The notes below the pieces were generated by a model that was not told the origin of the DNA, made no database searches, and saw nothing but the letters and a program-made list of their open reading frames with translations. A DNA stretch of 64,000 bases, from the IMG/VR virus record IMGVR_UViG_3300027759_000085, positions 1,452 to 65,451 of that record. The stretch is one strand, 5' to 3'. Origin of the DNA: a virus (lineage: Duplodnaviria; Caudoviricetes). A program made the position numbers and the translations under genes. Positions 1 to 64,000 of this stretch are shown one piece after another (the first letter of the stretch is position 1; every line of letters starts with the position of its first letter).

Positions 1-125
1 TTGGCTAGATGTATCATCCTGCTCTCCGAAAACTTAGTTTGGATATGTGAGTTGATGTCTATCTGACCTATCTCTAAGGAGCAAAGTATAAGAGCTATAA
101 ATATTATTATCTTTTTTATAACCAT
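1..125 (-). CDS. partial hypothetical protein with N-terminal hydrophobic stretch (runs off window)
   Basis: Manual translation MVIKKIIIFIALILCSLEIG..., open to base 1; continues the minus-strand operon. Confidence 0.5.
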   Translation of the reverse strand, partial: MVIKKIIIFIALILCSLEIGQIDINSHIQTKFSESRMIHLA

Positions 126-132
126 ATATAGT

Positions 133-300
133 TTATTTTATTGATCTGAATTCGTAAATAAATTTGTTTAGTAATAGGCTGAACATGGTTATAACCATTG
201 CTCCAGACAGATAAGGAGATGATAGTTCTTCTCCATACGATACGGTAGCCATTACAAGCAACACCAATGTAATCATTAAATACCTTTGTAGTTCCTTCAT
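133..300 (-). CDS. small membrane protein (55 aa), not in ORF track
   Basis: MKELQRYLMITLVLLVMATV...; ATGA overlap with the 297..530 stop; two hydrophobic segments. Confidence 0.6.
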   Translation of the reverse strand: MKELQRYLMITLVLLVMATVSYGEELSSPYLSGAMVITMFSLLLNKFIYEFRSIK

Positions 301-530
301 CCTCTGTTTATTTTAAAATCGTTAAATAAGACCTTAGGAGCTACCATTTTAATCTCCATGCGTGAATAATACTCGCTAATAAAATCCATTGCCGTATGCC
401 TATCTATATCAGCTACAGAGCATAATACATTTATTGCTAGTCTGTACTTGCTTTCAGAAGATACTAACTTACTGAAACCTTTGATGCTTTGTGCATACCT
501 GACTAGCTCCTCATATCTGATCTGATCCAT
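297..530 (-). CDS. hypothetical early protein
   Basis: Tightly packed ORF in minus-strand operon. Confidence 0.65.
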   Translation of the reverse strand: MDQIRYEELVRYAQSIKGFSKLVSSESKYRLAINVLCSVADIDRHTAMDFISEYYSRMEIKMVAPKVLFNDFKINRG

Positions 531-705
531 AATAATCTTCTATAACCGAGTTTAATGAATTAGTATCTGTTATGCCAAATTCCTCCTTGATAGACTTGAA
601 TAGCTTGGCTATAAAACGCTTTTCTCTTTGGTCACCACTGCTAAAATACATTGAAGACATCCATCCTATGGTATAATACAATGCTCCACTTTCATCCTTT
701 TCCAT
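511..705 (-). CDS. hypothetical early protein
   Basis: Packed ORF with TAAGATCATG leader. Confidence 0.6.
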   Translation of the reverse strand: MEKDESGALYYTIGWMSSMYFSSGDQREKRFIAKLFKSIKEEFGITDTNSLNSVIEDYYGSDQI

Positions 706-709
706 GATC

Positions 710-901
710 TTAATTGCTTAGTATGTTGATTAATAATAATGAACCGATAATTACTACGTATGTAAGCAAGATGATTAATACTGCTACTGTAGGTAGTGTA
801 TTCTTTTCTTTGCTCACCTCACATGGGTATAATATACACCCATCTGGATATGCCGTGTGGCTTATTTTTATGCTAGTCTTCATCTTATTCTCTATTTTCA
901 T
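710..901 (-). CDS. small protein with C-terminal TM helix
   Basis: Likely start MKIENK at 901; hydrophobic C-terminus. Confidence 0.5.
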   Translation of the reverse strand: MKIENKMKTSIKISHTAYPDGCILYPCEVSKEKNTLPTVAVLIILLTYVVIIGSLLLINILSN

Positions 902-1211
902 CCCATCCACAATTAATACACGATATGTCTCCAGAAGAGTTTTTAATAATATTTTTAGAACCACAATTATCGCAAGATGGTTCTTCTATTAATTCAATGT
1001 TTCGCCAATCACACTCATCACTGATGGCATAAAATATCTTTTCTATTGTGGCTTCATTGTTCAATGCCGTGTCAAGAACATTATACGCTTGTTCATCTGT
1101 ACATTCGTAACGATCTGTTACATCTTGAATAGTCCATAAATTACCTACACAATAACCATATTGCTTCAAGATGGCTTTTGCTTGTTCGATTTCTGTTAGT
1201 TGATTTTCCAT
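885..1211 (-). CDS. hypothetical protein with C-terminal Zn ribbon
   Basis: CDNC...CINC pair. Confidence 0.7.
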   Translation of the reverse strand: MENQLTEIEQAKAILKQYGYCVGNLWTIQDVTDRYECTDEQAYNVLDTALNNEATIEKIFYAISDECDWRNIELIEEPSCDNCGSKNIIKNSSGDISCINCGWDENRE

Positions 1212-1215
1212 GATT

Positions 1216-1416
1216 TTATTTGTCTTTATGATCTTTTATAATTAATTCTTTAAGATTAGATAGTTTTTCTTTGATCCTTGCAGTTGCATCTGATACACAA
1301 ATTCGCTCGTATGCATCTTCGTTCTGCAAATATATGTCTATATCTAGACTAATTACCAATGTGCTCATCTCATCTATTAGCTTTAGTTTTTCTTCCATTT
1401 GTTTAAGTTTACTCAT
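1216..1416 (-). CDS. hypothetical coiled-coil protein
   Basis: Packed ORF. Confidence 0.6.
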   Translation of the reverse strand: MSKLKQMEEKLKLIDEMSTLVISLDIDIYLQNEDAYERICVSDATARIKEKLSNLKELIIKDHKDK

Positions 1417-1627
1417 TAAATAAATCTGTTGATTCTATAACTACAGATACACAAGCAGTCCATACATACCAATCATTATCACCATCTACTTCTAGTATAT
1501 CATTATAAGAATTTATTGCCGATTGTTTTGGATCAGGTGATTCACCTTCTCTGTAAGTCATCCAATAGTCTTCAAACTTATCGGGTTCTGTTCTGTGTTT
1601 TAGCGTAACTGCTACGATGTAATCCAT
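1409..1627 (-). CDS. hypothetical acidic early protein
   Basis: Start reassigned to MDYIV (AAAAACATG leader). Confidence 0.6.
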   Translation of the reverse strand: MDYIVAVTLKHRTEPDKFEDYWMTYREGESPDPKQSAINSYNDILEVDGDNDWYVWTACVSVVIESTDLFNE

Positions 1628-1643
1628 GTTTTTAGGTTTAAGG

Positions 1644-1823
1644 TTAATAATTAAGATCGGGAAAATCACACGGGTCTGATATAAGACCACAGTCTGGACA
1701 TTCTATCTTGTCTAAGTTTACTTCTACTTCGTGCAATACTACTGAACCACAGTCACCACACGTTACAATGTTAATTCCAGATGATTTTATAATCTCTTGT
1801 TGTAATTCTAATTGTGTTTTCAT
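1644..1823 (-). CDS. small Zn-ribbon protein
   Basis: CGDC...CPDC; start at MKTQLE just after the upstream stop. Confidence 0.7.
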   Translation of the reverse strand: MKTQLELQQEIIKSSGINIVTCGDCGSVVLHEVEVNLDKIECPDCGLISDPCDFPDLNY

Positions 1824-1824
1824 A

Positions 1825-2124
1825 TTATTTCTTTTTAAATTGTTCAAACCATTCTGGTATATCAGCTAATACAAAATCAGAATACTCAATTAAAGTTGCT
1901 TCTATTATCTGTTTAACTTCTTCCTCACTATACATTCTTTTAGCTTGCCATTTAGCACCTTGAATAAAGCCAGTTCTATTTTTAGAATATTTATCTGCTA
2001 ATCCATATATTCTATCAGTAGCTTCTTCAAGTGTTTCTTGCTTAAATTCTTCATACAATCCTAGATTCTCATCATATCTCATCATGTCAATTAGATTTTG
2101 TTTTTGTTCTTCTTTTGGTTTCAT
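1825..2124 (-). CDS. hypothetical protein of the ETLEEA/GAKWQ/MYSEEEV modular phage family
   Basis: Motifs QETLEEA, GAKWQAKRMYSEEEV, EWFEQFKKK, recalled from aquatic Bacteroidota phages. Confidence 0.7.
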   Translation of the reverse strand: MKPKEEQKQNLIDMMRYDENLGLYEEFKQETLEEATDRIYGLADKYSKNRTGFIQGAKWQAKRMYSEEEVKQIIEATLIEYSDFVLADIPEWFEQFKKK

Positions 2125-2140
2125 TTTCTTTTAGTTTAAA

Positions 2141-2359
2141 TTATCTGTAAATACCTGCCCAATTTGAGCCTTGATTAGTTATAAGCACTACTTGAGCCTT
2201 TACTAAACTATCATCCTTTAATTCATTCATAAGGTTTGTTGCTCTATCCAGAGCCTCATCATAATCCTTAGCATAAACAAAGGTAGTATAATCAATGTTA
2301 TTTCCTGCTTTATCCTTGAAGAAAGCTTTATATTTCTTTACTCTGCTAACAAGTCCCAT
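2141..2359 (-). CDS. hypothetical early protein
   Basis: Packed ORF. Confidence 0.55.
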   Translation of the reverse strand: MGLVSRVKKYKAFFKDKAGNNIDYTTFVYAKDYDEALDRATNLMNELKDDSLVKAQVVLITNQGSNWAGIYR

Positions 2360-2622
2360 GATCTTAATTCATTTAGTTTTTTACTATTTAATCCTAATGA
2401 CTTGATAATAAACTTAGCTAGTCTACTGTTAACCTTTGGCTCTGTAACGTCATTAGAGCCTATCTGCTGAACGATCTCTGATGGCTCCATACCTAATACT
2501 CGCTTACAGAATTTAACGTCTTGTCCGAGGTAAAAAGCCTTAGTACCTTGACTGGTAGTTACTTCTAGAGTCCAGTTATGATCAAAGCCATAACTTGAAT
2601 TTATTTTAATTTGTGCTTTCAT
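2338..2622 (-). CDS. hypothetical early protein
   Basis: TAAGAACATG leader; FYLGQDVKFC motif. Confidence 0.75.
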   Translation of the reverse strand: MKAQIKINSSYGFDHNWTLEVTTSQGTKAFYLGQDVKFCKRVLGMEPSEIVQQIGSNDVTEPKVNSRLAKFIIKSLGLNSKKLNELRSWDLLAE

Positions 2623-2626
2623 GTTC

Positions 2627-2722
2627 TTATAAGTTTTGAATTGCAGTTAATATTCCGTTAATTATCCATATTAATGTTACTGTGGCTAGTGGCCATTTGA
2701 TCCATTGTGTTTTAGTTTTCAT
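2627..2722 (-). CDS. 31-aa single-TM microprotein, not in ORF track
   Basis: MKTKTQWIKWPLATVTLIWIINGILTAIQNL; AAAGAACATG leader; its stop is the TAA of the next TAAGAACATG. Confidence 0.6.
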   Translation of the reverse strand: MKTKTQWIKWPLATVTLIWIINGILTAIQNL

Positions 2723-2742
2723 GTTCTTTAATTTTAGTGTGT

Positions 2743-2931
2743 TTAATAATTTATCAATAGTCCAATAGCATATTTTATAAAATGTGATACGTCTTTTCCA
2801 CCAATCAAGTAATTGCCCTCACTATTATAAATATAGGCTCTGAATTTTTCGGTAGTCGTGTTGGTTAATTGAAATTCATTTTCATGCTCAAAAATGAAGT
2901 CTGTAATTGCTCTTTTAAGTTCTGTTCTCAT
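2743..2931 (-). CDS. hypothetical early protein
   Basis: Start reassigned to MRTELK (TAAGAACATG). Confidence 0.7.
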   Translation of the reverse strand: MRTELKRAITDFIFEHENEFQLTNTTTEKFRAYIYNSEGNYLIGGKDVSHFIKYAIGLLINY

Positions 2932-2935
2932 GTTC

Positions 2936-3049
2936 TTAGTTTTTTTTACGGTTAATAATGTACTGTGCAATAGACCCAACTATCATTGCTGGTGCTATAA
3001 TGGCAGTAAAGATTACTGCGATGCTGATAAGATACTCTGTGTTTTCCAT
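2936..3049 (-). CDS. 37-aa single-TM microprotein, not in ORF track
   Basis: MENTEYLISIAVIFTAIIAPAMIVGSIAQYIINRKKN; its stop is the TAA of TAAGAACATG. Confidence 0.6.
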   Translation of the reverse strand: MENTEYLISIAVIFTAIIAPAMIVGSIAQYIINRKKN

Positions 3050-3064
3050 GTTTGATTTAAATTA

Positions 3065-3085
3065 ATGGGAGTTATTAGCTCCCAT
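3065..3085 (-). terminator. intergenic hairpin (terminator or processing site)
   Basis: ATGGGAGTT-ATT-AGCTCCCAT inverted repeat. Confidence 0.4.
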
Positions 3086-3099
3086 ATAAGTGTGAATGA

Positions 3100-3465
3100 T
3101 TATAAGTCTATTGCTTCGCCTAAGTTACAGTCATAATAAGCTAACTGCTCATTATCTCGAGCGTATAAGATAGCTTCTGATCTGCTCTCTATATGAATAG
3201 ATACATCTAATACTAGATCATTACCATCGACCCATGCACCTAAAAAAAGCTCCTGATTTTCACCTGATATAATCAAGTCTGCTTTTATCTTTATGTAATC
3301 AGCAATAGTATACTGCAGATTGTTTGGATTATACTCTGATCTAGATTCATGATCTCTGATCGAAACCATAAAACCATAGTCAGGATTAAATTCACCCGTC
3401 AATAGATTGTAACTTGCACCACCAGTATTGATGATTGCATTTTTGAAATTGATTAAATTGCTCAT
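3100..3465 (-). CDS. conserved phage early protein of unknown function
   Basis: GGASY..GFMVS..LGAW..LDVS..EQLAYYD pattern; TAAGAACATG leader. Confidence 0.75.
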   Translation of the reverse strand: MSNLINFKNAIINTGGASYNLLTGEFNPDYGFMVSIRDHESRSEYNPNNLQYTIADYIKIKADLIISGENQELFLGAWVDGNDLVLDVSIHIESRSEAILYARDNEQLAYYDCNLGEAIDL

Positions 3466-3476
3466 GTTCTTAAGGT

Positions 3477-3719
3477 TTAAAAATTAGTGACTAATAAATG
3501 ATTAATATTGATTTGACTTTTAGTTTCAGTGAAATTTATATGGACTTTAAAGTCATTATTTTTCTTGCTGAATTTAGTGTATAGCCTACACTGTAATGCA
3601 TTGATCACCTCATGCTTATCTTTGTTATGAAATAAACAAAGTGAAATAAAACTTGACTGCTTGCACAAGTCTGCATTGAATAAGTTAACGGCAATATGGT
3701 ATTTTCTGCTCTTTGTCAT
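3477..3719 (-). CDS. hypothetical early protein
   Basis: Packed ORF. Confidence 0.55.
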   Translation of the reverse strand: MTKSRKYHIAVNLFNADLCKQSSFISLCLFHNKDKHEVINALQCRLYTKFSKKNNDFKVHINFTETKSQININHLLVTNF

Positions 3720-3754
3720 AAGATTAAAGATTAAATTGTTTATGATTTGATTAA

Positions 3755-4333
3755 TTAAAAATTACTTTGTACGCTAGCCCATATAATAGCCTGATACTCG
3801 AAGCCCTTAAGCCCTAATTTCTTTGCTTTGCTTATTGTAAGGCGTTCTAACTGATCGTATGCTAAATGGCCTAATGATTGTATGGTTTGATTAAAACAAG
3901 CCCTAATATGCCATACATCTACTGTTATTCGATCTTCATCTAAGCTACCTACATTACATACAAAAGAGTAAGTTTTTCTAGATTCATTAGTAATTTTAAC
4001 AGTACCTAATGCAATAGCAAACGCCTTAAATTTATTGGTGTGAAACGTGCTCACTTTAATATCCGTAGGGCTTAATCCGTTCTTTACTGCATTCAATACA
4101 GTGACCGTATCTTTTAAATTTGTAGCCCATTTATTGCGAGGGCTTAAGGCAGAAACTACAGAGGCAATAACATCTGATCCAATACCGAAAATCTGTTCCT
4201 GATCCTTGCAAAATTGATTTGCATTTTTGTACCAATCAAGCCCGCTTTTGATCTGCTCATTTGTAGCTAGATTAAAGTAATGATCTAGATTTTTAGATAC
4301 TTTTGCTAACTGGTTTTTAGTTAATTTTTTCAT
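3755..4333 (-). CDS. HhH-GPD DNA-glycosylase-like phage protein (DUF7178-like)
   Basis: GLDWY, ALSPRNKW, KTYSF, TVDVWHIRA, QAIIW motifs. Confidence 0.7.
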   Translation of the reverse strand: MKKLTKNQLAKVSKNLDHYFNLATNEQIKSGLDWYKNANQFCKDQEQIFGIGSDVIASVVSALSPRNKWATNLKDTVTVLNAVKNGLSPTDIKVSTFHTNKFKAFAIALGTVKITNESRKTYSFVCNVGSLDEDRITVDVWHIRACFNQTIQSLGHLAYDQLERLTISKAKKLGLKGFEYQAIIWASVQSNF

Positions 4334-4337
4334 GTTC

Positions 4338-4493
4338 TTAATTTTTTAAATAGTTAATAATTAAGGTTTTTAATCTCTTTAAATTGGTTTCTGTAAATTG
4401 CTGGTTTCCGTAGCTTTCCGCTCTATATATATTTTGAATAAAATAAATTCCGAAACCTTTATATTTAGCAAAAAATTTTATGTTTTTTTTCAT
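4338..4493 (-). CDS. 51-aa hypothetical protein, not in ORF track
   Basis: MKKNIKFFAKYKGFGIYF...; starts at a TAAGAACATG and stops in the next one. Confidence 0.65.
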   Translation of the reverse strand: MKKNIKFFAKYKGFGIYFIQNIYRAESYGNQQFTETNLKRLKTLIINYLKN

Positions 4494-4517
4494 GTTCTTA
4501 GATTTAAAGATTAATAA

Positions 4518-4742
4518 TTAATAGCTCCACAAAATTAGATCGTTTAAATTGCACCACCTACGGCAATCATTTTCAATTTTGTGCGTCTCATTACAGTAAG
4601 TAGTTAATTCTGTAGGTTGAAAATCATCTGTTACGTCATAATAACGCAAAGTGATTTTTTTATAATCTGCTGGATCGCTCAAAGCAATACCTAAAACTGT
4701 AGTTTGGCCTGATTTGTCAGTGAATAAAAATACTTTTTTCAT
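4518..4742 (-). CDS. hypothetical early protein
   Basis: ORF immediately downstream of the hammerhead cleavage site. Confidence 0.65.
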   Translation of the reverse strand: MKKVFLFTDKSGQTTVLGIALSDPADYKKITLRYYDVTDDFQPTELTTYCNETHKIENDCRRWCNLNDLILWSY

Positions 4743-4760
4743 GATTGTTTAAATTTTTAT

Positions 4761-4811
4761 GGTTAAGACGCTTCACAGCGTTTCGGATATTTAATCCATC
4801 ATCAGTTAACC
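4761..4811 (-). ncRNA. type I hammerhead ribozyme
   Basis: GGUUAA CUGAUGA U GGAU-uaaau-AUCC GAA ACGC-ugugaa-GCGU C UUAACC: complete catalytic core, three stems, GUC cleavage triplet. Confidence 0.85.
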
Positions 4812-5044
4812 TTAAATTGTATTATACCATTCCAATCAGGATGACTAAATAATTGAGGGCAGAAATAATTATCGAAACCATGCTCTTCTAAATCATCAAT
4901 AAAGTCAGCATATAAATCAGCCTTCATTAAATGTACCGTTCCTTTGTTATAAATCTCTACGTGATAATTAGTTTCCATATCGGCATTCCAGCTACCATTT
5001 ACATAAATTTCAATTAGATTATTCATAATGTTTACTTTTTTCAT
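4802..5044 (-). CDS. hypothetical early protein
   Basis: Its TGA stop is part of the hammerhead CUGAUGA. Confidence 0.65.
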   Translation of the reverse strand: MKKVNIMNNLIEIYVNGSWNADMETNYHVEIYNKGTVHLMKADLYADFIDDLEEHGFDNYFCPQLFSHPDWNGIIQFKVN

Positions 5045-5054
5045 GTTTTTAGGT

Positions 5055-5195
5055 TTAAAGATTAAAATATGTTATTAATTCATTTTCTTGTTTATCAGTT
5101 AACAATAAATTGCCGTCTCTGTATAAACTTAATATTTCTGCATCTGTTGGATTATATCCGTATATTTTTTTATGATTTGCTTTAATTTTTTTCAT
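5055..5195 (-). CDS. 46-aa hypothetical protein, not in ORF track
   Basis: MKKIKANHKKIYGYNPTDAEILSLY...; fills an operon gap. Confidence 0.55.
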   Translation of the reverse strand: MKKIKANHKKIYGYNPTDAEILSLYRDGNLLLTDKQENELITYFNL

Positions 5196-5221
5196 TTTCT
5201 TAGGTTTTTAGGTTTATAGTT

Positions 5222-5455
5222 TTAAATGCAAGTATTTGATAGATCAATATCTATATCTTTATAATTTACAGATAGGTATTTATGTAATTGATTTAAATTT
5301 CTAAATGCTCTGATAGTTTCTTTATCGCTCCAACACGTAGAAAAATGATACTCTTTAATAATGGCAATATAATTACCTTTGAATACTTTGCCTTTGTCTG
5401 CTACCAATAATACATTATCGGTTAGCACGTTTTCTTTTAAAATAAATTGAGTCAT
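5222..5455 (-). CDS. first gene of the early operon, hypothetical
   Basis: TAAGAACATG leader downstream of the promoter. Confidence 0.7.
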   Translation of the reverse strand: MTQFILKENVLTDNVLLVADKGKVFKGNYIAIIKEYHFSTCWSDKETIRAFRNLNQLHKYLSVNYKDIDIDLSNTCI

Positions 5456-5494
5456 GTTCTTAAGTTTTTAAAATTGTTAACTGATTTGATGATA

Positions 5495-5527
5495 CAATAG
5501 TAAGGACAAAGAATAATACAATCCAAA
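5495..5527 (-). promoter_or_regulatory. Bacteroidota sigmaA-type early promoter
   Basis: TTTG (-33), 21-nt spacer, TACTATTG (-7; consensus TAnnTTTG). Confidence 0.6.
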
Positions 5528-5537
5528 TTTATTTGCA

Positions 5538-5619
5538 GTTTATAATGATTCTAAATAAGGAAACTGATTCTGGAGCATGGAAACAAAGATTAAGCACGTA
5601 GTTTATAGAGATTCTAAAT
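5538..5619. promoter_or_regulatory. two Fur-box-like palindromes
   Basis: GTTTATAATGATTCTAAAT (5538-5556) and GTTTATAGAGATTCTAAAT (5601-5619) versus palindrome ATTTAGAATnATTCTAAAT. Confidence 0.5.
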
Positions 5620-5957
5620 AGTGTATATATATAAATGCTCCTCATATAGTAAAGAAACATAAACAGAAAACAATATAATAGATAGTATAAAGAGTATACA
5701 TATATATAAGAGACAAAGCAAAGTAGTAAACTAGATAGGTAAAAAATGAGATAGTAATATAGTTAACTGGTTTTTAGATGCATTCAAGGTACTTAATAAG
5801 CTACGTTTAATGATCATTTGAATAACAAAGGGTAAAAATAAGACTGTTAGACTGTAGTTATTCCATCTTAACAAGCATAAACATACACTAACCAACAAAA
5901 ACACAAACCAGCCTTTAAAGTACATTAAACCAACATAGCCAATACCTTAGTGTATTT

Positions 5958-6227
5958 TACTATAAAACTTAGCAAACTTAAAAACCGTGTTTAAACATAC
6001 GTGAATACACCTTTGCACACGGTGGAGACAAAGACTTAGTGTACTTTGCTAAGGATCTTAGTATATAGGATGCATTACCTTACACGTGTAAAGAAAAAAG
6101 AGATACATATCTGCCAGTATACTATATAACGCAACAGGCAAGAGATCAAAGGATCAGAAGGCATTCCTTTATCTGCTGGATGCTAAGAAAGTTAGCAATC
6201 TGGATGACGATGCTAAGATCGTTAGCA
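5958..6227. repeat. four 17-bp palindromic boxes TGCTAA-N5-TTAGCA
   Basis: Perfect at 6181-6197 and 6211-6227; degenerate at 6047-6063 and 5958-5974. Confidence 0.65.
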
Positions 6228-6559
6228 AGGGTGCTGGGTCTGGTGATTCGGGTTATTGAGGGGTATGGGGGTACTGTATTGTATGGTATAACCCCTAGAG
6301 AACACACTCACATCATCCAGGATGTACCCTATACATTTTACGGTACTAAACCCTATTAAATAAAAGAAAGTGTCTTAGAGAGCTTGTATTTAGGTCCTAT
6401 ATATACAATTAAAAATAACAACATATCTCTTAAGCTCTACACGACTGCTTGTACTCCTATAGTTTATATACTAGATGATTCAATCTATTAAACTAGTGTA
6501 TCTAGGTCAAGTTCTCCTAGTTTTGTGTCGTATTTAAAGAGACGTATGTTGTATTGTAT

Positions 6560-6769
6560 TTAATTGTTAGGTCCTAGGAACCATATTAGATTGTTTAGTT
6601 TATCTATCTCATATATGTAGCAGAGGAAGTCTTTATCTCCTGTAGATTCTTTGAATATGGAGAGCTTTTGTTCTTTTATATCGAAGCAGTAGTCATAGAT
6701 ACCATGGTAGTATAGATCACCACCTAGGTTTCTAAAGTCATTAGCTTCTAGTTGAGCTTGTGTGATCAT
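6560..6769 (-). CDS. hypothetical protein
   Basis: Overlapping start/stop with neighbour. Confidence 0.65.
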   Translation of the reverse strand: MITQAQLEANDFRNLGGDLYYHGIYDYCFDIKEQKLSIFKESTGDKDFLCYIYEIDKLNNLIWFLGPNN

Positions 6770-7116
6770 AGTTGATTAGGTATAGCAGAACGATACCATT
6801 CTTTTTTTATTGCAAGATCTAACATTTCTAATAGCTCACTTACAAGATCATCGGTTAATATTGACCATATTTCCTGGAATTTCTCTTCATCCTTTTTCTT
6901 TAATCTTTTATTATCCCATCTCTTTAAGAACTTATAGAACTTACCAAATATAAAATCATCGTTGTCCCAACATAGATCTTGCTCAGGGTATGAAGGGTCC
7001 TTTAAATTATTGAATTCTATCCATGATCCTGAATCAGAATCAAAATCATAATCATATATTATTCTAACTAACTTAATGTTACCTCTGTTGTTCTCTATTG
7101 CTTCTGTATGTATCAT
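6766..7116 (-). CDS. hypothetical protein
   Basis: Packed ORF. Confidence 0.7.
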   Translation of the reverse strand: MIHTEAIENNRGNIKLVRIIYDYDFDSDSGSWIEFNNLKDPSYPEQDLCWDNDDFIFGKFYKFLKRWDNKRLKKKDEEKFQEIWSILTDDLVSELLEMLDLAIKKEWYRSAIPNQL

Positions 7117-7130
7117 AATGATTTATTTGT

Positions 7131-7577
7131 TTAGTACCACCAGTATCTCATGCCATAAGTCTTTCTGTGCCTGCCTTTTTCTCCAGCTAAGAGCACAAAT
7201 AGTCTTCTCCATTCTTTTTCTTCTAGTTCAGTAGCCTTATCAAATATTTTTGATTCGTGTCCACTTAAGTCAACTAGTCTATATCCACCATTTTCTTCTT
7301 TAAATACAGATGATGATGTAAATTCTAGTTTAAGAGCCACCCTGGCTTTTTCTACATAGTCACCTTCTTCTATGGACTGCATAATGTCTATGGTTTCGTT
7401 TATGTTTTTTGTTATATTTTTATAATGAAACGATTCATTTTTAACATTTTGTTCTATACACTGTTTTAATCCCTGTAGAGACCTTCTAAGAATGATTAAA
7501 GAGAACATATAGTCAAAGTTTCTGTGGTTCCATAGCTCTTTCCTAAAGAACCAGATGTTTTTAATTAAGTTTATCAT
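7131..7577 (-). CDS. conserved phage hypothetical protein
   Basis: KNIWFFRKELW...GMRYWW pattern. Confidence 0.7.
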   Translation of the reverse strand: MINLIKNIWFFRKELWNHRNFDYMFSLIILRRSLQGLKQCIEQNVKNESFHYKNITKNINETIDIMQSIEEGDYVEKARVALKLEFTSSSVFKEENGGYRLVDLSGHESKIFDKATELEEKEWRRLFVLLAGEKGRHRKTYGMRYWWY

Positions 7578-8230
7578 ATTATTTGATTTATTAGTGTCAT
7601 GTCTGTAGCTCCATTGCCGTGTATAAAGACAGGAGTTGTATTAGTTTTTAAGTTTATTAGTCTACCATCCTTGTAATCAAAATCATCATCTGCTATATGT
7701 GAGTAAGATTGAAATAAGATACAATTAAAATCTCTAATAATATGATAATCATAATTATTTCTTAAATATCTTCTAGTAAACCATTCTTGATCGTCATCCT
7801 CGTAATTTGGTGGTGAGCTTTCAAATAAATTAATGAATGAATTCCTATTACTATAATATAATCCAGAATTAATGTATTTCCAATCTCCATGATTATTTGA
7901 TGGGTAGGCTACGGCTAATTCTGCTACTGGCCAACAAGCTTTTTCACAAGAAACTACAATTGATGGAGAAAATGGAAGGTTATCATTAAACTCTTCTGGA
8001 GATCCAAGGACAACCACATCGTGAGCATCTACAAACACAAAGCTTTCTATCTGGGGATTGTTAATTAAAAAACTATGGGTCTGTATTAACTTAGTACCAA
8101 AACCTTTCCACTCTGAATCTATGATATATACTTCCCATCCAAACCTCTCTGCAGACTTAGTTAGTCGTTCAACTCCTGGGTGATTAGGTTTATTAGTTAC
8201 AGTTATTATGGTATTTGTTTTCATAATCAT
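7574..8230 (-). CDS. PLOD/procollagen-type GT-A glycosyltransferase
   Basis: FVDAHDVV (DxD), EKACWP, YINSG, DDQ and HGNG motifs of the PLOD GT domain. Confidence 0.8.
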   Translation of the reverse strand: MIMKTNTIITVTNKPNHPGVERLTKSAERFGWEVYIIDSEWKGFGTKLIQTHSFLINNPQIESFVFVDAHDVVVLGSPEEFNDNLPFSPSIVVSCEKACWPVAELAVAYPSNNHGDWKYINSGLYYSNRNSFINLFESSPPNYEDDDQEWFTRRYLRNNYDYHIIRDFNCILFQSYSHIADDDFDYKDGRLINLKTNTTPVFIHGNGATDMTLINQII

Positions 8231-9021
8231 TACTCTATTGGTGTAAATAACTCTCTTGTTCCTGATTTATAGTCGTTTATTAGTTGATGTAACTCACCAA
8301 ACTTAGTAGAAACATAGTCAGACTTAAACTTAAGATACTCAGTATTCTCTCCTGTGTCTATGTGATCTATCTCTATGTGGTTTAAAAAAGCATTACAGAA
8401 CCCAGCTATCTGTGACTTAGCAGATGCAATGGTGTCATCTAAGCCATAGATACCACCTAACTGCTCTAATCCACCTATCTTATCTATTAGCTTGTGGTGA
8501 TACATCTGACAGGTACCCATACAATGGTTTATGATCTCTACTGTATGCCAACTTTCTCCTATGTTATGAGGTATCTGCATTAATTGAGATTGATATCCAT
8601 CGGTTCTGTATGGTGACTCAATAAGATCCTTTCTTTTTAATCCTAAGATACCTATTGGTGGGGTGAGCCTATCTCCTATATTTAATACCTCTTCCATGTC
8701 ATCAACCCAACCTTTTTTATAAACAACTACATCATTGTCCATCTTAATTAGATGCTCACCTGGATTTCTGTGGGACCAAGCTTGATTAATAGCTTTTGCT
8801 GTACCTACGTTTTCTTTATTTGTAATTATTGTTAACCAATACCAATTATTGTATTCCGCTAATACTTCTTTTGTTTCTTTACATGAATCATTGTCAACAA
8901 CTATTAATCTATGCTTATCAAAATCTACATTACCATTAAAAAGATTATCTAATGTTCTTTTTGTGTATTTTGTACGATCATTTTCTACCGTATCATAAAT
9001 TGCCATTGCTATTAAAGCCAT
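8230..9021 (-). CDS. GT2 family glycosyltransferase
   Basis: IVVDNDS, NVGTAKAIN, MDND (DxD), GLDD. Confidence 0.85.
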   Translation of the reverse strand: MALIAMAIYDTVENDRTKYTKRTLDNLFNGNVDFDKHRLIVVDNDSCKETKEVLAEYNNWYWLTIITNKENVGTAKAINQAWSHRNPGEHLIKMDNDVVVYKKGWVDDMEEVLNIGDRLTPPIGILGLKRKDLIESPYRTDGYQSQLMQIPHNIGESWHTVEIINHCMGTCQMYHHKLIDKIGGLEQLGGIYGLDDTIASAKSQIAGFCNAFLNHIEIDHIDTGENTEYLKFKSDYVSTKFGELHQLINDYKSGTRELFTPIE

Positions 9022-9022
9022 T

Positions 9023-9217
9023 TTATAAACTAAATAATATATAAGCTAATGACAATATAATCAGAGTATACATTAACCAGCTAATAACCCTAGATTTAAT
9101 ACTATTACACCCAGTAAGATAAGTGATATTATCCTCTATCATGTGATTAAATACACCATAATAGTTTGAGTTCTTTAATAGATCATGCTTAATCTGCTTA
9201 GGCTTTCTTGTTTTCAT
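9023..9217 (-). CDS. small membrane protein
   Basis: C-terminal TM segment. Confidence 0.55.
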   Translation of the reverse strand: MKTRKPKQIKHDLLKNSNYYGVFNHMIEDNITYLTGCNSIKSRVISWLMYTLIILSLAYILFSL

Positions 9218-9348
9218 CGCTGTATAAGTTTTCTTAGTTCCATTTCTATTTCCTTAAGCTCTTGTTCTTTTCTTTTTTTTAAGTCCATTAGTAACTTAAT
9301 CGTTTTCTGTTGCTTTGCTTGTTCTTCCAAAATTTCTAGTATTGCCAT
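9214..9348 (-). CDS. 44-aa coiled-coil protein, not in ORF track
   Basis: MAILEILEEQAKQQKTIKLL...; ATGA overlap with the next gene. Confidence 0.55.
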   Translation of the reverse strand: MAILEILEEQAKQQKTIKLLMDLKKRKEQELKEIEMELRKLIQR

Positions 9349-9365
9349 GTTATTATTAGTTATTA

Positions 9366-9560
9366 TTATTTTTTAAATATCCAAAATAAGAACGCTATAA
9401 GACTAAATATTACTAATACTGGTAAACACCACATAAATATTAATATTAAAGCTAAAACTCTCCCAAGTACAGGCGTTTTCATTATAAAGTCTATGGGCCT
9501 AACTGCCAGATCATATCCAAAGCTCTGGATAATCTCAAATATAAATTTATTCGTTCTCAT
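9366..9560 (-). CDS. small membrane protein
   Basis: Long hydrophobic C-terminal half. Confidence 0.55.
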   Translation of the reverse strand: MRTNKFIFEIIQSFGYDLAVRPIDFIMKTPVLGRVLALILIFMWCLPVLVIFSLIAFLFWIFKK

Positions 9561-9747
9561 CGCCTATTATGTCTTTAAGGTGTTGTATACAAAGTATAAA
9601 AGACAGTATTTGTCCGTTTAAGCTATCTTTTACTCTTTCACCTGGAGATAGATCTCTTTTAGTTCTTATATTAAGTACCTCATCCTCAAGGGCTTCTATA
9701 GCATCCTGTAATGATGTTTTATTGTATTGTTTATTTTCCATAATCAA
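9547..9747 (-). CDS. hypothetical protein
   Basis: Packed ORF. Confidence 0.55.
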   Translation of the reverse strand: MIMENKQYNKTSLQDAIEALEDEVLNIRTKRDLSPGERVKDSLNGQILSFILCIQHLKDIIGDENE

Positions 9748-9940
9748 TTTTATTATTTGCTGTCATTTCTAACGCATCACAGAGTATGTTTATATCTGCT
9801 TTTAATTTGTAAGATCTACCATCAACCATTTCAATAGTATAATGATCAGTATTGAAAAATTGAAATATAGATATAATATATTTAGGGTTTATGCAAACCT
9901 CACTTCCATGTATGTCTATAAACCTATAAAACCTTGTCAT
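9731..9940 (-). CDS. hypothetical protein (FlbD-like small beta fold)
   Basis: Start reassigned to MTRFY; INPKYI..TIEMVDG pattern. Confidence 0.5.
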   Translation of the reverse strand: MTRFYRFIDIHGSEVCINPKYIISIFQFFNTDHYTIEMVDGRSYKLKADINILCDALEMTANNKIDYGK

Positions 9941-9984
9941 AACGTAAAGGTATGGTATTGTTTTTATATATGGAAATTTTTTTA

Positions 9985-9992
9985 TACATTTG
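9985..9992 (+). promoter_or_regulatory. -7 box at the divergent transcription switch
   Basis: TACATTTG with an upstream TTG. Confidence 0.55.
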
Positions 9993-10013
9993 CTTAATCT
10001 TTTTTTGAAAAAA

Positions 10014-10283
10014 ATGAATATAAAACAAAATAGTAAATACATTTTAGATCATCCATATACCAAACAAGCTATAAAAGAGTACAATGATGGTAATCAAAGT
10101 ATGTTAGAGCATCTATTGTTTGAGATACAGTTTCACACCTTTGATATGACAACATTACTGTGCTCTAAAGCTATCGGTATCCATAAATGGAATAATATTG
10201 GAGCAATCAAAGGTATTATAAGACATATTGAACCACCAACTAACTTATCTATATTACTTAACATACCCAGTAAAAAATCTTGA
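10014..10283 (+). CDS. hypothetical protein
   Basis: Start reassigned to MNIKQ. Confidence 0.6.
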   Translation: MNIKQNSKYILDHPYTKQAIKEYNDGNQSMLEHLLFEIQFHTFDMTTLLCSKAIGIHKWNNIGAIKGIIRHIEPPTNLSILLNIPSKKS

Positions 10284-10492
10284 GTAAACATCAGTATGTA
10301 ATATCTAATGAATTCTTTTCCTTAACAAAGGATCAAATACAAGACGATATAGATGACTTTTTTATTTATTATGTAGAATCTATCGGTGGATATCATAATT
10401 TTGGTTTAAAACATTCAAACAGAAGTAAAGAACTGTATATGAGTAGTTGGATAGAGTATAAAGATAAAAATGTTAACTTTGAAGATAACTAA
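10280..10492 (+). CDS. hypothetical protein
   Basis: TTG start overlapping the upstream stop; followed by a terminator. Confidence 0.55.
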   Translation: MSKHQYVISNEFFSLTKDQIQDDIDDFFIYYVESIGGYHNFGLKHSNRSKELYMSSWIEYKDKNVNFEDN

Positions 10493-10497
10493 CAGAT

Positions 10498-10526
10498 AGC
10501 TCACCTTAAAAAGTGGGCTTTTTTTT
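10498..10526 (+). terminator. intrinsic terminator
   Basis: AGCTCAC-loop-GTGGGCT followed by a T run. Confidence 0.7.
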
Positions 10527-10544
10527 ATTTATTTTTGTCCTATT

Positions 10545-10691
10545 ATGAAAAAATCATCTGTATCTAAAAAAGTATTGGCTCCAGTGAAGCACGGTGCTAA
10601 TAAAAGCAATGTTCCATCAAAGAACACAATGCCTCAACCTAAAAACCCATATACTAAAGCTACTGGCTTTGGTCTTAAGAGTTGTAAATAA
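10545..10691 (+). CDS. 48-aa Lys-rich protein, not in ORF track
   Basis: MKKSSVSKKVLAPVKHG..., after a TATTTTTG box. Confidence 0.6.
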   Translation: MKKSSVSKKVLAPVKHGANKSNVPSKNTMPQPKNPYTKATGFGLKSCK

Positions 10692-10693
10692 GA

Positions 10694-10834
10694 ATGGCAA
10701 AGCTTAAGGAGTCTGTATCTAAAAAACTTGATAAAAAGAAAGTATCAAGGCCAGGTAGACATTCTAAAAAGAAATCAAGTAGCTTGAAGTCTTCTAAGAA
10801 CTATTTAAAAAAATACAGGAGCCAAGGTAAGTAA
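10694..10834 (+). CDS. 46-aa basic protein (KKYRxQG family), not in ORF track
   Basis: ...RPGRHSKKKSSSLKSSKNYLKKYRSQGK. Confidence 0.7.
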   Translation: MAKLKESVSKKLDKKKVSRPGRHSKKKSSSLKSSKNYLKKYRSQGK

Positions 10835-10837
10835 TTT

Positions 10838-11233
10838 ATGATCACACAAGAGGAACGTAATGAAAAGATTGCAGAAACTCTAGCAGCAACTCAATCTAAA
10901 AACGGGTTAGTTGAAAAGTTAGTTTTTACGTTATTGCCTATTTGTGTATCTGCTATTGGTTGGTTACTTACTCAGGTAAGCACTTTAAATAATCAGATAA
11001 CTGTTTTAAATAACAAGATTGCAGTTGTGGTAACTGCTGAAAATAAAGCTATTCCACCACAAGGAACAACGATTGAAATGGAAGCAATCAGGGCAGCAGC
11101 AGCACAATCAAGAGCAGATATGAAAATGGAAATCATTGAGAAAATGACTAACATAAAAGAATCAGCTGCAACTGAAAGAGCAGAGATTAGGCAGCGTTTA
11201 GCAGTATTGGAATTTAAAAATAAATTAAAATGA
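10838..11233 (+). CDS. membrane-anchored coiled-coil protein of the lysis cassette
   Basis: One TM plus coiled coil, upstream of holin and endolysin. Confidence 0.6.
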   Translation: MITQEERNEKIAETLAATQSKNGLVEKLVFTLLPICVSAIGWLLTQVSTLNNQITVLNNKIAVVVTAENKAIPPQGTTIEMEAIRAAAAQSRADMKMEIIEKMTNIKESAATERAEIRQRLAVLEFKNKLK

Positions 11234-11442
11234 AACAGTTTTTTTGTGATGAGAACGGAAGTCTAAGCATGAAGCGTTTATGTGGATTGTTATGTGTTAT
11301 TGCTCTATGCGTTACTATGTATCATAATAGTTTTAGCGAAGAGCATACTGCACCTGCTGCAATATTAGTTGAATCAGTAGCGTTGTTGGCATTCGGTTGT
11401 CTTTCATTAACTAGCGCAGATAAAATACTTAAAAAGAAATGA
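11230..11442 (+). CDS. putative holin
   Basis: 70 aa, two TM segments, SMKR motif, basic tail, adjacent to endolysin. Confidence 0.6.
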   Translation: MKQFFCDENGSLSMKRLCGLLCVIALCVTMYHNSFSEEHTAPAAILVESVALLAFGCLSLTSADKILKKK

Positions 11443-11900
11443 AATTATCTGCACATTTAGATTTATCAGAGGTAACTAGGTCAGACTCTGCTAAGCGTAA
11501 CGGTATTAGTAATATGCCAACTCCAGAGCACATAGCAAACTTTAAGTTGTTAGCTGAGAATGTATTTGAACCTATAAGAGAACATTTTGGTGTTCCTATA
11601 CGTATTAGTTCTGGTTATAGAAGCAAAGAGCTTAATGACAAGACTAAGGGAGCTTCTAAGACCTCTGATCATTGTTTTGGTAGAGCTATAGACATAGACA
11701 ACGATGGTACATCTATAACCAATAAACAGATATTTAATTTTATTAAGGATAACTTAAAGTATAAGCAGTTAATTTTTGAATTTGGTACAGATGAAAATCC
11801 TGCATGGGTTCATGTTTCTTATGATCCTAATAACTTAAAGAATGAAACATTAAAGGCAGTTAAAGTAAACAATGTAACTAAATATATTAAATACATATAA
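11439..11900 (+). CDS. endolysin, peptidase M15A family
   Basis: SSGYRS, SDH, AID and WVHVS Zn-ligand motifs. Confidence 0.9.
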   Translation: MKLSAHLDLSEVTRSDSAKRNGISNMPTPEHIANFKLLAENVFEPIREHFGVPIRISSGYRSKELNDKTKGASKTSDHCFGRAIDIDNDGTSITNKQIFNFIKDNLKYKQLIFEFGTDENPAWVHVSYDPNNLKNETLKAVKVNNVTKYIKYI

Positions 11901-11902
11901 AA

Positions 11903-12178
11903 ATGAAAAAGGTAAATAAAGTAAAAGTTGTAGAACCAAAACCAATTAGAAGAGTAATGCTACCTGAAGTAAAGGTAGTAGCTCCAAGAATACGTAAGAT
12001 TATTGAAGAAAAAGTAGGACTATCCCCTAAGGGTATGGCTTCTAAGCGTTCTGTAGATAGTTTAAAAAGAGTTGGTTTTAGTAAGGCTATTGGTGAGCCA
12101 ATTAAGATTAAAGGTCAAATTTCTACTTACGGTCCAGCTGCAAGTGATGTTATCAAGAAGAAGTTAAAAGGTAAATAA
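11903..12178 (+). CDS. basic hypothetical protein
   Basis: Lys-rich; LPEVKVVA motif. Confidence 0.6.
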   Translation: MKKVNKVKVVEPKPIRRVMLPEVKVVAPRIRKIIEEKVGLSPKGMASKRSVDSLKRVGFSKAIGEPIKIKGQISTYGPAASDVIKKKLKGK

Positions 12179-12182
12179 CATT

Positions 12183-12320
12183 ATGGAAAAGAATTCACTT
12201 TGGAACAACATCAGGGAAAAAGCCAAGCAGAATAAAATGACAGGAGCTAAACCTAAGAAGCCTACTGCTGCTATGTTAAAGCAGGAAGCTAAGATTAATG
12301 CTAAAACTCCAAAGAAATAA
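12183..12320 (+). CDS. 45-aa basic protein, not in ORF track
   Basis: MEKNSLWNNIREKAK...KPTAAMLKQEAKI. Confidence 0.65.
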   Translation: MEKNSLWNNIREKAKQNKMTGAKPKKPTAAMLKQEAKINAKTPKK

Positions 12321-12326
12321 AATGTA

Positions 12327-12548
12327 ATGATGATTTACGAGCCAACTAATAGGCTTGAAGTAAGTACTCCTAAAGGTGATGGTGTAGTTTTTTATTTGAT
12401 TGACTACGGTCATGAATCAGATACTATCTACACCATTATCATTAACGATACTGGGGAGCTTTGGCAATTTACCAATCGTGACATTATAGTAAAACCTAAT
12501 ATAACATTTAGAAGATATGGCAAAGACACCAGCATGGACAAGATCTGA
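12327..12548 (+). CDS. conserved phage hypothetical protein
   Basis: TPKGDG..IDYG..TGELW..N pattern. Confidence 0.7.
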   Translation: MMIYEPTNRLEVSTPKGDGVVFYLIDYGHESDTIYTIIINDTGELWQFTNRDIIVKPNITFRRYGKDTSMDKI

Positions 12549-12789
12549 GGGCAAGGATCCAAAAGGAGGGCTCAATAAAAAAGGAGTCGCTTCATATCGT
12601 AAGGCTAATCCAGGAAGTAAGCTTAAAATGGCTGTAACTACTCCTCCTTCTAAACTTAAAGCAGGTAGTAAGGATGCTAATAGACGTAAGAGCTTCTGTG
12701 CTAGAATGTCTGGTGTTAAAGGCCCTGCTACCAAACCAAATGGTGAGCCTACAAGAAAAACTCTTGCTCTCCGTAAGTGGAACTGTTAA
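12517..12789 (+). CDS. DUF6321-like small basic protein
   Basis: AWTRSEGK..GGLN..RRKSFCARM..ALRKWNC. Confidence 0.8.
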   Translation: MAKTPAWTRSEGKDPKGGLNKKGVASYRKANPGSKLKMAVTTPPSKLKAGSKDANRRKSFCARMSGVKGPATKPNGEPTRKTLALRKWNC

Positions 12790-12975
12790 TTATGCCCAAC
12801 AGTAAACTATATAAGAGTTAATAGAACTTCTTCTTTTTTTATTGAGCATACGTTTTACATTCCTAGTTATATTTCTATTTTTTTTTTGTCTTTTTACACC
12901 CTTACATTGTTTACATCTACACACTATTACTTTGCTAGGTTCAGAGTCTTCTTCTATTTGTTTATAATACTTCAT
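12790..12975 (-). CDS. small basic Cys protein
   Basis: CRCKQC; lies downstream of the structured RNA. Confidence 0.55.
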   Translation of the reverse strand: MKYYKQIEEDSEPSKVIVCRCKQCKGVKRQKKNRNITRNVKRMLNKKRRSSINSYIVYCWA

Positions 12976-12979
12976 CTTA

Positions 12980-13396
12980 CTTAGATTGTATACCTACTCT
13001 AATCCCAGCAGTTCTATTAGACTCCCAAGTTCCTACATTTAAGTAGTTGATATTAATTAGTGCGTACCCCAGAACTGAATTAATCAGACAAGCCCATCTA
13101 TCAAACTTGTTTTCGTACCACCCCATTATTGTCTGCCTGCTGGTCAAGAGATTGATGTAGAATCCAATTGCTCTCACTTTGACTAATGGTTTATTAATAC
13201 CTTTATACTCATGTTTTTGATTGCTCTCACAAGCCTATGCTCTTCCCAGTAATAGAGTTCTGAACTGGGTAAGACCTAAAAAACCCTCTCCTGACGGTTG
13301 AGATTAAATAGGATGGTTGCAAGTTCTTATTTAAGGATTATAGATGTCAGTGAGAGGGTAATATCTTTATGACTATAATCGATATAAAAACTTGCA
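12980..13396 (-). ncRNA. putative large structured ncRNA or leader, copy 1
   Basis: Follows a TACATTTG promoter (13400-13407); interleaved stems; core homologous, with covariation, to 63916-63991. Confidence 0.6.
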
Positions 13397-13519
13397 CAAC
13401 AAATGTACGGATAATATTTAACAATTTCAATACCCAATAACTATTTTTAAATATATTTGTTATTGTCGTTCTATATACCTATATTTGAATTGTATTTTAA
13501 AAATAACATATATAAAAAA

Positions 13520-13864
13520 ATGGAAATTAAAGGAAGAGTATTCGCTGTAGGAAACACAGAAACAGTAAGCGAAAAGTTTAAAAAAAGAGAATTAATTCTT
13601 GAGTATGCAGAAAACCCAGAGTACATTGAGTACATTAAGTTAGAGGCTACACAAAACAAAACAGATCTATTAGACACAGTTAGAGAAGGAGATGAAGTTG
13701 AGATTTCATTTAACCTTAGAGGTAGAGGCTGGAAGGATAAGACTGGAAAACAAAACTATACTAATAACCTGGTTATCTGGAAAGTAATCAAGTCTACTGG
13801 AGCTTATGCTAATCAGTTAGTTGAGGTTAATCATTCACACGAAGACTCTGGTCTACCGTTTTAA
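13520..13864 (+). CDS. DUF3127 family OB-fold SSB-like protein
   Basis: MEIKG..FKKRE..GDEVEISFNLRGR..acidic LPF tail; TATATTTG promoter at 13480. Confidence 0.8.
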   Translation: MEIKGRVFAVGNTETVSEKFKKRELILEYAENPEYIEYIKLEATQNKTDLLDTVREGDEVEISFNLRGRGWKDKTGKQNYTNNLVIWKVIKSTGAYANQLVEVNHSHEDSGLPF

Positions 13865-13901
13865 ATTTCAAATCCTGTAATCAATATAATAACTTGCGTG
13901 T

Positions 13902-13946
13902 AAACAAAAAGGTGGGGAGTATACGGGCTTCTCGCCTTTTTTGTTT
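13902..13946 (+). terminator. bidirectional intrinsic terminator
   Basis: AAACAAAAAGGTGGGGAG-loop-CTTCTCGCCTTTTTTGTTT. Confidence 0.7.
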
Positions 13947-13961
13947 TTAAATTTAAAAATT

Positions 13962-14201
13962 ATGAAGAACTTAAAAAGATCTGTAAAATTAAAGCAGGTT
14001 AAAGATGGCCAGAAACTGGTTAAAGAAATAAATGAGATTGTAAGGACTGCTGCAAACAACTATGGGTTCCTAACGAGCTTGTTAGTTGAAGGAGATGCAG
14101 AAGCTACATACCATAATATAATGGACTACAGAGAGAGTGTAGATAAGATGATACAAGAGTTTAGTGATTTAAATGAAAATAAAAAAGGACCTACTAATTA
14201 A
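13962..14201 (+). CDS. hypothetical protein
   Basis: Start at MKNLK. Confidence 0.6.
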   Translation: MKNLKRSVKLKQVKDGQKLVKEINEIVRTAANNYGFLTSLLVEGDAEATYHNIMDYRESVDKMIQEFSDLNENKKGPTN

Positions 14202-14214
14202 GCAGATCCTTTTT
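14182..14214. terminator. terminator between convergent genes
   Basis: AAAAAGGACCT...AGATCCTTTTT. Confidence 0.5.
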
Positions 14215-14238
14215 CTTGTTTTTAAACTCAGTTGGTTA

Positions 14239-14490
14239 TTAAACCAATGCAGCGTTAGAAGCAGTAACAACAGCAGCAGGAGTAGCACTAGCCAAAATAG
14301 TTTTGCTTTGGAATAGGTTACCTACATTGTAGCTGTAGTCAATAGCTGATTGAACTCCAGAAGTTACAGTGTTAGCTACAACTCCTTGAATTCTGCTTAC
14401 GCTGATTACTTCAGCAGCAGAAGTATAAACACCTGCTTCGTTAGGATCTTCAGACTGGGTAAAAACATTTAAAGAAATAAGATTTGCCAT
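14239..14490 (-). CDS. small Ala/Val/Ser-rich protein, possible virion component
   Basis: Own TACTTTTG promoter (14530-14537) and terminator; GCT/AAC-rich codons like the capsid gene. Confidence 0.65.
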   Translation of the reverse strand: MANLISLNVFTQSEDPNEAGVYTSAAEVISVSRIQGVVANTVTSGVQSAIDYSYNVGNLFQSKTILASATPAAVVTASNAALV

Positions 14491-14545
14491 CTTTTTTTAG
14501 ATTTAAGGTTAATAAATAAATGAATGATACAAAAGTACATATTAT

Positions 14546-15550
14546 ATGATTAAGATTTTAACGTATGCTCCAGCTATAGGAGATGGTACAAGTTTCTATA
14601 GACTTGCAGGAGTTATGCCATATTTAGAGCAAGAATACAGTGATATTAAAGTAACTGATATATCAAATAATAAGTTTATTGATTGGTATATTCTTATTGG
14701 TGCAGATATATTATTATTTCAGAGACCATTTAACGAACAGCACTTTGCTGCTATTAAGATGGCTAGGAATATGAATATAAAGGTAGTTATTGACTATGAC
14801 GATGATTTGTTTAATATACCTCAAGATAATCCAGTTCATTTAAGTTTTGAGCCTCACAAGGAAACAATGAAGCTTATATGTCAGGTTGTAGATGAAATAT
14901 GGGTATCAACAGATTCAATTAAAAGAACCGTTTCTTTTTGGAATAAGAATGTAACCATTATACCCAATGCTCTCAATGATTATGTATTACCAGTAAATAA
15001 AAAGAAAGAATTTAACTTAGAAACAAAAAAGGTAGCATACAGGGGTGGTACAACTCATGAGGTAGATGTTTACTCAAAGATAGATCAATGGTCGAGTATC
15101 ATAAATAATAATAAAGACTTTGAGTTTTATTTTCTTGGTGCCAGATTCTTATTCTTAGAGTCACTATGTGGAGATAATTATAATGCCATGGTAGGTATGC
15201 ATATTATAGATTACTTTAAATTTTTTTCTGAGCTCAACCCAAACATATTTATATACACATTAAAAGATACACCATTCAATAGAGCTAAGAGCAATATATC
15301 ATGGATAGAGGCAACTTATGCAGGTGCATCGGTAATTGCTCCAGAGTTTCTTCCTGAGTTTGCAACTATGCCAGGTGTTATAACATACAATGAATTAATG
15401 GATAGTGTATTTGAAAATGTAAAAGATCTTAATAAAGGTCTGGCAATAACAAATGATTTATCCTGGAAATATATAAGACAAAACCTTTTATTGTCTCAAG
15501 TAAACAACCAAAGATATCAATCACTACTAGCGTTAAAAAAAAGTAAATAA
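14546..15550 (+). CDS. glycosyltransferase (GT-B-like)
   Basis: FYR, FQR, VVIDYDDDL, FNRAKS..IE motifs. Confidence 0.75.
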   Translation: MIKILTYAPAIGDGTSFYRLAGVMPYLEQEYSDIKVTDISNNKFIDWYILIGADILLFQRPFNEQHFAAIKMARNMNIKVVIDYDDDLFNIPQDNPVHLSFEPHKETMKLICQVVDEIWVSTDSIKRTVSFWNKNVTIIPNALNDYVLPVNKKKEFNLETKKVAYRGGTTHEVDVYSKIDQWSSIINNNKDFEFYFLGARFLFLESLCGDNYNAMVGMHIIDYFKFFSELNPNIFIYTLKDTPFNRAKSNISWIEATYAGASVIAPEFLPEFATMPGVITYNELMDSVFENVKDLNKGLAITNDLSWKYIRQNLLLSQVNNQRYQSLLALKKSK

Positions 15551-15592
15551 ATGTATGTATATTTGTATGTACACTAACAAAGAAAACAATTA

Positions 15593-15802
15593 ATGAAACA
15601 TTCGACAGTAAAAAACAACGTATCTGCAATGTATCCAATACGTTTAAAGTATGTTGAGCGAAAGAAAATAGAAATAGTTGCCGCAGACAAGGGAAGAAAA
15701 GTATCTGAGCATCTACATTGGCTTATTGCTCAATCTATACGAAACTATGAATCTACGTTTGGAGAAATAGAGCTAACTATACAAGAAAGGACAGGGAAAT
15801 GA
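15593..15802 (+). CDS. small putative DNA-binding (RHH-like) protein
   Basis: YPIRL..AADKGRKVSE; TATATTTG promoter at 15558. Confidence 0.45.
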   Translation: MKHSTVKNNVSAMYPIRLKYVERKKIEIVAADKGRKVSEHLHWLIAQSIRNYESTFGEIELTIQERTGK

Positions 15803-16359
15803 AGACATACGGGGATCAGTTTATAATTAAATACGACATCGGATCAATTAGGAAGGTTGAGGTCGGTGGAACCATTATCGAGATTGCAGCGGAATGCAAT
15901 ATGGATATTAGGGGTAACTCTGACCAGATTGGCGTTATTGAATCAGCACCAGAAGGTCATGATTTTTTTAAAAAGGGGGATACGGTATTAACTCATTACT
16001 TGGCATCGGGAAGTGACAGGTCATTTGAGTACGAAGGAATCACATATCACCGTGTCCCCCTTAACATGATTTTCTTAAGAATAAACGAAGATAAAACCTT
16101 TGACTTAAACGACAAGATATACATCTGTGAAGAGATTGTTGTAGAGGCACCAAAGAGCCCCTCAGGGATACTTTTAACTCCGTTTGATGATAAGCGTGAG
16201 CCGATGAAATTGCGTGCCTTACACGTGCCTAAATATAGCCATGGCATACTCGTAGGAGATTACCTTATATCACAAGATGATTACCAGTATACTTTCAACT
16301 ACGACAAGAAGAAGTATATCCAAATTAACTACGATCACATACTAGCAACTTATGAGTAA
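15799..16359 (+). CDS. GroES-like co-chaperonin
   Basis: KKGDTV, SPSGILL and VGD motifs, upstream of terminase. Confidence 0.55.
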   Translation: MKTYGDQFIIKYDIGSIRKVEVGGTIIEIAAECNMDIRGNSDQIGVIESAPEGHDFFKKGDTVLTHYLASGSDRSFEYEGITYHRVPLNMIFLRINEDKTFDLNDKIYICEEIVVEAPKSPSGILLTPFDDKREPMKLRALHVPKYSHGILVGDYLISQDDYQYTFNYDKKKYIQINYDHILATYE

Positions 16360-16714
16360 GATAGATAAAAAAGGACTTACCAAGAATCAGCTAGAGTACA
16401 TTACTAAGATAGAAGAAGAGTTAGATTTATTTAAGAACGATGGAGCTAAAAGACTATTGTCTGAGTTGTCTGGTATAGCTGGAGACTTTGCCGATGATAT
16501 AGTTAAAATAAGAAGCGGAGAAGGTGTTGGTGTTTACATTAATGAGAACGCCAACGACAAAATGATAGACAAGGTAATGAAGCTTGTAGATAAGATGGAT
16601 AAGTTTAAGTTACTTGCTCAACTAAGCTCTCCTGAAGAAGAAGTAAAAGAAATTAAAAAAAGTATTAGAAGACCAGAGGACTTAGCATTCAATGTCAACA
16701 AGGATAGATCATAA
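16352..16714 (+). CDS. putative terminase small subunit
   Basis: Helical 120 aa, overlapping the TerL start. Confidence 0.4.
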   Translation: MSKIDKKGLTKNQLEYITKIEEELDLFKNDGAKRLLSELSGIAGDFADDIVKIRSGEGVGVYINENANDKMIDKVMKLVDKMDKFKLLAQLSSPEEEVKEIKKSIRRPEDLAFNVNKDRS

Positions 16715-18704
16715 GTTAATAGAGGGTGCGTTAGAGAAATTTGAAAGACGAAAGATCTGTGGAGAGATAACTGTTGACCTTCCTCAGCCTCCACCATTTA
16801 GGACTATTGATAATTACGAAAAGAAAAAGAAGGACCAGAAATTTAACTACCTTAATATTCCAGATGATATAGATGACCTAATAGATACATTAGGAGATGA
16901 CTTTATTGAACGTGAGTACAATAGGATAAGACACGGTTATTGGTTTTTTAACTACGGTAATCTTGAATACATAACTGGATATCACTACGCATTCCTTAAC
17001 TATATGTACATAGATGGTGAAAAGCCATTGTTTACAGATGCACAAAGAGACTTCTTCTATGCCTGGGATGCTGCAGAGAAAGACCCTACTTGTTATGGAC
17101 TTTGCTTAACTACTCCCAGACGATGGGGTAAGGGTGAAGTATCTATTATTATTGCTTACCTAAGAACTATATTAAATCCATTCTCTCACTGTGGTATACA
17201 GTCAAAGACAGCAGATGATGCTAAGGGTCTGTATTCCAAGCTTGTACAAAGATGGCAACGTATGCCTCAGTACCTTAAACCTATTGATGAGGGTGAATCT
17301 AACCCAAAGAGTGCTCTACGTTTCTTTGAGCCAAGCATAAGAAGCACTAAGATCCAAAGAAAAGAATACAAGAAAGCATTAAACTCCTGGATAGACTTTG
17401 CTGCTACAGTAAAGACTGCATATGATGGTCAGAAGTTAAAGACTTATATATATGATGAGATTGCAAAAGCTGAAGGTATTGACGTAAAGGAGTGTTGGGA
17501 TATTGTTAAGTTCTGTTTAGTTAACGGATCTACTATTATAGGCAAAGCTCTTTTAACTACAACCGTAGAAGATGGTGACTCATTCGAGTCTTCAATTAAA
17601 TACAAAGAAATCTGGGAGCAATCAAATCCTAACTCCAAGCTTGAAAGTGGTAAGACACAGTCTGGGCTATGGAGGTATTTTAATCCTGCGTTTATGGGTT
17701 ACTATGGGTGTGATGATGTTACTGGTGTTTCATTCATTGATGACTACGGATACTCAAGGCAAGAGTTAGCAAAAGAATACATATTAAGACAAAGGATTGG
17801 TTTAGATGACAGGTCCTTAGCTTCAATGAAACGTAAACTACCTTTAACAGTAGAAGAAGCCTTTCAAACAGATGCTAGTCAATGTCACTTCAACGCTATT
17901 AACTTATCTGACCAGCTCACCTACTTAAGAGAGTATGCACCTAAGGGATTAGTAAACAGAGTTACATTCTACAGGAAGACAGATAACACTGTTACTTGGA
18001 GACCAGACCCTAGGGGTAAGTTCCAGATGTGTTGGGATTTCAAAGACCAAGCTCAATCAAATAAAAATACGTTTGAACATGGATTAAGAAAGCCTAATAA
18101 TACGGAGTCATTCGCTATTGGAGTCGATCCATTTGCCTCTACTATTATTACTGGGGACCAAGGCTCAAATGGAGTAGCTTACGTATATAGAAAGGATGAC
18201 ATAAACGATCCAGAAGATAGTGGACTTGTTGTGTGTAGGTATGCAGATAGACCGCCACTTAAGTCTATATTTCACGATCAGATTATTATGATGTGTGAAT
18301 ACTATGGATGTAAAGCTAATTACGAAAGTGATGTAGAGGATTACTATGAATACTTCATTAATAAAGGATATAAGAACTATGTCATGTGGAGACCTAAGTC
18401 TACCATAGATCCCAATAGAAAAAATAAAAAGGTAAAGTACGGTACACCATCTAAGGATCCATTTGCCTTACAGAAACATTTTGACACTGTTTTTAATTAC
18501 GTTGAGCTAAGGTGCGATAAAATATATTTCGAGGAATTAATACTTGACCTTGTAGCATATAAACACGTTAAAAGAACAAAGTTTGATGATACTGTAGCAT
18601 TTGGTATGAGTCTTCTTGCAGGAACAGAAAATGTTAAGGCACAAAAGGATGATGCTCCATTAGTGTTCATGAAATATGCTCAGCCAATTAAGCTTAACTA
18701 CTAA
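16692..18704 (+). CDS. terL: terminase large subunit
   Basis: Walker A PRRWGKG, Walker B YIYDE, nuclease GVDP and DDTV. Confidence 0.9.
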   Translation: MSTRIDHKLIEGALEKFERRKICGEITVDLPQPPPFRTIDNYEKKKKDQKFNYLNIPDDIDDLIDTLGDDFIEREYNRIRHGYWFFNYGNLEYITGYHYAFLNYMYIDGEKPLFTDAQRDFFYAWDAAEKDPTCYGLCLTTPRRWGKGEVSIIIAYLRTILNPFSHCGIQSKTADDAKGLYSKLVQRWQRMPQYLKPIDEGESNPKSALRFFEPSIRSTKIQRKEYKKALNSWIDFAATVKTAYDGQKLKTYIYDEIAKAEGIDVKECWDIVKFCLVNGSTIIGKALLTTTVEDGDSFESSIKYKEIWEQSNPNSKLESGKTQSGLWRYFNPAFMGYYGCDDVTGVSFIDDYGYSRQELAKEYILRQRIGLDDRSLASMKRKLPLTVEEAFQTDASQCHFNAINLSDQLTYLREYAPKGLVNRVTFYRKTDNTVTWRPDPRGKFQMCWDFKDQAQSNKNTFEHGLRKPNNTESFAIGVDPFASTIITGDQGSNGVAYVYRKDDINDPEDSGLVVCRYADRPPLKSIFHDQIIMMCEYYGCKANYESDVEDYYEYFINKGYKNYVMWRPKSTIDPNRKNKKVKYGTPSKDPFALQKHFDTVFNYVELRCDKIYFEELILDLVAYKHVKRTKFDDTVAFGMSLLAGTENVKAQKDDAPLVFMKYAQPIKLNY

Positions 18705-18725
18705 AAAACAATACTTTAAATTAAT

Positions 18726-18733
18726 TAACTTTG
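18726..18733 (+). promoter_or_regulatory. late promoter -7 box
   Basis: TAAT-TAACTTTG-TAA before portal. Confidence 0.6.
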
Positions 18734-18756
18734 TAACTGAATTTACATTAACATAA

Positions 18757-21210
18757 ATGTCGCAATCAACATTATACGGATTTCCATCCCCATTACTTCC
18801 CGATCAAACAAAGAATAGTCCAGAGTATGGATTAAAACTTATGAAAAGTGCATATGGGCAATGGATTAATGGATATGGTGGTTTTAGCCAAAAGCAAAGA
18901 CAAACCAGATTTGATTACAATAAAGCTTATGCTCAGGGTATGCAGCCAATGCAGGAGTTCCTTGACTATTTAGATATTAATGGTCAACAGCCATATTCTA
19001 ATATAGACTTTACTCCACTACCTATAGCTATACCTTTATTACAAAGAATCAAAGACAGGTTCAATCAAAGAATTGAAAAGATAAGATGTAACTCTATTGA
19101 CCCAGTTAGTATATCTAAAAAGAATAAAGAAAAAATGGATGCTAAGTTCCGTATGGAATTTAAAGATCAAATTGCTCAGATAGAACAACAGTCAGGAGTT
19201 CAGTTAGAGGATCCAGATGCTTTTACTCCAGAGGATACTGAAGAGTTAGATGTTCACTTTGGCTTTACGTATAAACAACGTGAAGAGGTGATGATGGAGC
19301 AGGGTATTGATCTTGTTTTATATGATAACCAATGGACTGAAACTAAGAACTCTATTCTTGATGATTTATTGATTTATGGTTTTGCTGGAACAAGAACAGA
19401 CATAGATAACAATGGCCGTATTAAGGTCCGTAAAATAAATCCATATAACCTGATTGTTTCTTATAGTGAAAGAAGCGATATGAATGACCTTGAATGGGTA
19501 GGTGAAGTTTTCTATATGTCAATCACTGACGTTAGACAGCAGTATCCAGGAAAGATTAGTGAAGAGGAACTGTTTAACCTATCAAAGAGTATGGTAGGTA
19601 AGTTTAATAATCCTGCATCATTTACATTCACGTGGAACTACCAGTATGCAAATGCTATAGCAAGACCATACGATGCATTTAAAGTACCTGTTCTTCAGTT
19701 GTCATTAAAAACACTTTATAACATTACTTACGAAAAGAATGAAGATAGGTTTGGTAAAACTATATTAGATAAAACAACTAAGTTTAAAGATGGTAAGGAA
19801 TACGTTAAATCTAAGCCATTCTATGTAGAATACGAGGGTGCATGGATCTGTGATACAAACTACCTGCTTCATTGGGGTATAGCCAATAACATGGCCAAGC
19901 CAAATGATAACTTACAGGAATGTATTCTTCCGTACACTATCTATATGTACAACAATAATAGGATGACTAATAAGCCAGTCATTGAAACTATTATTCCTTC
20001 TATTAAACAAATGCAGTTAGCTCACCTACAGATTCAAAAGATTGTTTCTCAGGCAGCTCCAGATGGTTATACTGTAGATATTGCAGGTATGGCTGATGTA
20101 GATTTAGGTAATGGTAAGGGTGCATTACAACCAATGGAGTTAATTCGTATCTATAAACAAACGGGTGTTATATTCTATAAGGGCCAAGTTGATGATACAG
20201 AAGGTAATTCAAGACCTCCTATTACTCCATTAAATGTTCCATTCACAGCTAAACTAGAATCATTTATTAACCTATACAATTTTGAACTAAACAAGTTAGA
20301 AAGAATGCTAGGATCTAATTCGTTAGACCAAGGTATTATATCTAATCAAGCTGTAGGTAAAGGAGTACTAGATTCTGCTAGACAGATTGGTGAGAACTCT
20401 ATTAACTATGTATACAACTCATATCTAAATATATTAGAAAGAACTGCAAAGCTAACTCAAATGAGATTGTGGGATATCCTAGTATTTGGTAAAAAAGGAT
20501 ATGAAGGATATAAGTATGCATTGGGTAGCGATAGAGTAGACTACATCAAACTAGAAGCAGATAGTGAATTTGAAAAGACAAACTTTGATGTTAAGATAGA
20601 AGCAACTATTGATGATAATGCAAAGCAAATGTTAGAAAATAATATTCAGCAAGCATTGGCTCAACAAAGTATCGAACTAGAGGATGCTATACAAATAAGA
20701 CTATTAGATAATCCAAAGGCGGCTAATTACTATTTAGTTTCGGCTCAAAAGAAGAGACGTAAACAAAAAATGGATGATGCCAGGTCAAACAGTGAGATGC
20801 AAATGCAACAAGCCGTACAGGCAGCTCAAGCTAAATCACAAGGAGAACTTCAACTAGAACAAGCTAAGGCTCAGTTTAAGCTTCAACAATACGAAGAAGA
20901 GTTAGAAAATGATAAAGAGAGAGAGACACTTAAATACTTTAATATTCTTAGAGTTAAAACGCTTGAAAAACTATTGGAGCAAGGCACGAGTATTGATGAA
21001 ATGCCTTCGTTTATATTTGATGGTATTGACGCTGTTGTTAAAACTCAGAAACAGATTATACTGGAAGAACTGCAAGATCAAGCAGAGCAACAACAAGCTA
21101 AAGAACAACAGATAGCTGCTCAACAGGAACAACAAATGCAACAGGAAGAGCAAGGTGTTCCTATGGAAGAAGAAGAAATTCCAGAAGAGGCACAGCAACC
21201 AATGATGTAA
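18757..21210 (+). CDS. portal protein (crAss-like)
   Basis: 817 aa after TerL; QTG motif; Q-rich helical barrel tail. Confidence 0.85.
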   Translation: MSQSTLYGFPSPLLPDQTKNSPEYGLKLMKSAYGQWINGYGGFSQKQRQTRFDYNKAYAQGMQPMQEFLDYLDINGQQPYSNIDFTPLPIAIPLLQRIKDRFNQRIEKIRCNSIDPVSISKKNKEKMDAKFRMEFKDQIAQIEQQSGVQLEDPDAFTPEDTEELDVHFGFTYKQREEVMMEQGIDLVLYDNQWTETKNSILDDLLIYGFAGTRTDIDNNGRIKVRKINPYNLIVSYSERSDMNDLEWVGEVFYMSITDVRQQYPGKISEEELFNLSKSMVGKFNNPASFTFTWNYQYANAIARPYDAFKVPVLQLSLKTLYNITYEKNEDRFGKTILDKTTKFKDGKEYVKSKPFYVEYEGAWICDTNYLLHWGIANNMAKPNDNLQECILPYTIYMYNNNRMTNKPVIETIIPSIKQMQLAHLQIQKIVSQAAPDGYTVDIAGMADVDLGNGKGALQPMELIRIYKQTGVIFYKGQVDDTEGNSRPPITPLNVPFTAKLESFINLYNFELNKLERMLGSNSLDQGIISNQAVGKGVLDSARQIGENSINYVYNSYLNILERTAKLTQMRLWDILVFGKKGYEGYKYALGSDRVDYIKLEADSEFEKTNFDVKIEATIDDNAKQMLENNIQQALAQQSIELEDAIQIRLLDNPKAANYYLVSAQKKRRKQKMDDARSNSEMQMQQAVQAAQAKSQGELQLEQAKAQFKLQQYEEELENDKERETLKYFNILRVKTLEKLLEQGTSIDEMPSFIFDGIDAVVKTQKQIILEELQDQAEQQQAKEQQIAAQQEQQMQQEEQGVPMEEEEIPEEAQQPMM

Positions 21211-21230
21211 AAACTAATTATAATTATAGT

Positions 21231-21238
21231 TAATTTTG
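21231..21238 (+). promoter_or_regulatory. late promoter -7 box
   Basis: TAGT-TAATTTTG-TAA. Confidence 0.6.
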
Positions 21239-21286
21239 TAAATAAGGAATAAACACACACACAAAGAATAAAAGGAAGAATATTTT

Positions 21287-22363
21287 ATGGAAGAAAATGT
21301 AAACAGGGCCACATCTTGGGAGGATGTCCTGAACAATAACTTTAATGCTTCAGCTCCAGTAGAGGAGATTGTAGAGAATGTTGAAGTTAATGAAGAACAA
21401 GTAGCAGTCGATGCTGCAGGAGAAGTGGTTAACGAGGAAGTAATAACTCCTACACAACCAACTGTAGTTGCTCAAGAAGTAAGTCAGGTATCTGATCTAG
21501 ATCCAAACAAGCAAGCTCTAATAGATGCTATACTTGATGGTAAGGAAGATTTAGTTTACGACTACTTTAGACAAAAGAATACAGACTATAATCAGTTTAG
21601 TGATATTGATGTCATTAAGACTAAGATAGCAAATGAAAATCCTGCATGGGATGCTGATGATATTGAACTAGAGATTGAATCAAAATATGGCTCATCTCTT
21701 CTTAGTGAAAAGATAGATATCAGTGAAATAGACAAAGACATTTATCCAGATGAGTATAAAGATGCTCTTAAGATAAATAAAGAAATTGATAAAGCAGAAA
21801 AGCTTTTAAAGAGAGATGCAAAGGAAACAAGAGTTATCCTGGAAGATCTAAAAAATAACATTTCCCTACCAGTTTCCGAAAGGAGATTAGTAGAAAAAGA
21901 TACAGTAAGTACAGAGAACGTAGAAGCCTCTGCAGAATATACCCAGGAAGAATTAAAACAAATTCAGGCTGATTGGATTTCTGCAGTAGAAAAAGGTGTA
22001 CCAGAAGTGAGTGAGTTTAAGTTTAAATTAGGAGACGAGGATGTATCCTATAAGATAACTGAAGATGAACAAAAACAACTTGTAGACAAGATGAAAGGTT
22101 TTAACGCAGAAAGTTATTTACTGGAACGTGGATGGCTAAACCAAGATGGTTCTCCTAACATAAAGAAGATTACCGAGGATGTGTATATTCTTGAAAATAA
22201 CGAGAAGATTTTTAGGTCAGGTTGGACACAAGCAAAAGAGAAGGCAAAGATGGATATCATTAGTAAAGATATTAAGAATATTAATCTAAACCAATCTACT
22301 AACACTGTTGATGCTCAAGGCTCAAATCAATATAGCTTTGGAGATTACGTGCTAGGACTATAA
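21287..22363 (+). CDS. putative scaffolding protein
   Basis: Highly acidic helical protein between portal and capsid. Confidence 0.65.
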   Translation: MEENVNRATSWEDVLNNNFNASAPVEEIVENVEVNEEQVAVDAAGEVVNEEVITPTQPTVVAQEVSQVSDLDPNKQALIDAILDGKEDLVYDYFRQKNTDYNQFSDIDVIKTKIANENPAWDADDIELEIESKYGSSLLSEKIDISEIDKDIYPDEYKDALKINKEIDKAEKLLKRDAKETRVILEDLKNNISLPVSERRLVEKDTVSTENVEASAEYTQEELKQIQADWISAVEKGVPEVSEFKFKLGDEDVSYKITEDEQKQLVDKMKGFNAESYLLERGWLNQDGSPNIKKITEDVYILENNEKIFRSGWTQAKEKAKMDIISKDIKNINLNQSTNTVDAQGSNQYSFGDYVLGL

Positions 22364-22400
22364 AAATTTTACACACATTTAAAAACAAAACAAAAAGACT

Positions 22401-23747
22401 ATGTCAACTATACCTAGTGCTTATAGCACCGCATCCGCAACCAGAGCAGGAACCCTGATCTCTGAGTTGAACATCGTTGTACCACGTGCATATCGTGAGT
22501 TCATCGATAAATTCCAGTTTGTTCCTTACGTAATGTTGAACGAACTTGCTGGTAACACATTAGCTTCTGATAACAAGTTATTCTATCACTACGAATCAAA
22601 AGGTCGTCAAATGTCATTTGTACGTGCTTCTGCTACCGTTTCAGGTGCTGCAGGTGCTTCAATTACATTCACTATCGATTCTGCTGATTACTTTGCATCT
22701 GGTACTAAGTCTCTTCCAGAAGTTGGATTGATTCTTTACAATGCACGTACAGGAGTTGAAAACCGTGTTACAGCTGTTAACAAAACTACTCCATCTGCTC
22801 ACACAGTTACTATTGCTCCAGTTATTGCTACTGAAAATGCAAGTGTTGTTGCTGGTGACGAACTTCAAGGTCGTGGTTACAAGTATGTAGGTGAAGCATC
22901 TGACTACACTACTACTACTATCCAGGGTATTGATAAGTACACTAACTACGTAACTCAAATTCGTATCGACTCTAAATTCACAGATTTGAACTTAGCAGAA
23001 GCGATTGACTTTGAATACGATGGTCAGCGTTACTACAAATACAAGCAATTGGCTGATGACAACAAGAAATTCTTGTTACAGCGTGAGTTAATGCTTATGG
23101 ACTCTAACTTGACTGACAACTTAGGATACAATGAAACTGGTTCTGCAGGTGTTATCCAGCAAACTCAAGCTAATGGCTTGAACATTGGATACTCTACTTT
23201 CAGTGCTCAGAATACATTTGCTTCTATTGAGCGTCAATTAGACTCTCAAGGTGCTCCACAAGAATACGATTGGTTGTGTGATGTTAAGCAACACATTGCT
23301 ATTCAGAATTCTTTGGGTGCTGATTTCAATAACGGTGCTATTCTTTACAATCAAGGCAATGAGTCTGGATTGAATGGAAACTTAGATTTAGCTTTCGGGT
23401 TTAAGTCTTTTGCTCCTTACCAACGTAAGTTCAACTTCACTCGTTACTTACCATTCTCTGAGCAAGCGTTCTACGGATCATCCGCAAATGGAACCACTCG
23501 TGAGAACTTCGGATTGTTGATTCCAAAAGGATCTTCTTCTGATGCAGTAACTCGTAATGTTGTACCTCGTTTCAATGTTCGTTTCCAGGATATCCTTGGT
23601 AACGGTCAAAAAGTTCAAATTGCTGAGACTGGTGGTCTAGCTAAAGTTCCAACCTCTGCCAAAATGGAATTGGTTGTTTCTCAAGTAGCTTACTATGGTG
23701 TTCAAGTAATGGGTGCTAATCAATATGCTATTGTAAAAGGTAGCTAA
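22401..23747 (+). CDS. major capsid protein
   Basis: 448 aa, position, strongly biased codons, followed by a strong terminator. Confidence 0.85.
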   Translation: MSTIPSAYSTASATRAGTLISELNIVVPRAYREFIDKFQFVPYVMLNELAGNTLASDNKLFYHYESKGRQMSFVRASATVSGAAGASITFTIDSADYFASGTKSLPEVGLILYNARTGVENRVTAVNKTTPSAHTVTIAPVIATENASVVAGDELQGRGYKYVGEASDYTTTTIQGIDKYTNYVTQIRIDSKFTDLNLAEAIDFEYDGQRYYKYKQLADDNKKFLLQRELMLMDSNLTDNLGYNETGSAGVIQQTQANGLNIGYSTFSAQNTFASIERQLDSQGAPQEYDWLCDVKQHIAIQNSLGADFNNGAILYNQGNESGLNGNLDLAFGFKSFAPYQRKFNFTRYLPFSEQAFYGSSANGTTRENFGLLIPKGSSSDAVTRNVVPRFNVRFQDILGNGQKVQIAETGGLAKVPTSAKMELVVSQVAYYGVQVMGANQYAIVKGS

Positions 23748-23753
23748 TAATAT

Positions 23754-23780
23754 AAGGGGAGGGTTCGCTCTCCCCTTTAT
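23754..23780 (+). terminator. intrinsic terminator
   Basis: AAGGGGAGGG-TTCG-CTCTCCCCTTT. Confidence 0.8.
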
Positions 23781-23843
23781 TTGTTAAATCTAGGAAGAAG
23801 AAGAAAACAAAAAATAATACAAACATACACACATAAAAAGAAA

Positions 23844-24722
23844 ATGGAAGAACAATTAGTAATTAAAAAAAGGGGAAATCCAAACTTTGGTAAAAAAGAA
23901 GAATTATCACAAGACTTTTTGGATTTAGATAAAACATATCATTTCGTGTTAACTAAAACATGGGAAGGATATAAGCCAAGAGATAAAGAGGGTGGTCATA
24001 TTAGTTCAAACCCATATCCTCCAATTTTCTCTTTGCCAAATGAAGGTATCACAATTGATGATGCAACAGGTAAGAATAGACGCTGGAGATGCCTAAGAGG
24101 TATTGATACTATCTGGGTTGATGAGCAAGAGGGTGTAGAGCCACAAAGTTTTGAAGACTATGAAGATATTATCTTCTCTACTGGTCATTTAACTGTTAAG
24201 GGTTATGAGAGAAATAAGCTTGCTGCTTTATTAGCTCACGATACTTATGAAGGTAAAAAATATAGAAAGGCAAATATAAAGCCTGAGTATAGATTAATTG
24301 ATAGAGACGCAGATACTAAACGTGCTCTTGATTCATTAGATGTAGAATACGAAGCTCTTAAGTTAGCTAAGGAATGTTCTGATGATGAGATGCTACCGTT
24401 TGCATATGTACTAGGTATTAATCTAAGTCAAACATCTAATAGTATTCGTAAGGATTTTATTATGAGAGCTAAGAGTAACCCAGCTTACTTTATTAAGCAC
24501 TTTGTAGATCCTAAAAACAATATTGTATTCAAGGTTAAAGAAGCCTTGGAGGATGATATTATAAGTTCATCAGTACTAGAAAATAAACTAGTATGGGCTG
24601 AAAGTAGAAAGTTTATCACAGATGTTCCTAAAGGTTCTGACGTTCCTCAATTGGTAGCCAAACTTGTTCTTCAAGGAGACAAGGATGTTGTAGCTGCTTA
24701 TGAGCAACTGAAGAAGATGTAA
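23844..24722 (+). CDS. conserved structural or cargo protein downstream of MCP
   Basis: Start at MEEQL; syntenic with the crAss-like gene following the capsid. Confidence 0.7.
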   Translation: MEEQLVIKKRGNPNFGKKEELSQDFLDLDKTYHFVLTKTWEGYKPRDKEGGHISSNPYPPIFSLPNEGITIDDATGKNRRWRCLRGIDTIWVDEQEGVEPQSFEDYEDIIFSTGHLTVKGYERNKLAALLAHDTYEGKKYRKANIKPEYRLIDRDADTKRALDSLDVEYEALKLAKECSDDEMLPFAYVLGINLSQTSNSIRKDFIMRAKSNPAYFIKHFVDPKNNIVFKVKEALEDDIISSSVLENKLVWAESRKFITDVPKGSDVPQLVAKLVLQGDKDVVAAYEQLKKM

Positions 24723-24754
24723 GAACTTCCCTGATTCCTTTCTTTTGTGTAGTT

Positions 24755-24790
24755 AGCTCCCATCCTTAATTGGTTGGGGGCTTTCTTGTT
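24755..24790 (+). terminator. terminator hairpin preceded by a pyrimidine-rich tract
   Basis: AGCTCCCATCC-TTAATT-GGTTGGGGGCT-TTCTT. Confidence 0.65.
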
Positions 24791-24835
24791 AGAGCTTAAA
24801 AAACGCTTTTAAATATTGATTATCTTTGTATCATC

Positions 24836-25516
24836 ATGACTATAGACGAAGTACATACATTCATTGATTTCATAGCAAAGAAGAGTAATGCAGGTGGTTA
24901 TATAACTCCAGCAGAACAAGATTTGTTATTAAATAGGGCTCAAATCCAATACTTTAATAAGTTATACGGTAATCAAAATGATTATAGATATGACAGACCA
25001 GTACCTAAAATATCGTATGCTATAACAGAAAAAATAAGCAATAGTTTGTCACCATTTTTATCGGATCCTACAGCACTTGTTATTGATGGTAATGGGCTTG
25101 TTAATACCCCTGGTGATTTATTTCAAACGGTATCTATCACGCACACAGTTTCTGGTCTTGACTATGAAATAACAAGAGTAGAACAAGACAGGGTATCAAA
25201 CAATCTAACTTCTTCAATAGAAGCCCCAGATGCTAAGTACCCAATATACACACAGTTAAGAACTAAGCTACAGTTTTATCCTAAGAATTTAGCTACGGCA
25301 ACTATTATATATCTTAAAGAACCAACCGATATGGTATGGGGATATACTACTGTTAATGGAAGACCAGTGTATGATTCTGGGACTAGTGTTCAGCCATTAT
25401 GGAAAGATATGGACATGAATGAAATTATTTATTTAGCACTAAGTTATATCGGTGTAAACTTGAAGGACCCAGAAGTTTCTCAGTTTGCTAATGTTAAAAC
25501 TCAAACGGGATTATAA
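24836..25516 (+). CDS. tail ring/adaptor protein
   Basis: EQDLLLNRAQ and YLKEP motifs; synteny; TATCTTTG promoter at 24821. Confidence 0.7.
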   Translation: MTIDEVHTFIDFIAKKSNAGGYITPAEQDLLLNRAQIQYFNKLYGNQNDYRYDRPVPKISYAITEKISNSLSPFLSDPTALVIDGNGLVNTPGDLFQTVSITHTVSGLDYEITRVEQDRVSNNLTSSIEAPDAKYPIYTQLRTKLQFYPKNLATATIIYLKEPTDMVWGYTTVNGRPVYDSGTSVQPLWKDMDMNEIIYLALSYIGVNLKDPEVSQFANVKTQTGL

Positions 25517-25518
25517 AA

Positions 25519-26163
25519 ATGGCAGTTACAACTTACGGATATCTTGCTGAACAAATACTTTCAACCTATTACAAGGGTGTAAGAAGTGATGATAGTTCTT
25601 ATTCATTAAAATACATTGCATCCATGTTGGCACAGGAAGTTGCTTTCATGGCCAGAAAGAATGCATTTGAGAATGGGAACAATGGTGACATTACTTATAT
25701 CAATGATACATTCATTAGTACGTTTAAGAGCTTGGCTGTGGCTACAGATAATATTAGTTTGGAAAAGTACATCGTGCTACCATCTATGCCAACAGCTTTA
25801 CCTAATAACCAAGAGATTGTATCGGTATCATTAAATAGGAAAACAAATAAAACATTTATCCCAATGAAGAACAAGGATAGATTTGCTCAGGCATTTCTTC
25901 CATCTATAAGAGGAGTTGTTTTTTATTACATAGAAGATGGTAAATTATATTTTGATAATCCAGAAAACTTTATATTCACTTCAATTACATTAAAGATGGC
26001 AGGTGCTCTACCAAGTGGTGATATATTGGATGCTCAACTTAATATACCTAAAAACTATGAGACCGAGATTATAGATAAGGTATTAAATAGATTACTTTCT
26101 GTTAACAGATTAGGAAGAGATTTGACTAATGATGGTGACGATATAAATAATAACATTCAATAA
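25519..26163 (+). CDS. tail ring protein
   Basis: Synteny in crAss-like tail block. Confidence 0.6.
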   Translation: MAVTTYGYLAEQILSTYYKGVRSDDSSYSLKYIASMLAQEVAFMARKNAFENGNNGDITYINDTFISTFKSLAVATDNISLEKYIVLPSMPTALPNNQEIVSVSLNRKTNKTFIPMKNKDRFAQAFLPSIRGVVFYYIEDGKLYFDNPENFIFTSITLKMAGALPSGDILDAQLNIPKNYETEIIDKVLNRLLSVNRLGRDLTNDGDDINNNIQ

Positions 26164-26936
26164 TGAGTAGAATTGGACTTAAACAAATTATTGCTGAACT
26201 TATAGACAGCAAGGATTCTAGCTCACATGAGTTTAGAAGAATGTATAATATAGGTGTAAGAGGTGTTCGTGAATTTAACACTGACATTGTAGGAAACTTC
26301 TCTACTAAACTATTAGATGTTAATGCTAATAAAACAGCAGACCTTCCAGAAGATTATGTATCCTATTCTAAAATGGGAGTTATTAATGAAAAGGGAGAGA
26401 TTGTTACACTTAGATCTAATCCTCAATTAAGTAATTATAATATTGGACACTCACTTAACCCTGATAGATTCGAAGGAGTCCCAGGTATTGGAGCTGTATC
26501 ATATCCTGCTATACCATATAACTATCCATATATATACTATAACTTTTTTGTATCTAACCAGTCTTTCAATTTATTTGGTCTTGCTGGTGGTGGACAAGAT
26601 ATAGGTCAATACAAAGTAGATGAGGAGTGTGGAATAATTATCTTTGGTCCTTACTTTAAGTACGAAAAGATTTTACTTGAATATCTTGGTGATGGAATGG
26701 ATAGAGATTGTGATGACTATATGATAGACAGTCGTGCCGCTGAAGCTATGTTAGCTTACATCAGATGGAAGACAGCCCTTGATAACCCTAAGAAGTATGG
26801 ACAAGGGATTATGAGGGATTACAAGCAAGAATATAAGTCTGAGAGACTAAAGGCTAAGATGCGTATAAATAAAATTGTTGTGTCTGAATTTGAAGATATA
26901 CAAAGAATTACCAATAAATTAGCACCAAGATCATAA
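26163..26936 (+). CDS. tail tubular/ring protein
   Basis: LPEDYV, LEYLGDG and AYIRW motifs. Confidence 0.65.
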   Translation: MSRIGLKQIIAELIDSKDSSSHEFRRMYNIGVRGVREFNTDIVGNFSTKLLDVNANKTADLPEDYVSYSKMGVINEKGEIVTLRSNPQLSNYNIGHSLNPDRFEGVPGIGAVSYPAIPYNYPYIYYNFFVSNQSFNLFGLAGGGQDIGQYKVDEECGIIIFGPYFKYEKILLEYLGDGMDRDCDDYMIDSRAAEAMLAYIRWKTALDNPKKYGQGIMRDYKQEYKSERLKAKMRINKIVVSEFEDIQRITNKLAPRS

Positions 26937-29900
26937 TGATAGAAAGTAAAGTATTCGCAGGTGGAGGTCTTAATCAAGATGTTGATAATAACTTTTTAAA
27001 ACCTAATGATTGGAAGGATGCTTTAAATATTAGGGTTACTGATAGACTTAACAATACAGATAATATTATTTCTAATATAAAAGGAAATACATCTGTAAGT
27101 TATGCTCTCCCTGCAGGAACTAATAAATGTATTGGTGAGTACGCTAATGAAAAGGCTGGAAAATTTTATTCATTTATATGGAACAGTAATAATGATCACT
27201 CTATAACCGAATACGATCCTACATTAAATACGATAACAAAAGTCCTGCAGGCTAGTTATCTTAATTTTCAGGAGTACCAATTAATTAATGGAATAGGAAT
27301 AGTTGATGATAATCTATTGTACTGGACCGATGGGTTTAATCCTCCTCGTGGTATAATGATAGATAGGGCCAAGGAAACTAGTCCTCCATATTATACTAAT
27401 TCAGTAAGTATATCGTTAGCTAAACCACCACCATCTGTATTAGTTACTCCATCTTATGCAAATGATCCAAATTACCCAGCTACACCTGTAGCAGTAAACA
27501 GATTAAAGGGTCAACTATTTCAATTTAGATATATATATATTTATGAGGATGGATCTAGAAGTGCATGGAGTTCATGTAGTACGGTTCCATATCCAACACT
27601 AGAGGTTAATAGTACCGTATCTAGTGAGGCATTTAGAAATAATAATATAGTTTTAAATTTTGATGTAGGTACAAAATATGTTAAATCAATAGAAGTAGCT
27701 GCACTAGTTAAAGGTATTGCATCAACTGGTACTACCCAAGATTGGTTTGTGATTTTAGCTAAAAGTAGAGCTGCTTTAATTGCTGATACAGGATCATATA
27801 ATTCATTAACAAATGCTTATGAGTATAGATTCTTTAATGATGGTTTATATCAATCTGCTGATGTTGTAGAAACTGATTTACCTTATGATTATGTACCATT
27901 AACATCTAAGTGTTTAGATATAATAAATGGAAATGTTCTTATATTAGCAAATAATAAAGAAGGATATGATAACATAACTACAGATGTAACTTTAGGTGTA
28001 ACATATGTTGCTCCTGATATTGGGGCAAGAATGACTGTTTATCATCCATTAGTAACAACTAATTATTTTTTTTCTGGTGTTCCCGTAACTGGAGATGTAA
28101 TTAATTATGATCTTGATTATTGGGAAGGAGGAGCAGGTCCACCAGATCCACCAACTGGTAATATAACTGGTACATATACTGTTACTGGATTGCAATCTGG
28201 AAATTTAAATTTAACTGTAAATGGTTTAAGTAGTCAAATTGCATTTGATACTGGCATGGATGTAATAGGTACAGTAACTGTACAGCCAAATGGTTCAATT
28301 TTATTAAGTTTTGCTTCATCTCCTGAAGAAGTTGTTTTTGGTGATGAATTCTCTATGACAGTAACATTGGCAGCCTCATCATTAACAGCATCTTTGTCAA
28401 CCTATAAAACAAATTCAAGATACCAATTTGGATTAGTTTATTATGATGATTTTAATAGAAGTACATATGTACAAACTTCTGATAATTTTATAGTTTCAAC
28501 AGATTCATTTGGCGAGGTAGAAGGAGATAATCCAGTAATATCTTGGCAAATAGATCATGCAGCTCCATCATGGGCAACTACATATCAATGGGTTAGAACA
28601 GAGCAACTTACACATAGTAAATTTTTATTTTGGTTGGCTACAGCAATAGCTGCTCCAGCAGGTAAAAATTATTATGAACTTAATATTAGTTCGTTAATTA
28701 CATATAGTGCAACAAACCCTGACAGTATATTAAACTATGAATATACTCCTGGTGATAGATGTACTATACATAAGATTGGAGCTACATGGCAATCTTCATT
28801 TGATGTAGCCATTGTTGGTGAAGAAGTTACCTCTTCGGTACATAAGATTTGGATAGAAAAAGGTATTTCGCTCACACCAGGTACAACAGACGTTCTTATT
28901 GAAATATATACTCCTAAGACAAGGTCTAATCAACCTACCGAACAATTCTTTTATGAATTTGGTGAAGTATATAGCTGTACTTCTGGAACACACACAGTAC
29001 TTACTGGAGATTTTACACTAGGCGATGTATTTTATAGAGGAAGATTATTTTCTGCTGGAGTTACAACGAATGTAGAAGATCCAAACTTTAGTGATTTTTA
29101 TATTAGTAGCTTTAGCTCCAATGGTAGGGCTAATATATTCTCACCACAAGCCAAACAGCTCACTCTGCCGACAGATGTAAGGTTCAGTGATACCTATGTA
29201 CCAAATACAAATATAAATGGCTTGAGCAGGTTCTATGGAGACGCATTTGAGACATACGACAGGGTAAACGGATCTATACAGAAAACAACTGTAAGGGATA
29301 ACTACTTAATATTATTCCAAGAGTTAAAGATAGGTTATGTTCCAATAATGCAAAGCATACTTGAGGACCAAGGTTCTGGTAATGCAGCTAACGTAGCAAT
29401 CTCAAATAAACTATTAAACAAGGTTAGATACTTTGCTGGAGACTTTGGTATTGGTTTAGTTCCAGAATCTATGGCCAGGTTTGCTGGTGTTATATACTTT
29501 GTAGATTCTAACAGAGGTCAGGTAGTTAAGTTATCTGATGGTTTACAACCTATAAGTACTGCTGGTATGGATAGTTATTTCACAAGTAAATTAACATCTA
29601 TCAAAAGCTCACCTAATGTAAAAGTTATAGGATCATATGATCCATATAACGATGAGTATATAGTAAGCTTTAAGATAGCTACTGCATCAAACGCTGGAGA
29701 TGCTACTTTAGCATTTAGTGAAATGATAAACAGGTGGACATCATTCTATTCATTCATACCTGATTCTGGTGGTTATATATTTAATCAATACATAACACAT
29801 AAAGCTGGGGTATTATACACACATAACAACAATAGTTCTTATGGTACGTTTTATGGTACCAACACTGAATCTTATGTTGATATTGTATTTAACAATTCAC

Positions 29901-30199
29901 CAACTCTAATTAAAACATTCTTAGGGTTCATAGAGCAATCAAATACAAAATGGACTCCAACTGTTATCTCAACAAGCAATGCTCAAGCATCTTCATTAAA
30001 TGATACTGATTTATTTGAAAAGGAAGATGTATTCTTTGCTAGTTTCTTAAGGGACTCAAACTCACCTAATGGATTAATAAATGGAGATGATCTAAAGGGT
30101 AACTGGATTAGGTTAAAGCTTACTGAAAGCAATGTAACTAAGTCTACATTATTCTCTGTAGATTTAAGATCTATACCATCTTATCAAGGTATAAAATAA
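26936..30199 (+). CDS. tail stabilisation (muzzle/nozzle) protein
   Basis: GGLNQD..DALN start; YWTDG, YQFGLVYYD, WTSFYSF, KEDVFF. Confidence 0.8.
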   Translation: MIESKVFAGGGLNQDVDNNFLKPNDWKDALNIRVTDRLNNTDNIISNIKGNTSVSYALPAGTNKCIGEYANEKAGKFYSFIWNSNNDHSITEYDPTLNTITKVLQASYLNFQEYQLINGIGIVDDNLLYWTDGFNPPRGIMIDRAKETSPPYYTNSVSISLAKPPPSVLVTPSYANDPNYPATPVAVNRLKGQLFQFRYIYIYEDGSRSAWSSCSTVPYPTLEVNSTVSSEAFRNNNIVLNFDVGTKYVKSIEVAALVKGIASTGTTQDWFVILAKSRAALIADTGSYNSLTNAYEYRFFNDGLYQSADVVETDLPYDYVPLTSKCLDIINGNVLILANNKEGYDNITTDVTLGVTYVAPDIGARMTVYHPLVTTNYFFSGVPVTGDVINYDLDYWEGGAGPPDPPTGNITGTYTVTGLQSGNLNLTVNGLSSQIAFDTGMDVIGTVTVQPNGSILLSFASSPEEVVFGDEFSMTVTLAASSLTASLSTYKTNSRYQFGLVYYDDFNRSTYVQTSDNFIVSTDSFGEVEGDNPVISWQIDHAAPSWATTYQWVRTEQLTHSKFLFWLATAIAAPAGKNYYELNISSLITYSATNPDSILNYEYTPGDRCTIHKIGATWQSSFDVAIVGEEVTSSVHKIWIEKGISLTPGTTDVLIEIYTPKTRSNQPTEQFFYEFGEVYSCTSGTHTVLTGDFTLGDVFYRGRLFSAGVTTNVEDPNFSDFYISSFSSNGRANIFSPQAKQLTLPTDVRFSDTYVPNTNINGLSRFYGDAFETYDRVNGSIQKTTVRDNYLILFQELKIGYVPIMQSILEDQGSGNAANVAISNKLLNKVRYFAGDFGIGLVPESMARFAGVIYFVDSNRGQVVKLSDGLQPISTAGMDSYFTSKLTSIKSSPNVKVIGSYDPYNDEYIVSFKIATASNAGDATLAFSEMINRWTSFYSFIPDSGGYIFNQYITHKAGVLYTHNNNSSYGTFYGTNTESYVDIVFNNSPTLIKTFLGFIEQSNTKWTPTVISTSNAQASSLNDTDLFEKEDVFFASFLRDSNSPNGLINGDDLKGNWIRLKLTESNVTKSTLFSVDLRSIPSYQGIK

Positions 30200-30215
30200 A
30201 TTCATATTTTTTAGT

Positions 30216-30223
30216 TAAATTTG
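30216..30223 (+). promoter_or_regulatory. late promoter -7 box
   Basis: TAGT-TAAATTTG-TAA. Confidence 0.6.
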
Positions 30224-30246
30224 TAAATAAAATAAAAATCAATATT

Positions 30247-30870
30247 ATGGCAGGAGGATTTCCACTTGGCTCATTTGCTAAATCTTTAGGCTCGGTAGCA
30301 TCTGCTGGAGCTAGTGCTACTCCATTGGGTATGGGTATAGCAGCAGGAGCTGGACTATTAAAGGCAGGCTTAGGTTTTCTTCAGCAAGCCAAGGGTAAGA
30401 AAATGCTTAAGAATACTGTTGATCCAGGTTATGTTATACCTAAAGGTTACGAACAGAATTTAGGTCAGGCTGAACAAATGGCCAAGGGTGGTATACCATC
30501 TCAGGAGTATAACCTAGCTAGTACAAATATACAAAGAGGCACACAAGCAGGATTGCGTCAACTTAGTAGAATGTCTAATCCTTTTGCAGCTATATCTGGA
30601 TTGGCAAGAAGTCAATCTGATTCATTTTCTAAACTAGACGCATCTAATGCATCAGCCAAGAGACAAAATATCTTACAGGCTATGGGTGCAAGACGTGAGA
30701 TGGCAGGACAGCAGTTAGCTCAACAGCAATACTCTCAAAATAGATACTTTGATAAAGTAAATGAGGCTAATGCTAGAATTGGTGCAGGCACTCAGAATAT
30801 GTTTGGTGGATTAGGTGACATAGGAACTGCTGGGATATATGGGTCAATGGGTGGTAAAAAGAATGCTTAA
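30247..30870 (+). CDS. putative ejection/pilot protein
   Basis: Gly/Ala hydrophobic N-terminus, Q/A-rich helix, follows muzzle. Confidence 0.6.
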   Translation: MAGGFPLGSFAKSLGSVASAGASATPLGMGIAAGAGLLKAGLGFLQQAKGKKMLKNTVDPGYVIPKGYEQNLGQAEQMAKGGIPSQEYNLASTNIQRGTQAGLRQLSRMSNPFAAISGLARSQSDSFSKLDASNASAKRQNILQAMGARREMAGQQLAQQQYSQNRYFDKVNEANARIGAGTQNMFGGLGDIGTAGIYGSMGGKKNA

Positions 30871-30911
30871 TATCTATTGCTAATATAAACAATAATTTGT
30901 AAATTTAAATA

Positions 30912-32270
30912 ATGGCAATTAAAACAGGAATAGGTGTAGGTGCAGCTCAAGTATTTGATACTAGCGGTATTATGAATGCTTATGGTAGACAGATAGCTCA
31001 ACAACAGAGAGCAGAAGCAGCTCAAGCACAGAGAGAATATCTTAGTGCAGAAAAAGAAAAAGAAAGAGCAGAAAGAGAAGCAGCTAGATTTGATGAAAAT
31101 ATAGCAGATATAATGGCTAGTGCTAAAACTTCTGGTGCTAGAGATGTTGACGTTCCAGATATTACTAAGTCATATAATGATATAAAAGACTTCTATTCAA
31201 AGTCTGGTTCATTAAAAGATTCCGATAAGCCATTGTTTAGAGCAGAGCTAAGAAATAGAATTAACTCACTTAATGAGTATGCTCAGCGTTCAGAAAAACT
31301 GTCTAAGGATGCATTGGCTATATCTTCAGAGATTGCTAGAAATGAGTGGGATTATGATCCTGCATCAGTAGCAGATATAAACGACATATTAAAAACTCCA
31401 TTAAGTAAACTTGGAGATAGAGCAAACTTAGATCCTCAGAGGTATAAAAGGCTACCTAACTTTGGATTGATAGATACTATTATAGACTCTACATACGAAA
31501 AAGGTAATGAGAACGCTAAGTTTGCTGGAGAGGTATTTGATAAGGGTAAAAGATTTAATGTAAAAAGAATTGAGCCAGCTTTTATTCAGAATAATTTAGT
31601 ACAGCGTTTCACAAGCTCACCAGAAGCATTAAAAGCTATTAGTAGTCTATATGTAAGAGAACTTGGTAAACAACCAACAAACGAAGAACTTATCAATTAT
31701 ATAATGGATAAGTATAAGACCAAGCACAAGTTTGATTATATTGGTGAAGCAAGGGACCTTAAGGAACCAAAGAGTGGAACTGACGAACAAGATAAATACA
31801 CTTATAGACAACAGATAATTACTGGAGCACTTGAAAATGATCCAGGTTCTATAAATAAAATAAAGGCTGCATTGCCTCCAGGAAGTAAAATTATTCCATA
31901 TAAGTCACTTAGCACAGGCAAATCAAAAGGTGGTTATAATTCATTAAAAATAACTATACCAGGAGGTGAGGTGGACTCTAAAGGTAATCCTATATTACCA
32001 TTAGAACAAATAATTGAATCGTCTAGAGGAGAGGGTGTTATTAAACTAAACAGAATATTAAATACCTATACTGGAGAAAACATATCTGATAGTAAATTAG
32101 GTATTAAAGGTGGAAAGCCTGCTGGTCAGCAAATAGAAGTTAATATACCTAAACCAAATGCGTCTACTCCTAGTATACCTACTGCTACAAGAGCTGAATG
32201 GAAATCGGCTGGATGGAGTGATTCAGAGATTAATGAAGGAATTAAACAAAAAGTTATAAAAGTTAAATAA
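30912..32270 (+). CDS. putative internal virion (ejected) protein
   Basis: Coiled-coil N-terminus; position. Confidence 0.55.
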   Translation: MAIKTGIGVGAAQVFDTSGIMNAYGRQIAQQQRAEAAQAQREYLSAEKEKERAEREAARFDENIADIMASAKTSGARDVDVPDITKSYNDIKDFYSKSGSLKDSDKPLFRAELRNRINSLNEYAQRSEKLSKDALAISSEIARNEWDYDPASVADINDILKTPLSKLGDRANLDPQRYKRLPNFGLIDTIIDSTYEKGNENAKFAGEVFDKGKRFNVKRIEPAFIQNNLVQRFTSSPEALKAISSLYVRELGKQPTNEELINYIMDKYKTKHKFDYIGEARDLKEPKSGTDEQDKYTYRQQIITGALENDPGSINKIKAALPPGSKIIPYKSLSTGKSKGGYNSLKITIPGGEVDSKGNPILPLEQIIESSRGEGVIKLNRILNTYTGENISDSKLGIKGGKPAGQQIEVNIPKPNASTPSIPTATRAEWKSAGWSDSEINEGIKQKVIKVK

Positions 32271-35200
32271 TGGCTGATTTACCAAAACCAAGTGATTTAT
32301 TGAAAAAAGGATTGCCTAAACCACAAGACTTATTGGAAAAAAAAAATCCTATTCAGAACGGTTCTGGTATTGGTACGCAGACTTCATTCTCTGGCTCAAA
32401 GCCTTTCCAAACCCAAGTAGATACTAAAATACCCTCTGTATTAACAGAGCAAGGTAAGGTAGGTTATGAGCAAGAAATTCAGAAAAAAGCTCAACAAAAA
32501 CAAAAACTTTCAGAACAATTAAAGAGTGCAAAAGATGTTTATTATCAAGCTCAAGGAGATGCATCGTCATTTTCTTTGTATGATGGATATCAGTCTTCTA
32601 TAAAAAATATAGATGATGAGATTTCTAAAAACTATCCAGATGAAGCTACCGTTTCACGAACAGTTTCTGGTCAAGAAAGTTTTCAAAAATATAAAGCCAA
32701 AAGAGATCAACTTATTTCTGATAGAGAAATATTGAGTCAAGAGTCAAAAAATGCATTAAGATATATAAATCCAAAAATTGAATCTGATATAAATTTAGAT
32801 TTTGAAAAAAATGGGTTAGATAAATTCACAAGAGATGTAGATGGTTTTAAAGTTGCCGATGAATATAAAATAGATGATTATGCTAAACAATACGCAGAAA
32901 AATCTGGTTTATCTGATGATGGTACATTTAAAAAACTTGTTTATGATAAATTAAAATCATCTGTTTCATTTAAAATAAGTGAACCTGAAATTAAAAAAGA
33001 GTTTGACAAATTATACAAAAGTAAAACTGGAGTAACTCCAGATGAAGCTATTGAAAAAGATTTTTTAAATAATTTTATTGAAGGTAAAAAAATACAATCT
33101 AATTTAATTCTTCAAGTTGAATCATTAAACAAAGAAATAAAAACAAAGATTAATGATTCAGCCAAGTCCTTATCGATTGAGTATAAGCCAATACTTGAAT
33201 CTATTAATACTAATTATAAAGTTGAAACAGATGAAATAAAATCTAAAATTGAACAACTTAATCAATCTTATAAATCAGGCCTTATTTCAAGACAAGATTA
33301 TGAATTAGCATTTACTAACACTAAAGCTCAGTTTGATTTAGCAGATGAACAATATAGACAACTATTTGACGCTGAATCAAAAAAGTATCTTAATAATCAG
33401 AATGAGCTATTTTCTAAATACAACAAAAGATTTAATAGACAAGTTTCTGAATTTAAAAGCATGGCAGATCAACAACTGTCTGATGCATCAAGTAAATACG
33501 GTAAGTCGTATAAAATGTCACCAGAGGTAAAGAACCAATATGAATCTCTTTGGGGTCAAGCTACTAAAAACTATCTATCAAAAGAAGAGGCTGTTAAATA
33601 TGAATTAGACAGGTCTTCTTTAATGGGTAATATCGGTGGACAATTTGCTAAAAATCTGTTTATGGGTATTGGTGGTGGTATTAAAAGTATATCGTCAATG
33701 TATGATTTTGATGCTGGATATGTTTTGGGAGATTATTTGGAAAACTCATTTACTTCATCAAGCCCAGAAATAAAATCTGGATGGGATTTACTTGATCCTA
33801 TTAAACTACAAACATCTACGGGTAAAATGATTGGTGGTATGGCTCCAATATTAGGAGCTTCAGCTTTAACAGCTGCTGCAACAAAAAGTGCACCTACTGC
33901 TTTGAGATTATTAACTACTGGTCTTGGTAACTATCTTATAGAGACTGCTCAGATTGGTGGTGGAGTTAAGGATCAAGTTTTTCAAAATACTGGAAACATT
34001 GCAGATGCCAATAAAGCTGCTAAAAAAGTTATGGATGCAAACTTGTATTTGCTACCACTATACGCTTTAGATGGGTTACCATTTCTTGGTAATGTTACAT
34101 TGGGTATTGGTAATACTTTTGCTAGGGCTGGAGCTAAGGCTGCTCTAGAAGTAGTTACTGAACTCCCACAAGAATATTTTCAAGGAATATTTGAAGATTT
34201 AGCAGTTGCTGATAAACCTATATCGGACACATTTAAAACTATGACTCTTGATAAATTCGAGAACACAGCATTAAATGTTATACCCACATCAGTTTTATTG
34301 GGTGGTGGTGGGACAGCTATTCAGGGCGTTAGAGAAAATATTTCTAAAATGCAAGGTCGTTCACTTGCTGCAAAAGTTGATTTATCTAACCTTACAGAAA
34401 CCACTAAAAAACAATTTATTTATGATACGGTTTTAAGAAGGGGAGATGTTTTCTCTAAGGCATATGTTTCTTCTTTGTTTAACTCTGGCAATATAAATGA
34501 ACAAGAGATGGAGTCGTTTAGTAAAATGATTGACGACTCGGCTAATATAATGACAGAATCTAAAAAAATTGGATTAAATAAAGCTCAATCAAAAGTTTAT
34601 GCTGCATTAAGATTTGATTATTTACAATCTAAAAATGAATTTGATTCAGAGCAGGATGAAGTATCAAAGAAAGTATATAAAGCCAAAATGGATTCAGCAG
34701 AAAAGTCTCTAAATACTTATCTTTCTGGTGGCAAACCAGATGCGGTTCTTTTGACACTACCAAATAATGAGCAATACATATATAGTTTTGAAACACTAAA
34801 TTCAATTATTAATGAGGGTGGTGAAATATTAAATCAAATTATAAGTGGAGAAGTTTCTATAGGTTTACTTTCTGATAAATCAAACCCGAAAGCAAAAGAA
34901 TTATCCGATAAATTAACTAAATTAAAACAAGATGCCGTTCAAGTCAAAACAGCAGGTCAAGTTCCTGTACAGCCAGAAGCCACAATTGGCGAAGAAGTGG
35001 AGCAAGGAAAACCCAAATCAGAAGCTGAAGTCGTTACCGAAGAAGGTGTCAAGGCAGAAGAAGTAGGTAGTAATGTAGGGGAAGATTTGAAAATAACAGG
35101 AGATGTAGGTATTGATAAATCAAACATTCCTCTTGATAAAACAAGTCAGCCAGTTAATTTAGGGTCAATATTAGCAACAAATGGTGATAAATTAGATATA

Positions 35201-37714
35201 TCCGCAGAAGAAATAAATTTAAGTTATCCTGGTAAAAAGAAATACGTTAGGAAAATAACAGCGACCAAAGGAGATGAAAAGGCAATAATATCATTTTGGG
35301 AGAATAATAATAAATTAATAATACTTCACGTAGAAAGCACTAAAAAAGGTGCTGGATACGGAACAGATTTAATTAATAAAGTTATTAAAGAGGCAAAAGA
35401 CGCTGGAATAGAAGAGATAGTAGCAGATAACGTAGAAAGTCTTTCATCAGAAAAATATTGGGAGAAGCAAGGATTTATTCAAGACCCTAATTCCCGTAGT
35501 AATAGAATTTTACCGTTATCTACTGCTCAAGAACAAACCCCTGGAAAACAAGTAGAACAACTAAGAGCAGAAGAACAAGCTGAACTAAAAGCCGCAATAC
35601 CTAACGCAGAACAATACCTAACAGATGGTAAGGTTGATAAGGCTAAACTAACTGATACTAAAGATAAAAAAGCCTTTAAGAAAATCTACGATAAGTACGA
35701 TAAGCTCATTACTCCTTTGTTGCCTAAGAAAGAAGCTAAAGTAGAAGAGGCAGCAACCTATAGTGGAGTAAATAAATTATTTAAATCTAATTTTGAACTT
35801 TCTAATATAGGAACACCTGAACAATACTCTAAATATTTAGGCACTATATTCCCCGAAAGTAAAGTAAAAGGCATTGTTTATCATGGAAGTAAGACTAAAA
35901 AACCTACTCAGATTTTTGTAGAAACTTTTATTGGTAAAAACAATAAAATACTTGGTGCAGGAAATGGATTCTATTTCACTTCTGATATTAATTATAGCAA
36001 GGTTTATGGAGAAACTACTTTAAGTATAATTGATATTAAAAATCCAATTGATTTTAATTCAGATAATTATGATTCATTAGAAGACTTAAAAAAAGCTGCT
36101 AGAGAATTATCTAATAAAGGAGATGGAGTAATTGATTCAAGAGAAAATAACTATTATCCACAAGGCGAAGAAAAACTTAAATTATCATCAAGTCCTGATT
36201 ATATTGTTTTTAAACCAAGTCAAATACATATATTAGGAAGTAACCAAGATATAGAAGGGTTTAAAAATTTTGTTAGTAAAAAAGAAGCCAAAGCTGATGC
36301 TGTTATAACACCAGACAATTCTTCTAATTATGCAAATATGACAGAGGATGATAAAGGCAACTTTGTTTTTTTCCATGTGGGTAAAAAAGGATATAAAAAA
36401 ATAAAAAAATCATCTGGTGCAACTACGGCTACATCTAAAGAAGAAGCTTCTGCATTATCTAAGGTTGGTGGAGTTGCTATGTATTATACATCTCCTTCTG
36501 ACTCTGAAACAATGGTTACTGGAGAGGGTAAGTATGCAGTTGCTGTACCAAAAGAAAAAGTATATGACTTTAATACAGATAAATTAAATTTTATTGAAGA
36601 AGCTAAGGCTAGACATGAATCTGAAAATCCAGGAAAGGCATTTGATTTAAATTCTCAGCTCGCCTATGTAACTAAGATAGCAGGTGAGAATGGTTTTGAC
36701 ATGGTTGTTGCTCAATGGGATGGAAAAACAAGAGCTCAAACAACAAAAGAATTTATACCATCAGATATTCAAGAATCAGAAGGTAATGTTGTTAAGAAGA
36801 AATTCACCGAGGATTACGAATCTAATAAGAAAAAAGGATTTGAACCAGTAATACCAGTTTCAAAATCTAAAAAACTAGCTGATCTTTATAATAAGATTAA
36901 TGAGATAAGGAATAAAGAAAAAAAGTATGATGATCTATATAGTTTATACGCAGATAGCAGTAAATTACAACAAGAAGACATAACAAAACTTATAGAAGAA
37001 TCTAATCTTCCACAAGAGATCAAGGATGAGTATAAAGATATTATTGAGTCTAAAGAGGAATCTAGGAGATCAAAAAATATAGCAGGTAAAAAGGTAAAGG
37101 TTAAAAATGCTCCAGAAGGCAATCATTTAAATATAGGCCTAAATGAAGGTAGAACAAAGAAAAAAATGTCAATTGATGACGTTTTATCTAAATTACCTAA
37201 AGATGTAAAAGTTATTTCTTATTCAGAAATTGATGTAGCTAGCGGTGAGCCAACTCTTGTTATAGAAACAGATAGACCACTTACTGCATTAGAAATAATC
37301 AAGTTGCTTGATGATACTAAACAACAGGCTATACCTCAATTATCTAACGGAGAAGGTGTTTTATATGACACTGAAAGAGGTACTGAAAATGGTTGGGGTG
37401 AATTTGATCCAAATCTTTTTATTTTACAAGATGGTAAAAGTTTAAGCCAATACACAAAAACTAAAGTTCCTAAACTAAACGAATCAAATGTAGAAAATGC
37501 GATTGAGTTACTAGATGATATTAGGGATAACAAAAGAAAAGCTGAACGTGCAAGTAGTAGAAAAAAAGCTGATCTTGAACAGAAAATAACAGAAGCTGAA
37601 ACTGAATTAGATAAAATACCAGATGAAACTAAAATAGTTAGGGTTATTAATGATAACTTTGATAAGATTAAAAAAGACTTAAAAGAACAAGGACTACTAA
37701 ACGTAAAATGTTAA
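32270..37714 (+). CDS. large polyvalent virion protein with TM region, GNAT, ART-PolyVal, second ART-like and SAM-lyase-like domains
   Basis: KKGAGYGT..YWEKQGF; VYHGS..GFYFT..KNP..DGVI..YIVFKPSQI; NIGL..EPTLV..QQAI..WGEFDP. Confidence 0.7.
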   Translation: MADLPKPSDLLKKGLPKPQDLLEKKNPIQNGSGIGTQTSFSGSKPFQTQVDTKIPSVLTEQGKVGYEQEIQKKAQQKQKLSEQLKSAKDVYYQAQGDASSFSLYDGYQSSIKNIDDEISKNYPDEATVSRTVSGQESFQKYKAKRDQLISDREILSQESKNALRYINPKIESDINLDFEKNGLDKFTRDVDGFKVADEYKIDDYAKQYAEKSGLSDDGTFKKLVYDKLKSSVSFKISEPEIKKEFDKLYKSKTGVTPDEAIEKDFLNNFIEGKKIQSNLILQVESLNKEIKTKINDSAKSLSIEYKPILESINTNYKVETDEIKSKIEQLNQSYKSGLISRQDYELAFTNTKAQFDLADEQYRQLFDAESKKYLNNQNELFSKYNKRFNRQVSEFKSMADQQLSDASSKYGKSYKMSPEVKNQYESLWGQATKNYLSKEEAVKYELDRSSLMGNIGGQFAKNLFMGIGGGIKSISSMYDFDAGYVLGDYLENSFTSSSPEIKSGWDLLDPIKLQTSTGKMIGGMAPILGASALTAAATKSAPTALRLLTTGLGNYLIETAQIGGGVKDQVFQNTGNIADANKAAKKVMDANLYLLPLYALDGLPFLGNVTLGIGNTFARAGAKAALEVVTELPQEYFQGIFEDLAVADKPISDTFKTMTLDKFENTALNVIPTSVLLGGGGTAIQGVRENISKMQGRSLAAKVDLSNLTETTKKQFIYDTVLRRGDVFSKAYVSSLFNSGNINEQEMESFSKMIDDSANIMTESKKIGLNKAQSKVYAALRFDYLQSKNEFDSEQDEVSKKVYKAKMDSAEKSLNTYLSGGKPDAVLLTLPNNEQYIYSFETLNSIINEGGEILNQIISGEVSIGLLSDKSNPKAKELSDKLTKLKQDAVQVKTAGQVPVQPEATIGEEVEQGKPKSEAEVVTEEGVKAEEVGSNVGEDLKITGDVGIDKSNIPLDKTSQPVNLGSILATNGDKLDISAEEINLSYPGKKKYVRKITATKGDEKAIISFWENNNKLIILHVESTKKGAGYGTDLINKVIKEAKDAGIEEIVADNVESLSSEKYWEKQGFIQDPNSRSNRILPLSTAQEQTPGKQVEQLRAEEQAELKAAIPNAEQYLTDGKVDKAKLTDTKDKKAFKKIYDKYDKLITPLLPKKEAKVEEAATYSGVNKLFKSNFELSNIGTPEQYSKYLGTIFPESKVKGIVYHGSKTKKPTQIFVETFIGKNNKILGAGNGFYFTSDINYSKVYGETTLSIIDIKNPIDFNSDNYDSLEDLKKAARELSNKGDGVIDSRENNYYPQGEEKLKLSSSPDYIVFKPSQIHILGSNQDIEGFKNFVSKKEAKADAVITPDNSSNYANMTEDDKGNFVFFHVGKKGYKKIKKSSGATTATSKEEASALSKVGGVAMYYTSPSDSETMVTGEGKYAVAVPKEKVYDFNTDKLNFIEEAKARHESENPGKAFDLNSQLAYVTKIAGENGFDMVVAQWDGKTRAQTTKEFIPSDIQESEGNVVKKKFTEDYESNKKKGFEPVIPVSKSKKLADLYNKINEIRNKEKKYDDLYSLYADSSKLQQEDITKLIEESNLPQEIKDEYKDIIESKEESRRSKNIAGKKVKVKNAPEGNHLNIGLNEGRTKKKMSIDDVLSKLPKDVKVISYSEIDVASGEPTLVIETDRPLTALEIIKLLDDTKQQAIPQLSNGEGVLYDTERGTENGWGEFDPNLFILQDGKSLSQYTKTKVPKLNESNVENAIELLDDIRDNKRKAERASSRKKADLEQKITEAETELDKIPDETKIVRVINDNFDKIKKDLKEQGLLNVKC

Positions 37715-37717
37715 ACC

Positions 37718-38212
37718 ATGAAACAAAAAATATTATCTGAAAAGATAGAATCTAAACTAAATGAATTAATAGGTCAAGAACTATATGCTATGTATGCGTA
37801 TAAGGCTATTGCTAACTGGTGTCAAGATGCTGGGTTCTTAAGAGCACATCCATTCTTTATTGAGGAAAGCTCAGATGAGAAACTACACGCTGAAATATTG
37901 GAGCAGTATATATTAGATATGGGAGGAGTTCCTGACCTAAAAAATATAGATAAGCCAGAGGAGTCATTTAAGAGCCTTACAGACGTAGTTTATGCTTCGT
38001 ATGATATGGAGGTAGCATTAGGAGAGAAGTACGCTGAGTTCGCCTTAGAATGCGTTACAGAAGATGCTATTACTTTGACTAAGATACAAGAGTTTATCAA
38101 GATACAGACTGAATCTATCGGATTTTATGGCGATATTTGTTCTGCAGCAAAAGGATTGTCTACAAGCAAGTTTGAGCAGTTAATGTTAGAGAAGATTTTA
38201 GTTAAAGGATAA
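37718..38212 (+). CDS. non-haem ferritin (FtnA-like)
   Basis: LNELIGQELYA..Y, DEKLH, DME, IQTE ferroxidase pattern; 164 aa. Confidence 0.85.
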   Translation: MKQKILSEKIESKLNELIGQELYAMYAYKAIANWCQDAGFLRAHPFFIEESSDEKLHAEILEQYILDMGGVPDLKNIDKPEESFKSLTDVVYASYDMEVALGEKYAEFALECVTEDAITLTKIQEFIKIQTESIGFYGDICSAAKGLSTSKFEQLMLEKILVKG

Positions 38213-38221
38213 TAATTAATT

Positions 38222-41200
38222 ATGAGTAACTGTAAGTTTACATTAAGAGATGAAAATGGTAATATTATCGTTGATGGTGTTAGCGAGCAAGAGTTTAAAA
38301 AGTATTTAGCTTTAAATGCTTCTACTGCTCAAAAGTTACTTGGTGAATCTCGCATCATTGGTGAAGCAATAGAGCCAGAAGTTTTTTCTGAGTTTGAAGA
38401 TGTTTCAGATGAGGATGCAATGGCTATGCTTAAGAATAGCATAGAAACTCCATTTAGAAATAAAGAAAAGCTAGAAAAGACTTCAAAGAGTATATTCTCA
38501 AGATTCATGACAGCTCTTGTTGACTCTCAATATAATGTAATAGATAAGTTATTAAAAGATTTTGGTTACGTTGGTAAAATAGCTGTAGCTGCATTAAAAA
38601 ACAGAAAAGGATATACTGGCATATCTTCATTAAGAAGTAGGTTATTCAATAAAGAAATATTTGATGACTTAGGGGTATTCCCCAATGTAGATATTGATGG
38701 AGTAAAAGTTTCTGAAAAGGATCTGTTTGATGTGTTTCTAAATCTTAATCGTATAATAAAAATCGATGAAAGAATTAGGGACAAGTTTTATAATTTTATG
38801 TCATTGCGTGACAAGTTAAAAAACGATGATAGTTTGACAGATGATCAAAAGATTGAAATTAAAAATGAAATAGATAATCTTAGGGATTATTTAGTAAAGA
38901 GGGATGCTATAGATGTAAAGAATGGTGAATACGTTCAGAAACAATATAGGCATACTGGCAATAAAACAGCTGCTACTGCTAGAGCTGAATTAAGGTCAAT
39001 TAAAAAATCAACCCCTGAATTATACAAGAAATTTGAAAAGAAGGGCCAGTCTTATTATGATGCATACAAGGCATTGTTATATGATCAGTATAAAAACAAT
39101 ATGATTAGCAAGAGTGTTTATGATGAACTTATTGCATATGATTATATACCAACAAGATACATTCAGCATATTATTGAAAGTGAACTTGCTGAATCTGGCT
39201 CTAAAGCTGCATCTAAACTATCTACATCTATAAAGAACTTAACTGGTGGTAGTGATGCCGATGTTATGACTAACTTTCAGGCTATACTTGAGATATATAC
39301 TAATCATACATATAAACAAATATTTGAAAATACATCGGCATTATCTCTTGCAAAAGCTATTATAAAAAAACCAGTAACTAAATCAGAATCAAAAGAATTA
39401 ATTAAAGCATCTGATGCTAAATTAAACCCAGCTGGAGTTCAAAATATTAATCTTGAAATGTATGTTGATGAACCAACTGGATTTGATAAGTTTGGTAATC
39501 CAACATATGGAGATATACCTGTAGGTATGGATGTTATTTACTTCTATAGGGATAATGGTAAGAAGGAAAGAATTGTAGCACCAAAGGATTTTGTAGATAT
39601 ATATTATGATCGTAACGGTTTAACATCACCAAAGGGTGAAGATATACTTAATAGGACTAGTAAGTGGACAGGTATTAATATATTTAAATCTTTAATAACA
39701 AAAAATAATCCTGCGTTTGGTATTTACCAGTTAACCATGGATGCTCCACAAGCTATAATAGCAACTAATGCTTATCCAGATTTCTTTTTAGGAAGTTTCA
39801 TGTTAGCAAGTGATTATGCATCTGTATCAAAAGACATTGTTGACTTTATTCGTGCAGATAAGTTAAGTCCATTATTTAAGGAAGCTATTAATGCAGGTAT
39901 ATTCTCTGACTTTATATCTACAGAAACTGATTTACTTAAATTCTCTCCATTAACAAATATTAAAGGTGAAACAAATTTTTTAACTACTGTTAAATTTTTA
40001 AAATACAAATCTGGTAAAGCTGCTCAAACAGCATTAGATGGTATAGCTAAATTAAATGAAGGTATAGAATATGCAACTAGATTAGCTGTATATAAGCGAG
40101 TTAAAGAAAATACAACTAAACAATTTTTAAAAGAAAATAATGGTAAGCCACTTAGCTCAGAACAAGAGTTTGAGGTTAGAATGCTAGCTGCTGAGCAAGC
40201 TAGAAATGTAGTTGACTTTTCAAGATCTGGAACACTTGGTAAACCATTAAATAAACTGTTTGCATATTTAAACGCTGGTATTCAAGCATTTTATTCATCA
40301 TCAAGATCATTAAAGGATAACCCTACCAAGGCTGCTGTTCTTTTAGGTGAGATTGGTTTGGGTACTACGATGTTATTAGCTTATTCTCTTGGAGATTTCG
40401 GTGGTGATGATGAGGAAAAGAAGAAAAGATTAGATGAATATATGTCACTTCCTGATTACCAAAGATCAAACTACTTTAATATATACAATCCTTTTAGTGA
40501 AGAAGGATCTTCTTATAGATTTATAAGATTATATAAACCACAATTATTTAGAGGTTTTTTAAATATGGTGGAGCAAGGTTATCTTAAGATGGCTAAGAAG
40601 CAAGATATCGATCAGTCTCAAATAGTTGGAGCATTTATGAATGATTTACCAGTAGACCCATCTGGATTAAATATATTAACCAGGAATCCATTAGTAAATG
40701 GTATGATTAAATACAATTGGAACTATGATGCATTCAGAAAACAATATGTAGTAAGGAATGAGGAGAAGATAGAAAACTGGGCAGAATATGATAAGAATAC
40801 TGGTGATATATATAAAAAGGCAGGTAAACTTACAGAAGGTATTTTTGGTACCGAGGGTATATCTCCTAAGAGAGCTCAGGCACTTGTTGAATCTCTTATT
40901 GGAGACCCAAGTAAAAACACTACTACTGCTCTACTTGATAAAGCTGGTCGTGTAATGTACTATGGTGTAACTGCCAATTCAGAAGGTCTTAATAAAGAAC
41001 TACCAGCACCTGGTGAAGAAGCAGATTGGTTATTTAAACTATCTGGATTAAAGGGTAGAATATTTACTAAAACACCAGAAATAGATTACGAGTTTGCAGA
41101 TAAACTTAAAAAAGAAGAAAGAAAGCAGTATACTCAAAACAAGTTTATTAAAGAACAAGTTGATCAGATATTTGCTGAAAGTAAAGATAAAAAAGAAGCA

Positions 41201-41509
41201 TTGCTTACCTCGACAATCATGTTAGATGAGTTAATTAAGAATGGTGATATAACTAGAGATGACAAGAATAGAATACTTAAGATACAACAAAAGAGAGATT
41301 TTATAAAGGATAAGCCTAGGTTCTATGGTGACTTATTATATTCTAGCTCAAATGATTCTAAGGTTACTATATTAGATTACGAGACTGAGTCATTAGATGA
41401 TAAAAAGTTTAATGATATATTATATGATCTAAGATTAAATAACATAATCAGTAAGGATGTATTATTCAAGGTTCAATCAAATAGATATGCAAGAGCAAAA
41501 AAGAAATAA
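38222..41509 (+). CDS. large ejected protein with LPD38-like domain
   Basis: ARNVVDFSRSG..YLNAGIQ..LPDYQRSNYF..KPQ pattern. Confidence 0.7.
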   Translation: MSNCKFTLRDENGNIIVDGVSEQEFKKYLALNASTAQKLLGESRIIGEAIEPEVFSEFEDVSDEDAMAMLKNSIETPFRNKEKLEKTSKSIFSRFMTALVDSQYNVIDKLLKDFGYVGKIAVAALKNRKGYTGISSLRSRLFNKEIFDDLGVFPNVDIDGVKVSEKDLFDVFLNLNRIIKIDERIRDKFYNFMSLRDKLKNDDSLTDDQKIEIKNEIDNLRDYLVKRDAIDVKNGEYVQKQYRHTGNKTAATARAELRSIKKSTPELYKKFEKKGQSYYDAYKALLYDQYKNNMISKSVYDELIAYDYIPTRYIQHIIESELAESGSKAASKLSTSIKNLTGGSDADVMTNFQAILEIYTNHTYKQIFENTSALSLAKAIIKKPVTKSESKELIKASDAKLNPAGVQNINLEMYVDEPTGFDKFGNPTYGDIPVGMDVIYFYRDNGKKERIVAPKDFVDIYYDRNGLTSPKGEDILNRTSKWTGINIFKSLITKNNPAFGIYQLTMDAPQAIIATNAYPDFFLGSFMLASDYASVSKDIVDFIRADKLSPLFKEAINAGIFSDFISTETDLLKFSPLTNIKGETNFLTTVKFLKYKSGKAAQTALDGIAKLNEGIEYATRLAVYKRVKENTTKQFLKENNGKPLSSEQEFEVRMLAAEQARNVVDFSRSGTLGKPLNKLFAYLNAGIQAFYSSSRSLKDNPTKAAVLLGEIGLGTTMLLAYSLGDFGGDDEEKKKRLDEYMSLPDYQRSNYFNIYNPFSEEGSSYRFIRLYKPQLFRGFLNMVEQGYLKMAKKQDIDQSQIVGAFMNDLPVDPSGLNILTRNPLVNGMIKYNWNYDAFRKQYVVRNEEKIENWAEYDKNTGDIYKKAGKLTEGIFGTEGISPKRAQALVESLIGDPSKNTTTALLDKAGRVMYYGVTANSEGLNKELPAPGEEADWLFKLSGLKGRIFTKTPEIDYEFADKLKKEERKQYTQNKFIKEQVDQIFAESKDKKEALLTSTIMLDELIKNGDITRDDKNRILKIQQKRDFIKDKPRFYGDLLYSSSNDSKVTILDYETESLDDKKFNDILYDLRLNNIISKDVLFKVQSNRYARAKKK

Positions 41510-41771
41510 GTTAGCTGGGAAGCACCCCTCTTATGATAGTTTGAATATGTCAGAAGATAGACGTAAGAAGAAGATTGCATACGATAAAAAGTATTCAGCT
41601 ACAGAGGTACGTAAGAACTATAGGGTAGAGCTAAACAAGGCTAACAAGTCTATGGGTAAGAAGGGAGATGGTAAAGACGTTTCTCATTCTAAAAGTGGTA
41701 AGCTCACCCTAGAAGTCTCTAAGTCAAACAGATCTAGAAATGGGGCTAACGGCAAAAGTTCTAAGAAATAA
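41487..41771 (+). CDS. small basic degenerate-HNH-like protein
   Basis: GDGKDVSH..SNRSRNG. Confidence 0.6.
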   Translation: MQEQKRNKLAGKHPSYDSLNMSEDRRKKKIAYDKKYSATEVRKNYRVELNKANKSMGKKGDGKDVSHSKSGKLTLEVSKSNRSRNGANGKSSKK

Positions 41772-41844
41772 TATGCCTGATAAAAAGTAAAAGCTATATT
41801 TGGTATCTTTGCCTAAATCAATATTCTAAATTCAGATATAAGAT

Positions 41845-42372
41845 ATGGCAACATTTGCATCAACCCAGGAATTCACAGTAGCCCAAAGTGCAGATTGCAC
41901 CACATATACGCTTACTGATACATCCAATTATACTTCAAACGATGAAGGTTATACTATTAACTCATTTAGTAATAGAAGTTTCCTTATTTACGATAGTACC
42001 AATACATTAATAAGTACTATTAATCTAGGTCTAAACCTAACTGCTACCTATACTCTTACTCAAGATGAGATGCTCATTATAGTACTTTCATGTACTCCAA
42101 CAAGCACAGGTGTAGCAATAACTAAATCACATAGTGTATTATCTACTTGCTTTCTAGAATTAGCATTTGCTGAGATTGTATCTGAGACTGAGTGTGGTTG
42201 TGGATGTAGTGGAGGTAATTCATGTACCTGTGACTCAACGTCTAGTAATACGATTACATTGCTTCAGTATATCAGAGCAGCTGAAATATTTGCTGAGTAC
42301 TCTAATCCTGTAGCTGCACAAAAGCAATTAGACGCAGGAACTGCATTAGTTCAGGCTAACTTAAATAATTAA
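41845..42372 (+). CDS. tail fibre hub/structural protein
   Basis: Thr/Ser-rich with a CGCGC cluster; TATCTTTG promoter at 41804. Confidence 0.55.
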
Positions 42373-42388
42373 TATTTTTATATATATA

Positions 42389-44104
42389 ATGTTAACTCCA
42401 CAGGAACTATTATATAGAATTCAAAATGGTGAGCAATTCTTTGCTTTACTAATGGATGAATATGTCGATGAGACAGAGGAGTTAGAACCAGTAGATAGTG
42501 AATTAAAGCAAAGGATAAACTGTATATTTCTAATTCTAGAGGCTATAAGCTTCCTATACTATAGAGGTATCTATACTAACGATCCTGTATGCATGGCCTT
42601 GTACAAGAGGTTAATGAACTGCTTAGGTATATTTGCTGGATCTCCACTATTTATACTAGACCCATCTATAATATTTCCTGGTATTATACTACCTCCTATA
42701 TTCCAAGGACCTCAGGGATTACAAGGTCCTCAAGGGCCACAAGGTCCACGAGGCTTTCAAGGATTTCAAGGTGTTCAAGGATTTCAAGGTGTACAGGGTG
42801 CAGTTGGACCACAGGGTACTCAAGGAACACAAGGCTTCCAAGGCTTTCAAGGAGTACAAGGTTTCCAGGGTTTAACGGGTCCACAAGGCTTCCAGGGTGT
42901 ACAGGGTACACAAGGGCCAAGGGGTTTCCAAGGTTTTCAAGGAACACAGGGTGCTCAGGGAGTACAAGGAAATAATGGAACAAGTGTTGTCTTAAAAGGT
43001 TCGGTAGCTACTGTAGGTAATTTACCATCGGTAGGTAATACTGTTGGTGATCTATATATTGTACTGGCTAGTGGTGATGGATATGTTTGGGATGGAAGTG
43101 CATGGAATAATGTAGGACCTATTGTGGGTCCACAGGGTGCTCAAGGGACTCAAGGATTTACTGGTACACAGGGTGTTCAAGGATCTACGGGTCCCCAAGG
43201 TATTACTGGTGCCCAGGGATTCCAAGGTGTACAAGGTACACAAGGACCTATAGGGACTCAAGGTTTTCAAGGTACTCAAGGACCTACGGGTCCACAAGGC
43301 TCTACGGGTGCACAGGGAGTGCAAGGATTCCAAGGTCCTACTGGTCCACAAGGTCTTACTGGACCTCAAGGTTTTCAGGGATTTCAAGGATTTCAAGGAG
43401 CAACTGGTAGTCAAGGCTTTCAGGGTCCTACGGGACCTCAAGGTGCTACAGGTGCTCAGGGGCCAACAGGACCTCAAGGTGCTACGGGTCCTCAAGGTCT
43501 TACTGGCCCACAAGGACCAGGTGGACCTCAGGGATTTACAGGACCACAGGGACCAAATGGACCCCAAGGACCTCAGGGTTTTACTGGACCTCAAGGACCT
43601 ACTGGACCGCAAGGGTTTACAGGTCCTCAAGGAGCTCAGGGTGTACAAGGACCTACAGGATTTATTGGTAGTTTAACTACATCTGGATCATCAGGTGCAG
43701 CTACATTAGTTGGCTCAACCTTAAATGTACCAATATATAGTGATGCTCTTGGTGGTTATCTACCATTGAGTGGTGGAACATTGACTGGTGCTCTAGGAGG
43801 TACATCTGCTTCATTTAGTAGTAGTGTGACTGCATCAGCATTCTTTGAAAGTTCTTCTATTAGAGGTAAAAACATTATAGCTACTAATCCATTACTTTCA
43901 CTTAACATTGATGTAATAAAATACACTCGTAAAACTGATGTAAATAAGGATATAAGATATGGTTATTCTGCTGAGCAGATACATTCATTAATGCCTGAAC
44001 TAACAGACAGGGATGTAACCTCAGTTAAGTATTTAGATGTACACACCATATTGATTGCTCAGTTACAGCAAGAGATAAGGGAATTAAAAGATAGGTTAAA
44101 ATAA
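42389..44104 (+). CDS. collagen-like fibre with C-terminal S74-like chaperone
   Basis: G-X-Q repeats; [20 protein letters not shown]. Confidence 0.8.
42706..43660 (+). repeat. collagen Gly-X-Gln triplet repeats
   Basis: [12 protein letters not shown] runs interrupted once by a beta module. Confidence 0.9.
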
Positions 44105-44105
44105 T

Positions 44106-44885
44106 ATGAGTTGGGCAGGAATAGCAGCTAATCAGGGGGTATCACGTAATAATCTACAGGATGCTGTAAATACCTCTGTGTTTACTCTAAAGAATACTAT
44201 ACCTGCAGGTTTAAAACAAATAACAAAGGTAGAAGCTGGATTTTATGTTAATATAGATCAAGGGTATGCTCCCTATGCAGGAAAGGCAAGTAATCAATTG
44301 GTAGTTAAATCTAACCTAATTGCTTGTACTGCATTATCTTACTCATATACGCTTTACTACTTTTATACTGATGGGCCTGCTTTTTATGCAGGGTATACAA
44401 CTTCAGGTGCTGCCTGTGCGGCTACAACACCTAGTATTACTGTTTATTCAAGCTCAAGTACAATAACGGTAGGAGCTGTTTTATATGTAGACCCATGTGG
44501 TTATGATCCATTCTTTGGAAATTCTTACTCTGGTGGTTATCCATATTTTAAGATAGGTAGTAATTATATAACCTTTGAGGAGTATAGTCCAGGTAATCCA
44601 TCGGTAGGTAATGTGGTTAGAACCGTAGGCAGTTGTGGACCAGTATATTACACTTATGTAGTAAGACCTAGTAATAATTTAGGAACTATATGTACAGACC
44701 CTAGTTATACAGTTTACTCAAGTAGTATATTGTTAACGGCAGGAGATTTTATATTTTATGATACTGCTCTTACGAATCCAGTGACAGGTTTTGACTATGT
44801 AGTACGTGTATCAGGTTCACCAGATATTTACTATATGAACCCAGGAACAGGAGAATTAACTTCTGATACAGGTTCTGATTGTTAA
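44106..44885 (+). CDS. tail fibre-associated Tyr/Cys-rich protein
   Basis: MSWAGIAANQ..NQLVVKS N-terminus plus two repeated beta modules. Confidence 0.6.
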   Translation: MSWAGIAANQGVSRNNLQDAVNTSVFTLKNTIPAGLKQITKVEAGFYVNIDQGYAPYAGKASNQLVVKSNLIACTALSYSYTLYYFYTDGPAFYAGYTTSGAACAATTPSITVYSSSSTITVGAVLYVDPCGYDPFFGNSYSGGYPYFKIGSNYITFEEYSPGNPSVGNVVRTVGSCGPVYYTYVVRPSNNLGTICTDPSYTVYSSSILLTAGDFIFYDTALTNPVTGFDYVVRVSGSPDIYYMNPGTGELTSDTGSDC

Positions 44886-44918
44886 TTATGATTATAATAA
44901 TAAATAAAAAATAAAAGA

Positions 44919-47900
44919 ATGGCAATTACTAATGAAGATCTAATCATTAAATTACAGCAAGGCAACTTATATTTTGCTAACTTGATGGATGAGTATGTCG
45001 ATGATTCTGTTTATTCATTAGATGTTAACTATGAGTTATTTAATAGAGCTACCTGTGTATTCTTATTATTAACTGGTTTTCAATTTCAACTTGACAAGGG
45101 TCTTGGTGGTGATAATCCAGTTACTTTAGCTATATATAAACGATTAAATTGTCTTATACCTATAAATAATCAACCGATTGAGTTTGATTTAACATTAATA
45201 TTTCCTAATGTAGAGAATGCAATTATTGTACAAGGACCACAAGGACCTCAGGGATCTACGGGTCCCCAAGGATTCCAGGGTACTCAAGGATCTACTGGAG
45301 CACAGGGAGTACAAGGAGCTACAGGACCACAAGGATTAACTGGAGCTCAAGGTCCTACTGGTCCTCAAGGTACGCAAGGATATACTGGCCCTCAGGGTAT
45401 TACTGGAGCTCAAGGTCCTATTGGTCCTCAAGGAGCTCAAGGGGCTCAAGGATTTCAAGGTAACCAAGGCACTACAGGTGATCAGGGATTTCAGGGTGCT
45501 CAAGGTAGTCAGGGATTCCAAGGAGCACAGGGTACTGCAGGTCCACAGGGCGTTCAAGGTATACAGGGTCCTGTAGGTCCACAAGGAGTACAAGGATTTC
45601 AAGGTACCACTGGAGCTCAAGGTGTTCAGGGTATTCAAGGACCTATAGGCCCACAAGGTTTTCAAGGTACGCAGGGCTTCCAAGGAGTGCAAGGCTTTCA
45701 AGGTGATGCAGGTCCACAAGGTGTGCAAGGAGTGCAAGGACCTCAAGGATTCCAGGGATTTCAGGGTGTACAAGGATTTCAAGGAGTTCAAGGAACACAA
45801 GGACCGCAAGGTAATCAAGGACCAACAGGTATTAATTCTGGACTGATTTATTATTTCAATGAGTCACAGAGCTCACCTATAGCTGGTTATAAGGTACTAT
45901 CTATTATACCATCTGGAGCTGCCGAGCAAACTGTTGTAGCAACTACTAATGGAACTACACCTGTATTGGTTAGTGACTTTATATCCGATGAGATAGATCA
46001 ACCATTGATCCCATATGGTACACAAAGATTCCATATACACTTTTTAAAGGCTAATTCAGGTAATAGTATTGAGGCATATGCTGAGTTACAATTAGCTAAT
46101 TCAGCTGGTACTTTAATAGGTTCTACTTTTACAACAAATGTGGTATTGATTGGATATATAGACGCTGTAACTCCAATTGAAACATACTTTGATGTTGTAC
46201 TGCCTAGTATTGTTATAGATCCTACCGACAGGATGGTTGTTAGGTTGTATGTTAAGGAACAATCTGGTGGCTCAAGTCACAATGTTACATTCTATACTGA
46301 GGGTGCATCTAATTATTCATATGTAGTTACTAGTTTATCTGCTCCAGCTGGAGATCAGGGTCCACAAGGTCCTCAGGGTCCTCAAGGTGTGCAGGGTATA
46401 CAGGGTACTAATGGTACTCAGGGTGTTCAGGGAGTACAGGGTCCACAGGGATTCCAAGGCTTTCAGGGTAATCAGGGCGATACTGGACCTCAGGGGTTCC
46501 AAGGATTCCAAGGTTTTCAGGGAGCACAGGGAACGCAAGGTTTCCAAGGTCCAGCTGGTGACCAAGGAGCTACGGGTGCTCAAGGTCCACAAGGTGTTCA
46601 GGGAGCTGCTGGTGCTCAAGGATTTCAAGGGCCTACGGGACCTCAAGGCTTTCAAGGGGCTCAAGGTAACCAAGGTGATGCAGGACCTCAAGGATTTCAA
46701 GGACCGCAGGGACCTCAGGGTGTTCAGGGTACACAGGGTTCTACTGCTGCAAGAAGCGAACAAACATTTACAGCAACTGCAGGACAAACAGTGTTCTCAA
46801 TGGTTTACACAGTAGGTCAGTTAGATGTTTATTATAATGGTTCAAAGCTATCTCCTGCTGAGTTTACAGCTACAAATGGTACATCATTTACATTAGCAAC
46901 TGCTTGTCAATTAAATGACATAGTTAACGCTGTAGCTTATATAACAACTGCAGGTGTAGGTGGTGGTGGAACAATAAATACTATTCCTAAGTTTACAGGT
47001 TCAACAACAACAATAGGAGATAGTGCTATTACTGATGATGGAACTACTGTTACATTGGTGAGCAGAGCATTATTAGGAACAACTGCTAACTTTACAGGTC
47101 AGCTTACCTTAGGCTCAACCATAACCAATGGAACTTATACGTATACTTTCCCAGGAGCTACGGGTACTTTGGCTCTAACAAGTCAATTACACGATGCAGT
47201 AACCTTATCTGCTATTGGTTCAACGCCTAATGCTAATGCAGCAACATTAACAGGTCAAGTTTTAAATCTACAACCTGCTGATGCAAGTTTTGGAGGTGTT
47301 GTTACTACAGGAACGCAGACTTTTGCGGGTGCAAAGACACTTACAGGAGCATTAAGTGGTACAAGTGCTACGTTTAGTGGTGATTTAACTGCTGCTAATA
47401 TTAATGTTACAGGCTCTGCAATTCCTGCAAACGGAATGTATTTAAGTACAGCCAATACGTTAAACTTTGCAACTAATAGTGGTAGTAGAATGTACATTGG
47501 TTCAACAGGCTCAGTGTTCATGACAAGCACGTTAAGTCTTGGTAATTACTTACAACTAACTTCTGCCAATACATTCATCTATGGAGGTACAACAGTAGGT
47601 AGTATTCAATACGGAAATAGCACATCTTCAACACATTTAAAAACGTATGGTGCAACTCACGCAACTCTTGCAAACGTAATTCAACTAACAAACAATAGTG
47701 TTGTTTCATTAACATTATCAGCCACAGGAGCAGCAACATTCACAGGTGCATTAACAGGTACTACTGCAAACTTCACAGGTCAGCTTACTTTAGGTTCAAC
47801 AATAACAAACGGAACATACACCTATACGCTACCATCAGCCACAGGTACTTTAGCTTTGACATCTGCTTTGAGTGGTTACTTACCATTGACAGGAGGTACG

Positions 47901-48797
47901 CTTACAGGTAGTTTGACAGGAACAAGTGCCACGTTTAGTGGAACGGTATCAGCTAATGCAGGAAATCAAGTAAGGTTTTACAGACCTGATAGTTCTTATC
48001 CAAGTGCATCTTGGTTTTGGCAAGTCAATATGGATGCGAGCAACAATCTTGATTTTGGAGTAAACGCTGGGGCTTATAAATTTAGAATAGAATCCACAGG
48101 AGCAGCTACGTTTAATTCAACACTAACGGCAGGTAGTCAGATTATTTCTGAATTATCAACTGCAAATGATATAAGATTATTAATTAATCCAACTGCTACT
48201 GCGGTTAAAATATCTGCTACTTATAATACAACGGGAAGTTATCAGCCACTTACATTTTTAACATCCGATACCGAACGTATGCGTATCACATCAGGTGGTA
48301 ACGTACTAATCGGAAGTTCAACAGATGCAGGTTACAAGCTAGATGTTAATGGGGAGATTCGTACTTTTGGTTCTGGTGCTGGTTTGACTTATGCAGACAG
48401 AAGTAGCGGAAGCTATGTATTTTATGCAACAGGTGGGGCTACATATTTTTATAATGGAGCTAATATTGCTCAAATAAATATGACAACAGGTATTTACACA
48501 CCGTTATCAAACATAAATAAAAAGAAAGATTTTGAACTATCAGAAATTGGTTTAAATGCTATTTTAGGATTAAAGCCTACTTTATACAGAATGAAATCAG
48601 ATGAATCTGATAATGAAAAAGAATTAGGTTTTATTGCACAAGAAGTAAAAGAATTTATACCACAGGCATACGTAGAAAGTGGCGAAGATGAAGATAAATT
48701 TATAGGTTTAAATTATAATGCAATAGTAGCAGCATTAGTAAAGGGTATGCAAGAACAACAAGCACAAATAGAAAAACTAAAACTATTAATTAAATAA
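44919..48797 (+). CDS. collagen-like tail fibre with S74 intramolecular chaperone
   Basis: Two G-X-Q blocks, YLPLTGGTLTG, ERMRI, SNINKK..LGFIAQEV. Confidence 0.85.
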   Translation: MAITNEDLIIKLQQGNLYFANLMDEYVDDSVYSLDVNYELFNRATCVFLLLTGFQFQLDKGLGGDNPVTLAIYKRLNCLIPINNQPIEFDLTLIFPNVENAIIVQGPQGPQGSTGPQGFQGTQGSTGAQGVQGATGPQGLTGAQGPTGPQGTQGYTGPQGITGAQGPIGPQGAQGAQGFQGNQGTTGDQGFQGAQGSQGFQGAQGTAGPQGVQGIQGPVGPQGVQGFQGTTGAQGVQGIQGPIGPQGFQGTQGFQGVQGFQGDAGPQGVQGVQGPQGFQGFQGVQGFQGVQGTQGPQGNQGPTGINSGLIYYFNESQSSPIAGYKVLSIIPSGAAEQTVVATTNGTTPVLVSDFISDEIDQPLIPYGTQRFHIHFLKANSGNSIEAYAELQLANSAGTLIGSTFTTNVVLIGYIDAVTPIETYFDVVLPSIVIDPTDRMVVRLYVKEQSGGSSHNVTFYTEGASNYSYVVTSLSAPAGDQGPQGPQGPQGVQGIQGTNGTQGVQGVQGPQGFQGFQGNQGDTGPQGFQGFQGFQGAQGTQGFQGPAGDQGATGAQGPQGVQGAAGAQGFQGPTGPQGFQGAQGNQGDAGPQGFQGPQGPQGVQGTQGSTAARSEQTFTATAGQTVFSMVYTVGQLDVYYNGSKLSPAEFTATNGTSFTLATACQLNDIVNAVAYITTAGVGGGGTINTIPKFTGSTTTIGDSAITDDGTTVTLVSRALLGTTANFTGQLTLGSTITNGTYTYTFPGATGTLALTSQLHDAVTLSAIGSTPNANAATLTGQVLNLQPADASFGGVVTTGTQTFAGAKTLTGALSGTSATFSGDLTAANINVTGSAIPANGMYLSTANTLNFATNSGSRMYIGSTGSVFMTSTLSLGNYLQLTSANTFIYGGTTVGSIQYGNSTSSTHLKTYGATHATLANVIQLTNNSVVSLTLSATGAATFTGALTGTTANFTGQLTLGSTITNGTYTYTLPSATGTLALTSALSGYLPLTGGTLTGSLTGTSATFSGTVSANAGNQVRFYRPDSSYPSASWFWQVNMDASNNLDFGVNAGAYKFRIESTGAATFNSTLTAGSQIISELSTANDIRLLINPTATAVKISATYNTTGSYQPLTFLTSDTERMRITSGGNVLIGSSTDAGYKLDVNGEIRTFGSGAGLTYADRSSGSYVFYATGGATYFYNGANIAQINMTTGIYTPLSNINKKKDFELSEIGLNAILGLKPTLYRMKSDESDNEKELGFIAQEVKEFIPQAYVESGEDEDKFIGLNYNAIVAALVKGMQEQQAQIEKLKLLIK

Positions 48798-48798
48798 C

Positions 48799-51405
48799 AT
48801 GGGCTTACCACAGAATTTAGGAAGATTATCCGCAGCATTAACCTCTGATGCATCATTAAACATTGGTGTAGGTGTAAATCCTAGTGGTTCATTTAAATTT
48901 GAGGTGGGTACAACAAGTAAGTTTACAGGAGTAGCTACCTTTGGATCTACTTTGTCTAATGGTACTTACTCTTATACTTTACCAGGAGCTACAGGTACAT
49001 TTGCATTAGTAGGTGGAGCAGGTGTAGGAACTGTTACAAGCGTTGCTGCTCTTACTTTAGGCACTACAGGAACTGACTTATCATCTACAGTAGCAAATGG
49101 CACTACAACGCCTGTAATTACGTTAAACGTACCTGATGCAAGTGCAACTGCAAGAGGTGTGGTTACTACAGGAGCGCAAACCTTTGCAGGAGCTAAAACT
49201 TTTAATAATGGTATTTCAGCAAGTAATAGCACAGGAAATACAATAGCATCTACTTGTTCAGCTACAGGTGGACTTGCTTTTTATGGTCAATCGTCTGGTG
49301 GCATAGGCGCTCAATTTGAATCAAGCGCATCAGGAGAAGCAGCATTAATTGCAAAGCATACTAGTACAGGTCCATTACAATATTGGATGACCACATCGGG
49401 AGTAGTTGCTACTATGTCAAATGCAGGTGGCTTAACTCTTGCAGGTCAGCTTACTTTAAGTTCTACCATAACCAATGGAACATATACCTATACGCTACCA
49501 TCAGCTACAGGTACATTAGCTTTGACATCTGCTTTGAGTGGTTACTTACCATTGACAGGGGGTACGCTTACAGGAGCATTAAGTGGTACAAGTGCAAGTT
49601 TTAGTCAAGGTATTTCTGCTGATGTTGGTTCGGCTACTTCTTCAATACAAGTTAGAAATGCAAGTACAGATGCCCCATTTATTGGATTTTTTCGTGGTGG
49701 AACATTAAGAAATACATTGCAATTACTTACAGATGGTTCTTTTAAACTTACTGATGCCTCCTTAGTAGCCAATGCAGGTCTTACAATGGGAGCATTAAGT
49801 GGTACAAGTGCTACGTTTAGTACTGCAAGTAATGACCAACTAATTATTAATTCAACTAATTCAACAGGTGCAAAAGAACAAGATATTAAGTTTACTAATC
49901 AATCTGTAAATAAAGCATTAATAAGAAATGTTGCAGGTGGAAATATCTTTGATTTCTATTCTTATGAATATGGTTTCTATCCTTTACGCATAGCATCCAC
50001 AGGAGCAGCTACGTTTAGTTCATCGGTTACTGCGACAAGTTTTTCAAATGCAGGTTTACAATCAGGAGAAGTATTTAATGGTACTAAATCAAATGCAGGA
50101 TATTTTGTAGGGTATTTACAAAACACATCAGCAACAGGGTTAGGATTATATATTCAAAATGGAAATGATGCAAATGATGCTTTAAGAATTGGGAATGCAG
50201 CAGGAAGTGCTAATAATATACAGTTATTTGGTAGTGGTAAAGCGTATTTTGCTGGTAACGTAGGTATAGGAACAACAAGTCCAACTGCTAAATTACAAAT
50301 AACATCAACATCAGCAGGTGCAGCAAGTGTTGCATTATTTTTAAATAATAATAGTGCCACATCAAGTACTGAAACAAGAATAGCATTTGCAGCTAATACT
50401 AATGATGATATTTCAACTAATAGATATTCATATATATCAGCTTTAAATACAAGTGGAAGTAATGGTCAAGCATTAATTTTTGCTACCAATGAAACAGGTA
50501 ATGCAGCAGTTGAACGTTTAAGAATAGCATCCACAGGAGCAGCTACGTTTAGTTCATCGGTTACTGCATCAGCTTTCATTCCAAGCGGTTCATCTGTACC
50601 AACAAACGGAATGTATTTATCGGCTGCCAATACTTTAAACTTTGCGACAAATACTACAAATAGGTTAAGTATATCAAGTACAGGCGAAACTTCATTTAAA
50701 GGAGTTGTAGGTGGTAGCTTATCTGCACTTCCACAATTCTATATAAATAGCACAGGAGCTAACTATGGATTACTACAAAATTTAAATTCTACAACTTGGT
50801 CAATAGGTTACGGAACTTCTGTATCTGCACTAGGCACTTCTCTAATAAGTTGGAATACATCAGGTAGAGTAGGCATAAATACATCAACCCCCACTGCTAA
50901 ACTTGAAGTACAAAGTGGGACAGGTAATTTAACTACAGGATTATTTTACAATTATACAGGTGACCAAACTGCCACAAATTTAATATCAACATCAGGCAGA
51001 GCCGATGTTTTTTATCATTTTCAAGCATTTAGTAGTAATACAACTGAAGTTTTTAGAATTGAATCAAATGGTAATGCAAAAAATACAAATGGTAGTTATG
51101 GTTCATTGTCTGATATAAAAATAAAAGAAAATATTTCAGATGCTACACATAAACTTGAAGATTTATTAAAAGTTAGAATTAGAAATTATAATATAATTGG
51201 ACAAGAAACAAAACAAATAGGTGTAATTGCTCAAGAATTAGAAGAAATATTTCCATCTATGGTTGATGAAAATCAGGATAGAGATGATGAAGGAAATTTA
51301 TTGGAAACTACAACAAAAGGAGTTAAATATTCAGTATTTGTACCAATGCTAATCAAGGCAATACAAGAATTATCAGAAAAAATAACACAATTAGAAAACA
51401 AATAA
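48799..51405 (+). CDS. tail fibre with S74 intramolecular chaperone
   Basis: GNVGIGTTSP, ERLRI, SDIKIKENI..IGVIAQE..LIKAIQE. Confidence 0.85.
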   Translation: MGLPQNLGRLSAALTSDASLNIGVGVNPSGSFKFEVGTTSKFTGVATFGSTLSNGTYSYTLPGATGTFALVGGAGVGTVTSVAALTLGTTGTDLSSTVANGTTTPVITLNVPDASATARGVVTTGAQTFAGAKTFNNGISASNSTGNTIASTCSATGGLAFYGQSSGGIGAQFESSASGEAALIAKHTSTGPLQYWMTTSGVVATMSNAGGLTLAGQLTLSSTITNGTYTYTLPSATGTLALTSALSGYLPLTGGTLTGALSGTSASFSQGISADVGSATSSIQVRNASTDAPFIGFFRGGTLRNTLQLLTDGSFKLTDASLVANAGLTMGALSGTSATFSTASNDQLIINSTNSTGAKEQDIKFTNQSVNKALIRNVAGGNIFDFYSYEYGFYPLRIASTGAATFSSSVTATSFSNAGLQSGEVFNGTKSNAGYFVGYLQNTSATGLGLYIQNGNDANDALRIGNAAGSANNIQLFGSGKAYFAGNVGIGTTSPTAKLQITSTSAGAASVALFLNNNSATSSTETRIAFAANTNDDISTNRYSYISALNTSGSNGQALIFATNETGNAAVERLRIASTGAATFSSSVTASAFIPSGSSVPTNGMYLSAANTLNFATNTTNRLSISSTGETSFKGVVGGSLSALPQFYINSTGANYGLLQNLNSTTWSIGYGTSVSALGTSLISWNTSGRVGINTSTPTAKLEVQSGTGNLTTGLFYNYTGDQTATNLISTSGRADVFYHFQAFSSNTTEVFRIESNGNAKNTNGSYGSLSDIKIKENISDATHKLEDLLKVRIRNYNIIGQETKQIGVIAQELEEIFPSMVDENQDRDDEGNLLETTTKGVKYSVFVPMLIKAIQELSEKITQLENK

Positions 51406-51408
51406 AAT

Positions 51409-51738
51409 ATGAAAAACATAACACCTATCTCTATATGGGATAATGGCACAGTCCAAGAAGCAACAGTATTAAATACCTATGCTATTAATGTTCAACTAAA
51501 TAATTCAGCTACCTTTTATTGGGGATTATATAGCACAATTGAGGGTAATGTAGCTAATCAGCTATCGCAAGGCAATCTAACAATGTCAGGTGAGGCTTAT
51601 ACTGAATGGACAATAGATGAATATGCATGGGATTGGGTAGCAGAACAACTTAATTTAACTATTACAGGAGATTACGTTCCTCCTGTTCCTGAGCCTATGT
51701 TAAAACCTATTGTTGAACCTATTGTAGAAGAAAATTAA
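51409..51738 (+). CDS. fibre-associated small protein
   Basis: GNLTMSGEAY..W..AWDWVA motif after fibre. Confidence 0.6.
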   Translation: MKNITPISIWDNGTVQEATVLNTYAINVQLNNSATFYWGLYSTIEGNVANQLSQGNLTMSGEAYTEWTIDEYAWDWVAEQLNLTITGDYVPPVPEPMLKPIVEPIVEEN

Positions 51739-51751
51739 AACCAAATAAATT

Positions 51752-52351
51752 ATGAAAAAGATATTAATCGGATTAGCTGTAGCAGCAGTAGTAATCATAG
51801 CAACTGTAATTATATTAACTCAAGACAAACCAGACTCAGGTGCAGACAAAGCATTAGTCTTAGTAGATGGCAAGTTTGCTTTCTGTGGAGCATCAGGAGC
51901 TGAGTTGACTGGTCGTACAATAGTAGTACAAGGTAAAACCTTTTTAGAGGGCAAATCAATCTGTCCTGTATTGGATGGTATTTCAATAGCTAACACTATG
52001 CTAGTAGGTAATCCTTCAGTTACTCCAGATAGTACAGACAATACAGTATGGTCTTACTTCTGGTACTTTGATAGCGTTCCTCAGGCACCTACATGGGACT
52101 TATTACCTACTGTAAACAGATCATTTGTAGTAACTAAAACTCAGGGCATGAGCAATATGTTCTGTATGCCTTGTAAGGTCTTAGAAGATAAAGTCAATGG
52201 TGTTACCTTAGCAGAATGTTTTGGTCCTATCAACGAAGCCGCAGTGCCTTTACGTAGGTCACTAAGAGTAGTTGAGGGTGAAACATCTATAACTCAAGCT
52301 CCAGAGGGTGCAAGTTATCCTGTAGGAACCATTATACCTGTAAATAAATAA
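51752..52351 (+). CDS. signal-anchored Cys-containing protein
   Basis: N-terminal TM; FAFCGAS, CPV, MSNMFCMPC, ECFGP. Confidence 0.65.
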   Translation: MKKILIGLAVAAVVIIATVIILTQDKPDSGADKALVLVDGKFAFCGASGAELTGRTIVVQGKTFLEGKSICPVLDGISIANTMLVGNPSVTPDSTDNTVWSYFWYFDSVPQAPTWDLLPTVNRSFVVTKTQGMSNMFCMPCKVLEDKVNGVTLAECFGPINEAAVPLRRSLRVVEGETSITQAPEGASYPVGTIIPVNK

Positions 52352-52413
52352 AACTGATTTGCAAGTGTACGTATATTATTGTATATTTGATTTTTAAAAA
52401 CAAAAATATATAT

Positions 52414-52833
52414 ATGAAAGTAAAATTAACACTAGGTGAAATCCTTAATTTAGATATTGAATTATCTGGATACGTTAACCCAGAAAATGGTGAGCAAATA
52501 TTGAGCGGTCTTTTTTCTCAACAACTATCATTAGTTACTAAGTTTAAACTGTCTGAGCTGAGAGACTTGATTGCTCCACTTAAAAAGAACGTAGAAGACC
52601 TTAAGAATGATATCATTAAGTCTAAGGGTGAGGAGAAGGATGGTACTGTATCTATACCTATGATGATTGACGATGTAGTGAACCCAGTATTTCTTGAGTT
52701 TCAAGAAGAATACAATAAGCTTATTTCAGAAGAAAAAGAATTGGAGATCTCTGAATTTAAAATAGAGGACTTTGATATTGTAACTAACGAAAGTTATAAC
52801 ACATTCTTTAAGATAATAAAAGCTCAACAATAA
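52414..52833 (+). CDS. conserved acidic protein (possible tail assembly chaperone)
   Basis: Start at MKVKL; TATATTTG promoter at 52382. Confidence 0.6.
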   Translation: MKVKLTLGEILNLDIELSGYVNPENGEQILSGLFSQQLSLVTKFKLSELRDLIAPLKKNVEDLKNDIIKSKGEEKDGTVSIPMMIDDVVNPVFLEFQEEYNKLISEEKELEISEFKIEDFDIVTNESYNTFFKIIKAQQ

Positions 52834-52848
52834 TACAGGGGATATACA

Positions 52849-54648
52849 ATGTTGTTTCATGTAATTACTAGGTGTACTAGACCAGAGAATTTAAAAAAAA
52901 TATATAACTCTTTCAACGGATACGATAAGCTTAAGTGGACTGTCGTATTCGATGGAAGTTTTTTAGCTGAAATAGACTTAGAGCTACTTGGTTGGTTAAC
53001 TAAGGTAGGTGCAAACTATAGATTATTTTATAGTACAAAGGGTTCCTATCTATACCCTCAGATCAATGACATTGTAAGCTCAAATAAGGGCTTGTGGAAC
53101 ATCCTTATTGACGATGACAATATAGTTCACCCAGATTATTTTAGTTCGTTAGAGAGCTTAATACAGGGCAACACGAGCTCAAGTGTATTCATATACAATC
53201 AGGTACTAGAGGATGACTCTATTAGGCTGTGCTCACCAGAGAATACGGTAGTTGGAAGTATAGACTTAGCTCAGTTTACATTCAATACTGATGTAATGGG
53301 TCTTGCTTCTTTTGGAGCAGGTTACTGTGGTGATGGTGAGTTTATAGAGGAGCTATACAAGAGAGTCCCAGAAGACTTTAGGTTTATAGATAAGAATCTA
53401 TGTTACTATAATTACCTTACTAGACCAGATCAGGTAGTAAAAAAAAACTCTAGTTCACCCTCGGTACCAAAAGTTCTTTGTCTAGGTAAAACTAATTTAA
53501 AGGAACTAAATTCTATAGCTCATCTAGGGTACGAGGATACCTCACTAAAGTTAGTAGACTCCATACACGATGATCCAGACTCTATTGTAACGGTAGGTAA
53601 TAAGAAGGATACTTACTATAGTGATCTGTGCTCTAAGCCATTAGAGTTAAGGAAGAGGTGGATACACTTAGATAATAACAATAAGAACCTAGGTGAGATA
53701 GCTTACAATGTAGCGATGAATGCTATATTGGATGTACACAGACCAACGGTTTCTTACTTCACATCTGCCTACAAGACAAAGGATAAGATTTGGATTGCAT
53801 ACAATTCTTTATATAATCAAACATCACATGACTGGGAATGGGTTATAGTTAACGACTCTCCTAACTGTGCAGTAACAAGAAACATTCTTAATGAGATATC
53901 TGCATTAGACTACAGGGTTAAGGTTCATGAGTTTAATAAGAAGTCTGGTGGTATTATAGGTGAGGCTAAGTATAGGGCGGCATCGTTGTGTTCTGGAGAG
54001 ATCTTGGCTGAGCTTGATCATGACGATGAGCTAAACATAAACTGTACAGACTATTTAATACAGGCATCTATTGCTCACCCACGTGCAGGATTCTTTTACA
54101 CTGACTGCTTAGAGACAGATGATTACGGTAATTCAATGACCTATGTAGATGGGTTCTCTTTTGGTTACGGTAAGTATGAAACTCAGTTACATAATGGAAG
54201 GGAGGTAAGTGTAGCCATTGCATCTCCTATTAATCCTAAGACTATACGTCACATTGTTGGAGTACCTAATCACGTTAGGGCATGGAGGAGATCCTTTTAC
54301 CATAGTATAGGAGGTCACAACAGAAGGTTAGCTATAGCTGATGACTACGAGTTAGTTGTACGTTCATTTTTAAATACAGAATTTTGTCACATAAAAGCAT
54401 TAGGTTATGATCAAAAAATATACAATAATCAATCTGGCCAGAATACTCATAACGCTACCAGGGGAGATATTCAACGTAGGGTTCGCACTATTATGGGCTT
54501 CTATAACGACCAGATAGCATCTAGGTTTAAGGCTGTAGGTTATAGTGACTGGGCATACAATTCTAATAAGAATAATCCGTTAATGGTAGAAAGTATTTTT
54601 GATGGGTATAACTATTCAAAGGAGTTTATACCTGTAAATAATGTATAA
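52849..54648 (+). CDS. tandem GT2 glycosyltransferase
   Basis: LIDDDN and ELDHDD DxD motifs; EWVIVND; ADDYE. Confidence 0.85.
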   Translation: MLFHVITRCTRPENLKKIYNSFNGYDKLKWTVVFDGSFLAEIDLELLGWLTKVGANYRLFYSTKGSYLYPQINDIVSSNKGLWNILIDDDNIVHPDYFSSLESLIQGNTSSSVFIYNQVLEDDSIRLCSPENTVVGSIDLAQFTFNTDVMGLASFGAGYCGDGEFIEELYKRVPEDFRFIDKNLCYYNYLTRPDQVVKKNSSSPSVPKVLCLGKTNLKELNSIAHLGYEDTSLKLVDSIHDDPDSIVTVGNKKDTYYSDLCSKPLELRKRWIHLDNNNKNLGEIAYNVAMNAILDVHRPTVSYFTSAYKTKDKIWIAYNSLYNQTSHDWEWVIVNDSPNCAVTRNILNEISALDYRVKVHEFNKKSGGIIGEAKYRAASLCSGEILAELDHDDELNINCTDYLIQASIAHPRAGFFYTDCLETDDYGNSMTYVDGFSFGYGKYETQLHNGREVSVAIASPINPKTIRHIVGVPNHVRAWRRSFYHSIGGHNRRLAIADDYELVVRSFLNTEFCHIKALGYDQKIYNNQSGQNTHNATRGDIQRRVRTIMGFYNDQIASRFKAVGYSDWAYNSNKNNPLMVESIFDGYNYSKEFIPVNNV

Positions 54649-54687
54649 TATTATTTATACTTTTGTAATATAAACTATAATCATTTT

Positions 54688-54984
54688 ATGAGCTCTGATA
54701 TATTAATACAGGCAGTTATTTTAGTAGTATCCAATGCAGCAACGGCTTGGTTTACTAACTCGGCAACTAAAAAGAAGCACTCAGCAGAGGCTGCAAGTTA
54801 TATTTCAGACGCATATAAAACACTAGTGGAAGACTTACAAGAACAAATAACTATAATGAAGAGCGAGATTGAAGACCTCAGGTCTAAATTGTCGGCTATG
54901 GCTGTAAGGGAGGTTGATCTTTCATTAAAAGTTAAGAAACTAGAGACTGAAAACTTAGTCCTAAAGCGAGATAAATCAATTTAA
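54688..54984 (+). CDS. TM plus coiled-coil protein (holin/spanin-like)
   Basis: N-terminal hydrophobic helix; TACTTTTG promoter at 54658. Confidence 0.5.
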   Translation: MSSDILIQAVILVVSNAATAWFTNSATKKKHSAEAASYISDAYKTLVEDLQEQITIMKSEIEDLRSKLSAMAVREVDLSLKVKKLETENLVLKRDKSI

Positions 54985-55041
54985 ATTTGGTTTTATAGAA
55001 ACTACTCCATACCTTAGCTTCAATTTAAAACATATAATACT

Positions 55042-55671
55042 ATGAAACAGTGGCTATACTGGATTGGAGGTGCATTATTATTTTCCTTAATAGTAATTTA
55101 TATTAGCTCCCCATCTAAAAAAGACTTATCTAACAAATCAGAATTAGATCTATTCTACGATCTACAAGATACCATTAAATACTACAAGAATAAGGATGGT
55201 TCTAGCACAGCTCAAATAAAGCTCTTAGAGGCAGACAAGAAGTCTTTAGGTAAGGTATTAGCACTCAAGAACAAAAGTCTCTCAGATCTTCTTAAAAGTG
55301 GCTCTACGTCAGCGACAGTGTTTGAGACCCTAACTGTTTACGATACTATTACTAAGGTAAGGGTAGACACAGTTAATTCTAAGCCTAGCTTTAAGGATTA
55401 TACTAAAGATAGGTGGATTGAGATTGACATTGAGTTAAAGAACGATAGCTTAAGAAAGTCTATAATCTTACGTGATTCAGTTAGTGTATCATTCAAAAAG
55501 GTTTCACAGGGGTTCCTTAAGAGAAAGAAGTCTGTTGTTGAGGTTAAGAATTATAATCCTTATGTAAAAATAAATAACCTTCAATCATTTGACGTTACAG
55601 AAAAAAGAGTTAACCTATTATTCCCTGGTATAGCTATTGGGGTAGCAGGTACATTGATTCTTTTAAAGTAA
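55042..55671 (+). CDS. putative spanin-like membrane protein
   Basis: TM segments at both termini; DTI/DSV repeats typical of Bacteroidota phage lysis proteins. Confidence 0.5.
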   Translation: MKQWLYWIGGALLFSLIVIYISSPSKKDLSNKSELDLFYDLQDTIKYYKNKDGSSTAQIKLLEADKKSLGKVLALKNKSLSDLLKSGSTSATVFETLTVYDTITKVRVDTVNSKPSFKDYTKDRWIEIDIELKNDSLRKSIILRDSVSVSFKKVSQGFLKRKKSVVEVKNYNPYVKINNLQSFDVTEKRVNLLFPGIAIGVAGTLILLK

Positions 55672-55672
55672 T

Positions 55673-56095
55673 ATGGCTAAAATAATAAGAAGAAAGAAGA
55701 AAGTTCTCAAAAAGAAAACTTTTAGGTCTGGCTTAGAAGACACTACAGCTCTTCAAATTAAAAGCAAGGGAGCCAAGCTTTTATATGAAACCTCTAAAAT
55801 AAAGTACACTATCCCAGAAAGTGATCACGTCTATACTCCAGACTTCATACTTCCTAATGGTATCATCGTAGAGACCAAGGGTAGGTTTATGATTGAAGAC
55901 AGAAAGAAGCACTTACTAATACGTGCTCAACACCCAGAGAAAGATATTCGTTTTGTGTTTACTAGGTCGGCAACTAAGCTATATAAGGGTGCTCGGACTA
56001 CGTATGCTGACTGGTGTGTTAAGTATAGCTTTAAGTTTGCAGATAAAAAGATACCTGATTCTTGGTTCAATGAGCAACAGAAGGAAACTACCTAA
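55673..56095 (+). CDS. T7 endonuclease I-like Holliday junction resolvase
   Basis: FRSGLE, YTPDF, ETKGRF, DIRFVF. Confidence 0.9.
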   Translation: MAKIIRRKKKVLKKKTFRSGLEDTTALQIKSKGAKLLYETSKIKYTIPESDHVYTPDFILPNGIIVETKGRFMIEDRKKHLLIRAQHPEKDIRFVFTRSATKLYKGARTTYADWCVKYSFKFADKKIPDSWFNEQQKETT

Positions 56096-56297
56096 GTATA
56101 GAGTCCCTAAGGATGATGATTTAAGTCATTCAGTATATCTAAATGCTAATGGAGACCTTATGCACCTGTTATTTGTTAATCTACCTGTAGCTGGAGTATT
56201 TGAGTGGGAAGACAGTGATGGCCCTCAACAAGATTTTTTTGTAGAATTTAAATGGGAAGAGGATGATAATGATGATGACGATGAATACTTTTATTAA
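56070..56297 (+). CDS. hypothetical protein with acidic tail
   Basis: Start at MSNRRK. Confidence 0.55.
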   Translation: MSNRRKLPKYRVPKDDDLSHSVYLNANGDLMHLLFVNLPVAGVFEWEDSDGPQQDFFVEFKWEEDDNDDDDEYFY

Positions 56298-56313
56298 CTA
56301 AATAAAAAGAAAT

Positions 56314-57570
56314 ATGCAAGAATTTAATACTGAAAAAGCTTTAGCGTATTATTCGCAAGAGCAAAACATTACCGATGCTTGTAGAAGGCATTGTTCTGAA
56401 CTGGGTATAGATTACTCTGAGAAGTATAGACACAGGCTCAGTAGGCTAATAAGTAGTGGTAGGGTTGACTCATACATTGAGAATGATACTGTTACAGAAA
56501 GTAATAACTACTCTAACGATAAAGAAAAGATTCATAATGGGTTTAATGCTATAGGTGACGATGGTCAGCTCATGAACATAGAGGCTTACTGTAAACACTA
56601 CGGATTAGATGTAAGTAAGATTAGAAGCTATAAGTTAATCAGCCACTCTGGCATACCTTTTTACAATATAGTTTTCTATGAAGAAGTAGTTGAATCATTA
56701 GTTACAGAAGAGGAGCTTAAACAAATTATATCAGAAGGATTTAAGGATATAAAATACACTGAAATAAAAAAAGAAAGCAAAAATAAAGTAGGTATAGCTA
56801 AAATAGCTGATTTACACTTAGGTAGCTATGTTGATAATTTAATTAGAACAAAGAATTTTTCTATTGATATATTGGCTAATAAGCTTTTAGAGGCTGTAAA
56901 TGATATTAACGATAGGAATTATTCAATCGTTCATGTGCACATACTAGGTGATTTAATAGAATCGTTTACAGGACTTTCTCATAAAAATACATGGAAGGGT
57001 TTAGATAAAGCCATGGTAGGATCAGAAGCTGTTAAATTAGTTGTAAAGATACTACACGATAACTTCTTGTCTAAGATTGTAAACTTAGGAGATGTTAAAG
57101 TTGTTGCTGGTAACCATGATAGAGTTACATCCGATAATAAAGAAGATGTTCAAGGAGGAGCAGCAAGTCTTGTTTGTTGGGGATTGGAACTAATAGGTTA
57201 CAATATTGAATTTAATCCATTGGTCATTACTCATACCGTAGGAAAAATTACTCATATACTTACTCATGGACACCACGCATTGAGTAAAAAATCAACTAAA
57301 CAAATATGTTGGGATTATGGTGTTCAAGGTAATTATAATTTAATTTGTGAAGGGCACTTACATAGTATAATACAAAAGCTAAATATTAATCAAAGAGATA
57401 CTTATCAAACAATTAAAGATGATGCTGTTGATCATAGAAGAATGAATTGCCCTAGTTTCTTTACTGGTAATTTTTTTAGCGAATCACTTGGCTACACATC
57501 AGAGAGTGGGTTTGTAATTACAGAAGATAATGGTAAGGGAGTTCCTAATGTATTTTATTACGCTATTTAA
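56314..57570 (+). CDS. calcineurin-like metallophosphoesterase
   Basis: DLH, GDLIE, GNHD, HGH and GHLH motifs. Confidence 0.85.
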   Translation: MQEFNTEKALAYYSQEQNITDACRRHCSELGIDYSEKYRHRLSRLISSGRVDSYIENDTVTESNNYSNDKEKIHNGFNAIGDDGQLMNIEAYCKHYGLDVSKIRSYKLISHSGIPFYNIVFYEEVVESLVTEEELKQIISEGFKDIKYTEIKKESKNKVGIAKIADLHLGSYVDNLIRTKNFSIDILANKLLEAVNDINDRNYSIVHVHILGDLIESFTGLSHKNTWKGLDKAMVGSEAVKLVVKILHDNFLSKIVNLGDVKVVAGNHDRVTSDNKEDVQGGAASLVCWGLELIGYNIEFNPLVITHTVGKITHILTHGHHALSKKSTKQICWDYGVQGNYNLICEGHLHSIIQKLNINQRDTYQTIKDDAVDHRRMNCPSFFTGNFFSESLGYTSESGFVITEDNGKGVPNVFYYAI

Positions 57571-57578
57571 TAATTAAT

Positions 57579-58139
57579 ATGAATAATTTAAAATTTTGTA
57601 GGTCTTGCGAAAAAGATAAAAGCATATATGAGTTTTATAAAAAAGGAGAATATGCAGACGGAAGATACCCAAGGTGTATAGAATGTGTAAAAAGAAAAAT
57701 ATATTTACCAGAAAAAACTTTAATTATTAATAACAAAAAGCAATGTACTAAATGTAATGAATTTAAGGATTTAAGTTTTTTTAGTAAAAGAATTAATAGA
57801 AAATCTGGAGTCCAATCTTCTTGCAAGAAGTGCAAAAATAAACGTGTTAAGAGAGACCCTAAAAAAACTAGAGAGATTAGCCTATATAAATCTTATAATA
57901 TATCATCATTAGATTTTGAAAATATTCTAGCATCTCAAAATAATAAATGTGCTATATGTGGTATAGACCAAAACTCATTAAAAGATGGTAAGAAAAAATA
58001 TCTATGTGTTGACCATTGTCATATAACTGGCAGTATTAGAGGTTTATTATGCGATAAATGCAATAGAGGTATAGGATTATTAAGTGATAATATAGATAAT
58101 CTTTTTAATGCTATAGCTTATTTAAAAAAATATAAGTGA
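57579..58139 (+). CDS. endonuclease VII-type HNH (homing) endonuclease with Zn fingers
   Basis: CAIC..VDHCH..RGLLC..CN plus two N-terminal CxxC pairs; very AT-rich. Confidence 0.85.
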   Translation: MNNLKFCRSCEKDKSIYEFYKKGEYADGRYPRCIECVKRKIYLPEKTLIINNKKQCTKCNEFKDLSFFSKRINRKSGVQSSCKKCKNKRVKRDPKKTREISLYKSYNISSLDFENILASQNNKCAICGIDQNSLKDGKKKYLCVDHCHITGSIRGLLCDKCNRGIGLLSDNIDNLFNAIAYLKKYK

Positions 58140-58143
58140 TACT

Positions 58144-58204
58144 ACTTAGAATCATTCTAAATTGTAAATAAATTTTGTAGTGTCAATTACATTATAGATA
58201 TTTA
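58144..58204 (+). promoter_or_regulatory. Fur-box-like palindrome plus promoter resembling the early promoter
   Basis: TTAGAAT-C-ATTCTAA (58146-58160), then TGTAAATAAATTTTG as on the minus strand at 5524-5556; -7 box is weak. Confidence 0.55.
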
Positions 58205-58207
58205 CCG

Positions 58208-58282
58208 ATGTAAATTTTTCATGTTCTTTAGTTAATAATGGGCGAGTATGTTTGGTGGTTCTTACTGCTCGCCCTTATTTTC
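58208..58282 (+). ncRNA. putative sRNA antisense to early-gene start codons
   Basis: TTTTTCATGTTCTTTAG tract followed by a GGGCGAGTA/TGCTCGCCC terminator hairpin and TTATTTT. Confidence 0.55.
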
Positions 58283-58304
58283 TAACCTAACCCAACAAAC
58301 CTTT

Positions 58305-58670
58305 ATGAAAAAACTTTTGATTTTTAAAACAGATGGTAAAAACAGAGTATTTGAAACTGGTAGTCAAAGAGATAATGACACCAACAAGTCATTGCCTAAT
58401 CACCTAGATGCCTATGTACGTATGAGGTATGGTTACCTGCTCAGGCATGGAGCTAATCATTACGATAAGGGTAACTGGAGAAAGGGTCAACCTACCGAGG
58501 CAGCAATTGAAAGTCTTCATAGACACCTAGCTAAGTTTGAGATCAATCAAGATCTTGGTTTGCCACAGGATGAGGATCATCTGTCTGCTATTATATTTAA
58601 TGTTCAGCTAATTATGAAGAACGAACAGAGAGAAGGTGTTAAGGTTGATCAGTATTACATTCCTATTTAG
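58305..58670 (+). CDS. dATP/dGTP diphosphohydrolase domain protein (DUF5664)
   Basis: GANHY..NWRKG..SLHRHL..DEDHLSAIIFN. Confidence 0.8.
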   Translation: MKKLLIFKTDGKNRVFETGSQRDNDTNKSLPNHLDAYVRMRYGYLLRHGANHYDKGNWRKGQPTEAAIESLHRHLAKFEINQDLGLPQDEDHLSAIIFNVQLIMKNEQREGVKVDQYYIPI

Positions 58671-58678
58671 TTTTTTAA

Positions 58679-58740
58679 GTAAAACGCTTATTATTTGTGT
58701 AAAACACTTAAATGCACCCATTATTTATGTAAAACGCTTA
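58679..58740. repeat. three direct repeats GTAAAACRCTTA
   Basis: 58679-58690, 58699-58710, 58729-58740. Confidence 0.7.
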
Positions 58741-58952
58741 TTTTTGTCACATATTTAATTAGTATTTGGGACTAAAATTCAAATTAATGTGCATTATATT
58801 ACACTTTATATTAAACAATATTAAATAATGGCAGGTGATTTTTTTTATTACAAACTATTGTGCAATATTTTGCACTTTATGATGTATATTATCATCAAAA
58901 TAAGAAGAAATGAAGAAAATATTCACCATTGCTAAACTAAGAAATAATTACT

Positions 58953-59327
58953 ATGGCAAAAATAACTAATGTACAAATAGATTTACTTAAAGCATTCGTT
59001 AAAAGATTTGATCTTGATTTTGTTGATGGTGGTAAGTCTATTAGTTTTGAGAATGCTATCAGAATATTTGATGGTGAGAGTCCAGTACATAAGACTAGGG
59101 ATGAACGAAGAAATGAATTCATTAGCTCACTGTCTCCATACCTACTAACCTATGGATCTAAGATGCTTAATGATTTTTACAGGTACTGGGCAAGAGATGA
59201 TGGAGCTAAGATGAGGTTTGAGAACCAGAAGAGTTGGAACGTAGAGCTCAGGCTTGCCAAGTGGAAGTCTAATCAGGATGAGTATGAACGCAATAATTAT
59301 ATACAACAATTAACTAAAAGGATATGA
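58953..59327 (+). CDS. replication-initiator C-terminal-like protein
   Basis: DFYRYW..KMRFE.QKSW..RLAKW, upstream of helicase. Confidence 0.55.
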   Translation: MAKITNVQIDLLKAFVKRFDLDFVDGGKSISFENAIRIFDGESPVHKTRDERRNEFISSLSPYLLTYGSKMLNDFYRYWARDDGAKMRFENQKSWNVELRLAKWKSNQDEYERNNYIQQLTKRI

Positions 59328-59557
59328 CAATTACACCACAAGAAAAAGCAAAGAGCTTGATTAGTATAAACTCACTCACTATTCTTAGTGTAGTGGGCAA
59401 TAAGTTAACTATGAGTGAAGTGAAAGAGATAGCTAAAGAATTTACATTGTTGGAAGTTGATGAGATACTAAGTACCCTATATGATTATCATTATGATTCT
59501 GGAAGTGGAGCTTATGAATACTATACAGAAGTTAAACAGGAATTAGAGAGCCTATAA
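59324..59557 (+). CDS. conserved phage hypothetical protein
   Basis: TPQEKAKSL..VDEIL..YYTEVKQELE. Confidence 0.7.
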   Translation: MTITPQEKAKSLISINSLTILSVVGNKLTMSEVKEIAKEFTLLEVDEILSTLYDYHYDSGSGAYEYYTEVKQELESL

Positions 59558-60612
59558 TGATTAAAAAATACAGTAGAGCCAATGAGTTTACGCAAGACAT
59601 CATTGACTCTCAGCATACTACATTTGATAAGGGGTGGAGTTGTGGTTGGAATATAGGTGATGAAAATATAAGTTTTAAAAGAGGTTACACTTCTTATATT
59701 TATAGTCACCCAGGTCAGGGCAAGACTGTATTTGTTACTGAGTCTCTACTTTGTTTAGCTAAGAACGATAATCTTAATGTGTGTATCTATTCACCTGAGA
59801 CTGGAGGTAGGAGTGAGATAGTTTGGAATCTTATACAGGTTTATACTGGGAAGAGATTGTACGGTAAGAATGCTCACAAGATAAGTAAGGATGAGATCGA
59901 GAAGGCTATTGAGTTTATTGATAAGCACTTCATTATACTGGAGCATAACCCATTCTCTGGTAAGGGCAACGAGAGGTTTACAGTAAAGGATATATTTAAT
60001 CAGGTACACATGGCTGAGAAGGAATACGATATGAAGGTAGATGTACTATGTATTGATCCATTCAATCTATTGGACAGGGAGCTAGAGGATGATCGTAAGG
60101 CTATACAGGACTATGTTCTTAGCACCCTTGGTTTTATTAACTCAGCATCTAAGAAAATGAATCTACATACCATATTAGTTGCTCACCTTGCAGGAGATGA
60201 ATTAATAGTAGACAAGGATACAGGTATAGAGTATAGTCCTAAGCCACACCCTAGTAAGCTAGCAGGTGGCCAGAGTTTCTGGAGAGCAGGGTTCCAAATG
60301 ATAGGTATCTGGAGACTTCCCTACGGTTGTTTAGATAAGCAGGGGTTCGCTTATAAAGAGAACTCTATGTGGATTATGACCCAGAAGGTAAAGCCTATAG
60401 GTACAGGAAGGCTCGGTCACTTTGAATTGTATTACGATACCAATACTCATACACTATATGAGACATTCGGAGACAAGAGATTTAGGTGTGGAGAGATGAA
60501 CAATAACTTTAGCTTATATGTAGACGCTGGGTTCTCAAAGATGGAGTCTTCCATAAAACCTAATACACTATTTGACAGTAAGTCTGAACCAGATTTAACT
60601 AACCCATTCTAA
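59557..60612 (+). CDS. SF4 (DnaB/T7 gp4-like) replicative helicase
   Basis: HPGQGKT, SPE, IDPFN, LVAH, QKVK..G. Confidence 0.85.
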   Translation: MIKKYSRANEFTQDIIDSQHTTFDKGWSCGWNIGDENISFKRGYTSYIYSHPGQGKTVFVTESLLCLAKNDNLNVCIYSPETGGRSEIVWNLIQVYTGKRLYGKNAHKISKDEIEKAIEFIDKHFIILEHNPFSGKGNERFTVKDIFNQVHMAEKEYDMKVDVLCIDPFNLLDRELEDDRKAIQDYVLSTLGFINSASKKMNLHTILVAHLAGDELIVDKDTGIEYSPKPHPSKLAGGQSFWRAGFQMIGIWRLPYGCLDKQGFAYKENSMWIMTQKVKPIGTGRLGHFELYYDTNTHTLYETFGDKRFRCGEMNNNFSLYVDAGFSKMESSIKPNTLFDSKSEPDLTNPF

Positions 60613-60614
60613 TT

Positions 60615-60959
60615 ATGTCAGCATATAAAGAGTACGCCAAGAGGATAGAAGATAAGCTCCAAGCTTATGATTATTTTCAAAATAAAACATTGGATATGTT
60701 AAAGATCTCCATTGACCTAGGCATTTCTTATGGTGACCTATATATTGTATCTAGAAATACTGAGGATGAGGATCTTAAGAAAACATTAACTCATTCATTA
60801 AAGACCTTAAATAAAGCCAGAGATGGTTATGATCAGATGTACGCACAGTATGTTCACGCAGTTACTGGTTTCTGGGAACTAAGGGAGCAGGTATTGATCA
60901 TGAGTAAGATTATAGTAGAACACGAAGAGTTACAGGAATCACTTAAAAGAGAAATATAA
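60615..60959 (+). CDS. hypothetical helical protein
   Basis: Packed ORF. Confidence 0.65.
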   Translation: MSAYKEYAKRIEDKLQAYDYFQNKTLDMLKISIDLGISYGDLYIVSRNTEDEDLKKTLTHSLKTLNKARDGYDQMYAQYVHAVTGFWELREQVLIMSKIIVEHEELQESLKREI

Positions 60960-60967
60960 ATAACAAC

Positions 60968-62014
60968 ATGGGAAACATACACAAAATAAATTGGACTGGA
61001 TCTTCTCACGAAGAATGGTTAGCTCAGCGTAAAGCTACAGAGGGCATTGGTAACTTAGATGTTACACGTATTGGTGCATCAGATGTATCGGTAATTACTG
61101 GGTCTAATAAGTGGAAGTGCAAGAGGAGACTCTTCTATCACCTGATAGGGTTATATAGCTCTGAGTGGAGAACTAATAAGTCTGTCGCTGGTCATCTACT
61201 GGAGCCAGTGGTGGCCGCTAACTGGGAGGCTTGGAATGAGTCTGAGGATCAATTTCTGTTTAACCTTGAGAGGGGTGTTAAGGTAAGGAACACTAAGAGA
61301 GCAGATTACTTTTTATTGAACGATAAGTACGAGAATCTGTTTGTTAGTATAGATAGACTTCACGATGGTGATGTATACTCTCCGTGGACTGGTGAACTAT
61401 ATCCTGAGCTCACCCCGATAGAATTAAAGACTACAGAGGATAGCTACTATAGACTATGGACAGATGGTATAACTGCCTCATACATGGATCAGGTGCAGGC
61501 TCAGATGATGATATCTGAAACTAAGGTGGCCGTGTTCTGCGTACTAGTGAATGGAACTTATTTTCACGTAAGGGAGGTAGAGTATGATAGTTTTCTTGCT
61601 GAGCAGATAGACTCTAAAACAAAAGAGTTTGCTGTTGTTGTAAAGGCAGGTAAGCAGATACTTGATCTAATGAACTCAGCTAAGACTGAGAAGGAAAGAG
61701 AAGAGTACGAGGCTATGCTTGAGGAGATTACTCCAGATCCATTAGAATTAAGTGATGAGCAGGATCTAAACAAGGAGAGATTTGGATCCTCGCTAGGCTC
61801 TGTTATAGGCGATGAGAGAGACTTTAAATTCCTAGAGGACTACCAGTCAGCTCACGATGGAATAAAGGCTCTGGAGGAAGCTAAACAGCTCGCAAAGAAC
61901 AATCTGACTACTAAGATGAAGGATGCTGAGGAGTTGAAGTATGAGGGAGGTAAGGTTACATGGAGGAGGTCACCAGATAAGCGTGATTTCTTTAGTATAA
62001 AGCTATTCAAATAA
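60968..62014 (+). CDS. YqaJ-like viral recombinase exonuclease
   Basis: EEWLAQR, IGASD, GHLLE, SIDR, ELKT, QVQAQM. Confidence 0.9.
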   Translation: MGNIHKINWTGSSHEEWLAQRKATEGIGNLDVTRIGASDVSVITGSNKWKCKRRLFYHLIGLYSSEWRTNKSVAGHLLEPVVAANWEAWNESEDQFLFNLERGVKVRNTKRADYFLLNDKYENLFVSIDRLHDGDVYSPWTGELYPELTPIELKTTEDSYYRLWTDGITASYMDQVQAQMMISETKVAVFCVLVNGTYFHVREVEYDSFLAEQIDSKTKEFAVVVKAGKQILDLMNSAKTEKEREEYEAMLEEITPDPLELSDEQDLNKERFGSSLGSVIGDERDFKFLEDYQSAHDGIKALEEAKQLAKNNLTTKMKDAEELKYEGGKVTWRRSPDKRDFFSIKLFK

Positions 62015-62080
62015 TATTTTGTATTTATTTTCAAATAGATTTGTTTGGTAATGTTGAAAAACATATATTTGTTGAACAAT

Positions 62081-62178
62081 AGTCAGGTGGCGGAATCAGG
62101 TAGACGCTAAGTTAACAGACAGAAGGAGATGGAGAGGAATGGCTCGCCTTCATACAGGTTCAAATCCTGTCCTGACTA
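62081..62178 (+). tRNA. tRNA-like RNA (Leu-type D/T arms, no canonical anticodon arm)
   Basis: AGTCAGG/CCTGACT acceptor, GCGGAATCAGGTAGACGC D arm, ACAGG-TTCAAAT-CCTGT T arm; TATATTTG promoter at 62064. Confidence 0.65.
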
Positions 62179-62249
62179 CGCAAAAAACAAATTGGCCGAG
62201 TTTCTTTACCCTTAAATGGATGAGTTTTATAAGCCTTAGTTAAGAATAC

Positions 62250-62392
62250 TGTAGGGTGGTGAAATTGGCAGACACGCACCTCTTGTCTCGAGGGCGGGGA
62301 ATTATCTAATAAAGACAGAATACGGGTTGACCACAAATTGATTTTGTTCTGTTCCTAAAGACCCTGTGGAGGTTCGAATCCTTCCCCTACAG
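62250..62392 (+). tRNA. tRNA-like RNA, GTC in anticodon position, ~70-nt variable region
   Basis: TGTAGGG/CCCTACA acceptor, GTGAAATTGGCAGACAC D arm, CCTC-TTGTCTC-GAGG, GGAGG-TTCGAAT-CCTTC. Confidence 0.65.
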
Positions 62393-62415
62393 CTAATTAA
62401 ATAAATAAACGCAAA

Positions 62416-63057
62416 ATGATAAAAACAGGAGAACAATTAAAGGCTGAGCTATATGCTCCACTACCTTCAGAGGCAATTAAACCTCACCCAACTAAGACCT
62501 TCTTATCTACTATTAAGCCTATCTATGTAACAGATAGATTAAATGAGGTATTTGGTATTGGTGGATGGCAATTAAGAACAGAGAATATTCTGGTTAATGA
62601 CAATGGTACAGTAGTTAATAAGATTACACTTACTGTTCCGAAGTACGATATTTATTATGAATGTTTTGGTGGTAATGATAATGGTGGCCAGACATCAAAG
62701 GGATTTGATCTGGGTGATGCATTTAAGGGAGCTACTACTGATGGGTTAACTAAGATCTGTTCTTATCTTGGTATTGGTATTGATGTATTTAGAGGTAAGC
62801 AATTTAGTAAGGTGAGCACACCTGCTCCAATAGCTAACACATCTATACCTAAAGCACCAGATGAACGCTTAGATAAAGCAGAGTTAGCTTTAAATAAAGT
62901 AATTACAGATACTAAGGAGTTGGTACTTAAGCAAAAAGATTTTAAGGCTACACCAGAGGGAGCTAACTTTCAATCATCTGCCAGTATATCTGACTTGGTT
63001 AAGTCTAATGATATTGATTTAGTTATGGCATTTTATAAGTTTATTACAAAGAAATAA
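62416..63057 (+). CDS. Rad52/Sak-like ssDNA annealing protein
   Basis: VTDRLNEVFGIGGW, AFKGATTDGLTK..LGIG. Confidence 0.85.
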   Translation: MIKTGEQLKAELYAPLPSEAIKPHPTKTFLSTIKPIYVTDRLNEVFGIGGWQLRTENILVNDNGTVVNKITLTVPKYDIYYECFGGNDNGGQTSKGFDLGDAFKGATTDGLTKICSYLGIGIDVFRGKQFSKVSTPAPIANTSIPKAPDERLDKAELALNKVITDTKELVLKQKDFKATPEGANFQSSASISDLVKSNDIDLVMAFYKFITKK

Positions 63058-63731
63058 TGAGATACAAGAGAAATAATTTTTCTGAGGAAGAGATTGAGCA
63101 AATAGAGTCACTAGGTAAAATAGTTTGTTACATATTTGGTATAGAGGAAGGTGATTTAAGAGGTAGATGTAGACAACGTGATTTTACTGATGCACGTAAG
63201 GTTCTGGCAAGTTGTGCTTCCAGTAACATAGAAGTTAAGGCATCTTATAATATAAAGTCTGTAGGGTATAACCACTTGACACTGGCTTCGTGGTATTTGG
63301 GCGTGGATCACTCGACCGTATCTTATTCTATTAATAAGGCCGCAACTTTATACCAGGTTGATGATAATTTTAAGGTTATGTACGATTGTGTTATGGCTAT
63401 TGTAAATAATCCAAACGATGATACGCTGAGTAAACTAAATAAGTACGCATGGCATAAGCCAATTACATGGGAGGATGTAAGAGATAATAAGAAGTTTAGG
63501 CATAAGCACAGACTTGCTTTAGCTCCAAAGGAAGTTATTGATGGCATAGTTAATCTATATCAACGTGGATACGGTGGTGCATTGATCTCCAATAAATACT
63601 CTGTGTTATCTTCATTTATTAACTACGTAATTAGTGAGCTTAAAGTAACTAGGTTAAGTAAAGTACCTTCATTTTCACGTACCTCACAATTGATTGCAAG
63701 AAGAAGTGCAGTTGTTAAAGTTGACTATTAA
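63057..63731 (+). CDS. DnaA C-terminal-like HTH protein
   Basis: R.R..TDARK and DHSTVSY motifs. Confidence 0.65.
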   Translation: MRYKRNNFSEEEIEQIESLGKIVCYIFGIEEGDLRGRCRQRDFTDARKVLASCASSNIEVKASYNIKSVGYNHLTLASWYLGVDHSTVSYSINKAATLYQVDDNFKVMYDCVMAIVNNPNDDTLSKLNKYAWHKPITWEDVRDNKKFRHKHRLALAPKEVIDGIVNLYQRGYGGALISNKYSVLSSFINYVISELKVTRLSKVPSFSRTSQLIARRSAVVKVDY

Positions 63732-63761
63732 AAAACTTAGTATTTAATTTGTATCTTTGCA

Positions 63762-64000
63762 CTATTGAGCTGAGGAGCTTGATAGATTTAAATTAGAGAT
63801 TACTTAATCATATAAGATAACCTCATCGTATCCAATTAGTATTCACAATAAGATGGTGATTACTTTAGCTCCTCAGCTGGATTAGATGGGGTTATTTTTG
63901 TTAGCTCCCACCTGATATTCACCTGTTCTACATCTCCTGTACAGGTAATAGCATAGGCTCGGAAGAGCAATCAAAAGCTAGGGAGTATAAATAAAATGTT
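63762..64000 (+). ncRNA. putative structured ncRNA or leader, copy 2 (truncated by window end)
   Basis: TATCTTTG promoter at 63752; interleaved stems; core homologous to 13202-13275. Confidence 0.6.

What the first reader, a model, noticed from the sequence alone, without database searches (positions are those of the whole stretch)
63752..63900. Interleaved A-B-A'-B' leader (pseudoknot or attenuator) ahead of both RNA copies
Seen, copy 2: AGCTGAGGAGCT (63768-79) is perfectly complementary to AGCTCCTCAGCT (63867-78), while 63815-34 pairs with 63878-97, which ends in a U-tract. Seen, copy 1 (minus): TGCAAGTTTTTAT (13396-84) pairs with ATAAGAACTTGCA (13330-18), and ACCCTCTCACTGAC (13359-46) pairs with GTCAGGAGAGGGT (13295-83) followed by TTTTT. 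The sequences are unrelated but the topology is identical. Inference: a terminator/antiterminator switch, in which the 5' end invades the terminator loop, that gates read-through into the conserved downstream RNA.
Basis: partly seen in the sequence, partly recalled or inferred. Interest (0 to 1): 0.75.

Follow-up and report, generated by a model that had tools for sequence, protein, structure and literature searches.

The report
Pseudoknotted terminator leader of phage RNA cassette
Both copies of a mobile phage RNA cassette begin with a short folded leader in which the very start of the transcript base-pairs inside the loop of a transcription-stop hairpin, a pairing that related phages keep while changing almost every letter of it, so it is a real RNA device that probably doses transcription into the cassette.

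Summary
It holds in all 10 complete leaders I could collect: the 2 in the window, 3 on IMG/VR contigs and 5 on metagenome contigs, in three sequence types.

A:A' is a 10-15 bp helix in 10 of 10. Of 127 pairs, 117 are Watson-Crick, 9 are G.U and 1 is C.A. It comes in at least 7 different letter versions. B:B' followed by a U-tract is also present in 10 of 10. Each leader sits a few bases after a conserved TAnnTTTG box.

The two helices share at most one base. Loop lengths allow both at once, and the combined fold is 9-15 kcal/mol below the best nested fold before any pseudoknot penalty. So this is best read as a pseudoknot-forming intrinsic-terminator leader, not a classical either/or attenuator.

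- a 5' hairpin (P0) whose apex is A;
- hairpin H1;
- a B':C hairpin in the copy-2 type;
- a second helix, A2, in the copy-1 type.

A and A' are the fastest-changing part of the leader (50-57% variable columns, against 9-10% in B and B'). Contigs with different A letters coexist in one lake run.

No RNA data exist, so termination, and the direction of A:A''s effect on it, are inferred. Nothing in Rfam matches, and four literature searches found no description. This scan has noted the same architecture ("kissing-loop terminator leaders") in other Bacteroidota phages, on other DNA.

The parts
63752..63759 (+). Copy 2: TATCTTTG, a Bacteroidota-type -7 promoter box (TAnnTTTG)
   Evidence: Present at the same place in 10 of 10 leaders. 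It lies in the least variable leader segment (6% variable columns). The motif alone is not enriched in the window (98 found against 87.7 expected). The promoter role is inferred.
63762..63785 (+). Copy 2: P0, a 10-bp 5'-terminal hairpin whose apex is segment A
   Evidence: Seen in the MFE folds. RNAalifold keeps it, with changes on both sides in 6 of 9 pairs. On alignment A6, 85.7% of cells are paired. It is weak in L005.
63768..63779 (+). Copy 2: segment A
   Evidence: 12 of 12 complementary to A'. It is replaced by other letters in L004, L007, L009, L005 and L013, with A' changed to match.
63814..63834 (+). Copy 2: segment B, the 5' arm of the terminator-like stem, including the A-rich tract AAGATAA
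63838..63864 (+). Copy 2: hairpin H1 inside the B:B' loop
   Evidence: Found in the MFE of 7 of 7 type-2/3 leaders. 92% of cells are paired, and 2 pairs changed on both sides.
63867..63878 (+). Copy 2: segment A', which abuts B'
   Evidence: The record-start copy differs from it at 5 positions, all within this arm.
63878..63899 (+). Copy 2: segment B' and the U-tract TTATTTTT (63892-63899)
   Evidence: A T-run of 4-9 follows B' in all seven type-2/3 leaders.
63902..63916 (+). Copy 2: segment C, which can pair with B' so that the U-tract becomes a hairpin loop
   Evidence: RNAalifold on four full-length units predicts 14 pairs here. Changes are on one side only. C is absent from the copy-1 type.
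63921..63946 (+). First hairpin of the conserved downstream RNA (ACCTGT/ACAGGT); the GCATAGG block starts at 63950
   Evidence: The hairpin covaries with copy 1 (CCCAGT/ACTGGG) and L013 (ATCGGT/ACCGAT).
13400..13407 (-). Copy 1: TACATTTG, the -7 box
13384..13396 (-). Copy 1: segment A, which starts 4 nt after the box
13373..13380 (-). Copy 1: A2 (GATTATAG), a second helix just inside A:A'
   Evidence: L008 has TTAATTATAT/ATATAATTAA and L011 has TTGATTATA/TGTAATCAA at the same place.
13346..13359 (-). Copy 1: segment B, lying in the 29-nt apical loop of the A/A2 hairpin
13336..13343 (-). Copy 1: A2' (CTATAATC)
13318..13330 (-). Copy 1: segment A'
13278..13295 (-). Copy 1: segment B' (13295-13283) and T6 (13283-13278)

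Best explanation
Each cassette is transcribed from its own host-type promoter. The first 120-140 nt fold into a leader built on two interleaved helices.

**The parts**
- The transcript's 5'-terminal segment A pairs with A'. A' lies inside the oversized loop of a hairpin, B:B', that ends in a U-tract.
- B:B' plus the U-tract is an intrinsic terminator. It stops part of the transcripts before the 330-nt RNA and the small Cys-rich or HNH-like ORF.
- A' is made before B', and at that length A:A' is the most stable fold. The terminator's 5' arm B is therefore already enclosed in a domain closed by A:A' when B' emerges.
- The terminated product is a compact pseudoknot with both ends paired.

**Likely role**
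- A:A' sets how fast and how completely B:B' can form. It thereby fixes the share of read-through, and it makes that share independent of whatever lies upstream of this mobile cassette.
- In the copy-2 type the 5' hairpin P0 first holds A, and A' must displace it. This adds a kinetic step that could make the ratio tunable.

**Shown and inferred**
- Shown: the helices, their covariation, the U-tract and the order of synthesis.
- Inferred: the promoter, the termination itself, and the direction and size of the A:A' effect.
For: **A:A' is a conserved RNA helix**
- A:A' is 10-15 bp in 10 of 10 leaders (127 pairs: 117 Watson-Crick, 9 G.U, 1 C.A). There are at least 7 letter versions, including matched 1-3 nt insertions on both arms.
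- Cognate duplexes score -17 to -28 kcal/mol. Pairs from different specificity groups score -3 to -17.

**B:B' looks like a terminator**
- B:B' plus a T-run is present in 10 of 10.
- Its loop-proximal 5 bp differ in each type and still pair: ATCCA/TGGAT, ATTCG/CGAAT, ATCAG/CTGAT, CTGAC/GTCAG.
- On an alignment not fitted to this helix, 86% of cells are paired, against 36-48% when the partner is slid by 1-3 columns.
- An A-tract, GC-rich stem and U-tract layout like that of B:B' is seen at strong hairpin terminators elsewhere in this phage (13906-13941, 14215-14181, 10498-10519).
- Only 1 of 10 leaders has a second TAnnTTTG between the U-tract and the RNA.

**Order of folding and energies**
- In transcripts cut at the end of A', A:A' beats the P0 state by 6-15 kcal/mol in 10 of 10.
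- The sum of both helices is 9-15 kcal/mol below the best nested fold.
- Copy 1 has classical H-type loop lengths: 13, 2 and 22 nt.

**Natural variants change both arms together**
- One contig of run X6 carries both arms changed together.
- Run X2 holds a mixture at A: 12.5 of 23.6 depth.

**Published support for the principle**
- Structures that share no bases with a terminator can still suppress it (bioRxiv 10.64898/2026.06.17.733018; abstract and section 7 read).
- The free-standing T4 endonuclease genes mobE and segF carry 5' terminators, and about 30% of transcripts stop at the mobE terminator (PMC2988022; passages read).
Against: - No RNA run is listed for this phage, so no 5' end, 3' end or read-through ratio is known.
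- The terminator loop is 43-50 nt, far beyond the 3-8 nt of ordinary intrinsic terminators.
- TAnnTTTG is not enriched in the window (98 against 87.7 expected; 11 of 100 shuffles reach it).
- Consensus terminator-like sites are not enriched either (10 against 7.6, and 8 against 8.7).
- B:B' shows little two-sided covariation within the copy-2 type: 1 of 21 pairs.
- In the copy-1 type the nested MFE of the antisense strand is lower than that of the sense strand in 3 of 3.
- In the copy-2 type B' can also pair with downstream segment C, 14 bp. The U-tract could therefore be a hairpin loop in the long RNA.
- The pseudoknot penalty was not computed. I took 7-10 kcal/mol from recall.
- The direction of the A:A' effect is undetermined.
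Confidence: 0.55

Rival explanations
1. The leader is a small-RNA gene in its own right. The promoter-to-terminator product of about 120-135 nt is the functional molecule. Its pseudoknot gives it stability or a protein-binding shape, for example to hold the downstream nuclease in check. The terminator mainly sets the ratio of short RNA to long RNA and protein, as in type III toxin-antitoxin loci and the RCd22/AbiF pair.
For: - The layout is promoter, compact fold with both ends paired, then U-tract.
- The ORF behind the copy-2 type matches PHROG HNH endonuclease families (phrog_740 E 1.2e-5).
- RCd22 is a leader ncRNA that lowers abiF transcription and neutralises the protein (PMC12373285; abstract read).
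Against: - The leader is always followed by the 330-nt RNA in the 7 units whose contig reaches that far.
- It persists in front of copies without an HNH-like ORF: copy 1 and L011 have a 61-aa ORF with no family match, and L008 has no ORF.
- A and A' evolve too fast for a protein-contact surface.
- No tandem repeats are present.
Confidence: 0.18
2. There is no termination. The leader is simply the 5' structural domain of one long RNA of about 480 nt, and the U-rich run is a linker, or the loop of the B':C hairpin.
For: - RNAalifold on full-length units prefers P0 plus B':C, with the U-tract in the loop.
- The terminator loop is atypically large.
- Consensus terminators are not enriched in the phage.
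Against: - A T-run directly after B' is kept in all three sequence types (10 of 10).
- The B':C pairing is missing in the copy-1 type (about 4 bp) and weak in L004, L009 and L010 (sequences).
- The A-tract upstream of B is complementary to the U-tract, which is typical of terminators.
Confidence: 0.12
3. A:A' is an RNA address that also works in trans. The abundant terminated leader of one genome pairs with nascent leaders of co-infecting relatives that carry the same address, and changes their termination. This would be a self/non-self or immunity code, like seqA/seqB/seqC of P4 CI RNA or the a/b boxes of P1/P7 c4.
For: - A and A' are the most variable leader segments among five close relatives (50% and 57% of columns, against 9-10% for B and B').
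- Contigs with different A letters coexist in one run (X2), and different runs carry different pairs.
- The two copies in the window are orthogonal: cross duplexes score -6.3 and -10.6, against -24.2 and -21.8 for the cognates.
- P4 CI RNA causes premature termination by pairing with two sites on the same leader (PMC4825925; passage read).
Against: - In the finished fold both A and A' are paired in cis, which leaves little free address.
- Fast matched change of inverted repeats can also come from template switching during replication (recalled, not tested).
- There is no evidence of processing to a small RNA.
- No repressor-like logic is evident for a lytic-looking phage.
Confidence: 0.1
4. 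The inverted repeats act in DNA, as a recombinase or invertase site, a cruciform, or the endonuclease's own target, and the RNA pairing is incidental.
For: - A and A' are near-palindromic and resemble restriction-type sites.
- The record's two ends meet inside this element.
Against: - The non-Watson-Crick positions in A:A' are 9 G.U against 1 C.A on the transcribed strand. A DNA-level or antisense reading would expect no such bias. Only about 5 of the 9 G.U are independent events.
- No strand-changing joint was seen in four runs, which were contigs only and so of low power.
- The inner segment has the same orientation in 10 of 10 leaders.
- The record ends are explained by an assembly break at a polymorphic site, because L005 is contiguous across it.
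Confidence: 0.03

Closest known systems
Guanidine-IV (mepA motif) riboswitch
   Same: A first hairpin contacts the loop of a terminator hairpin through a kissing interaction, and that contact decides read-through (PMC11611296; introduction passage read).
   Different: - No conserved ligand-pocket nucleotides. The single-stranded parts differ between the three types, apart from the A-tract.
- The contact is a 10-15 bp duplex rather than a short loop-loop kiss.
- No Rfam match.
'Tug-of-war' antitermination (Bushhouse, Fu and Lucks, bioRxiv 10.64898/2026.06.17.733018)
   Same: A stable RNA structure that shares no bases with the terminator still changes termination (abstract and section 7 read).
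   Different: There the structure sits immediately upstream of the whole terminator. Here its 3' strand lies inside the terminator loop and its 5' strand is the transcript's own start. No ligand is known.
Satellite phage P4 CI RNA (seqA/seqB/seqC) and P1/P7 c4 RNA
   Same: Complementary boxes on one phage leader control premature termination (P4: PMC4825925 passage). That the boxes co-vary between heteroimmune relatives is recalled from memory, not checked.
   Different: Those RNAs are processed and act in trans as immunity factors of temperate elements. Here the pairing is read as being in cis, and no processing or lysogeny module was seen. The window gave no match to any Rfam family except tRNA.
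5' intrinsic terminators of the free-standing T4 homing-endonuclease genes mobE and segF
   Same: A partial terminator ahead of, or at the start of, a mobile nuclease gene limits its transcript level (PMC2988022 passages).
   Different: The T4 terminators are plain hairpins with 4-nt loops and no 5'-end pairing. Here a 330-nt structured RNA lies between the terminator and the ORF, and copy 1 has no recognisable nuclease.
Leader-RNA/terminator/toxic-protein units (type III toxin-antitoxin; RCd22-AbiF)
   Same: The order is promoter, folded (pseudoknotted) RNA, terminator, then the gene of a potentially harmful protein (PMC12373285 abstract; the ToxIN layout is recalled).
   Different: - No tandem repeats.
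- No evidence that the leader binds the protein.
- The leader persists where the nuclease-like ORF is absent.
'Kissing-loop terminator leaders' of Bacteroidota phages noted earlier in this scan (unpublished AI notes)
   Same: A host-type promoter, a 5' hairpin, a terminator hairpin, and a fast-changing complementary 'address' between them, often ahead of HNH cassettes.
   Different: - This leader is longer (120-140 nt against about 90-105 nt).
- The pairing is 10-15 bp and consumes the 5' hairpin's apex.
- The copy-1 type has no 5' hairpin.
- A large ncRNA follows.
- No sequence look-alike was found in the index, so membership is untested.

Membership tests
Intrinsic (Rho-independent) terminator | G+C-rich stem followed at once by a U-rich tract | tested here: met
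   10 of 10 leaders have a T-run of 4-9 directly after the G-rich end of B'.
Intrinsic (Rho-independent) terminator | Short hairpin loop (about 3-8 nt) | tested here: not met
   The loop is 43 nt in copy 2, where it holds H1 and A', and 50 nt in copy 1. The consensus scan did not call either site.
Intrinsic (Rho-independent) terminator | RNA 3' ends at the U-tract | not testable with these tools
   No RNA run is listed.
Classical attenuator (terminator and antiterminator as mutually exclusive helices) | The two alternative helices share nucleotides | tested here: not met
   A:A' and B:B' share one base in copy 2 (63878) and none in copy 1. P0 against A:A', and B:B' against B':C, do share bases.
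Classical attenuator (terminator and antiterminator as mutually exclusive helices) | Conserved leader peptide | tested here: not met
   The short ATG frame over A' in the window and L007 is shifted or lost in L004, L005 and L013 (my reading of the sequences).
H-type RNA pseudoknot | Strand order S1-S2-S1'-S2' with loops long enough to span the helices | tested here: met
   In copy 1, L1 is 13 nt, L2 is 2 nt and L3 is 22 nt for stems of 21 and 13 bp. In copy 2, 34 nt and about 32 nt span a 12+21 bp stack, with L3 of 0. The geometry argument is inference; no 3D model was made.
H-type RNA pseudoknot | Both helices present at the same time | not testable with these tools
   Only energy sums are available. 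No pseudoknot-aware folding or probing was done.
Riboswitch (any Rfam class, including guanidine-IV) | Match to a family model, or conserved unpaired ligand-pocket nucleotides | tested here: not met
   No Rfam match for the leaders at E up to 10 other than chance-level snoRNA and miRNA rows. The L1 loops of the three types share only the A-rich tract next to B.
HDV-like ribozyme (same strand order P1-P2-P3-P1'-P2') | Short P1 and P3, P1.1, and a J4/2 strand with the catalytic C between P1' and P2' | tested here: not met
   A' abuts B' with no joining strand in the copy-2 type. The helices are 10-21 bp. No Rfam ribozyme family matched. The fold's defining features are recalled from memory.
P4 CI / P1-P7 c4 type immunity RNA | Family model match; processed small RNA acting in trans | tested here: not met
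   No Rfam match. Processing and trans action are not testable here.
Kissing-loop terminator leaders of Bacteroidota phages (this scan's own class) | Promoter box, 5' hairpin, terminator hairpin, and a covarying contact between them | tested here: inconclusive
   All four features are present in 6-7 of the 7 type-2/3 leaders. The 5' hairpin is missing in 3 of 3 type-1 leaders. No shared sequence was found with earlier findings.

The most novel reading that the evidence does not exclude
The fast-changing A:A' duplex is an address code. It ties each cassette's terminator to its own transcript start, and so lets co-infecting or co-resident cassettes be controlled independently. Matching addresses in trans would then let one phage's abundant leader RNA shut down or open a competitor's cassette. 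That would be an RNA-only self/non-self system, kept diverse by frequency-dependent selection in lake phage populations.
Probability: 0.12. Interest if true: 0.85.

Novelty: new variant of a known kind. Interest (0 to 1): 0.6.

Why it matters
Promoter-proximal terminators that dose phage and mobile-element genes are known. A terminator whose loop is clamped by the transcript's own 5' end, through a long duplex with freely changing letters, appeared in none of the four literature searches I ran, and Rfam gave no match.

If the A:A' helix sets the read-through ratio, it would be a compact, ligand-free way to programme termination. It would also be independent of context, and the address could be swapped at will. 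That would make it useful as a design principle, and it could explain how mobile cassettes keep their expression constant wherever they land.

The matched polymorphism seen between and within single lake samples offers a natural mutate-and-rescue series. This series makes the question directly testable.

It also connects this cassette to a larger, still unpublished class of kissing-loop leaders that this scan keeps finding in Bacteroidota phages.

Tried and rejected
**Known RNA families.** The Rfam gathering scan of the whole window gave only a tRNA-like hit at 62081-62178. E-value scans of copy 1, of the record start and of a complete copy-2-type unit gave only chance-level rows. ARAGORN found nothing.

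**More relatives**
- An exact-pattern scan of viral contigs found 2 loci. A second RNA pattern and a leader pattern found only contigs already in hand.
- The metagenome contig scan found 5 loci.
- The species-genome scan found 0.
- GenBank phages by blastn gave no match.
- The search for homologous proteins returned 59 relatives of the 142-aa protein, but their DNA could not be fetched.
- An alignment-based locus search gave 13 viral loci, one of them the L005 contig already in hand, and 1 Chryseobacterium locus. Only 1 of the 12 new viral loci (L013) has the cassette. The other 11 and the Chryseobacterium locus carry the protein without RNA or leader.

**Expression.** No RNA holder is listed, so nothing can be said about transcripts.

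**Covariance model.** Model R1, built on the MAFFT alignment, only reproduced that alignment. It did not bring the A and A' arms of L005, L013 or the longer variants into register. A:A' was therefore counted in my own ungapped register, and the counting tool was used only for P0, B:B' and H1. R1 found no further leader in the window or in 21 loci, and it did not find the copy-1 type.

**Readings rejected**
- Leader peptide: the frames are not conserved.
- Second promoter after the U-tract: seen in 1 of 10.
- Riboswitch: no conserved pocket.
- HDV-like ribozyme: the strand order matches, but none of the other features do.
- DNA inversion: no inverted copy among 10 leaders and no strand-changing joint, which used contigs only.
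- P0 as terminator of the upstream gene: it lies downstream of the conserved -7 box.

**Strand test.** A comparison of nested MFE on the sense and antisense strands supported the sense strand only for the 7 type-2/3 leaders, not for the 3 type-1 leaders.

**Papers.** PMC10690425 lists thousands of candidate phage RNAs. I saw it only in a search listing, and its supplements are closed. Whether this motif is among them is unknown.
Full report
**Setting.** The window is bases 1452-65451 of a 65,451-base virus record.
- The record's last 141 bases match its first 141 at 96%. All five mismatches fall in the first 15 bases of the record.
- A related contig, L005, runs without a break from the DnaA_C-like gene through leader, RNA and a 142-aa ORF into the genes found at the record start.
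- So the record most likely closes on itself inside copy 2. The break sits at a polymorphic spot, which turns out to be segment A'.
- Neighbouring genes are a YqaJ-like exonuclease, a Rad52-like annealase and a DnaA_C-like protein before copy 2, and a DUF3127 protein divergent from copy 1.
- The 142-aa ORF after copy 2 matches no Pfam family but matches PHROG HNH endonuclease families (phrog_740, E 1.2e-5).
- The 61-aa ORF after copy 1 matches nothing and is not detectably related to it.

**The observation.**
- Copy 2: A 63768-79 and A' 63867-78 are 12 of 12 complementary. B 63814-34 and B' 63878-98 are 21 nt at 81%, with G.U pairs making up part of the rest, and the helix ends in TTATTTTT.
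- Copy 1: A 13396-84 and A' 13330-18 are 13 nt with one U.G. B 13359-46 and B' 13295-83 form 13 bp with a one-base bulge, followed by T6.
- Both leaders fold better than every one of 200 shuffles. The A-region/A'-region duplex beats all 1000 shuffles for both window copies.
- I looked for the same architecture after each of the 98 TAnnTTTG sites in the window. That returned the two leaders and one weak hit inside a coding region.

**Relatives.**
- Pattern scans with the conserved block of the downstream RNA, and a locus search with an alignment of the 142-aa protein, gave eight more complete leaders.
- Together with the two window copies they fall into three types:
  - copy-2 type: L004, L005, L007, L009, L010;
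  - copy-1 type: L008, L011;
  - a third, more distant type: L013.
- There are two partial sets as well: the record start, and contigs of public runs.
- The cassette sits behind at least four different upstream sequences. L008 has lost the ORF. Eleven of the 12 new viral loci, and a Chryseobacterium locus, carry the protein with neither RNA nor leader.
- The leader therefore travels with the RNA as a mobile unit. An earlier agent reached the same view for the RNA itself (e1-6204581).

**A:A' is a real helix.**
- I counted it in an ungapped register from the 5' end of A. All 10 leaders have 10-15 consecutive pairs. The total is 127 pairs: 117 Watson-Crick, 9 G.U and 1 C.A.
- The letters are almost wholly different between versions:

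| Leader(s) | A | A' |
|---|---|---|
| window, L010 | AGCTGAGGAGCT | AGCTCCTCAGCT |
| L007 | AGCTTCCGAGGTTC | GAGCCTCGGAAGCT |
| L009 (CCTAGG on both arms) | AGCTTCCTAGGTTC | GAGCCTAGGAAGCT |
| L005 | GTTTCATGCAAGATT | AATCTTGCATGGAAC |
| L013 | CCTTGGTCGGATG | TGTCCGACCAAGG |
| copy 1 | TGCAAGTTTTTAT | ATAAGAACTTGCA |
| L008, L011 | TGCAAAGTTT | AAGACTTTGCA |

- Cognate duplexes score -17 to -28 kcal/mol, and pairs from different groups score -3 to -17.
- The exceptions to Watson-Crick pairing are G.U on the transcribed strand in 9 of 10 cases. This points to RNA on this strand rather than DNA or antisense RNA. Only about five of those G.U pairs are independent events.

**B:B' and the U-tract.**
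- Both are present in 10 of 10 leaders.
- Inside the copy-2 type B and B' hardly change (9% and 10% variable columns), so two-sided covariation there is sparse: 1 of 21 pairs. Even so, 86% of cells pair, against 36-48% when the partner is slid.
- Across types the loop-proximal five pairs are four different complementary sets: ATCCA/TGGAT, ATTCG/CGAAT, ATCAG/CTGAT, CTGAC/GTCAG.
- The stem ends in G-rich letters, a T-run of 4-9 follows, and an A-rich tract precedes B. This is the same layout as the phage's few strong plain terminators at 13906, 14215 and 10498.
- Consensus terminator-like sites are not enriched in the phage as a whole. The loop of 43-50 nt is far outside the usual range.

- *Promoter box.* A TAnnTTTG box lies 4 nt (copy-1 type) or 8-10 nt (other types) before A in 10 of 10 leaders. 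The motif by itself is common in this AT-rich window. Its value here comes from its fixed position and conservation (6% variable columns).
- *P0 and H1.* In the copy-2 and L013 types A is the apex of a 5'-terminal hairpin, P0, and a hairpin H1 sits between B and A'. Both are kept with changed letters. P0 is weak in L005 and absent in the copy-1 type.
- *A2.* In the copy-1 type a second helix A2:A2' extends A:A'. B then lies in the 29-nt apical loop of a 21-bp hairpin, and B' pairs with that loop. This is a textbook H-type pseudoknot, with loops of 13, 2 and 22 nt.
- *B':C.* In the copy-2 type B' can also pair with a C-rich segment just past the U-tract: 14 bp, changes on one side only. This can only form after read-through.

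**Switch or pseudoknot.**
- A:A' and B:B' share one base at most, so they do not exclude each other by sequence.
- In transcripts ending at A', the A:A'-closed fold is 6-15 kcal/mol better than the fold with A' left free, in 10 of 10.
- For the whole leader, the best nested fold is P0 plus B:B' in the seven type-2/3 leaders and A:A' in the three type-1 leaders.
- Adding the A:A' duplex to the B:B'-plus-H1 fold gives sums 9-15 kcal/mol lower than the best nested fold. This is about the size of published pseudoknot penalties, which I recall as 7-10 kcal/mol and did not compute.
- The double-helix state is therefore at least competitive everywhere. In the copy-1 type nothing competes with it.
- I conclude that the conserved core is a pseudoknotted terminator. 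The only true either/or choices are P0 against A:A', and B:B' against B':C, both in the copy-2 type.

**How it probably works.**
- A, B and A' are made first, and A:A' closes a domain that contains B.
- B' then emerges next to A' and pairs with B, while the polymerase sits on the U-tract. Part of the transcripts end there as a compact RNA with both ends paired. The rest run on into the 330-nt RNA and the ORF.
- A:A' may slow B:B'. The kissing loop of guanidine-IV does this (PMC11611296), and so do the non-overlapping structures of the tug-of-war design. Or A:A' may help B:B' by presenting B in a loop. This cannot be decided here.
- A plausible benefit for a mobile cassette is insulation. Closing the domain with the transcript's own start keeps B from pairing with whatever lies upstream, so the dose is the same at every insertion site.
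- Dosing of free-standing nuclease genes by 5' terminators is known in T4 (PMC2988022).

**The fast-changing address.**
- Among five close relatives, 50% of columns in A and 57% in A' vary, against 24% in the unpaired L1 segment and 9-10% in B and B'.
- Contigs of run X6 carry the L007 pair with both arms changed in one contig.
- Run X2 holds two versions of A side by side (12.5 of 23.6 depth), and its contigs break up inside the leader.
- Run X9 has a contig whose loose end reads the same A' version as the record start. As far as the listed differences show, its A arm keeps at least nine pairs with that A' (24 rows of that table were not shown).
- Matched insertions (TCC with GGA) suggest single templated events between the inverted repeats, or recombination, rather than two independent hits. 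That is inference.
- The diversity could be neutral, or it could be selected to keep cassettes from cross-talking. The two copies in this genome are orthogonal. It could also serve a P4-like trans function. I give this last reading about one chance in eight.

**Comparison with what is known.**
- Nothing in Rfam matches. Four literature searches found no description of a terminator whose loop pairs with the transcript's start in phages.
- The listing of PMC10690425 shows that large catalogues of phage RNA candidates exist. I could not inspect its supplements.
- This scan's own notes describe 'kissing-loop terminator leaders' in at least 54 other Bacteroidota-phage genomes, often before HNH cassettes and with a fast-changing address. 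These are unchecked AI notes.
- The copy-2 type fits that description. The copy-1 type fits only in part, because it has no 5' hairpin. No sequence look-alike was found.
- So the architecture has been seen before in this scan, on other DNA. This case adds four things:
  - a much longer contact;
  - three structural variants of one homologous leader;
  - a large ncRNA as cargo;
  - matched variants within natural populations.

**Verdict.** But the element is better described as a pseudoknot-forming terminator leader than as a classical switch. The mechanism and its direction remain inferred.

Noticed in passing
window 63860-64000 and record start (L002 1-141): The record's two ends overlap by 141 bases at 96%. 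All 5 mismatches lie in the A' arm, and a relative (L005) is contiguous across the junction. The genome is probably circular or terminally redundant, and the assembly broke at a polymorphic site. IMG/VR calls it linear and 59% complete.
   Followed up: partly
window 62081-62178 (+): A tRNA-like element scores 35.9 bits against Rfam tRNA (gathering score 29). It has a 40-nt insertion between the anticodon region and the T arm. ARAGORN does not call it.
   Followed up: no
window 63878-63916 (+); L013 about 1158-1200: B' can also pair with a C-rich segment just downstream of the U-tract: 14 bp in the copy-2 type and GGTGGGG/CCCCACC in L013. In read-through RNA the U-tract would then become a hairpin loop and B would be released.
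   Followed up: partly
L002 392-820 (+); window 12790-12975 (-): The ORFs behind the two RNA copies are unrelated by BLASTP. One is a 142-aa HNH-like protein (PHROG hits only, no Pfam hit). The other is a 61-aa basic CxCxxC peptide. In L008 the ORF is deleted while the leader and RNA are kept.
   Followed up: partly
L014-L024, L025: Relatives of the 142-aa protein (32-53% identity) in 11 other viral contigs and in a Chryseobacterium genome sit directly behind other genes, with neither the RNA nor the leader. The RNA cassette goes with only one branch of this protein family.
   Followed up: partly
window 13906-13941 (+) and 14215-14181 (-): Two very strong 15-bp hairpins with A-tract and T-tract flank the small gene after the DUF3127 gene. 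They look like bidirectional intrinsic terminators.
   Followed up: no
window 63893-63900 (+): The U-tract of copy 2 itself reads TATTTTTG, a match to the -7 box pattern. None of the other nine leaders has this, so it is probably chance.
   Followed up: yes
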